A stretch of 32,000 nt of DNA from Mycolicibacterium smegmatis (GTDB lineage: Bacteria > Actinomycetota > Actinomycetes > Mycobacteriales > Mycobacteriaceae), in NCBI RefSeq assembly GCF_001457595.1, contig NZ_LN831039.1, forward strand, positions 6,840,001 through 6,872,000, written 5' to 3'. The translations under genes were made by a program, and so were the position numbers. Below, one piece after another: positions 1 to 32,000 of this stretch (position 1 is its first letter; each line of letters begins with the position of its first letter). Below the pieces are notes generated by a model, which was not told the DNA's origin, did no database searches, and was given only the letters and a program-made list of their open reading frames with translations.

Positions 1-122
1 CCGACCGCCTCACCGATGCCGAGGTCGCCGCACTCACCGCGGTCGAGGACGAACAGGGCGCAACCCTGGGCACCATGCCCGGCCGGATGCTCGACGCGTT
101 CACCCGCGCGATCGGTGCGTGA
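1..122 (+). CDS. 3' end of an unidentified CDS entering from upstream (partial)
   Basis: The frame is open from the window edge (phase from nt 3) and reads ...DRLTDAEVAALTAVEDEQGATLGTMPGRMLDAFTRAIGA, with TGA at 120-122. Third-position G/C bias is strong, like the real genes here. The fragment is too short to assign a function. Confidence 0.3.
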   Translation, partial: DRLTDAEVAALTAVEDEQGATLGTMPGRMLDAFTRAIGA

Positions 123-133
123 GTGGATGAGTG

Positions 134-1132
134 TCAGGCGCAACCGCACGAATTGCGGTGGTGGAACGTCGTCGGCACCCGGATGTGCTGCGCTGCACCG
201 TCATCCCCCTGGATACGTCGCAGCAACAGTTCGACCGCGGTGGCACCGATGGTCTCGACGTCCTGCGCGGCCGCGGTGAGCTTGGGCTCGAACAGATCCG
301 ACCACTCGAAGTCGTCGTAGCAGACGAACGCCACATCCCCCGGGATCGACAGTCCCAGACGGCGGATCGCCTTGAGGGTGCCGATGGTCATGGCGTTGTT
401 CATCGACACCAGCGCGGTCGGGCGATCGGCGCTCGACATCAGCGCGTACACGCCGCGCTCGGCGGCCTCGGTGTTGGATTCACCGTCGACGATCAACGAC
501 GCGTCGAGGTCGATCCCGCGATCGGACAGCGCCGCGACGTATCCGTCGAAACGTTCGGTGGTCGACGAAATCCCGGCGAGACCACGCACCACACCGACCC
601 TCGTGTGCCCGATGTCGAGCAGATGGTCGGTCAATGCCTTCGCCGACGACTCGTTCTCCGGGCCCACCTGATCGCTCTCGATGTCGGCGCCGCGGTCGAT
701 GAGCACCAGAGGCGTTCCCGCACGCGCGATCTCAGGAAGGGAGGCGCGCTCCGACCCGGCAGCGGGCGCTACGATCATGCCGTCGACCTTGCGGCCGAGA
801 AGCGAATCGACCACGCGCTTCTCGGATTCCGCCTCGTCGTGGGAGTCACCGACGATCAGCACGTACCCGGCGTCGGACAGTGCCCGCTCGACGGCGTGCA
901 CCAGGCTCCCGAAGTAGGGGTTGGTCAGCGCCGAGATAGACAGGCCGACGGTGTTGGTGCGTCCGGCGGCGAGTGCCCGCGCGACGACATTGCGCCGGTA
1001 CCCGGTCTGCTCGATCGCCTCCTCGACGCGAAGCCGGGTCTCGGCATTGACCTTGCGCGTGCCGTTGAGCACGTGCGACACCGTGGATGTCGACACGCCG
1101 GCAAGCCGGGCGACGTCATCCATCGTGGTCAC
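134..1132 (-). CDS. LacI family transcriptional regulator (last gene of the sugar operon)
   Basis: 332 aa. The N-terminal HTH DVARLAGVSTSTVSHVLNG is typical of LacI/GalR, and the C-terminal part looks like a periplasmic-binding-protein-like sugar-binding domain. The GTG start at 1132 overlaps the upstream stop as GTGA (1129-1132). An alternative ATG lies 3 codons downstream. Confidence 0.9.
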   Translation of the reverse strand: MTTMDDVARLAGVSTSTVSHVLNGTRKVNAETRLRVEEAIEQTGYRRNVVARALAAGRTNTVGLSISALTNPYFGSLVHAVERALSDAGYVLIVGDSHDEAESEKRVVDSLLGRKVDGMIVAPAAGSERASLPEIARAGTPLVLIDRGADIESDQVGPENESSAKALTDHLLDIGHTRVGVVRGLAGISSTTERFDGYVAALSDRGIDLDASLIVDGESNTEAAERGVYALMSSADRPTALVSMNNAMTIGTLKAIRRLGLSIPGDVAFVCYDDFEWSDLFEPKLTAAAQDVETIGATAVELLLRRIQGDDGAAQHIRVPTTFHHRNSCGCA

Positions 1133-1779
1133 GGCACACGCACGATCCGGTCCGCGCGACCTGCGGTCGACTCGATCAGCTGCGCGTTGCGCTCGTCTGG
1201 CCCGAGTGCCCAGCGTTCGGCGTCCTGCGGGGATTTCCCGAACGCCTCATGACGACGCCGCAGGCGGTCGCGGCGGACCTCGGTGTCGAGCGTCAGGAAC
1301 CACACCTCGTCGATGCACGACCGCGCCGTCGGCCACGCATCACGGTCCAGCAGAAGGTAATTGCCCTCGGTGACCACCAGCGGCACCGTCGACGGAACCG
1401 GGATCGACGAGGCGATGGACTCCTCGATCTCCCGGTGGAACCGCGGTGCGTACACCACCGGGTCACCGACGCGCTGCGCCCGCAGCGTAGCGATCAACCG
1501 CGCGTACCCGCCGTCGTCGAAGGTGTCGTGTGCGCCCTTGCGGTCGCGCCGGCCGAGGTCGATCAGCACCTCGTTGGCCAGGTGGAAGCCGTCCATGGGA
1601 ACCAGAACGGCGACCTCCGGTCCCAGCGCGGCCACAAGTTGTTCGGCGACCGTGGACTTCCCGGCCGCCGGCGCGCCGGTGAGGCCGAGGATGCGGCGTT
1701 CGCCGGGAACGACGAGTGCTTTCGCCCACTCGACCATCTGGTCCAGTGTGGCCTCCTGCACGTCCTGCACGTTGGTCAC
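1129..1779 (-). CDS. P-loop nucleoside/nucleotide-kinase-family protein (FrcK-like sugar-transport-associated kinase)
   Basis: Walker A GAPAAGKST is present, and the size and sequence resemble uridine kinase/PRK-fold FrcK proteins. I place the start at GTG 1779 (VTNVQDVQ...) because it overlaps the PfkB stop as GTGA (1776-1779). The 238-aa ORF in the track would overlap the upstream gene by 70 nt. Confidence 0.72.
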   Translation of the reverse strand: MTNVQDVQEATLDQMVEWAKALVVPGERRILGLTGAPAAGKSTVAEQLVAALGPEVAVLVPMDGFHLANEVLIDLGRRDRKGAHDTFDDGGYARLIATLRAQRVGDPVVYAPRFHREIEESIASSIPVPSTVPLVVTEGNYLLLDRDAWPTARSCIDEVWFLTLDTEVRRDRLRRRHEAFGKSPQDAERWALGPDERNAQLIESTAGRADRIVRVP

Positions 1780-2705
1780 CGTTCTCGCTTTCGAATCTGA
1801 TCGGGGAGTTTGCTCAACCACGCCCGTGGCCCGACCACCGAACACCGTAATGCCGCAACGCGCGACGAGCGATCGATGCGCTCGGCAACACCGCTGTCGG
1901 AGCGCGTCGAATAGTAGGCGTACGCGCCGTGGAACGCGTCACCGGCACCCAGGGTGTCGGCCACCGTCACCGGCGGCACCGGCACCTCACCGGATTCACC
2001 GCCGGACCACCACGTGACGGGATCGCCGCCGTGCGTGATGACCACGGTGCGGACACCGCTTTCCACCAACGCCGCAGCCGTGGCGTCCGAGGTGTCGGCG
2101 CCGGGTGTGCGGAAGTCACCGGAGCACACCATGTCCGAGACGTAGGGGACGAGGTCGGCCATCACGGGTTTCCATCGCCCCGCATCGACGACGACGGTGG
2201 TCCCGCGCTCGTACGCGTGCTGTGCGGCGGCGCGGGCCAACAGCGGATGGTGGCCGTCGACCAACACCACGTCGGCGGTGTCCACGTGGTCGCCGAGGTC
2301 CTCCGGCGGCGTTGCGTCCGACGTCACGGCATCGGACGAGATCACCGACCGGTCGCCGGTGGATTCGACGACGGCGACCGACGAGACGGGCACGGGCCGA
2401 ACCGAACCCGCTGTCGCGTCGATGACGCTCACGCCGCACACGGTCAGGTCGGCGCGGATCAGATCAGCAACCGGATCATCACCGAGGGCCGTCACCAGCG
2501 TCGCCTCGCCGCCCAGTGCGGCGAAGGTGACCGCGGCGTTTGCCGCAGGCCCACCCGCGGCGACGAACTGCGCGGCCGAGGTGATCTTCTCGTTCACCGC
2601 AGGCGGTTTCGCGATGCGATGGATCACATCCAGCGTCGCCAACCCGACGAAGACCCCGACCGGGGCCCGCCGCGGGTTTTCCTCAGAGACCGGCGCGTTC
2701 CTCAT
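1776..2705 (-). CDS. PfkB/ribokinase-family carbohydrate kinase
   Basis: The C-terminal motif DTLGAGDAFHGAY is a PfkB signature, and the N-terminal part has a GG-containing region (VAAGGPAANAA). The ATG at 2705 is preceded by GGAGGAG about 7 nt upstream on the minus strand. Confidence 0.85.
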   Translation of the reverse strand: MRNAPVSEENPRRAPVGVFVGLATLDVIHRIAKPPAVNEKITSAAQFVAAGGPAANAAVTFAALGGEATLVTALGDDPVADLIRADLTVCGVSVIDATAGSVRPVPVSSVAVVESTGDRSVISSDAVTSDATPPEDLGDHVDTADVVLVDGHHPLLARAAAQHAYERGTTVVVDAGRWKPVMADLVPYVSDMVCSGDFRTPGADTSDATAAALVESGVRTVVITHGGDPVTWWSGGESGEVPVPPVTVADTLGAGDAFHGAYAYYSTRSDSGVAERIDRSSRVAALRCSVVGPRAWLSKLPDQIRKRER

Positions 2706-3474
2706 CGGTCGGCTCCTCCGCACCGGTCATGAGCGCGACGACCTCGGACATCGAGCGCTTCTTCGGGTCGACGACTCCGGCACGCTGCCCGAGTCGGTGG
2801 ATGTGGATCCGGTCGGACACCTCGAACACGTGCGGCATGTCGTGGCTGATGAGCACCACCGGGATGCCGCGGTCGCGAATCGATTTGATCAGGTCGATGA
2901 CCTGACCGGATTCCCGCACGCCGAGGGCCGCGGTGGGTTCGTCCATGATGATCACGCCCCGGCCGAACGCCGCGGCCCGCGCCACCGCGACGCCTTGGCG
3001 CTGCCCACCGGACAGTGTCTCCACGGCCTGGCCGACCGACTTGATGCCGATCTTCAGGTCCGCGAGGTGCTGCGAGGCGTCCTGGCGCATCCTGGGCATG
3101 TCCAGCCGGCGGAAGAGCCTGCCCGCGACGCCTTTTCGACGGACCTCGCGGCCGAGATACAGGTTCGAGGCGATGTCGAGGGCAGGCACGACCGCGAGGT
3201 CCTGGTACACCGTCTCGATGCCCGCGGCCCGGGCGTCGCGGGTGTTCCGGAACGACACGGGTTCGCCGTTCATCAGGATCTGTCCCGCGTCGGGCACGAT
3301 GGCCCCCGCCAAAGCCTTGATCAGGCTGGACTTTCCGGCACCGTTGTCGCCGACGACCGCGAGGACCTCCCCGGCGCGCAGTTCGAAGTCGGCGCCGTTG
3401 ATCGCGGTCACGTTGCCGTATCTCTTGACCAGCCCGCGGGCTTCGAGAACGGGTGCGCTTGCTGTACCGGTCAC
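2683..3474 (-). CDS. Sugar ABC transporter ATP-binding protein
   Basis: Walker A GDNGAGKSS, ABC signature LSGGQRQ and Walker B VIIMDEPTAALG are all present. The GTG start at 3474 overlaps the permease stop as GTGA (3471-3474). The 480-aa track ORF is an artefactual upstream extension running through the permease gene in another frame. Confidence 0.92.
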   Translation of the reverse strand: MTGTASAPVLEARGLVKRYGNVTAINGADFELRAGEVLAVVGDNGAGKSSLIKALAGAIVPDAGQILMNGEPVSFRNTRDARAAGIETVYQDLAVVPALDIASNLYLGREVRRKGVAGRLFRRLDMPRMRQDASQHLADLKIGIKSVGQAVETLSGGQRQGVAVARAAAFGRGVIIMDEPTAALGVRESGQVIDLIKSIRDRGIPVVLISHDMPHVFEVSDRIHIHRLGQRAGVVDPKKRSMSEVVALMTGAEEPTDEERAGL

Positions 3475-4490
3475 CGTGATCTCCTCCGCGCGAATTGATC
3501 CACCGCAACGGCCACGATCACGAGGATGCCGGTGGCGATGTTCTGGTAGAGGCTGTCGACGCCGGCCTGGGTGAGGCCGTTGCGCAGCACCGCGACGATC
3601 AGCATGCCCACGAGCGTGCCGCCGACACCGCCGCGTCCGCCGAACAGGCTGGTGCCGCCGATGACCACCGCGGTGATGGTCTCCAAGTTGGCGTTCTGGT
3701 ACGCGTTGGGGTCGGCGTTCGGGATGCGGCCCAGCGCGGCCCACGCCGCGATCGCGGCGATCACCCCGGTGACGAGGTAGACCGAGAACAGCACCCGGCC
3801 GGACTTGACGCCGAGCAGGTCTGCCGACTGCGGATTGCCGCCTACGGCGTAAACGTGTTTGCCCCATGCGGTTTGGGACAGCGCGTACCACACGACGGCG
3901 TACACCAGCAGCATCGCCACCACGCCGTACGTCGTGGAGAACGACCCGATGCGAAACGACGTGCCGAGGAAGGTCAGCGGGCCTGGCTCCACGCGGTAGG
4001 TCTCCGACCCGGCGAGCAACCGGGTGCCGGCCAGGATCGCGGTGAAGGTTCCCAGCGTCACGATGAACGGCGGCAGGCGCAGGGTGGTGACGAGCCCGCC
4101 GTTGATCGCGCCGAACGCCACGCACACCAGCAGCGTGGCGCCCAGCGCGAGGAACGGCCCACCGGAGCCTGCGGTCTGGGCCATCACGATCGTGCCGAAC
4201 ACGGCCACCGCGCCGATCGACAGGTCGATGCCCGCGGTGAGGATGATCAGCGTCTGGCCGACGGCGAGGATGCCGACGACCACCGACTGCTGCAGGATCA
4301 GCGACACGTTCTGTGGGTTGAGGAACGAGTTCGAGATGGAGCTGAAGACGATGATTGCGATCACGAGCGCCACCAGCGGGCCGACCAGCGGTTCACGCAG
4401 GAGGGTGCCCACGTTGATCCGCTTGGCCGCCGGTGGCGGTGGCGTCGCGGGAGCGGTTGCGGTCACAACGGTCTCTGAGGTTTCGGCCAT
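3471..4490 (-). CDS. Sugar ABC transporter permease (ribose/fructose-type, AraH/RbsC family)
   Basis: About 339 aa and highly hydrophobic, with multiple TM segments typical of the monosaccharide (CUT2) permease family. The ATG at 4490 (MAETSETVV...) lies 1 nt after the SBP stop. Confidence 0.9.
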   Translation of the reverse strand: MAETSETVVTATAPATPPPPAAKRINVGTLLREPLVGPLVALVIAIIVFSSISNSFLNPQNVSLILQQSVVVGILAVGQTLIILTAGIDLSIGAVAVFGTIVMAQTAGSGGPFLALGATLLVCVAFGAINGGLVTTLRLPPFIVTLGTFTAILAGTRLLAGSETYRVEPGPLTFLGTSFRIGSFSTTYGVVAMLLVYAVVWYALSQTAWGKHVYAVGGNPQSADLLGVKSGRVLFSVYLVTGVIAAIAAWAALGRIPNADPNAYQNANLETITAVVIGGTSLFGGRGGVGGTLVGMLIVAVLRNGLTQAGVDSLYQNIATGILVIVAVAVDQFARRRSR

Positions 4491-4491
4491 C

Positions 4492-5490
4492 TCAGCCCCA
4501 GCAGTTCTGCTCGCCCCATGCGGTGTCCTTCGACTCGAGCCCCGGCATCGGCTTGTCGGTGATGAGCTCTGACCCGGTGTCGTTGAACCCGCTGGGCTTG
4601 GTGCCGTCCTCGGCGAACTTGACCACCGCCTGCACACCCAGCTCGGCCATCTTCGCCGGGAACTGCATGACCGTCGCGCCGATCTTTCCGGCCTTCACAT
4701 CCGCGACACCCGTGCAGCTTCCGTCGATGGACCCGATGGTGACCTGGTCTGCGCGACCGACAGCCTGGATCGCCTGGTAGGCGCCGGCCGCCGCGGGCTC
4801 GTTGATGGTGTAGAGCGCGTTGACGCCCGGGGCGCGCTGCAGCAGGTTCTCCATGGCGGTCTGGGCCTTGGTCTGGTCGCCGTTGGTGTTCTCCTGGCCG
4901 ACGATCTCCGGTGAGTTGTCGGTGAGACCGAAGCCCTCGAGGAATCCGTCGTGGCGGAAGGTGTCGACGGTGCCGCCCGGCGTGCCGTCGAGCATCACGA
5001 CCTGGGGCGGGGTGTTGCCCAGCGCCGCCTTGACCCACTTGCCCTGGGCCACGCCCGCGGCCTTGTTGTCCGTCGCGAATGTGGCGTCGACGGCGTCCTC
5101 GGGGTCGGTGGCGGTGTCGAGCGCGATGACGACGACGCCCGCATCACGTGCCTTCTTGATGGCGTCGAGCACGCCGGTGGAGGAGTTCGGGGTGATCAGG
5201 ATGCCTTTGACGCCCTGACCGACCATGTTCTCGATGGCCGTGACCTGGCCTTCGTTGTCGCCGTCGAACGCCCCGGCGACCGCGATGAGTTGCGCGCCGT
5301 CCTTGTCGGCCTGCGCCTGGGCGGCCTCGCGAAGGTGCACGAAGTAGGGGTTCGAATCGGTCTTGGTGATCAGACCGACCTTCACGCCGTCGGACCCGGA
5401 GCCGCCGCAGGCGGTCATCCCGAGAACCAGCGAGCCTGCCATGAGGGCAGCTCCGACCGTGCGGGTGTTTCTGGTGACCTTTCTGAACAT
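4492..5490 (-). CDS. Sugar ABC transporter substrate-binding lipoprotein (CUT2/RbsB-FrcB-like)
   Basis: 332 aa. The signal peptide carries the lipobox LGMTAC followed by GGSGSDG, and the body looks like a periplasmic binding protein type I fold. It is the first gene of the operon. Confidence 0.9.
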   Translation of the reverse strand: MFRKVTRNTRTVGAALMAGSLVLGMTACGGSGSDGVKVGLITKTDSNPYFVHLREAAQAQADKDGAQLIAVAGAFDGDNEGQVTAIENMVGQGVKGILITPNSSTGVLDAIKKARDAGVVVIALDTATDPEDAVDATFATDNKAAGVAQGKWVKAALGNTPPQVVMLDGTPGGTVDTFRHDGFLEGFGLTDNSPEIVGQENTNGDQTKAQTAMENLLQRAPGVNALYTINEPAAAGAYQAIQAVGRADQVTIGSIDGSCTGVADVKAGKIGATVMQFPAKMAELGVQAVVKFAEDGTKPSGFNDTGSELITDKPMPGLESKDTAWGEQNCWG

Positions 5491-5541
5491 CTGGACTCCC
5501 TCGTCCTGGTGCGGCGCCGGGCGCGCCGCGTGCTGTGCATC

Positions 5542-5547
5542 ACACTA
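5542..5547 (-). promoter_or_regulatory. Candidate -10 hexamer (TAGTGT) of the sugar operon promoter
   Basis: The minus strand reads TAGTGT (fits TANNNT) about 50 nt upstream of the SBP ATG. The two LacI-type palindromes sit immediately upstream, over the -35 region. A GGGAG Shine-Dalgarno lies 6 nt before the ATG. Confidence 0.35.
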
Positions 5548-5554
5548 GACGGCG

Positions 5555-5581
5555 CGCAAGCGCTTGCGTAAGCGCTTTCGC
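5555..5581. promoter_or_regulatory. Two tandem LacI/GalR-type operator palindromes
   Basis: CGCAAGCGCTTGCG (5555-5568) is a perfect 14-bp palindrome. GCGTAAGCGCTTTCGC (5566-5581) is a 16-bp palindrome with one mismatched pair. Both share the core AAGCGCTT, and their centres are 12 bp apart. Confidence 0.6.
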
Positions 5582-5705
5582 GAAGTTTTTCGGACTTTTT
5601 CGATCAAGCTCCTCATGTCGCCCGGCGGCGCCGCGCGTAACGCCACGGTGGAACAACGCGCCGCAGGCCGCCACTGCGTCACGCGCGGCGCGTTACCGTC
5701 GATCG

Positions 5706-7118
5706 GTGAGGCTGTCCCGGTCGCGCCTTCTGGTGCTCTGCGCCATCGGTGCTGTCGCGGTGGCCACCTCGTGCGGTCGGCCCGCACCCGCGCCCCGCGA
5801 ACCGGTCCCGCCGACCAGTACGGCCACCGCCTCGCCGACCGCGCCTCCGCCGCAGGTGACCCAGCCCGTGACACCGACGGGTGACTTCTCCGCGGTCACC
5901 TGGCTCGTCGACGCCGCCGTCGCGGCACGCCGGTTGCCGGGTGCGGTGGTCCAGATCGGGCACGCGGGCAAGATCGTGTTCCGCGAGGCGTTCGGTGTGC
6001 GCAAGCTCGACGGCGAGCCGGGCCTGGACGGTTCCCCGTCACCCGCCGAACCGATGACCGAGGACACCCTCTTCGACCTGGCGTCCCTGACGAAGAGCAT
6101 CGCGACGACCACGGCCGTCCTGCAGCTCTACGAGCAGGGCAAGATCCGCCTCGACGAGCCCGTGCAGACGTACCTGCCGGACTTCAACCCCACCGCCGAT
6201 CCGCGCCGCGCGCGGGTGACGTTGCGCATGTTGCTCACTCACACGTCGGGTATCGCGGGGGACCTGAGCCTGGACGGGCCGTGGGGGCTGACCGCGGCCG
6301 ACAAGGCCGAGGGCGTCAAGCGTGCGCTGGCCGCGTGGGTGGTGTTCGAGCCCGGCGCGATGTTCCACTACTCCGACATCGGGTTCATCATCCTCGGCAC
6401 CCTGGTCGAGAAGATCACCGGACAATCCCTGGACGGCTACGTGCGCAAGCATGTGTTCGCACCGCTGCACATGTCCGACACGTACTACCTGCCCGCAGCG
6501 AACGCGTGCGGACCGCACGAGATACGTGGCAACGCACTGGTTTCCGACCCGGACGGACCGCGGGCGACCGACTGCCCGGCCGATTCCTGGAGCACCGGCC
6601 TGCTGACTCGCGTCGCCCCCACCGCGCTGGACGAGGACACTCCTGGCATCAACCCGCATTTCGGGCTGCCGCTGCGCGGGACCGTGCACGACCCGACGGC
6701 ACGCCGCATGGGCGGGGTGGCCGGGAGCGCAGGCGTGTTCACGACAGTCCACGACCTGGGCCTGTTCGCGCAGGCACTACTGGACCGACGGGCCAACCGC
6801 CCCAGCACTTTTCCGTTGCAGCAGGCCACGGTCGAATTGATGACCACACCGCAGCAGCCCGGCGCCGGACCGGATCTGCGTGGTCTGGGCTGGGACATCG
6901 ACACGCCCCACTCGCGACCACGCGGCACAGTGCTCCCGGTCGGCAGCTTCGGCCACACCGGGTTCACCGGGGTCTCGATGTGGATGGACCCGGGGTCGGA
7001 CACCTACGTGATCGTTTTGGCGAACGTCATCCACCAGCGCGGCGGCCCGCCGATCGCGACGCTCAGCGGTGAGGTGGCCACGGAGGCCGCACGTGCGCTG
7101 CACCTTTACGGCACCTGA
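5706..7118 (+). CDS. Serine hydrolase / beta-lactamase-family (class C, esterase or DD-peptidase-like) putative lipoprotein
   Basis: The SxxK motif (LASLTKS), YSD (the Y-x-N position) and HTG (FGHTGFTG, the KTG position) are present. I prefer the GTG start at 5706, which gives VRLSRSRLLVLCAIGAVAVATSCG (signal peptide plus lipobox-like ATSC). The upstream part of the 527-aa ORF is Arg/Ala-rich and unlikely to be coding. Confidence 0.82.
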   Translation: MRLSRSRLLVLCAIGAVAVATSCGRPAPAPREPVPPTSTATASPTAPPPQVTQPVTPTGDFSAVTWLVDAAVAARRLPGAVVQIGHAGKIVFREAFGVRKLDGEPGLDGSPSPAEPMTEDTLFDLASLTKSIATTTAVLQLYEQGKIRLDEPVQTYLPDFNPTADPRRARVTLRMLLTHTSGIAGDLSLDGPWGLTAADKAEGVKRALAAWVVFEPGAMFHYSDIGFIILGTLVEKITGQSLDGYVRKHVFAPLHMSDTYYLPAANACGPHEIRGNALVSDPDGPRATDCPADSWSTGLLTRVAPTALDEDTPGINPHFGLPLRGTVHDPTARRMGGVAGSAGVFTTVHDLGLFAQALLDRRANRPSTFPLQQATVELMTTPQQPGAGPDLRGLGWDIDTPHSRPRGTVLPVGSFGHTGFTGVSMWMDPGSDTYVIVLANVIHQRGGPPIATLSGEVATEAARALHLYGT

Positions 7119-7197
7119 TCCCCAGGACTTTGTCCACAGCCCCTCATGCCTTTGAGCTGCACCGACGTCGAATTACACACATGTTATTCACAACCGG

Positions 7198-9729
7198 TCA
7201 CGCCCCGGCCAGGCGCGCGGCCAGGTACGGCGCGGTGCGGCTCGCGGTGCACGCGGCGACCACCTCGGGGGTCCCGGCCGCCACCACCGTGCCGCCGTCA
7301 TCGCCACCACCGGGGCCCAGATCGACGACATGATCGGCCCTCGCCACCACCGACATGTCGTGCTCGGCCACCACCACGGTGTTGCCTGCATCGACCAGGC
7401 GGTGCAGTTGACGTTCCAGCAGTTCGACATCGGCCGGGTGCAATCCGGTGGTGGGTTCGTCGAGCACGTAGAGGGTGTGGCCGCGTTTGGCGCGCTGCAG
7501 CTCAGAGGCCAGCTTGATGCGTTGTGCCTCACCGCCGGACAGCTCGGTGGCCGGTTGTCCCAGCCGCAGGTAGCCCAGGCCGACCTCGCGCAGCGTCGTC
7601 AAACTTCTTGCCGCGCCGGGTAGATCGCTGAGGAACTCGGCGGCCTCGTCCACGGTCTGCGCCAGCACGTCGGCGATGGTCCGTCCGCGGTAGGTGACCT
7701 CGAGTGTCTCGTCGGAGTAGCGGGCACCGCCGCAGGCCGGGCAGGTCGCGTAGGTGCCGGGCAGGAACAGCAATTCGACCGCGACGAATCCCTCACCCTG
7801 ACAGGTGGCGCAGCGGCCCTCCGCGACGTTGAACGAGAACCGGCCCGCGCTCCAGCCTCTCTTGCGTGCTTCCGGGGTGTCGGCGAATGCCTTTCGGACC
7901 GCGTCGAACAAACCGGTGTAGGTCGCGAGGTTGGATCGCGGGGTGCGTCCGATGGGCCGCTGATCCACGGTGACGAGGCGATCGATGATCTCGGCGCCCT
8001 CGACCGACACACCCATACTGGCGTCGACGTCGATGTCGAGCAGTTCGGCCTCACCGTCGCCGGCGTCGTCGGGGGTCTCGACGGACTTGCCCAACTGCCT
8101 GGCCATCACGTCGCCGAGGACCTTGCACACCAGCGTCGACTTTCCCGATCCGGAAACACCGGTGACCGCGACGAACGCGCCCAGCGGGATGTCCACGTCG
8201 ACGTCGTGCAGGTTGTGGAATGTGATGCCGCGCAAGCGCATCACGCCGACCGGCGTACGCGTCGATCTGTCGGCCTGCGCGCCGTCGGTGAACAGGTAGC
8301 GCCGCGTGACCGAGGACTCGACGTCGGCGAGACCCGCGACCGGGCCGCTGTAGAGCACCTCGCCGCCCCACTCCCCCGCGCCGGGACCGACGTCCACCAC
8401 CCAGTCCGCGCGTCGCACCACGTCCATGTCGTGTTCGACCACGAACAGCGAATTGCCCGCGCGCCGAAGGCGGTCCAGCACGTCGAGCAGCGGTTCGGCG
8501 TCGGCGGGGTGCAGGCCTGCCGACGGCTCATCGAGCACGTACAGCACGCCGAACAGTCCGGCCCGCAACTGGGTCGCCAGGCGCAGGCGCTGCAGTTCGC
8601 CGGGTGACACCGACGGTGTGCGTCGGTTCAGGCTCAGGTATCCCAGCCCGAGGTCGACGAGCACCCCGATGCGGGCCACCAGATCGGCCGCGATCATGGT
8701 CGCCACCTCGGTGAATTCGCCCGACTCGGTCGATTCGTAGGCCGCGGCGAACTCGGTGCGGGTGGCCGCGGGTGTCAGGACCTCGGCCAGCGTGGTCAAC
8801 GGCAACGCCACCAGGTCGGCGATGGTGCGGCCCGCGAACGTCACCGCGAGCGCCTCGGGACGCAGGCCCGAACCGTCGCAGACGTGGCAGTCGACGCTGT
8901 TGACGTACTGCAGCACCCGGCGTCGCATCGCCGCGCTCTGCGAGTTGGCCAGCGTATGGCGGACGTGCCGTTCGGCGCTGGAGAACGTGCCGTTGTAGTA
9001 GTAGTCCGCGGTCACGGGGTGTTGGCTGGGGTCGATCTCGACCGTGGGCTGATCCTCGGTGAACAGGATCCATTCCCGTTGCCGCTTGGGCAGTTTGCGC
9101 CACGGCTTGTCGATGTCGTAGCCCAGTGTGATGAGGATGTCGCGCAGGTTCTGCCCCTGCCAGGCGCCCGGCCACGCCGCCACCGCGCCTTCACGGATGG
9201 TCAGCGACGGGTCAGGGACCAGCGTCTCCTCGGTGACCTCGTGGATGCGGCCGAGGCCGTGGCACTGCGGGCACGCCCCGATGGTGGTGTTCGGCGAGAA
9301 CGCGTCGGAGTCGAGGCGTTCCGTCGCACCGGGCGGATAGGTCCCGGCGCGGGAGAACAGCATGCGCAGCAGGTTCGACAGTGTGGTGACGGTGCCGACG
9401 GTCGATCGTGACGTCGCGGTCCCACGTCGTTGCTGTAGCGCCACGGCCGGCGGCAGGCCCGTGATGTCGTCGACCTTCGGCGCGTCCTGCGGCAACAACA
9501 ATCGGCGCGCGTACGGCGCGACCGACTCGAAGTAACGGCGCTGGGCCTCGGCGTAGATTGTGCCGAACGCGAGCGAGGACTTCCCTGATCCGGACACGCC
9601 GGTGAACGCCACGAACGAGTCGCGCGGCGCGGCGACGTCGACGGTCTTGAGGTTGTGCACGCGGGAGGCGTAGACGCGTATGTACGGGTCGGGTTCGTGC
9701 GTGTCTGGTCCGGCGTTCACCGGGACCAT
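7198..9729 (-). CDS. UvrA-like ABC ATPase paralogue (class II-like, lacks the UvrB-binding domain)
   Basis: 843 aa. The N-terminus NLKTVDVAAPRDSFVAFTGVSGSGKSSLAFGTIYAEAQRRYFES is characteristic of UvrA. There are two ABC modules (second Walker A GVSGSGKST; signatures LSPGELQR and LSGGEAQR) and Cys-x2-Cys zinc modules (CPQCHGLG, CHVCDGSG, CATCQGEG, CPACGG). Confidence 0.92.
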   Translation of the reverse strand: MVPVNAGPDTHEPDPYIRVYASRVHNLKTVDVAAPRDSFVAFTGVSGSGKSSLAFGTIYAEAQRRYFESVAPYARRLLLPQDAPKVDDITGLPPAVALQQRRGTATSRSTVGTVTTLSNLLRMLFSRAGTYPPGATERLDSDAFSPNTTIGACPQCHGLGRIHEVTEETLVPDPSLTIREGAVAAWPGAWQGQNLRDILITLGYDIDKPWRKLPKRQREWILFTEDQPTVEIDPSQHPVTADYYYNGTFSSAERHVRHTLANSQSAAMRRRVLQYVNSVDCHVCDGSGLRPEALAVTFAGRTIADLVALPLTTLAEVLTPAATRTEFAAAYESTESGEFTEVATMIAADLVARIGVLVDLGLGYLSLNRRTPSVSPGELQRLRLATQLRAGLFGVLYVLDEPSAGLHPADAEPLLDVLDRLRRAGNSLFVVEHDMDVVRRADWVVDVGPGAGEWGGEVLYSGPVAGLADVESSVTRRYLFTDGAQADRSTRTPVGVMRLRGITFHNLHDVDVDIPLGAFVAVTGVSGSGKSTLVCKVLGDVMARQLGKSVETPDDAGDGEAELLDIDVDASMGVSVEGAEIIDRLVTVDQRPIGRTPRSNLATYTGLFDAVRKAFADTPEARKRGWSAGRFSFNVAEGRCATCQGEGFVAVELLFLPGTYATCPACGGARYSDETLEVTYRGRTIADVLAQTVDEAAEFLSDLPGAARSLTTLREVGLGYLRLGQPATELSGGEAQRIKLASELQRAKRGHTLYVLDEPTTGLHPADVELLERQLHRLVDAGNTVVVAEHDMSVVARADHVVDLGPGGGDDGGTVVAAGTPEVVAACTASRTAPYLAARLAGA

Positions 9730-9749
9730 TGTTCACGAGTGTGCGCTGA

Positions 9750-10355
9750 TCAGGTCGGCAACTTGATCATCGAGGCGTACATCTCGACCATCGGCCGGTA
9801 GAGGTCGACGTTGTCGAGTTCGCTGCTCAGCACCACCGAATCGCTCGTCGCGACCAGCGCGTGGGCAAAGGTCTCCGGTGAGATCAGTAGCGTGGCACCC
9901 AGTTTCTCGATGCTCGCGACGATGAAAGCGGTCAACTGCGCGACCACCTCCGATCTCTTGGCGGCGACGCGGTCGCGCGCCTCGGGGTTGCGCTTGAGGT
10001 AGAGGGTGAACTCCAGGCCGAGCGCGGCCTGCTCGGCGCCCCGGTCGACGCTGAGCTGACGCCACCGCTTCGCGATCTCGTCGAGTTCTCGCGCCCCGAC
10101 GCTGGCGGCCGAGGCCATCACCTCGGCGAAGTTGTCGAAGTAGCGCCGCCAATAGCGGTCGCTGACCGCCAGGAACAGGTCCTCCTTGGTGGCGAAGTGC
10201 TTGTAGATGGCGCCCTTGGTGTAGCCGGCCGCGAACGCGATGTCATCGAGTGTCGCTGCGGTGAAGCCCTTTTCACTGAACACGTTCTCAGCCGCGTCGA
10301 GCAGCAGCGAGCGCGTGTGCTCGAGGCGTCGCTCACGGGTCCAGCGCTCAACCAT
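9750..10355 (-). CDS. TetR/AcrR family transcriptional regulator
   Basis: 201 aa. The N-terminal HTH is LLDAAENVFSEKGFTAATLDDIAFAAGYTKGAIYKHFATKEDLF. The gene ends 20 nt upstream of the UvrA-like start on the same strand, so the two are probably co-transcribed. Confidence 0.9.
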   Translation of the reverse strand: MVERWTRERRLEHTRSLLLDAAENVFSEKGFTAATLDDIAFAAGYTKGAIYKHFATKEDLFLAVSDRYWRRYFDNFAEVMASAASVGARELDEIAKRWRQLSVDRGAEQAALGLEFTLYLKRNPEARDRVAAKRSEVVAQLTAFIVASIEKLGATLLISPETFAHALVATSDSVVLSSELDNVDLYRPMVEMYASMIKLPT

Positions 10356-10418
10356 GGCAGAAGTCTGCCACAGGATTCTGAGAACCCATTGAGTTACTCA
10401 GATACTCGTGGGTATATT
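10356..10418. promoter_or_regulatory. Divergent control region: two inverted repeats plus a candidate promoter for the + strand cassette
   Basis: IR1 is GGCAGA-AG-TCTGCC (10356-10369), abutting the TetR ATG. IR2 is TCTGAGAAC-N7-GTTACTCAGA (10377-10402), with perfect outer 6-bp arms. The candidate promoter is -35 TTGAGT (10389-10394), an 18-nt spacer and -10 TATATT (10413-10418). IR2 overlaps the -35 element and spacer. Confidence 0.45.
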
Positions 10419-10460
10419 TCCGGACACCGCGCCACTGACGCGCGACGAGGAGGCTTTGTA

Positions 10461-11621
10461 GTGAGCGAACTGTCCGACAAGAAGGCCGCGGCCACCGAAT
10501 CGCTGCGCAGCGTGGGCCGCCTCGATGCGCCGCCTGCCGCCAAACCCTCGCGACGCGTCAAGATCTGGGCCACCGCGGGCGGCATCATCCTGGCCTTCCA
10601 GATCTACGTCTGGATCCGCTGGATAACCGGCCCGTACTTCACGCGCGTGGATCCCGGGCCCACCGATCCCCCGACCTTCATGAAGATCGCCCTGATGATG
10701 TGGCAGATCGGGTCGCCGGTGCTGTTCCCGGTCGCCATCTGGTGGTTCATCATCCGGCCGTGGCGACGTGAACGACGGATCACGCTCGACGGCATGATCA
10801 TGGTGTCCACCGGGCTGTTCTTCTTCCAGGACCCGCTGCTCAACTACATCAACACGTGGTGCACGTACAACGCGTGGGCGTTCAACATGGGCTCGTGGGC
10901 GCCGCACGTACCGGGCTGGATGTCCCCCGAGAAGCCCGGCGCGCAGGTGGCAGAACCGTTGGGCATCAACGTCTCCGGATACGCCTACGGAGTGCTGCTG
11001 TGTACGATCCTGGGCTGCTGGATCATGCGCAAGGCCCAGCAGCGCTGGCCCAACCTTGGCACCAAAGGCCTGATCGGCGTCGCGTTCGCGTGGGGTTTCG
11101 TCTTCGACTTCGTCATGGAGGGCCTGGTCCTCATGCCGCTGGGGATGTACACGTTCCCCGGCGCCATCCAGTCTCTGTCGATCAACGCGGGCACCTACTA
11201 CCAGTGGCCGATCTACGAGGGCCTCATGTGGGGCGGTGTACAGGCCGCGCTGTGCTGCCTGCGGTTCTTCACCGACGACCGCGGCCGCACCGTCGTCGAG
11301 AAGGGACTCGACAACGTGCGCGGCGGTTTCGCCAAGCAACAGTTGGTCCGCTTCCTGGCGATCTTCGCCGCGATCAGCGCGTCGTTCTTCACCTTCTACA
11401 TCGTTCCCGCGCAGTTCATGTCGACGCACGCCGATCCGTGGCCCGAGGATGTGCAGAAGAGGTCGTACTTCACCTCGGGCATCTGCGGTGACGGCACCGA
11501 CCGCCCGTGCCCGCATCCGGACCTGCCCATCCCCACCAAACACTCGGGGTACATCAACGTCGACGGCGAACTCGTCCTGCCCGAGGGTGTGGAGATGCCG
11601 GCTGTGGTTCCCCATGAGTGA
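10461..11621 (+). CDS. Polytopic (about 7 TM) membrane protein, AveC/spirocyclase-like family (family call from memory, unverified)
   Basis: The GTG start at 10461 is preceded by GGAGG (10448-10452). The protein is 386 aa and Trp/aromatic-rich, with about 7 hydrophobic helices (for example IILAFQIYVWIRWI and VLFPVAIWWFII). The soluble C-terminal tail contains CGDGTDRPCPH. The 474-aa track ORF overlaps the TetR gene and is rejected upstream of 10461. Confidence 0.7.
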   Translation: MSELSDKKAAATESLRSVGRLDAPPAAKPSRRVKIWATAGGIILAFQIYVWIRWITGPYFTRVDPGPTDPPTFMKIALMMWQIGSPVLFPVAIWWFIIRPWRRERRITLDGMIMVSTGLFFFQDPLLNYINTWCTYNAWAFNMGSWAPHVPGWMSPEKPGAQVAEPLGINVSGYAYGVLLCTILGCWIMRKAQQRWPNLGTKGLIGVAFAWGFVFDFVMEGLVLMPLGMYTFPGAIQSLSINAGTYYQWPIYEGLMWGGVQAALCCLRFFTDDRGRTVVEKGLDNVRGGFAKQQLVRFLAIFAAISASFFTFYIVPAQFMSTHADPWPEDVQKRSYFTSGICGDGTDRPCPHPDLPIPTKHSGYINVDGELVLPEGVEMPAVVPHE

Positions 11622-12417
11622 CGCCGCCGTGGTGCTCGAAAACCGTTCGCCGTTCTACGTTCCCGTGGCCGACGAGGCCGAGGTGTTCCGTGCCGCGGCC
11701 CGGCGCGGCACCCCGGTGCTCCTGAAGGGGCCGACCGGATGTGGCAAGACTCGGTTCGTCGAATCGATGGCCCACGAACTGGGGCGCGACCTGATCACGG
11801 TTGCGGGGCACGAGGACATGACCTCGGCCGACCTGGTGGGCCGGTTCCTGCTCAAGGGCGGTGAAACCATCTGGGTGGACGGACCGTTGACGCGCGCCGT
11901 GCGCACGGGTGCGATCTGTTACCTCGACGAGATCGTCGAGGCGCGCCAGGACACCACCGTGGTGATCCACCCGTTGGCCGATCACCGGCGTGAACTTCCC
12001 ATCGACCGCCTGGGCACCACACTGTCGGCGGTGCCGGGATTCCAGCTCGTGATCTCCTACAACCCCGGCTATCAGAGTGTGCTCAAGAGCATCAAAGAGT
12101 CGACGCGTCAGCGCTTCATAGCCATCGAATTGGATTTTCCGCCACCGCATGTGGAGACCGAGATCGTCGCGCATGAGGCAGGCGTCGACGCGGACACCGC
12201 ACGCGCGCTGGTGTCCGTCGGCGCCGCAATCCGCAACATCGACGGCTCACCGCTGCGCGAGGTCGCCTCTACCCGCATGCTCATCCTCGCCGGCGGTCTG
12301 GTCGCCGAGGGGTTGCCCCTGCGGCGCGCGGTCCGGGCTGCGATCGTCGAGGCACTGTCCGACGATCACGACATCATCCGTGCGCTCGGTGAACTCGTGG
12401 ACGCACACCTGCCGTGA
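11614..12417 (+). CDS. CbbQ/NirQ/NorQ-family AAA+ ATPase (MoxR-class, single module)
   Basis: 267 aa with Walker A GPTGCGKT and Walker B ICYLDEIVEA. The length is typical for CbbQ/NorQ. The ATG at 11614 overlaps the upstream stop by 8 nt (ATGAGTGA). Confidence 0.88.
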   Translation: MSDAAVVLENRSPFYVPVADEAEVFRAAARRGTPVLLKGPTGCGKTRFVESMAHELGRDLITVAGHEDMTSADLVGRFLLKGGETIWVDGPLTRAVRTGAICYLDEIVEARQDTTVVIHPLADHRRELPIDRLGTTLSAVPGFQLVISYNPGYQSVLKSIKESTRQRFIAIELDFPPPHVETEIVAHEAGVDADTARALVSVGAAIRNIDGSPLREVASTRMLILAGGLVAEGLPLRRAVRAAIVEALSDDHDIIRALGELVDAHLP

Positions 12418-14081
12418 CATCCGGGCACGATCCGGCGCAACTGCGCCTGCTGGCAAGCCACCTGGCGGCTCGTGCCGTCGACGTCGCGGAGGCGCTGCCG
12501 GGACGCCTGCCTCATACCGATGGCCGCGTGGTGTTCGTTTCGAGCGGCGGCTCAATGGAACAGCACCGGCGCGAGGTGCTGGTGCAGGCCGGCTTGCTGG
12601 GCGCGGGCAGTCTCGATCCCGCGCTGGTCCGGGGATTGCGCGCACGGTCGGCGCTGGCGCGCCGCTATCTGGCTGTCGAGGGTCACCGGGTGCTTGCCGA
12701 TCTGGCCCGGCGGCTTCCTCTTGCCGCCGGGCTCTCCGTCGGCGGCGCGGTGACGACATGCGCCGCCGAGTCGCTCGAAGTCGCGCGCAGCCGAACGAGG
12801 GTCGACGATCCCCCGCCGTGGTTCGGCGTCATCAAACCGCTACGGATCGGATCTGAGAGTGCGGGTACACGCCCCACGGATGCGGATCTGTACTTCAAGG
12901 TGCACGCCGACGAGCACGTGCAGGACGATGAGGACGACGGTCCGTCGGAGGAGAGCAAGATCCTCAAGCTGTTCGACAACCCGCTGTTCAATTCACGAGC
13001 GGTGGGCGATTTTCTGCGCACGCTGCTCGGCTCGTCGCCCGGATCGTCGGACAGCAGTTCCGGCGGCGCGGAACTGCGCACCGGCGGCGCGCGACGTGCC
13101 CGCGCGCCGGGTCTCGAAGCCCGCCCTCTTCCGACGCGCATCAGGTTCACCGACGACGCGAACCCCGGTGCCGCGGTCGGCGTGGGCGGTGCCCTACACC
13201 CCGAATGGGACGTCTTCAGGAACTGCTACCGCCCCCAATGGTGCCGCGTGATCGACTACCCGTTCACCGCGGGCGCCGACGTCACCGCCGCGCACGTGGT
13301 CGCCGACCAGGCACTGCGCAAGCGGCTGTCCCGGATCGGCCTGGGCCCGAAGGCATTGCGGCGCAGAGCCGACGGCGACGACCTCGACATCGAGGCGCTT
13401 GTGGATCTGTCGGTGGATCTGCGGTCGGGCTGGTCGCCCCCGGAACACATCTACGTCGAACACCGCAGGACCGCGCGTGATCTCGGCGTCCTGATCCTGG
13501 TGGACGCGTCCGGATCGGCCACCGATACCGACCCCGCCGGTCTGGCCGTGCACGACCATCAGCGGCGAGCTGCCGCGACCATCGCCGCGACCCTGGAAGA
13601 TCTCGGTGACCGGGTGGCCGTGTACGCCTTCCGGTCCAGGGGTCGCAGCGCCGTGCACCTGCCCGCCATCAAGAGGTTCGACCAACGTTTCACATCACTG
13701 GCCCGGGCTCGCCTCAACCAGTTGCAACCCGCGCATTACACCCGCCTCGGGGCGGCGATCCGCGGTGCCGGCGAGATTCTCAAGGTCGAGGCAGGCACGC
13801 CGAACCGGCTGCTGCTGGTGCTGTCCGACGGTCACCCGTACGACGACGGGTACGAGGGCCGCTACGCGGAGGCCGACGCCCACCGGGCGCTGGAGGAACT
13901 GCGTGTTGACGGGGTTGCGTGCTTGTGCCTGTCGATCGGCGCCGCGGCTGAAAGCGATGCGCTGCAACGTGTGTTCGGTGCGGCCAGCCATGCGAGCGCC
14001 GCGACGCTGGGTGAACTGTCCGGGCGCATGGACGAGCTCTTCCTGGCGGCGCTGCGCGAACTGGCCGCGCCGGCTCGGTGA
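12414..14081 (+). CDS. VWA-domain protein, NorD/CbbO-like partner of the AAA+ ATPase
   Basis: 555 aa. The C-terminal von Willebrand A domain carries a MIDAS motif (LILVDASGSATD, i.e. DxSxS) and a downstream LLLVLSDGHPYD. There is an acidic patch, DEHVQDDEDDGPSEE. The GTG start overlaps the upstream TGA (GTGA, 12414-12417). Confidence 0.85.
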   Translation: MTSGHDPAQLRLLASHLAARAVDVAEALPGRLPHTDGRVVFVSSGGSMEQHRREVLVQAGLLGAGSLDPALVRGLRARSALARRYLAVEGHRVLADLARRLPLAAGLSVGGAVTTCAAESLEVARSRTRVDDPPPWFGVIKPLRIGSESAGTRPTDADLYFKVHADEHVQDDEDDGPSEESKILKLFDNPLFNSRAVGDFLRTLLGSSPGSSDSSSGGAELRTGGARRARAPGLEARPLPTRIRFTDDANPGAAVGVGGALHPEWDVFRNCYRPQWCRVIDYPFTAGADVTAAHVVADQALRKRLSRIGLGPKALRRRADGDDLDIEALVDLSVDLRSGWSPPEHIYVEHRRTARDLGVLILVDASGSATDTDPAGLAVHDHQRRAAATIAATLEDLGDRVAVYAFRSRGRSAVHLPAIKRFDQRFTSLARARLNQLQPAHYTRLGAAIRGAGEILKVEAGTPNRLLLVLSDGHPYDDGYEGRYAEADAHRALEELRVDGVACLCLSIGAAAESDALQRVFGAASHASAATLGELSGRMDELFLAALRELAAPAR

Positions 14082-14110
14082 GAGGACCGGCACCTATACC
14101 TGTAGGACGC

Positions 14111-14193
14111 CCTGTACGCGAGAACGACCCCATGGTCGTGAAAACACTCACCTACGCACGGAGAACGACCATGATGTCGGTCTCGCGTACAGG
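14111..14193. other. Nested inverted-repeat element in a convergent intergenic region (possible bidirectional terminator or small structured RNA)
   Basis: Perfect 13-bp arms, CCTGTACGCGAGA (14111-14123) and TCTCGCGTACAGG (14181-14193), enclose two local hairpins. The first is ACGACC-ccat-GGTCGT (14124-14139). The second is GAGAaCGAC-catgat-GTCGgTCTC (14161-14184). There is also a direct repeat AGAACGACC (14121-14129 and 14162-14170). Confidence 0.4.
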
Positions 14194-14219
14194 CCGTCGT
14201 GACGAACCAGGTGTACCCC

Positions 14220-15443
14220 TCAGGCCACCCGGCCGACGTGCTGCGCGGACTCGCCGATGGTGGCCTCAGCCTGCTCACCGATCATGGTGCGCAACAACTT
14301 CCGGTGCTCACGCTGACCACGGAGATCGGCCTTCTCGACCCCGCCGGGCAGCGCCAGGGCGGCCACACTGCGCGTGACGTTCACGGGGAGGCGCAGCAGC
14401 GGGTACCACGGCAACGCGTGTGTCGGCAGTCCCAGCGCGCTCTGTGTGCGCCGGCCCAGGAACGCGCTGGTGATCGAAAGATGCTGTGCCCGGGCGAGTC
14501 TGCGACGAAGCCCCGGCAGGGTGTCGTAGTGCCAGGTCAACGGATCCTGGACCATGGGGGCGGCCAGTTGCCTGGACGATTCGTCGGGCTCGGCCAGCGC
14601 CGACAGTGTGTGGGCCAGCACCCGGACGCTGTCGCGGAAGCTCGTTGGCAGCCAACGGTCTTCGACGCCGATCAGCCACCCGACGTAACGCGTGAGATGC
14701 GCGACCGCGCGGTACTCCGACGGTGAGAGCACCACACCCATCCCCGCGACGCCCACCGCGGGCGCGACGAGTGCGCCGACCAGCGTCGCGGCCATATCGG
14801 TCTGATTGACCGGCAGACCCCACTCGTCGGCGCGCCAGTCCGGCATGGCCGACACGTGGCGACGGACGAACGAGTGGATGAGACGCACGTGGATGGTGGA
14901 CCGGTAGCCGACGCCGAGCGGTTCGAGGCCGCCCTCGGCGATGACATCCATGGCCCACTGCATGGTCTCGGCGAAACGCTTGTTGGAGCCCTTCTCCAGC
15001 GCGCCGGTCCGCAGCAGTGTCTTGTTGAAGCCCGAGAACTGGTACCCGCCGAGCAGGGAGACGTCGCGGGCGATGTACATACCGTCGGCGCCGCCGCGGC
15101 GCAGTGCGCGCTGCCCCTTGCGCACGGTTTCCATGTCCACCCAGGCGGGCAGGGTCTCGTAGGTCCCGAAGAATTCGCGTAGCGGTTCCGGGGCGTCGGG
15201 AACGGAGGCGATGCCGTCGCGTAGCGCGCGCTCGAACAGCGGGCGCGTCTGCTCCATCCCGGTGGCGGCCATCCACTCCACCAGACGGTCCATCGGTTCG
15301 TCGCCGACGGTGAGGCGTTCGCCGAGGACGTGCCACTCCTGCGGCGTCGGCTGACGGATCGCCAGTGCGGTCGCGATGGCGCGGATGCCGGCCGGGATCG
15401 GCCGCGGACGATCCGGGTGACGCGTCGGGATCGTCACGCTCAT
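14220..15443 (-). CDS. MpaB/DUF2236-family oxygenase-like protein (family call from memory)
   Basis: About 407 aa. The central region (GYRSTIHVRLIHSFVRRHV..., DEWGLPVNQTDMAATL) resembles the ER-bound-oxygenase MpaB / Lcp-like DUF2236 family. The ATG at 15443 is preceded by AAAGGAGG 5 nt upstream. Confidence 0.65.
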   Translation of the reverse strand: MSVTIPTRHPDRPRPIPAGIRAIATALAIRQPTPQEWHVLGERLTVGDEPMDRLVEWMAATGMEQTRPLFERALRDGIASVPDAPEPLREFFGTYETLPAWVDMETVRKGQRALRRGGADGMYIARDVSLLGGYQFSGFNKTLLRTGALEKGSNKRFAETMQWAMDVIAEGGLEPLGVGYRSTIHVRLIHSFVRRHVSAMPDWRADEWGLPVNQTDMAATLVGALVAPAVGVAGMGVVLSPSEYRAVAHLTRYVGWLIGVEDRWLPTSFRDSVRVLAHTLSALAEPDESSRQLAAPMVQDPLTWHYDTLPGLRRRLARAQHLSITSAFLGRRTQSALGLPTHALPWYPLLRLPVNVTRSVAALALPGGVEKADLRGQREHRKLLRTMIGEQAEATIGESAQHVGRVA

Positions 15444-15451
15444 CGCGCCCT

Positions 15452-15477
15452 CCTTTGACAACGTTTGTAGTCAAAGG
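15452..15477 (-). promoter_or_regulatory. 8-bp perfect stem-loop overlapping the Shine-Dalgarno of the MpaB-family gene
   Basis: CCTTTGAC (15452-15459) pairs with GTCAAAGG (15470-15477) around a 10-nt loop. On the minus-strand RNA the 3' arm GUCAAAGG overlaps the SD AAAGGAGG. The element starts directly after the stop codon (15478-15480) of the upstream disrupted MFS gene. Confidence 0.4.
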
Positions 15478-16520
15478 CTAGGTCGGTGTCGAAGCACCTG
15501 TCAACGAAGGGTCGTCCACCGCACGTAACGGCCGGTTGGCGGTCTCGCGCATCGTCAACACGGTCGCAAGGGACACGATTGCCGCAGCGATCACGTAGAA
15601 CGCAGCGGCAATGGGGTTGCCGGTCCGGTCGGCCAACCACGTCGCCACGTACGGCGCAGTGCCTCCGAACACCGCCACCGACACGCCCCCGTCTCGCTGA
15701 AGCCGAGGGTTGCCGTGAAGTACGTCGGCAGGTAGGTGAACACCACATAGAAGCCGACGTTGTGGATCACGACCAGACCGGCGATCTGCAGGATGGGCCG
15801 CCACGCCGTGCGCAGCGCCTCCTTCATCGGGGACTCGGCGACATCACCGGACTCCTGCAGCGCCTCGAACTCCGGGGTGTCGCGCAACCGCAGCCGGATG
15901 TAGAGGCCGACGCCCCCGAGAACCCCCGCGATGAAGAACGGCAGCCGCCACCCGTAGGCGTTCATCGCCTCGTCGGACAGCACGGCCCGCAACGCAGTGA
16001 CCGTCACCGAACCCAGCAGGAAACCGACCACCACCGACCACACCAGGAACGCGACCACCAGACCGCGGTGGCGCGTCGGGGCGTACTCCGCGAGAAAGCA
16101 CGCGCCGCTGCCGTATTCGCCGCCTGCCGAGAACCCCTGCACACACCGCAGCAGTACCAGCAGGATCGGTGCCGCGACACCGATCTTCTCGTAGCTGGGA
16201 ACCAACCCGATGCCAAGAGTGGCCAGCGCCATGAGGACAACCACGATCGCCAGCACCCGCTTGCGGCCGATCCGGTCACCGAGGGGCCCGAAGAAGAACC
16301 CACCCAGCGGTCGCATGAAGAACGCCACCGCGAACACGGCGAACGTGCTGAGCAACGCGGCGGTGCCGTTCGACTTCGGGAAGAACTCACGGGCGATGTA
16401 GGTGGCGAGAAAGCCGTAGATCGCGAAGTCGTACCACTCGACGGTGTTGCCTATGCCGGCTCCGAGCAATGCCTGACGTAGCGAGCCCGACTTGTGTTCG
16501 GCCACAGGTGCTGACGACAT
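15478..16520 (-). pseudogene. Disrupted MFS transporter of the metabolite:H+ symporter (MHS, ProP/KgtP-like) family
   Basis: The N-terminal roughly 283 aa ([14 protein letters not shown]..., [10 protein letters not shown], ...[15 protein letters not shown]) lie in one frame (ORF 15591-16520). The C-terminal end ([38 protein letters not shown]...) lies in another frame (ORF 15478-15804). The frames switch at the G/C run near 15686-15694. The combined length of about 345 aa compares with about 430-450 aa for the family, so TM8-TM10 appear to be missing. Confidence 0.72.
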
Positions 16521-16524
16521 GATT

Positions 16525-16564
16525 GGTTGTTACCCCCGACGTTCCCCTCCGACGCGTCGGTAAC
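16525..16564. terminator. Stem-loop between the amidohydrolase stop and the MFS start (candidate factor-independent terminator without a U-tract)
   Basis: CCGACGCGTCGG is a 12-bp perfect palindrome (16549-16560). An alternative longer stem pairs GTTACC/CCCGACG (16529-16540) with CGTCGG/GGTAAC (16555-16564). Confidence 0.3.
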
Positions 16565-16571
16565 CATCAAC

Positions 16572-17525
16572 TCAGCGTGCGGCACCCACCGCCAGCCGAG
16601 GGAGCAGCTTCAGCGCGTTGTCACGGTTGACCGCCACGCCGTCGACGTCTTGGTGATCGGCGAGGTAGGCGTCGAGGTTCTTCGCGAAGCGCGTCGCGAT
16701 CTCGGCAGTCGCGTACGGGAAGTCGCTGCCGAAGAGGATGTGGTCGGGACGGGCGAAGGCCAGCAGCGACGGCAGTGCGGATTCCGATGCCGACAGCGCG
16801 GTGTCGAAGTAGAACTTCCGCAGTCCGTCGAGGATCGACTCCACGCTGACGTCAGGATGCTCGATCGGGACGCAGGTCGCGATGCGCTCGGCGATGAAGG
16901 GGACGAATCCTCCTGCGTGCGACAGGATCACACGGAGGTTGGGATACCGGTCCAGTGTGCCGTTGAGAACCATGTTGATCGCCGCGCGTGTGGTGTCGAG
17001 CAGGAAGTCAGCGAAGTACGCATTGATGCCGGGAATCGAACCACCGGGCAGGTGCGAGGGGTGCACGAAGATGGTGGCACCGCGGCGGTCCAGTTCCTCC
17101 ATCAACGGGTCGAACCGGCGGTCCCCGAGATACGTCCGCTCCGAGTTCGCCAACAGGACGACGCCATCGGCGTGCAGTTCGTCGAGGGCGTAGGCGGCTT
17201 CACCGATCGCGCTGTCGACGTCCGGCAGGGTCAGGGTGGCCCAGAATCCGAACCGGTCCGGGGCGGACCGCACGACATCGGCGCAGAACTCGTTGAGGTC
17301 GCGTGCCACGGCGGGACGCTGTGCCCGCTCAGCGGGCTCCACACCCGGGGTCGTGATGGACAGGATCGCGGTCTCGACGCCGATCGAATCCATGAGGCCC
17401 AGGGCGCTGTCGACGCTCCAGTCGGGTGTGGCCCGGCCACCTGCATTGGTTGTCTGTGCGGCGAGCAGTTCGCGGTACTGCGGCGGCACCACGTGGTGGT
17501 GGACGTCGATGCGTGCCTGGTTCAT
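16572..17525 (-). CDS. Amidohydrolase-2 family protein (ACMSD / aromatic-acid decarboxylase-like metal-dependent hydrolase)
   Basis: The N-terminal motif IDVHHHVVPP is typical of PF04909-type enzymes. Further motifs include FVHPSH and ILSHAGG, and the length is about 317 aa. The ATG at 17525 is preceded by AAAGGA. The earlier ATG at 17540 lies inside the 18-bp palindromic operator. Confidence 0.8.
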   Translation of the reverse strand: MNQARIDVHHHVVPPQYRELLAAQTTNAGGRATPDWSVDSALGLMDSIGVETAILSITTPGVEPAERAQRPAVARDLNEFCADVVRSAPDRFGFWATLTLPDVDSAIGEAAYALDELHADGVVLLANSERTYLGDRRFDPLMEELDRRGATIFVHPSHLPGGSIPGINAYFADFLLDTTRAAINMVLNGTLDRYPNLRVILSHAGGFVPFIAERIATCVPIEHPDVSVESILDGLRKFYFDTALSASESALPSLLAFARPDHILFGSDFPYATAEIATRFAKNLDAYLADHQDVDGVAVNRDNALKLLPRLAVGAAR

Positions 17526-17536
17526 GTCGCATCCTT

Positions 17537-17554
17537 TCATTAACTAGTTAATGA
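17537..17554. promoter_or_regulatory. 18-bp perfect AT-rich palindrome, candidate MarR operator
   Basis: TCATTAACT|AGTTAATGA (17537-17554) lies in the 68-bp gap between the divergent amidohydrolase (start 17525) and MarR (start 17594) genes. A further GTTAAC at 17562-17567 sits in the spacer of a candidate MarR promoter: TTGCGT (17555-17560), 19 nt, TATGCT (17580-17585), with the ATG 8 nt later. Confidence 0.6.
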
Positions 17555-17593
17555 TTGCGTAGTTAACGGTAGCGCGCCGTATGCTTCCTGTCC

Positions 17594-18064
17594 ATGACGG
17601 GACGCGAGACGAGGCCCGGTGCTGCCGGCGTGGAGGAGTTGGCCGAGGCGGCTGACCGGCTGTTTCTCTCCATGCGACGGGCGCGCGGCAACCCGACGGC
17701 CACCGGCGGACTGTCACTGGCGCAGCTGTCGCTCCTGGACCCGCTGCTGGCGACGGAGTCTTTGCCGGTCAGCGAGCTCGCGTCCGCGGCGGGTGTCAGC
17801 GCGCCCAATGCCACGCGCATGATTCAGCAACTCGAGACCAAGGGCTTCGTGCTCCGCGAGCGCTCGGCGGCCGACGAACGCAAGGTCCTCGTGCGGTTGA
17901 CCGATACCGGGGCACAACTGCTCACGCGCCTGCGCGCCAACCGAAGGGCCACGCAGTCCAAGGCGCTTGCGGCCTTCACCGAAGAGGAGCGCATCCACCT
18001 GGCGCGGCAGCTCCAGCGGCTCGCCGACATCATCGACGCAGGTGTCGACCCCACAGGCAACTGA
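17594..18064 (+). CDS. MarR family transcriptional regulator
   Basis: 156 aa. The winged-helix region is LSLAQLSLLDPLLATESLPVSELASAAGVSAPNATRMIQQLETKGFVLRERSAADERKVLVRLTDTG. Confidence 0.88.
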   Translation: MTGRETRPGAAGVEELAEAADRLFLSMRRARGNPTATGGLSLAQLSLLDPLLATESLPVSELASAAGVSAPNATRMIQQLETKGFVLRERSAADERKVLVRLTDTGAQLLTRLRANRRATQSKALAAFTEEERIHLARQLQRLADIIDAGVDPTGN

Positions 18065-18080
18065 GGCATCGGCGAGCCAC

Positions 18081-18110
18081 ACGAGTTAACAGCTGTCTCG
18101 TTGTTAACAT
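18081..18110. promoter_or_regulatory. Second cluster of GTTAAC boxes between MarR and the DUF1906 gene
   Basis: GTTAAC occurs at 18085-18090 and 18103-18108. ACGAG (18081-18085) and CTCGT (18097-18101) form arms around the palindrome ACAGCTGT (18089-18096). A candidate -10 TAACAT (18105-18110) lies 7 nt before the GTG start at 18118, which implies a leaderless or near-leaderless mRNA. Confidence 0.45.
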
Positions 18111-18117
18111 CCGTGCC

Positions 18118-18903
18118 GTGAAGCACTCGGCGGAGAGATCGCGCGGCATTTCTCGGCGCGACGCCCTGCGCTACACGGCCGCCGCCTCGGTGCTGGCCGG
18201 TCTGGGTGCGGGCGTGTCAGCGGCCCCCGCATCGGCCGCCGCGCCCCAGCTGATCGACTTCGCCGCGGCCCAGATTCCGGCCGAGCACATCAAGGCCGCG
18301 GGCTACGCCGGTGTCATCAACTACGTGTCGACCTCGCGGCCCGGGTCGTCCTTCGGCGCCAAACCGATCACGCGTCCCTACGCCGAGTCGCTGACCCGGG
18401 CCGGCCTGGTGATAGTCAGCAACTACCAGTACGGCAAACCGGGCGGAACCGCGCCGTCTGATTTCAGACGCGGCGCCGCGGGTGGCGTCGCCGACGCCAA
18501 GACCGCATGGCAACTGCACACCGCCGCAGGCGGCGCCAGGAACGCACCCATCTACTTCTCCGTCGACGAAGACATCGACCGGCAGACCTGGAACAACCTT
18601 GCGCTGCCATGGTTCCGGGGCATCAACTCCGTGATCGGGGTTCAGCGCACCGGCGTGTACGGCGGCGTCAACGTGTGCCAGTGGGCCATCGAAGACGGGG
18701 TCATCGGGCGGTCCGGCACGCCCGGCAAGGCCTGGGCCTGGCAGACCCGCTCGTGGTCGAAGGGCAAGATCCACCCCGCGGCGGTGCTCTATCAACACAC
18801 CATCGACACCGCGTCGAACCCCGGACCGTTGGTCGGCGGCATCCGCGTGGATGTCAACGACGCCTTGGCCCAGGACATCGGCCAGTGGAATTTCCACCCC
18901 TGA
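18118..18903 (+). CDS. Tat-exported DUF1906 / Rv2525c-like glycoside-hydrolase-like protein
   Basis: The twin-arginine signal is SRRDALRYTAAASVLAGLGAGVSAAPASA. The mature domain (INYVSTSRPG..., VIVSNYQYGKPG, PIYFSVDEDI) resembles the DUF1906 family typified by M. tuberculosis Rv2525c (from memory). Confidence 0.7.
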   Translation: MKHSAERSRGISRRDALRYTAAASVLAGLGAGVSAAPASAAAPQLIDFAAAQIPAEHIKAAGYAGVINYVSTSRPGSSFGAKPITRPYAESLTRAGLVIVSNYQYGKPGGTAPSDFRRGAAGGVADAKTAWQLHTAAGGARNAPIYFSVDEDIDRQTWNNLALPWFRGINSVIGVQRTGVYGGVNVCQWAIEDGVIGRSGTPGKAWAWQTRSWSKGKIHPAAVLYQHTIDTASNPGPLVGGIRVDVNDALAQDIGQWNFHP

Positions 18904-18924
18904 GGTCACATCACTTTAATCTCG

Positions 18925-18936
18925 ACGCAATTGCGT
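18925..18936. promoter_or_regulatory. 12-bp perfect palindrome upstream of the molybdoenzyme gene
   Basis: ACGCAATTGCGT (18925-18936) lies 60 nt upstream of the ATG at 18996. It is followed by the hairpin CTGAAGG-N12-CCTTCAG (18957-18982), whose 3' arm abuts the AGGA Shine-Dalgarno. Confidence 0.35.
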
Positions 18937-18995
18937 TGCCATACCGGTGATCTCTACTGAAGGCGCCAGCAGCCCCCTTCAGAGGACACCCGCCC

Positions 18996-21158
18996 ATGCA
19001 AACACTCAAGATCGTGCGCGGCGCCTGCCCCCACGACTGCCCCGACACCTGTGCGATGCTCTACCACGTCGAGGACGGCAAACTTGTTGACGTCCAAGGT
19101 GATCCGAATCATCCCATGACGCGCGGCGGATTGTGCGTCAAGGTCAAGAACTTCCACGAACACCACTACCAGCCCGACCGCCTGCTCTACCCCATGCGCC
19201 GGGTCGGCGCGAAAGGGTCCGGCGAGTTCGAGCGCATCACGTGGGACGAGGCGCTCGCCGAGATCAAGACCCGGTGGACCGAGATCATCGACACCCATGG
19301 CGCCCAGGCGATCATGCCGCACGCCTACCTGGGCCACCAGGGCGTCCTGAACGGACTGACCTCGGGCGACGCCTTTTTCAACCGACTGGGCGCCACCGTC
19401 GCAGAAAAGACCTACTGCGAGTCGGGTTCGTCGACCGCCTGGCACATGACCGTCGGCGGCACGGGCGGCCTGGATGTCGAGTCGATGGCGTATTCGAAGT
19501 ACATCATCGTCTGGGGCATGAACATGACCAGCACGAATCTGCACGGCTGGCCGTTCCTGCTGGAGGCCCGCAAGAACAACGGTGCGAAGATCGTCGTCAT
19601 CGACCCGGTGCGCAACCGCACCGCCCGACAGGCGGATTGGCACATCCCGATCCGGCCCGGCACCGACGGCGCACTGGCGTTGGGCATGATCCACGAGATC
19701 ATCGCGCAGGGTCTCGTCGACACCGACTACGTCGAGCGCTACACCGTCGGCTACGACGAACTCGCGGCCCGCGCCGCGAACTACCCACCCGAACGCGTCG
19801 AGGAGATCACCGGCATCCCCGCCGACGACGTCCGCAAGCTCGCGTACGAGTACGCCACCACGCAGCCCGCGGCCATCCGGCAGGGCGTCGCGCTGGAACG
19901 CAACCGCGGTGGTGGACAGGCGATCCGGGCCATCACGTGCCTGCCCGCGCTCGTCGGCGCGTGGCGGCACGTCGGCGGCGGCACCATGGAGATGCCGATC
20001 TGGGAGTTCCCCACCAAGTTCGGCGAGATCTGCCGCCCGGACTGGATCCCCGAGGGCACCCGCGTGGTCAACGAACTCGACCTCGGTATGGCGCTGACCG
20101 GTGAGCTGGACCTGGACCCGCCGATCAAGTCGCTGTTCGTCTACAACTCCAACCCGGTGTCACAGGGCCCGGCGCAGGAGAAGACCATGCGCGGCCTGAT
20201 GCGTGACGACCTGTTCACCGTCGTCAGTGAGCATTTCATCACCGACACCGCGAAATTCGCCGATCTGCTGCTGCCCGCGACCATGCAGGCCGAGCAACTC
20301 GACATCATGGTGACCTGGGGTCATCTGTACATCTCGCTGAACCAGCCGGCGATCGAACCACCCGGCGAGTGCGTGCCCAACGTGGAACTGTTCCGGCGAC
20401 TGGCCAGAACCATGGAGTTCGACGAGGAGTCGATGGCGTACTGGAACCGCACCGACCGCGAGATGCTGATCGACTTCCACGATTGGGACGCCCCCGCGTT
20501 GGCGGGTATCACCTACGAGAAGCTCGAAGAGGTGGGCTGGATGCGCCTGGCCGTCGGCGCCCCCGACAAGCGCGCACCGCACGCCGAGGGCAACTTCCCC
20601 ACCCCGTCGGGCAAGTGCGAGTTCAAGTCGAGCCTGGCCGAGGGCGGCAACTTCGTGGTCCCGGTGTGGCGGTCGATGTACGAGGGCATGCAGCCCGGCG
20701 GGTACGTCGACCCGGTACCCGACTATGTGCCGCCGTTCGAGTCGCCACAGTCCAATCCCGAACTGGCCCAGCGGTACCCGTTGTCCATCATCTCGCCCAA
20801 ACCGCACGCGTTCCTCAACAGCCAGTACGGCAACGCCGCGGACAAACAGAAGGTGCAGGGCCGCCAGCAGGTCTTCATCCATCCCACCGACGCGGCCGAG
20901 CGCGGTATCGCCGAGGGCGACATGGTGCGCGTGTTCAACGACCGCGGCTCGTTCCAGGGGCCCGCGGCTTACGAGACCGGGCTGATCCCGGGTCTGGTGA
21001 TGGCCAATGTCGGGCACTGGCAGGGCAAGACGTCCGGCACGACCGTCAACGCCATCACCGCCGACCGCCACTGCGGTCTGGGCAACGCCGGTGTCTACGG
21101 TGACAATCTCGTGGAGGTCGAAAAACTCGACGAGCACGCGGTGGCACAGTCGGCGTGA
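18996..21158 (+). CDS. Molybdopterin (bis-MGD) oxidoreductase family protein, stand-alone catalytic subunit
   Basis: 720 aa. The N-terminal Fe-S cluster motif is GACPHDCPDTCAM...GGLCVK. The body is MopB-like, and the C-terminal part looks like a molybdopterin-dinucleotide-binding beta-barrel (VFIHPTDAAERGIAEGDMVRVFNDRGS). No Tat signal is present and there are no adjacent electron-transfer subunit genes. Confidence 0.9.
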   Translation: MQTLKIVRGACPHDCPDTCAMLYHVEDGKLVDVQGDPNHPMTRGGLCVKVKNFHEHHYQPDRLLYPMRRVGAKGSGEFERITWDEALAEIKTRWTEIIDTHGAQAIMPHAYLGHQGVLNGLTSGDAFFNRLGATVAEKTYCESGSSTAWHMTVGGTGGLDVESMAYSKYIIVWGMNMTSTNLHGWPFLLEARKNNGAKIVVIDPVRNRTARQADWHIPIRPGTDGALALGMIHEIIAQGLVDTDYVERYTVGYDELAARAANYPPERVEEITGIPADDVRKLAYEYATTQPAAIRQGVALERNRGGGQAIRAITCLPALVGAWRHVGGGTMEMPIWEFPTKFGEICRPDWIPEGTRVVNELDLGMALTGELDLDPPIKSLFVYNSNPVSQGPAQEKTMRGLMRDDLFTVVSEHFITDTAKFADLLLPATMQAEQLDIMVTWGHLYISLNQPAIEPPGECVPNVELFRRLARTMEFDEESMAYWNRTDREMLIDFHDWDAPALAGITYEKLEEVGWMRLAVGAPDKRAPHAEGNFPTPSGKCEFKSSLAEGGNFVVPVWRSMYEGMQPGGYVDPVPDYVPPFESPQSNPELAQRYPLSIISPKPHAFLNSQYGNAADKQKVQGRQQVFIHPTDAAERGIAEGDMVRVFNDRGSFQGPAAYETGLIPGLVMANVGHWQGKTSGTTVNAITADRHCGLGNAGVYGDNLVEVEKLDEHAVAQSA

Positions 21159-21161
21159 GCA

Positions 21162-22052
21162 TCAACGCGTGATGACCCGCGGACCGTCGAGGGCGGCGAG
21201 CTTGTCGGGATTGGCAATGGCGTACAGGCTGGTGATCCTGCCGTCGTGGATCTCCAGCGTGACCAGCCCCAGCAGCTGATCCTCGTCGGTCCGCAGAGCC
21301 ACGGCCGGCGCGCCGTTGGCGGTGACGATCTCGAACCGCAGGTCGCGGCGCATGCCTCTGACGATCGCGCCTGCGACCCTCTCGGCGCCCACCAGCGGAC
21401 GGCGGGCGGCACCCGGGAGTCCGCCGCCGTCGGTGATCGTGACGACGTCGGGCGCTAGCAGCGCGACGAGGCCGGCCATGTCGCCGGTCGAGGCCGCGGT
21501 GAGGAACTGCTGCGTGATCTCTGCGGCCTGGTCGGAATCGACGGGGTCGAACCGCTTGCGCCGCGCGTGCACGTGTTCGCGCGCGCGGTGCGCGATCTGG
21601 CGCACCGCGGCCGTCGACTTGCCGACCGCCTCGGAGATCTCGGCGTAGTCGAATCCGAAGACGTCGTGCAACACGAACACGGCCCGCTCGTCGGGTGTGA
21701 GCGTTTCGAGCACCACGAGCATGGCCATCGACACCGATTCGGCGAGCACCACATCCGCGGAGGCGTCCCGGTCGTCGAGCAGCAGCGGTTCGGGCAACCA
21801 GGGGCCGACGTAGCTCTCGCGCCGCCGTGCGCTGGTGCGCTGCGCTTTGAGGGCCTGCCGCGTCACCAGTTGCGCGAGATAGGACTTGGTGTCGCGGACC
21901 GCAGCCAGATCGACTTTCGCCCAGTTCAGATAGCTGTCCTGCAGCACGTCGTCGGCTTCGGTGACCGAGCCGAGGATCTCGTAGGCGATGGTGAACAGCA
22001 GCGGTCGCAACATCGTGAACCGCTCGGTGTGGTCATCCAATCGGGCCGTCAT
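21162..22052 (-). CDS. ECF sigma factor, ECF41 (SigJ-like) group with a C-terminal extension
   Basis: 296 aa. The sigma-2 region is FTIAYEILGSVTEADDVLQDSYL, and the sigma-4 HTH is FDYAEISEAVGKSTAAVRQIAHRAR. The linker motif YVGPWLPEP is characteristic of ECF41. A C-terminal extension of about 100 aa is present, and no anti-sigma gene lies adjacent. Confidence 0.88.
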   Translation of the reverse strand: MTARLDDHTERFTMLRPLLFTIAYEILGSVTEADDVLQDSYLNWAKVDLAAVRDTKSYLAQLVTRQALKAQRTSARRRESYVGPWLPEPLLLDDRDASADVVLAESVSMAMLVVLETLTPDERAVFVLHDVFGFDYAEISEAVGKSTAAVRQIAHRAREHVHARRKRFDPVDSDQAAEITQQFLTAASTGDMAGLVALLAPDVVTITDGGGLPGAARRPLVGAERVAGAIVRGMRRDLRFEIVTANGAPAVALRTDEDQLLGLVTLEIHDGRITSLYAIANPDKLAALDGPRVITR

Positions 22053-23235
22053 GACCGGATCCCTTCGCGTCGACGAGAGCCGGTGACGTCACGGTATCGC
22101 CGTTCTTGAGCCACGACGTTGCTCCCGGTTTCCTGCCCTCGCGGCGCAGGCTCCACAGAATGCCCTTGAGGACAAGCTCTTTCACCGCTCCGGCGACGCG
22201 GCCGCGGAGGTGGACGTCGAGGGGCGTGTCATCCCTGCGGGTGAACTGCATGACGGCCGAGCGCCTGCCGAGCCCGAGGCAGGATCCGAGGTAACCCAGC
22301 GAGAACGCCTCGGGCGGGGTGCCCGCGATGCGGCTGAGGATGGTGTCGGCGGCGGTGGCGGCCATGGGTCCTGCCGTGTAGCAGGCCATGCGCAGGGCTT
22401 TTCCGGACGGTGCCGCCGCGTCGCCCGCGGCCAGCACGCGATCGTCGTCGATGCTCGTGAGCGTCGCGTCGGTGATCAACCGGCCGAGCGTGTCGGTGCG
22501 CAGGCCGCTGCGCGAGGCCAGGTCGGGGACACCGAAACCGCCGGCCCAGATGGTCAGGTCGCTGCGCCACACCGTGCCGTCGTCGAGCACCACGGCGTCG
22601 GGTCGCACTTCGGTGACCATGGCGTCCTCCAGCAGTCCCACCCCATTCTTGGCCATCCACCGGGACACGGCCCGTCGGGCCGGACCCCCGAGCGTCGGCG
22701 CCAATTGCGCGCCCGCGACCAGGCTCACGGTACGTCCCCCGGTGGCGAGTTCGGCAGCCACCTCGATGCCGGTGAACCCGGCGCCGACGACGGTGATCCA
22801 CGCATCGGGTGCGAGGGCGTTCACCGTGGCGCGCAACCGCTGGGCGGCCTCGTACTCGGCCACCGTGTGCGCGAATTCTGCGGCGCCTTCGACGGATTCC
22901 GGCACCAGGGCCGTGCTGCCGACGGCGTAGACGACATAGTCGTAGCCCATCGAGTCACCGGACGCCAGGTCGATCCTGCGGTTTGCGGTGTCGATGCGAT
23001 CGACCCGGTCGGCGAGCAGCCGCACACCGCTGCCCAGCAACGTCCCATAGTCGACGACGGCCTCGCACGCACCTGCCGCCATCTGGTGCAGTCGCATGCG
23101 ATGCACGAACTGAGGACGTGGGTTGATGAGCGTGATGTCGATGTCCGGGTTCTGCTGCAGGCGGTTGGCGGCCAGGGTGCCGGCATAACCTCCGCCGATG
23201 ACGACGACGCGGTGGGTTTTGTTGTGAGCAGTCAT
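22033..23235 (-). CDS. NAD(P)/FAD-dependent oxidoreductase (NDH-2 / pyridine nucleotide-disulfide oxidoreductase-like)
   Basis: There are two Rossmann dinucleotide motifs, VVVIGGGYAGTLAA and ITVVGAGFTGIEVAAEL. The ATG at 23235 (MTAHNKTHRVVVIGGG) is used because the upstream 58 codons of the track ORF are unlikely to be coding. The stop overlaps the sigma-factor start by 20 nt. Confidence 0.85.
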   Translation of the reverse strand: MTAHNKTHRVVVIGGGYAGTLAANRLQQNPDIDITLINPRPQFVHRMRLHQMAAGACEAVVDYGTLLGSGVRLLADRVDRIDTANRRIDLASGDSMGYDYVVYAVGSTALVPESVEGAAEFAHTVAEYEAAQRLRATVNALAPDAWITVVGAGFTGIEVAAELATGGRTVSLVAGAQLAPTLGGPARRAVSRWMAKNGVGLLEDAMVTEVRPDAVVLDDGTVWRSDLTIWAGGFGVPDLASRSGLRTDTLGRLITDATLTSIDDDRVLAAGDAAAPSGKALRMACYTAGPMAATAADTILSRIAGTPPEAFSLGYLGSCLGLGRRSAVMQFTRRDDTPLDVHLRGRVAGAVKELVLKGILWSLRREGRKPGATSWLKNGDTVTSPALVDAKGSGHDGPIG

Positions 23236-23263
23236 GCCCTCGAGAGCCCGCCGGCCCCTCCGG

Positions 23264-23270
23264 TGTGACA
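23264..23270 (-). promoter_or_regulatory. ECF41-type -35 element (TGTCACA) upstream of the oxidoreductase-sigma operon
   Basis: The minus strand reads TGTCACA and then 31 nt to the ATG at 23235. The expected -10 (CGTC, 16 nt downstream) is not cleanly present; GCTC/CTCG is found there instead. The geometry implies a leaderless transcript. Confidence 0.35.
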
Positions 23271-23323
23271 GATACCCGAGGACTGTGTCGTACATCACAG
23301 CCCGAAACGGGTATCCCCTCGCC

Positions 23324-24274
23324 ATGACAAGCCCGGACACGGTCGTGATCTTCGCACCGTTACCCGTGCTCACGGTGACGGTCGAGGACCGCTCCGGCGA
23401 GGATGACATCCACGTACACGCGGGTGGTCAGGGGGTATGGCAGTCCCGCATGGTGGCGTCGCTGGGCGTGCCGACCGTTCTGTGCTCGGCGCTGGGCGGC
23501 GAGACCGGATCGGTGCTCGGGCATCTGCTGCCCACCACCGATGTCACGCTGCGCATGGTCCCGGTCAGCTCCCGCAACGGGGCCTACGTGCACGACCGTC
23601 GCAAGGGCGATCGCGAGGTGGTCGCGGAGAGCCCCGGCACCCCGCTGGACCGCCACGAACTCGACTCCCTGTACGAACTCACGTTGACCGAGGGCCTCAC
23701 CCACGGTCGCGTGTTGTTGTCCGGACCGCAGGACGACCGAGTGCTGCCCGCCGACCTGTACCGCCGGTTGTCCACCGACCTGGGCGCCAACGGGTGCAAG
23801 GTGGCCGCCGATCTCGCAGGCGAGCGGCTGGAAGCGGTGCTCGCCGGTCACCCGAGTCTCATCAAGGTGAGCCACGAAGAACTGCTCGACGACGGCCGGG
23901 CGAAGTCCGACGACGCCAAGGACCTCGTCGCCGCCATGCGGACGCTGCGTGAGGACGGCGGCGCGTGCACGATCGTCGTCTCACGGGCCGGGGCCGCGCC
24001 CGCTCTCGCGCTGTTCGACGACGACGAACTCGGCGAGGCCGCCGTCGTCGAGGTCGTGATGCCCAAGCTGGAGCCTGCCGACCCGGCCGGCGCGGGGGAC
24101 TCCATGACGGCAGGCATGGTCGCCGCACTGGCGCGTGGCCGTCCGTTGCGCAAGGCGCTCCAGATCGGGGCGGCGTGCGGCGCGCTCAACGTTGTGCGCC
24201 ACGGATTGGGTACGGGCGGTGCGCGAGCGGTCGAGACGCTCGCCGACCGCGTCGAGTTGCGGCCCTGGAAGTAA
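23324..24274 (+). CDS. PfkB-family hexose-phosphate kinase (1-phosphofructokinase / PfkB-like)
   Basis: 316 aa with the motifs HAGGQGVWQSRM (GG motif) and DPAGAGDSMTAGMVAAL (PfkB signature 2). The ATG at 23324 is used because the upstream part of the track ORF overlaps the divergent promoter region. Confidence 0.85.
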   Translation: MTSPDTVVIFAPLPVLTVTVEDRSGEDDIHVHAGGQGVWQSRMVASLGVPTVLCSALGGETGSVLGHLLPTTDVTLRMVPVSSRNGAYVHDRRKGDREVVAESPGTPLDRHELDSLYELTLTEGLTHGRVLLSGPQDDRVLPADLYRRLSTDLGANGCKVAADLAGERLEAVLAGHPSLIKVSHEELLDDGRAKSDDAKDLVAAMRTLREDGGACTIVVSRAGAAPALALFDDDELGEAAVVEVVMPKLEPADPAGAGDSMTAGMVAALARGRPLRKALQIGAACGALNVVRHGLGTGGARAVETLADRVELRPWK

Positions 24275-24299
24275 CGCTCGGAGTCGAGAGGAGAAGCAG

Positions 24300-25079
24300 G
24301 TGCCACGCGCTTTGGTGACCAACGACGACGGGATCGACTCGGCGGGCCTGCATGCGCTGGCGCTCGCCGCGCGTGAGGCCGGGCTCGAGGTGATCGTGGC
24401 CGCCCCCGCCGAACAGGCCAGCGGTGCCAGCGCTGCGCTCACCGCGGTGCGCCACGAAGGCCGCACCGTCGTCGAGCGCCGCGAGGTTCCCGGACTCGAC
24501 GGCATCGAGGCGTGGGCCGTACACGCACAGCCCGGTCACATCGTCGCGGCGGCGTTGAACGGGTGGTTCACACCGCGCCCGGACCTGGTGTTGTCGGGCA
24601 TCAACCACGGCGCGAACGTCGGTCGCGCCGTCCTGCACTCGGGCACCGTCGGCGCCGCGCTGACCGCCAGGATCAGCGATACCCCCGCGTTGGCGGTGTC
24701 CCTCGACGTCGCTTTGCACCCCACCGGGGAGCGGTACTGGGAATCGGCCGCCGGGCTCCTCGCGCCGGTGCTGGACCTGTTGTTCGAGGCCCGAGAACCC
24801 ACGGTGCTGTCCCTCAATGTCCCGGACGTGCCACCTGATGAGCTGAAGCCGATCCGGCACGCGTGGCTGGCCCGCGGAGGCGCGGTGCAGACCCGCGTCG
24901 ACGAGGTCTCCGACGGCGGTGTGCGCCTGGCCGAAGTGGAGATCTCAGAGGAGTTCGAACCCGGGACCGACAGCGCACTGCTGGCGGCCGGGCACCCGAC
25001 GCTCACCGAATTGCGCTCGATCGAGGCGCACGACGGTGAGCTGGTGCCGAACTGGCTGGCCGACAAGGTCGGCGGGTGA
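24300..25079 (+). CDS. surE: 5'/3'-nucleotidase SurE
   Basis: The N-terminal motif is ALVTNDDGIDSAGL, with SGINHGANVG further in. The length is about 259 aa. The GTG at 24300 is preceded by GAGAGGAGAAG. Confidence 0.85.
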   Translation: MPRALVTNDDGIDSAGLHALALAAREAGLEVIVAAPAEQASGASAALTAVRHEGRTVVERREVPGLDGIEAWAVHAQPGHIVAAALNGWFTPRPDLVLSGINHGANVGRAVLHSGTVGAALTARISDTPALAVSLDVALHPTGERYWESAAGLLAPVLDLLFEAREPTVLSLNVPDVPPDELKPIRHAWLARGGAVQTRVDEVSDGGVRLAEVEISEEFEPGTDSALLAAGHPTLTELRSIEAHDGELVPNWLADKVGG

Positions 25080-25087
25080 GGACCGGC

Positions 25088-26197
25088 TCAGCGGCGCAGC
25101 GTGGTGACGTGGACGTGGTCGAAGTGGCCGTAGCCCGACGCCTGCGGGCCGGACGGCGTGTAGTACGTGCCGCGCCAGATCACGTCCTGCAGCTTGAAGC
25201 GGCCCGCGTTGCTCAACACGAAATCGCGGATCTCGTTGCCGAGCGCGATGCCCTCGGGGCTGGACGGGTTCGGGATCATCACGTCGATCGCCAGGCCACT
25301 CGGATGCCACGGCTTGGAGTCCGGACGCACACCGCCGATCTCGGCGATCTGCGGGTACCGCATGCTGATGACGCGAGCCACGTACACAGTGGCGGGTTGC
25401 AGCCCGGTCTCGTTCGCGACACCGACCGGCAGCGCCTCGGGGATGTCGCCTGGGATCGCCAGGAGGTTGCGGGCGGCCGGATCCTCGCCGGGAGCGGGCC
25501 CGGGCATCGCGACGATCGCGGGGTCCACCGGCGCACTCGGCGGCGGGGTGTTGTCGACGACCGCCTGCTGCTGAGGTGTCAGGGCCGCGTACTGCGCCTC
25601 GGCGGCCGAGATCTGACTGAGCAGGTCCTTCCACTTGGCCTGCAGGTCTGCGCGCACGGCGTCGGCCTGCTCGGCCTTGGCGCGGGCGTCGGCAGCCGAC
25701 TTCTCGGACGCCGCGGCCGCGGCGAGCGCGCGGTCACGGGCTTCTTGGTAGCCCTTCATCTGAGCGGCGATCTCCGCGGCGACCGTGCGCTCCAGCGCGA
25801 GTTGGTCGATCAGCTGCTGGGGTGAGGTGGCCGTCAGTACAGCGGCCATCTGGCCGGTGCGTCCGCTCATGTAGGTCATCGCCGCCAGCCGGTCGGCAGC
25901 AGCCTGATGGGGCGCGAGCTGACTGGTGGCCTCGGCCAGGGCTTCCTGGTCGACGCGGTGGCGCTCCTCGGCGGCGGCCTGCTCGGCCTGCCTGGCGTCG
26001 GCATCGCGTTGGGCGGCGGTGACGGCCTCGCGCGCCTTGATGGCCTGCTGGGACAGCTCCTGCACTTTTGCGATCGCGTCCGCTGCCGGGTCTGCCTGCA
26101 CGGCCCCGATCGTGAACGTCAGAACCAGGAAGGTGGCGACAAAACCGCACGCCGCTCGCCGAAGTGAACGGCGCACCCCGGTCATACGGATTGTCAC
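25088..26197 (-). CDS. Secreted coiled-coil protein with a C-terminal LAS-type (peptidase M15-like) zinc peptidase domain
   Basis: The signal peptide is RRAACGFVATFLVLTFTIGAVQA. It is followed by about 190 aa of Ala/Gln/Glu-rich heptad-like sequence and a Pro-rich linker. The C-terminal domain has HPSGLAID (HxxGxAxD, i.e. H-x6-D) and HFDHVHV (HxH). The start is either GTG 26197 or ATG 26185. Confidence 0.7.
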   Translation of the reverse strand: MTIRMTGVRRSLRRAACGFVATFLVLTFTIGAVQADPAADAIAKVQELSQQAIKAREAVTAAQRDADARQAEQAAAEERHRVDQEALAEATSQLAPHQAAADRLAAMTYMSGRTGQMAAVLTATSPQQLIDQLALERTVAAEIAAQMKGYQEARDRALAAAAASEKSAADARAKAEQADAVRADLQAKWKDLLSQISAAEAQYAALTPQQQAVVDNTPPPSAPVDPAIVAMPGPAPGEDPAARNLLAIPGDIPEALPVGVANETGLQPATVYVARVISMRYPQIAEIGGVRPDSKPWHPSGLAIDVMIPNPSSPEGIALGNEIRDFVLSNAGRFKLQDVIWRGTYYTPSGPQASGYGHFDHVHVTTLRR

Positions 26198-26484
26198 GAT
26201 CCTTTACTGCAGGGGCCCATTGCTCGGCCCGGCTGTACATGCCCCGGACAGGCTACGAAGTGGCTTGACGGATGTCCACTCGTCCCTCCCGCAGGATGGT
26301 GGACTTTCCTGGCGCTCTTGACGATCGGCAAACGTGATACGCGTCACAGTCACTCAGGCGTGGTGGATCGGTCACCCCGACGGCTCCGGATCGTCCGCGA
26401 TTGCGCGGGCCGCTTAGGCTGGAAAAGCGCTGGGTACAGCGTTGACCTCGCTCTCCTGGTTCAGGATCCGATCGGAGGAGACCT

Positions 26485-27396
26485 ATGCGTCGGCGACAGC
26501 CGAAATCGGTGATGACAGGGATGGCAGTTGTCGCCTGTGCGGCGCTGCTCGTGAGCGGATGCACGGCGCCGGCCGGGGGTGCGCCGCCTGCCGTCGAGCA
26601 CACCCCCCAGGCAACCGTCGCCCCGCCGGCCGCGCCACCTCCGGTGCAGCCGCCCGCGTCGTTTGCCGGACTCGACGCGCGCATGCAGCAGGCCACCGCC
26701 GACGCGGCGGCATCGGGTGCGACGATCGAGGCCGTCGTGCTGGACCGCAACACCGGCGAGGTCGTGTCCAACGGCTCCAACAAGCCGTTCCCGATCGCGT
26801 CGGTGGTCAAGCTGTTCATCGCCGACGACCTGCTCCTGCAGGAATCCGAGGGCAAGACGGAGCTGTCCCCCGCCGACCGCAAGTCTCTCGACGTCATGCT
26901 GCGCTCCTCGGACGACAGTGCCGCACAGATGTTTTGGGACCGTCTGGGCGGGAACGCCGTGATCTCCCGCATCAAGGCCCGTTACGGCCTGCCCGGCACC
27001 ATCGCGCCCTACAACGGCCACTGGGACGTCACCCAGAGCACTGCCGCCGATCTGGTCCACTACTACGACATGTTGCTCAACGGTGGCGGCGGCCTGCCCC
27101 GCGAGCAGGCCGACGTCATCGTCGACAACCTCGCGCACTTCACACCGTCGGGAACCGACGGCTATCCGCAGCGCTTCGGCATCCCCGACGGCCTCTCGGG
27201 TGAGGCCGTCGCGGTCAAGCAGGGCTGGTTCTGCTGCTGGAACCGAGCCAACCAGTTGCACGTGTCCACCGGCATCATCGGACCCGACCACCGCTACCTG
27301 ATGGCCATCAGTTCCCTGGACCCGACCAGTGCGGGCGCGGCGCGCGAGAACATCACCGAGGCCGTGCGAACGATGTTCCCGGGCGGGAAGATCTGA
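26485..27396 (+). CDS. Lipoprotein, class-A-beta-lactamase-like serine hydrolase fold
   Basis: The lipobox is LLVSGC, followed by a Pro/Ala-rich linker. An SxxK motif is present (PIASVVKLFIADDLL). GGAGGAG lies 6 nt before the ATG. Confidence 0.7.
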   Translation: MRRRQPKSVMTGMAVVACAALLVSGCTAPAGGAPPAVEHTPQATVAPPAAPPPVQPPASFAGLDARMQQATADAAASGATIEAVVLDRNTGEVVSNGSNKPFPIASVVKLFIADDLLLQESEGKTELSPADRKSLDVMLRSSDDSAAQMFWDRLGGNAVISRIKARYGLPGTIAPYNGHWDVTQSTAADLVHYYDMLLNGGGGLPREQADVIVDNLAHFTPSGTDGYPQRFGIPDGLSGEAVAVKQGWFCCWNRANQLHVSTGIIGPDHRYLMAISSLDPTSAGAARENITEAVRTMFPGGKI

Positions 27397-27403
27397 CGCC
27401 GGA

Positions 27404-28138
27404 TCAGATCTGGATCTGACCGCCGTCGACGACCAGTTCGGCCCCGGTCATGAAACTGCTCTGGTTCGACGCGAGAAACAGTACGGCGGTGGCGATTTCG
27501 TCGGGATCACCCAGGCGCTTCATGGGCACTTGGGCAGCCCAACCGTCAAGTTCCCGTTGCCCGTCCGGCGCGAGACCTTCGAGTCCCGGGGTGCGGATCG
27601 GGCCGGGAATGACGGTGTTGACCCGGATGTTGCGGTCGACCAGTTCGGCGGCCCAGGTACGGCCCAGGGATCGGATCGCGGCTTTCGACGCTGCGTAGAG
27701 CCCGAACGCGGGAGTTCCCTTGGCGGGTGCGGTGGAACCGGTCAGAATGATCGACGCGCCGTCGTTGAGCAGCGGCAGAATTTTCTGCACGGTGAACACC
27801 GTGCCGCCCACATTCCGGTCGATGTTGTCGCGGTAGTGCTGCGGTGTCACCTCGGCGAGCGTGGCGTAGTCACCACCGCCGGCATTGGCGAACACCACGT
27901 CGAGTCCCTTGCCGTATTCGGCGATTTCTGCTGCGAGAGCGTCGAGTTCGTCAGGATTGCTGACGTCGCTCTGTACGCCGTGCGCCCCGATCGAAGCGGC
28001 GGCCTTCTCAGCGCGCGTGCGGTCACGTCCGGTGATGAAGACATATGCGCCTTCTTGCACCAACCGTTTGGCCGCCGCGTGCCCGATGCCCGAGGTGCCA
28101 CCCGTGACCAGTGCCGTCTTGCCGTCGAGTTGTCCCAT
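27404..28138 (-). CDS. SDR family oxidoreductase (classical short-chain dehydrogenase)
   Basis: 244 aa with the cofactor motif TGGTSGIG, NAGG, and the catalytic YAASKAA (YxxxK). Confidence 0.92.
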   Translation of the reverse strand: MGQLDGKTALVTGGTSGIGHAAAKRLVQEGAYVFITGRDRTRAEKAAASIGAHGVQSDVSNPDELDALAAEIAEYGKGLDVVFANAGGGDYATLAEVTPQHYRDNIDRNVGGTVFTVQKILPLLNDGASIILTGSTAPAKGTPAFGLYAASKAAIRSLGRTWAAELVDRNIRVNTVIPGPIRTPGLEGLAPDGQRELDGWAAQVPMKRLGDPDEIATAVLFLASNQSSFMTGAELVVDGGQIQI

Positions 28139-28179
28139 GAGGGTGCCTTCCTGTGGTTCGTACGGTCACCCGCTGCAAC

Positions 28180-28199
28180 ATAGGTGATATGTCACCTAT
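28180..28199. promoter_or_regulatory. Inverted repeat ATAGGTGA-N4-TCACCTAT upstream of the SDR gene
   Basis: Perfect 8-bp arms (28180-28187 and 28192-28199) lie 42-61 nt upstream of the SDR ATG. Related copies are CGGTGA-tgag-TCACCG (28303-28318) and GGTGATATGTC (28798-28808). Confidence 0.5.
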
Positions 28200-28319
28200 T
28201 CCCCGGTGGGCAGGAACTCGTGCCCACCGTGGGTCTTGTGCACGAATCACACTGGAAAAGCGTGCAGGGGCCCCACGCTCGGCCCTGGTTGGCTGCTACG
28301 TGCGGTGATGAGTCACCGA

Positions 28320-28829
28320 TTACCTGGGTTCCGGCGGCAGCGAACTGTTGTGATTGAGGTTGACGTGGATGTGCTCGAGCGCGGCGGTGAACGGGGCGAG
28401 CAGATTCTCGGGCAGCGGGTCGAAGAACAGGCTGCGCACCAGGTCGACATGCCCCGGGGCGGCCTCCTGGATCGCGCGCCACCCGACCGCGGTGAGGACG
28501 ACGATGCTCGTGCGGCCGTCTTCGCGGCTCGGGCATCGCTCGGTGAGGCCGCGTTCCTCCATACGCCGCAACTGATGTGACAACCTGCTGCGCTCCCAGC
28601 CGATCTGCGCGGCCAGATCACTCACCCGCATACCCTTGTCGCCGACATCGCTCAGAGCCACCAGCACGTCGTAGTCCGACAGCGACAACCCCGAATCGGC
28701 CTGCAACTGGCGGTTCATCTCGTAGCTCATCCGCAGTTGCACCCGCATGAACGCGATCCAGGCGCGTTGCTGCTTCGGCGACAGCCATCCCCGTTTCGGT
28801 GATATGTCCCGTTTTTTCGCCGGCGTCAC
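28320..28829 (-). CDS. MarR family transcriptional regulator
   Basis: This is the C-terminal 169 codons of the 606-aa track ORF. The winged-helix region is LSLSDYDVLVALSDVGDKGMRVSDLAAQIGWERSRLSHQLRRMEERGLTER. The GTG at 28829 is the first plausible start upstream of the conserved LSPKQQRAWIAF helix. Confidence 0.82.
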   Translation of the reverse strand: MTPAKKRDISPKRGWLSPKQQRAWIAFMRVQLRMSYEMNRQLQADSGLSLSDYDVLVALSDVGDKGMRVSDLAAQIGWERSRLSHQLRRMEERGLTERCPSREDGRTSIVVLTAVGWRAIQEAAPGHVDLVRSLFFDPLPENLLAPFTAALEHIHVNLNHNSSLPPEPR

Positions 28830-28862
28830 GGTTGTCAGTATGACGGTCTGGCACGGCGGGCA

Positions 28863-29741
28863 TTGAGTTGTCGTATCGTGGCGGCCGTGCCTGTGCCACG
28901 CGACAGCGGGGCCGGCCGACCACCGCTGGCCGTGCGGATCGCCGCGGTGTTCGTCGGGGTCACCGCGATCTGGATGCTGCTCGGTGCCGGGGTGGGCGCA
29001 ATCCTCGGCGAGGAGTACAGCCGTCCCGCCCACATCGTGCGGGCCGTCGGCGCGACCGTGCTGACAGTTCCGGCGATCTTCGCTGCCCGCAGGCTTCTCG
29101 ACCGGGCACCGTTCTCCGGGCTGCAACTCACGTCCGTACGTGCCGGGTGGCGGCCGTTTGCGCTCGGCGTGCTGTGCTGGGCCGTGCCTGCCGCTGTGGC
29201 CGGTTCCGTTGTCGTCGCACTCGGATGGGCCGATCTGACGGTGGCCGCCTCGCCGGGCCGCCTGGTCGCGGGAGTCGCGGTGTTGACCGTCCTGGTCTTC
29301 CTGTACGAGGCATTGCCCGAGGAACTGATATTCCGCGGATACTTCTTCGCCAACGTCGCCGAACGCTGGTCCTCGACCGTGGCCGTACCGGCCCAGGCGA
29401 CACTGTTCACGCTGTGGGGCCTGGCGATCGGCGCGGCAGAATCGGTCGATCGCGTCGTGCTGTTCTTCACGTTCGCATGCGCCCTCGGAGTTCTGCGCGC
29501 CGTCACAGGAAATCTGTGGAGCAACATCGGTTTCCACTGGGCGTTCCAGATAACCGCGCAGTTCCTGGGTCCGAGTTGGGATGCCATCACCCTCGACGAT
29601 CCGGATCTCGCGTTCGGGGTCGCGATCAGCCTCGTCCCCTTCGCGGTGACGCTCATCGTCGCCGGGGTCATCGCGCGTCGTCGCCGCAGTCACGCGGCGC
29701 GGCTGTCCCGAGTCGGACACGGTGTGCCCCAATCGAGTTAG
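28863..29741 (+). CDS. CPBP family intramembrane glutamic endopeptidase (CAAX protease-like)
   Basis: The protein has multiple TM segments. Motif 1 is LPEELIFRGYFF (EExxxR), with a later FHWAFQ His motif. The start is uncertain: TTG 28863 or GTG 28878. Confidence 0.78.
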   Translation: MSCRIVAAVPVPRDSGAGRPPLAVRIAAVFVGVTAIWMLLGAGVGAILGEEYSRPAHIVRAVGATVLTVPAIFAARRLLDRAPFSGLQLTSVRAGWRPFALGVLCWAVPAAVAGSVVVALGWADLTVAASPGRLVAGVAVLTVLVFLYEALPEELIFRGYFFANVAERWSSTVAVPAQATLFTLWGLAIGAAESVDRVVLFFTFACALGVLRAVTGNLWSNIGFHWAFQITAQFLGPSWDAITLDDPDLAFGVAISLVPFAVTLIVAGVIARRRRSHAARLSRVGHGVPQSS

Positions 29742-29846
29742 CTGAGCGCTGTTCACCTCACGCACTACCGGGAAAGCGTTTACCGAGGGCCTCGATCGTG
29801 GGTAGTCTGAGCTGGTTGTGATCCACGCCACTACTGGGGGTAGGCC

Positions 29847-31529
29847 GTGTACCAGCAGGTTCTCGATCCGGTCGTCAACTCGCTCGCCTGGAGTGCAGCG
29901 GTTGCCGCCATCCCACTCCTTCTGCTGTTCGTACTGCTCGGTGTCTTCAAGATGACGGCCTGGAAGGCATCGCTCATCTCGCTGGCCGTCAGCATCGCGG
30001 TTGCCGTACTCGTCTACGGGATGCCGATAGGACAGTCCCTGTTGGCGGCCTCCGAGGGCGCGGCCTTCGGGTTCTTTCCGATCCTGTGGATCGTGATCAA
30101 CGCGATCTGGGTTTACCAGATGACCGTCGAGACAGGCCATTTCGATGTGCTACGGCGCTCCTTCAGCTCCATCAGCGACGACCAGCGCATCCAGGCCATC
30201 ATCATCACGTTCTCGTTCGGGGCCTTGCTCGAGGCGCTCGCCGGCTTCGGCACACCCGTGGCGGTCACGTCGGTGATGCTGATGGCCCTGGGCTTCCAGC
30301 CCTTGAAGGCTGCCGTGCTGGCGCTGGTCGCCAATACCGCGCCGGTGGCCTTCGGCGCGATGGCCACGCCGATCATCACGCTGGGCAAGGTCACCGAATT
30401 GGATTTCGACACACTCGGTGCGATGGTCGGCCGGCAGACACCGATCCTCGCGGTGTTCGTCCCGCTGGCGCTCGTGGCAATCGTCGACGGGCGCCGCGGC
30501 ATGCGCGCGGTATGGCCTGCGGCAGTGGTCTGTGGCGTGGTGTTCGCCGTCGCACAGTACGCCACATCGAACTTCCTCTCGGTGCCACTGGCCGACGTGG
30601 TGGCTTCGCTGGCATCGGCCGCCGCGGTGGTCGCGCTGGTCCGGGTGTGGCAACCCGCCAACACGTACACCGAAGTCGCCGAGCCTGCCGCGGTCACCAC
30701 GCATACCGGACCGCCGCCGCACGGCCGCAGTGGCGGCACGGGCGGCAGTGCGGACCTTCCCGAGCCAGATCAGAACGTCGAGGACGCCCGCGCCGACGTC
30801 GTCAAGGCGTACGCACCCTACGGGATCATCATCGGCGTCTTCGTGATCTGCCAGATCCCCGCGGTCAAAAGCCTTCTCGATTCGGCGACGTTCGCAGGGA
30901 ATTGGCCGGGTCTCAACGTGGTCGACGTCAACGGCGATCCGTCGTCGATGACGAAATTCACCCTGAACCTGCTGACCACTCCCGGCACGCAGATGCTCTT
31001 CGCGGGTGTGCTCACGATGGTCGCACTCAAACTGTCGGTGTCACGAGCGGCCAGGGCCTACTGGACGACGCTGCACCAATTGCGCTGGGCGATCCTCACC
31101 GTCATGGCGGTGCTCGCACTCGCATTCGTGATGAATCTGTCCGGTCAGACGATCACGCTCGGCACCTTCATGGCCGCCGCGGGCGGGGCGTTCGCATTGC
31201 TGTCGCCCATCCTGGGCTGGCTCGGGGTGGCCGTCACCGGATCGGACACCTCCGCGAACTCACTGTTCGGCGCGCTTCAGGTGACCGCCGCGTACCAGGC
31301 CGGCCTGTCGGATGTTCTGATGGCCGCCTCGAACAGTTCCGGTGGCGTCCTGGGCAAGATGGTCTCGCCGCAGAACCTTGCCATCGCGGCCGCGGCAGTC
31401 GGCCTCAACGGCAGGGAAGGCGACATCTTCCGTCGGGTGGTCCTGTGGAGTCTCGGTTTCCTGGTCCTGCTGTGCGCGTTGACGGCGCTGCAATCCTCAC
31501 CCGTGCTGTCGTGGATGGTGCCGTCCTGA
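29847..31529 (+). CDS. lldP: L-lactate permease (LctP family)
   Basis: 560 aa. The family-typical N-terminus is AAIPLLLLFVLLGVFKMTAWKASLISL...AFGFFPILWIVINAIWVYQMTVETGHF, and there are at least 12 TM segments. The start is GTG. Confidence 0.9.
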   Translation: MYQQVLDPVVNSLAWSAAVAAIPLLLLFVLLGVFKMTAWKASLISLAVSIAVAVLVYGMPIGQSLLAASEGAAFGFFPILWIVINAIWVYQMTVETGHFDVLRRSFSSISDDQRIQAIIITFSFGALLEALAGFGTPVAVTSVMLMALGFQPLKAAVLALVANTAPVAFGAMATPIITLGKVTELDFDTLGAMVGRQTPILAVFVPLALVAIVDGRRGMRAVWPAAVVCGVVFAVAQYATSNFLSVPLADVVASLASAAAVVALVRVWQPANTYTEVAEPAAVTTHTGPPPHGRSGGTGGSADLPEPDQNVEDARADVVKAYAPYGIIIGVFVICQIPAVKSLLDSATFAGNWPGLNVVDVNGDPSSMTKFTLNLLTTPGTQMLFAGVLTMVALKLSVSRAARAYWTTLHQLRWAILTVMAVLALAFVMNLSGQTITLGTFMAAAGGAFALLSPILGWLGVAVTGSDTSANSLFGALQVTAAYQAGLSDVLMAASNSSGGVLGKMVSPQNLAIAAAAVGLNGREGDIFRRVVLWSLGFLVLLCALTALQSSPVLSWMVPS

Positions 31530-31656
31530 TCCGGGCTGCTACTTCGGGTATGTGCCGCACCGCTTCTCAACCGCGTCACCGACGTCGAGCAGTCCTGTGT
31601 GGTTCACCGCGGCCTCAGGTAGCCATTCGCCACCCATCGAACCCTCGGATGACCGG

Positions 31657-32000
31657 TCAGGCGATTCCGGTAGGAGCACCGAGCGCAGCGTGCAGTTGGT
31701 TACGTCTGGTGATCCCCAGTTTGGGAAACACCTTGTAGAGATGGGCGGCCACGGTGCGGTGCGACAGGTAGATGCGGTCTGCGATCTCCCGGTTCGTCAT
31801 CCCCGCCGCGGCCATCTGAGCGATCTGCAGTTCCTGCGGGGTGAGGGCGCCGGCATCGGCACCAGAGTGGGTACCCGGTCGAGGCGCCGAGGTGACCCCG
31901 GCGGCCCGCAGTTCGGCAGCCGCGCGCTCGGCAAAAGGTACCGCGCCCGCTCTGTCGAAGGCGGTCAAAGCGGCCGAAAGGTGCACGCGTGCGTCCACGA
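31657..32000 (-). CDS. LuxR-family transcriptional regulator, C-terminal part (gene continues beyond the window)
   Basis: The C-terminal HTH is LTPQELQIAQMAAAGMTNREIADRIYLSHRTVAAHLYKVFPKLGI. The preceding helical repeats suggest a large LAL/MalT-like regulator. The 5' end lies outside the window. Confidence 0.8.
   Translation of the reverse strand, partial: VDARVHLSAALTAFDRAGAVPFAERAAAELRAAGVTSAPRPGTHSGADAGALTPQELQIAQMAAAGMTNREIADRIYLSHRTVAAHLYKVFPKLGITRRNQLHAALGAPTGIA

What the first reader, a model, noticed from the sequence alone, without database searches (positions are those of the whole stretch)
10461..14081. Q/D-type AAA+/VWA remodelling pair translationally coupled to an uncharacterised 7-TM membrane protein instead of a known client
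Seen in sequence: three plus-strand genes form one translational unit, with an 8-nt ATGAGTGA overlap at 11614-11621 and a GTGA overlap at 12414-12417. Gene 2 is a 267-aa single-module AAA+ ATPase (GPTGCGKT, CYLDEI) of CbbQ/NirQ/NorQ size and type. Gene 3 is a 555-aa protein with a C-terminal VWA domain carrying an intact MIDAS (DASGS ... SDG), as in NorD/CbbO. Gene 1 is a 386-aa Trp-rich polytopic membrane protein that I recognise only loosely as AveC/spirocyclase-like. Established knowledge: Q/D pairs are dedicated maturation or repair machines for a specific neighbouring client. NorQD inserts non-heme FeB into the NorB subunit of cNOR, and CbbQO is a Rubisco activase. Inference: this window has no NorB/NorC, Rubisco or other known client, so the co-translated membrane protein is the most likely client or membrane anchor. 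That would be an undescribed AAA+/VWA-dependent maturation system for a membrane enzyme.
Basis: partly seen in the sequence, partly recalled or inferred. Interest (0 to 1): 0.75.

Follow-up and report, generated by a model that had tools for sequence, protein, structure and literature searches.

The report
NorQ/NorD-type remodeller paired with AveC-like membrane protein
A soil mycobacterium carries a tightly packed operon in which a NorQ/NorD-type ATP-driven protein-remodelling pair follows a 7-helix AveC-family membrane protein of unknown fold; the same grouping recurs across actinobacteria, so the membrane protein is probably a new kind of client for this machine.

Summary
Three plus-strand genes (10461-11621, 11614-12417, 12414-14081) overlap by 8 and 4 nt. 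They encode an AveC_like (PF17198) 7-TM protein, a NorQ/CbbQ-type AAA+ ATPase and a VWA protein with an intact MIDAS. A TetR gene is transcribed divergently, next to an operator-like palindrome.

The window holds no NorB/NorC, Rubisco or Rieske gene. In 100 of 119 evaluable related loci, mainly Mycobacterium-group genera and Nocardia, an AveC-like gene is followed by Q and D. The link survives at 31-34% AveC identity in three other gene orders, including one in Streptomyces. Two look-ups started from the D protein also landed on TetR|AveC-Q-D.

D shares the VWA domain, finger and MIDAS with NorD. Its N-terminal domain and linker resemble only other AveC-linked D proteins. The AveC-like model is confident (pLDDT 92) and matches no solved structure.

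The best reading is a dedicated Q/D remodeller acting from the cytoplasm on the AveC-like protein. What it does to that protein is inferred only. No His-type metal site is conserved, and about half of the distant AveC-like genes examined, plus some close ones, lack adjacent Q/D. I found no prior description, and databases call D "NorD". Verdict: a new variant of a known kind, of moderately high interest.

The parts
9750..10355 (-). Divergently transcribed TetR-family regulator, the probable repressor of the trio
   Evidence: Pfam TetR_N, E 8.5e-18. A divergent TetR homologue lies within 600 nt upstream of 144 of 172 evaluable AveC-like genes.
10389..10418 (+). Promoter-like site (TTGAGT-18-TATATT). 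It contains a conserved operator-like palindrome, AGATAC-N6-GTATAT (10400-10417), that overlaps the -10 hexamer.
   Evidence: Consensus scan. In an alignment of 13 TetR/AveC intergenic regions, CAGATAC...GGTAT(A/C)T is invariant or nearly so, and it is a perfect palindrome in L001. Function is inferred.
10447..10453 (+). Shine-Dalgarno sequence GAGGAGG of gene 1
   Evidence: Read from the sequence. Conserved as GAGGAGG before the GTG/ATG start in most of the aligned relatives.
10461..11621 (+). Gene 1: a 386-aa AveC-family (PF17198, formerly DUF5135) 7-TM membrane protein, predicted N-in/C-out. Conserved acidic and polar residues (D124, N142, E220, E253) lie near the outer ends of the helices. 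The cytoplasmic loops RPWRRERRIT (99-108) and TDDRGRTVVEKG (271-282) are almost invariant. An extracytoplasmic C-terminal tail carries a conserved Cys pair (C342, C350).
   Evidence: Pfam 355 bits. AlphaFold2 pLDDT 92.4, pTM 0.88, seven helices. No PDB relative by sequence or by fold (best Foldseek E 0.2, TM below 0.25). Conservation. Charge distribution.
11614..12417 (+). Gene 2 (Q): a 267-aa single-module MoxR-class AAA+ ATPase of the CbbQ/NorQ type. Walker A is at 39-46, Walker B at 102-107, and the helix-2-insert motif GRFLLKGGET at 76-85.
   Evidence: Pfam AAA_5 and CbbQ_C. Solved NorQ 9qhd_A at E 7e-101 and CbbQ 5c3c at E 6e-90. The motif matches GRxLL/IxxxxT described for NorQ in PMC13036017. 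Its start overlaps the gene 1 stop by 8 nt.
12414..14081 (+). Gene 3 (D): a 555-aa NorD-like adaptor. It has a helical N-terminal domain (~1-140) and a disordered acidic linker (~141-261) with the conserved motif SKILKLFDNPLF (181-192). A finger region (~262-355) carries DGDDLDIEA. The VWA domain (357-551) has MIDAS residues D364, S366, S368, T443 and D472.
   Evidence: Pfam VWA_2/VWA. Residues 237-526 align to NorD 328-623, E 3e-34. The best Foldseek hit of the model is the NorD VWA domain 9qh6_G, E 8.5e-15. The MIDAS residues are invariant or nearly so in 30 homologues. The N-terminal domain aligns only with other AveC-linked D proteins. A 4-nt GTGA overlap joins it to gene 2.

Best explanation
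The locus is a four-gene module: tetR, transcribed divergently, then aveC-like, Q and D. The TetR protein probably represses the operon at a palindrome that overlaps the -10 hexamer, until a still unknown, probably lipophilic, ligand binds it. The operon makes a 7-TM AveC-family membrane protein together with its own NorQ/NorD-type machine.

By analogy with NorQD acting on cNOR, the mechanism would run as follows. Q forms a hexameric AAA+ ring. The D finger inserts into the ring pore. The D MIDAS site and its family-specific N-terminal domain and linker hold the cytoplasmic face of the AveC-like protein. ATP-driven twisting then pulls on that face and opens or resets the helix bundle. The putative outward-facing acid/base site (D124, N142, E220, E253) thereby becomes or stays competent. 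This is a conformational activase or assembly role rather than insertion of a His-ligated metal.

Shown here: gene structure, family assignments, 7-TM topology, deep conservation of the linkage, and D-subfamily specificity. Inferred: physical contact, the direction of action, and the chemistry of the AveC-like protein.
For: - **Tight packing.** The genes overlap by 8 and 4 nt. Similarly tight junctions are annotated in M. rhodesiae, M. phlei and N. gipuzkoensis.
- **Synteny.** 100 of 119 evaluable loci carry AveC followed by Q and D.
- **Linkage survives rearrangement.** At 31-34% AveC identity the genes occur as D-Q divergent from AveC (L083), as AveC-ACAD-Q-D (L164) and as AveC-D-Q in Streptomyces (L167).
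- **Co-divergence.** In L083, D is 36% identical over its full length including the N-terminal domain, and Q is 60% identical.
- **D specificity.** The N-terminal domain and linker show no similarity to NorD, whose corresponding parts are proposed to hold the client.
- **Geometry.** Q and D have no TM segments, so they can reach only the cytoplasmic face. That face carries two nearly invariant loops with acidic residues D272, D273 and E280, candidate MIDAS ligands.
- **No alternative in the window.** No other known client is encoded there.
- **Unbiased check.** Both look-ups started from D returned the same module.
Against: - There is no direct evidence of contact; no multimer prediction or experiment was possible.
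- The cytoplasmic loops are equally conserved in AveC-like paralogues that are not next to Q/D, so they do not mark a Q/D-specific interface.
- Several AveC-like genes have no Q/D within the available flanks: L002, L082, L168, L173 and L174.
- The family has no conserved His or Cys metal site inside the membrane, so the best-understood Q/D job, metal insertion, has no obvious target.
- The locus set was collected starting from the AveC-like gene, which biases the synteny counts. Only two look-ups started from D.
Confidence: 0.6

Rival explanations
1. Q/D matures or reactivates a soluble metallo-oxygenase of the same catabolic pathway, such as a Rieske non-heme-iron oxygenase, a TauD-type dioxygenase or a P450. 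That enzyme would be encoded nearby in many relatives, or elsewhere in this genome. The AveC-like protein would only be a co-regulated pathway member, for example an enzyme or an uptake component.
For: In relatives the module often sits in an oxygenase-rich island. Counts out of 163 loci: Rieske alpha subunit 65, amidohydrolase 48, SDR 42, P450 26, F420-dependent LLM oxidoreductase 26, TauD 16. NorQD is known to insert non-heme iron (PMC13036017).
Against: None of these neighbours is universal, and none is in this 32-kb window. They vary in position and strand, whereas AveC-Q-D is fixed and overlapping. In distant lineages Q/D still track the AveC-like gene while the other neighbours change.
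Confidence: 0.18
2. The AveC-like protein is a membrane conduit or anchor, not an enzyme client. Q/D would use ATP to drive uptake or extraction of a hydrophobic substrate through it, making an AAA+-energised transporter. Alternatively, Q/D would simply be tethered at the membrane to act on something else.
For: Distant AveC-like genes repeatedly sit next to Peripla_BP_6 solute-binding proteins without ABC permeases (L082, L164, L168). In N. gipuzkoensis the module is directly followed by an mce lipid-uptake operon. The fold is unlike any solved structure.
Against: No AAA+/VWA pair is known to energise transport. From my own knowledge, AveC itself is genetically and biochemically an enzyme (spiroketalisation and dehydration). 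The window has no adjacent binding-protein gene.
Confidence: 0.12
3. The three genes are co-transcribed for regulatory economy only, and Q/D have no specific functional relationship with the membrane protein.
For: Some close AveC-like genes, such as L002, L059 and L060, lack adjacent Q/D.
Against: Linkage is kept through at least four gene orders and down to about 31% identity. The D N-terminal domain also co-diverges with the AveC-like gene. Both are hard to explain without selection for co-function.
Confidence: 0.05

Closest known systems
NorQ/NorD (with cNOR NorCB) of denitrifying proteobacteria
   Same: Q matches solved NorQ at E 7e-101, including the P-loop Cys and the H2-insert motif. 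D shares the VWA domain, the MIDAS, the finger region (DGDDLDIEA) and an acidic or disordered linker. The client is also an integral membrane protein approached from the cytoplasm.
   Different: No norC or norB lies in the window or in the loci examined. The D N-terminal domain and linker are unrelated in sequence to NorD, and D is about 85-90 residues shorter. The putative client is not a heme-copper-oxidase-type protein and has no conserved His site for a non-heme iron.
CbbQ/CbbO Rubisco activase
   Same: Q matches CbbQ 5c3c at E 6e-90. The logic is the same: a Q hexamer plus a VWA/MIDAS adaptor encoded next to the client. It also sets a precedent for conformational reactivation without metal insertion (the role is from established knowledge).
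   Different: There is no Rubisco gene here. By my recollection CbbO is a larger protein. The client here is in the membrane.
AveC / MeiC spirocyclase-dehydratases of avermectin and meilingmycin biosynthesis (Pfam PF17198)
   Same: Gene 1 matches the AveC_like model end to end at 355 bits. AveC also lacks a solved structure and is reported as difficult to express (PMC13303154).
   Different: The recurrent neighbours are catabolic oxygenases, a TetR regulator and Q/D, not a polyketide synthase cluster. Spirocyclase activity is untested. By my recollection of the cluster, AveC has no adjacent Q/D.
Other MoxR-class AAA+/VWA pairs acting on respiratory or metallo-enzymes (RavA-ViaA with fumarate reductase; CoxD/CoxE with CO dehydrogenase)
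   Same: The general design is the same: a MoxR-class ATPase with a VWA partner that modulates a membrane-associated enzyme complex (PMC10585395, listed).
   Different: These belong to different MoxR subfamilies. Q here is of the CbbQ/NorQ type, with a CbbQ_C domain.

Membership tests
CbbQ/NorQ-type MoxR AAA+ ATPase (gene 2) | Single AAA+ module with AAA_5 and CbbQ_C domains, about 260-280 aa | tested here: met
   Pfam AAA_5 at 2e-33 and CbbQ_C at 3e-28; 267 aa.
CbbQ/NorQ-type MoxR AAA+ ATPase (gene 2) | Walker A, Walker B and the helix-2-insert motif GRxLL/IxxxxT that grips the D finger | tested here: met
   GPTGCGKT at 39-46, CYLDEI at 102-107 and GRFLLKGGET at 76-85. The motif definition comes from PMC13036017.
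CbbQ/NorQ-type MoxR AAA+ ATPase (gene 2) | Hexamer formation and D-stimulated ATPase activity | not testable with these tools
   Requires biochemistry.
NorD-type VWA adaptor (gene 3) | C-terminal VWA domain with a complete MIDAS (DxSxS...T...D) | tested here: met
   D364, S366, S368, T443 and D472 are invariant or nearly so in 30 homologues. The best Foldseek hit is the NorD VWA domain, E 8.5e-15.
NorD-type VWA adaptor (gene 3) | Finger extension that enters the Q pore | tested here: inconclusive
   Residues ~300-355 align with the NorD finger region and share DGDDLDIEA. The model has low confidence there, with pLDDT below 50 at 311-354.
NorD-type VWA adaptor (gene 3) | N-terminal domain and linker homologous to those of NorD | tested here: not met
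   phmmer and tblastn align only residues ~237-537 to NorD. The N-terminal domain aligns only to other AveC-linked D proteins.
NorD-type VWA adaptor (gene 3) | Encoded with norC/norB and required for FeB insertion into cNOR | tested here: not met
   No nor genes are in the window or among the recurrent neighbours in 163 loci. The database name 'nitric oxide reductase activation protein NorD' therefore looks like over-annotation.
CbbO Rubisco-activase adaptor | Encoded next to Rubisco or carboxysome genes | tested here: not met
   No Rubisco gene is in the window or in the related loci.
AveC spirocyclase family (gene 1) | Match to Pfam PF17198 above the gathering score | tested here: met
   355 bits against a cut-off of 26.6, covering model positions 1-234 of 234.
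AveC spirocyclase family (gene 1) | Located in a polyketide (macrolide) biosynthetic cluster and acting as spirocyclase/dehydratase | tested here: not met
   The context is TetR, Q/D and catabolic oxygenases. No PKS appears among the window genes or the recurrent neighbours. Enzymatic activity cannot be tested here.
MoxR/VWA anti-phage or conflict systems | Match to known defence-system protein models | tested here: not met
   PADLOC gives only weak P-loop-level hits for Q (E 1e-4 or weaker) and none for gene 1 or gene 3.

The most novel reading that the evidence does not exclude
AveC-family 7-TM proteins are a third, previously unrecognised client class for CbbQ/NorQ-type AAA+/VWA machines. 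Here the motor would work from the cytoplasm as a conformational activase, or assembly factor, for a membrane protein with no conserved His-type metal site and a fold absent from the PDB. It would not be acting as an inserter of a His-ligated metal. The module is widespread in Mycobacterium-group genera, Nocardia and some Streptomyces, and is currently mislabelled as NorD/NorQ.
Probability: 0.5. Interest if true: 0.75.

Novelty: new variant of a known kind. Interest (0 to 1): 0.62.

Why it matters
- **Known clients are few.** The only clients I know of for CbbQ/NorQ-type Q/D machines are cNOR and Rubisco. A conserved, abundant pairing with an AveC-family membrane protein would widen what this motor is thought to do. 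It would also provide a second membrane-protein client for testing the recently proposed twisting mechanism.
- **A handle on AveC biology.** AveC controls the avermectin B1:B2 ratio, yet it has no structure and is hard to express. If some family members need a Q/D partner to fold or stay active, co-expression could help structural and engineering work.
- **Annotation.** Hundreds of actinobacterial genes named 'nitric oxide reductase activation protein NorD' would need renaming.
- **A tractable system.** The TetR-controlled module sits in hydrophobic-substrate catabolic islands of soil mycobacteria and Nocardia. That offers a practical route to finding its substrate.

Tried and rejected
- **Diosgenin or spiroketal catabolism.** I considered this because AveC makes spiroketals. 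The Mycolicibacterium HK-90 diosgenin paper has no occurrence of 'AveC' or 'spirocyclase' in its text, so I dropped the idea as unsupported.
- **Defence system.** PADLOC gave nothing meaningful.
- **A differential-conservation test.** I asked whether the cytoplasmic loops are more conserved in Q-adjacent AveC-like proteins than in other paralogues. They are equally conserved, so this gives no interface signal.
- **Reaching distant loci in bulk.** The 52-sequence alignment was too divergent for the pattern search. The genome scan and the 12-sequence metagenome scan both returned only the close 62-94% clade. Two look-ups hit contigs too short to be useful.
- **Plasmid collection.** The D search found only proteobacterial NorD. 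The AveC search found two distant copies without Q/D.
- **Literature.** Searches for AveC-like, DUF5135, and NorQ/NorD in actinobacteria found no prior description.


Full report
**1. Observation**

ORF listing and direct reading confirm three plus-strand genes.

- Gene 1 runs 10461-11621. It has a GTG start and a GAGGAGG Shine-Dalgarno at 10447-10453, and encodes 386 aa.
- Gene 2 runs 11614-12417 and encodes 267 aa.
- Gene 3 runs 12414-14081 and encodes 555 aa.
- The junctions are ccccATGAGTGAcg, an 8-nt overlap, and ctgccGTGAcat, a 4-nt overlap.

Pfam assigns gene 1 to AveC_like (PF17198) at 355 bits over the full model. Gene 2 hits AAA_5 and CbbQ_C. Gene 3 hits VWA_2/VWA at residues 359-524. 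NCBIfam has no specific model for genes 1 and 3.

The quoted motifs are all present. Gene 2 has GPTGCGKT at 39-46 and CYLDEI at 102-107. Gene 3 has DASGS at 364-368 and SDG at 471-473. Gene 1 has 17 Trp, or 4.4%.

A TetR gene (9750-10355, minus strand) is transcribed divergently.

Pfam scans of the remaining window ORFs found the following: LacI, a sugar ABC transporter, PfkB kinases, beta-lactamase-family proteins, a UvrA-like protein, an MpaB-family oxygenase, an MFS transporter, an Amidohydro_2 protein, MarR regulators, a molybdopterin oxidoreductase, a sigma factor, SurE and a lactate permease. There is no NorB/NorC, Rubisco or Rieske protein.

**2. The individual proteins**

*Q.* Q is very close to solved NorQ (9qhd_A, E 7e-101) and to CbbQ (5c3c, E 6e-90). 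It carries the helix-2-insert motif GRxLLxxxxT (GRFLLKGGET, 76-85). In the 2026 NorQD cryo-EM study this motif grips the NorD finger.

*D.* D aligns with NorD only over residues 237-526, against NorD 328-623 (E 3e-34). That stretch includes the finger region, with the shared DGDDLDIEA, and the MIDAS. Across 30 homologues D364, S368, T443 and D472 are invariant, and S366 is S or T.

An AlphaFold2 model of D has modest overall confidence (mean pLDDT 62.9). It shows a helical N-terminal domain (~1-140), a disordered acidic linker (141-261) and a VWA domain (357-551). Its best PDB fold matches are the NorD VWA chains, led by 9qh6_G at E 8.5e-15.

The N-terminal 240 residues have no detectable similarity to NorD. 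They do align with D proteins from very distant AveC-linked loci: 36% identity over the full length with L083.

Neither Q nor D has a TM-like segment.

*The AveC-like protein.* It gave a high-confidence model (pLDDT 92.4, pTM 0.88) with seven long helices. The charge distribution fits an N-in/C-out topology. It has no relative in the PDB by sequence or by fold (best Foldseek E 0.2, TM below 0.25).

I aligned it with 51 representatives at 30-43% identity. The invariant or nearly invariant polar residues fall into three groups.

- D124, N142, E220 and E253 lie near the predicted outer ends of the helices.
- D273, G275, E280, R281 and G282 lie in the TM6-TM7 cytoplasmic loop.
- A Cys pair (C342, C350) lies in the external C-terminal tail.

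No His is conserved. A non-heme-iron site like that of NorB is therefore not evident.

**3. Comparative genomics**

The family is large, with 1123 representatives at the 50% clustering level. I collected 79 genome loci, 80 metagenome loci and individual look-ups.

tblastn with the window proteins gave the following counts.

- 143 AveC-like genes have at least 2.6 kb of downstream sequence.
- Of these, 106 have Q and D directly downstream.
- 11 more have D within 3.5 kb, a spacing consistent with AveC-AveC-Q-D tandems.
- 26 have neither.
- 100 of 119 evaluable loci contain AveC followed by Q and D.
- A divergent TetR is present for 144 of 172 evaluable genes.

The taxa are Mycolicibacterium, Mycobacterium, Mycolicibacter, Nocardia, Williamsia and uncultured Actinomycetota. 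The closest relative is Mycobacterium sp. SMC-4 at 94% identity.

The linkage persists in distant lineages with different gene orders.

| Locus | AveC identity | Arrangement |
|---|---|---|
| L083 | 31% | D-Q divergent from AveC |
| L164 | 34% | Peripla_BP_6, AveC, Acyl-CoA_dh_2, Q, D |
| L167 (Streptomyces sp. cg40) | 33% | AveC, D, Q, flavin reductase |

Two look-ups that started from D proteins, not from AveC, returned TetR|AveC-Q-D in M. phlei and N. gipuzkoensis.

The link is not universal. The following have no Q/D in the available flanks: L002 (Actinocorallia, 66% identity), L082 and L168 (arrays of 3-5 AveC paralogues with P450, Rieske and Peripla_BP_6 genes), L173 (Paraburkholderia) and L174 (M. 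branderi).

Beyond the four core genes, neighbours are variable. ORF clustering counted these families out of 163 loci:

- GbcA-like Rieske oxygenase alpha subunit, 65 loci, often with a small 109-aa protein
- Amidohydro_1, 48 loci
- SDR, 42 loci
- acyl-CoA dehydrogenase, 33 loci
- MarR, 31 loci
- P450, 26 loci
- F420-dependent LLM oxidoreductase, 26 loci
- epimerase, 24 loci
- TauD, 16 loci

None of these is in this window, which therefore carries a minimal version of the module.

**4. Regulation**

The tetR/aveC intergenic region has a promoter-like site (10389-10418). A conserved palindrome, AGATAC-N6-GTAT(A/C)T (10400-10417), overlaps its -10 hexamer. This fits TetR repression, but the function is inferred.

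**5. Interpretation**

The strongest statement the data allow is that Q/D and the AveC-like gene have been inherited as a functional module across deep divergence and through rearrangements. The D adaptor of this module also has its own N-terminal domain and linker. In NorD, those are the parts proposed to grasp the client.

Q and D are soluble, so the only accessible surface of the AveC-like protein is its cytoplasmic face. That face has two almost invariant loops, RPWRRERRIT and TDDRGRTVVE(K/R)G. The acidic residues D272, D273 and E280 are plausible MIDAS ligands. The basic face is complementary to the poly-acidic linker of D. These last points are inference.

I therefore favour a NorQD-like twisting or pulling action on the AveC-like protein, serving as a conformational activase or assembly factor (confidence about 0.6 that the AveC-like protein is the direct partner). 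Insertion of a His-ligated metal is disfavoured because no such site is conserved.

The absence of Q/D next to some family members parallels cNORs that lack NorQD (PMC12067857, listed). It suggests an accessory role specific to certain lineages.

**6. Rivals**

- Q/D may instead serve a soluble oxygenase of the surrounding catabolic islands (about 0.18). Those genes are not universal and are absent from this window.
- The AveC-like protein may be a conduit or anchor, with Q/D energising the movement of a hydrophobic substrate (about 0.12). Recurrent Peripla_BP_6 neighbours and an mce operon downstream in Nocardia hint at this.
- The genes may simply be co-regulated (about 0.05).

**7. Novelty**

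Full-text searches found no description of an AveC-like/Q/D module. The two NorQD structural papers do not mention AveC or actinobacteria. Public annotation names D 'nitric oxide reductase activation protein NorD', which the context does not support.

This is a new variant of a known kind: a Q/D AAA+/VWA remodeller with a new, structurally uncharacterised membrane partner.

**8. Limits**

- No multimer prediction or experiment was possible.
- Locus sampling started mostly from the AveC-like gene.
- The biochemical function of the AveC-like protein is extrapolated from AveC.
- The D model has only modest confidence outside the VWA domain and the N-terminal domain.

Noticed in passing
window 15478-16520 (- strand): The MFS/sugar-transporter gene appears split. 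A 309-aa ORF (15591-16520) holds only the N-terminal part of the Sugar_tr/MFS_1 profiles. An overlapping 108-aa hydrophobic ORF (15478-15804) lies in another frame and has no Pfam hit. This is probably a frameshift pseudogene or a sequencing error.
   Followed up: partly
L001, L008-L017, L085, L152, L156 and others (loci related to window 9750-14081): In many relatives the TetR|AveC-Q-D core is flanked on both sides. Upstream lie a GbcA-like Rieske oxygenase, a 109-aa protein, an Xaa-Pro-dipeptidase-like amidohydrolase and MarR. Downstream lie an acyl-CoA dehydrogenase, an epimerase, a 247-aa unknown protein and a TIGR03564 F420-dependent LLM oxidoreductase. None of these is present in this window.
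   Followed up: partly
L082 (773-7968); L168 (10001-12231 and 19247-20296): Some uncultured actinobacteria carry arrays of 3-5 AveC-like paralogues interleaved with P450, Rieske, Fer2, Amidohydro_2 and Peripla_BP_6 solute-binding genes. No Q/D lies nearby. A binding protein beside a 7-TM protein, without ABC permease genes, is unexplained.
   Followed up: no
L171 (4012-13692), Nocardia gipuzkoensis: The AveC-Q-D module is immediately followed by an mce-type lipid-uptake operon (two MlaE/YrbE genes and several MlaD/Mce genes). This hints at a link with the handling of hydrophobic substrates at the membrane.
   Followed up: no
proteins P0324-P0438 (homologues of window 12414-14081): NCBI, UniRef and JGI name most of these mycobacterial and Nocardia proteins 'nitric oxide reductase activation protein NorD' or 'Mg-chelatase subunit ChlD'. 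No nor genes are adjacent in the loci examined, so this is probably systematic over-annotation.
   Followed up: partly
window 28320-30140 (- strand) versus 29847-31529 (+ strand): A 606-aa ORF has a MarR domain only at its C-terminus (residues 483-553). It overlaps the 5' end of the lactate permease gene on the opposite strand by about 300 nt. The true MarR gene probably starts much further downstream.
   Followed up: no
window 7198-9729 (- strand): An 843-aa UvrA-like ABC ATPase (UvrA DNA-binding domain plus ABC_tran), probably a UvrA paralogue, lies directly upstream of tetR. A protein of the same ORF cluster (c8) neighbours the module in several related loci.
   Followed up: no
window gene 2, residue C43 (GPTGCGKT): The P-loop cysteine is conserved. 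In Paracoccus NorQ it forms an inhibitory disulphide with C68. The position aligned to NorQ C68 is Gly here (VAGHED) but Cys in the distant L083 homologue (VACHED). The proposed redox switch may therefore not operate in this protein.
   Followed up: partly
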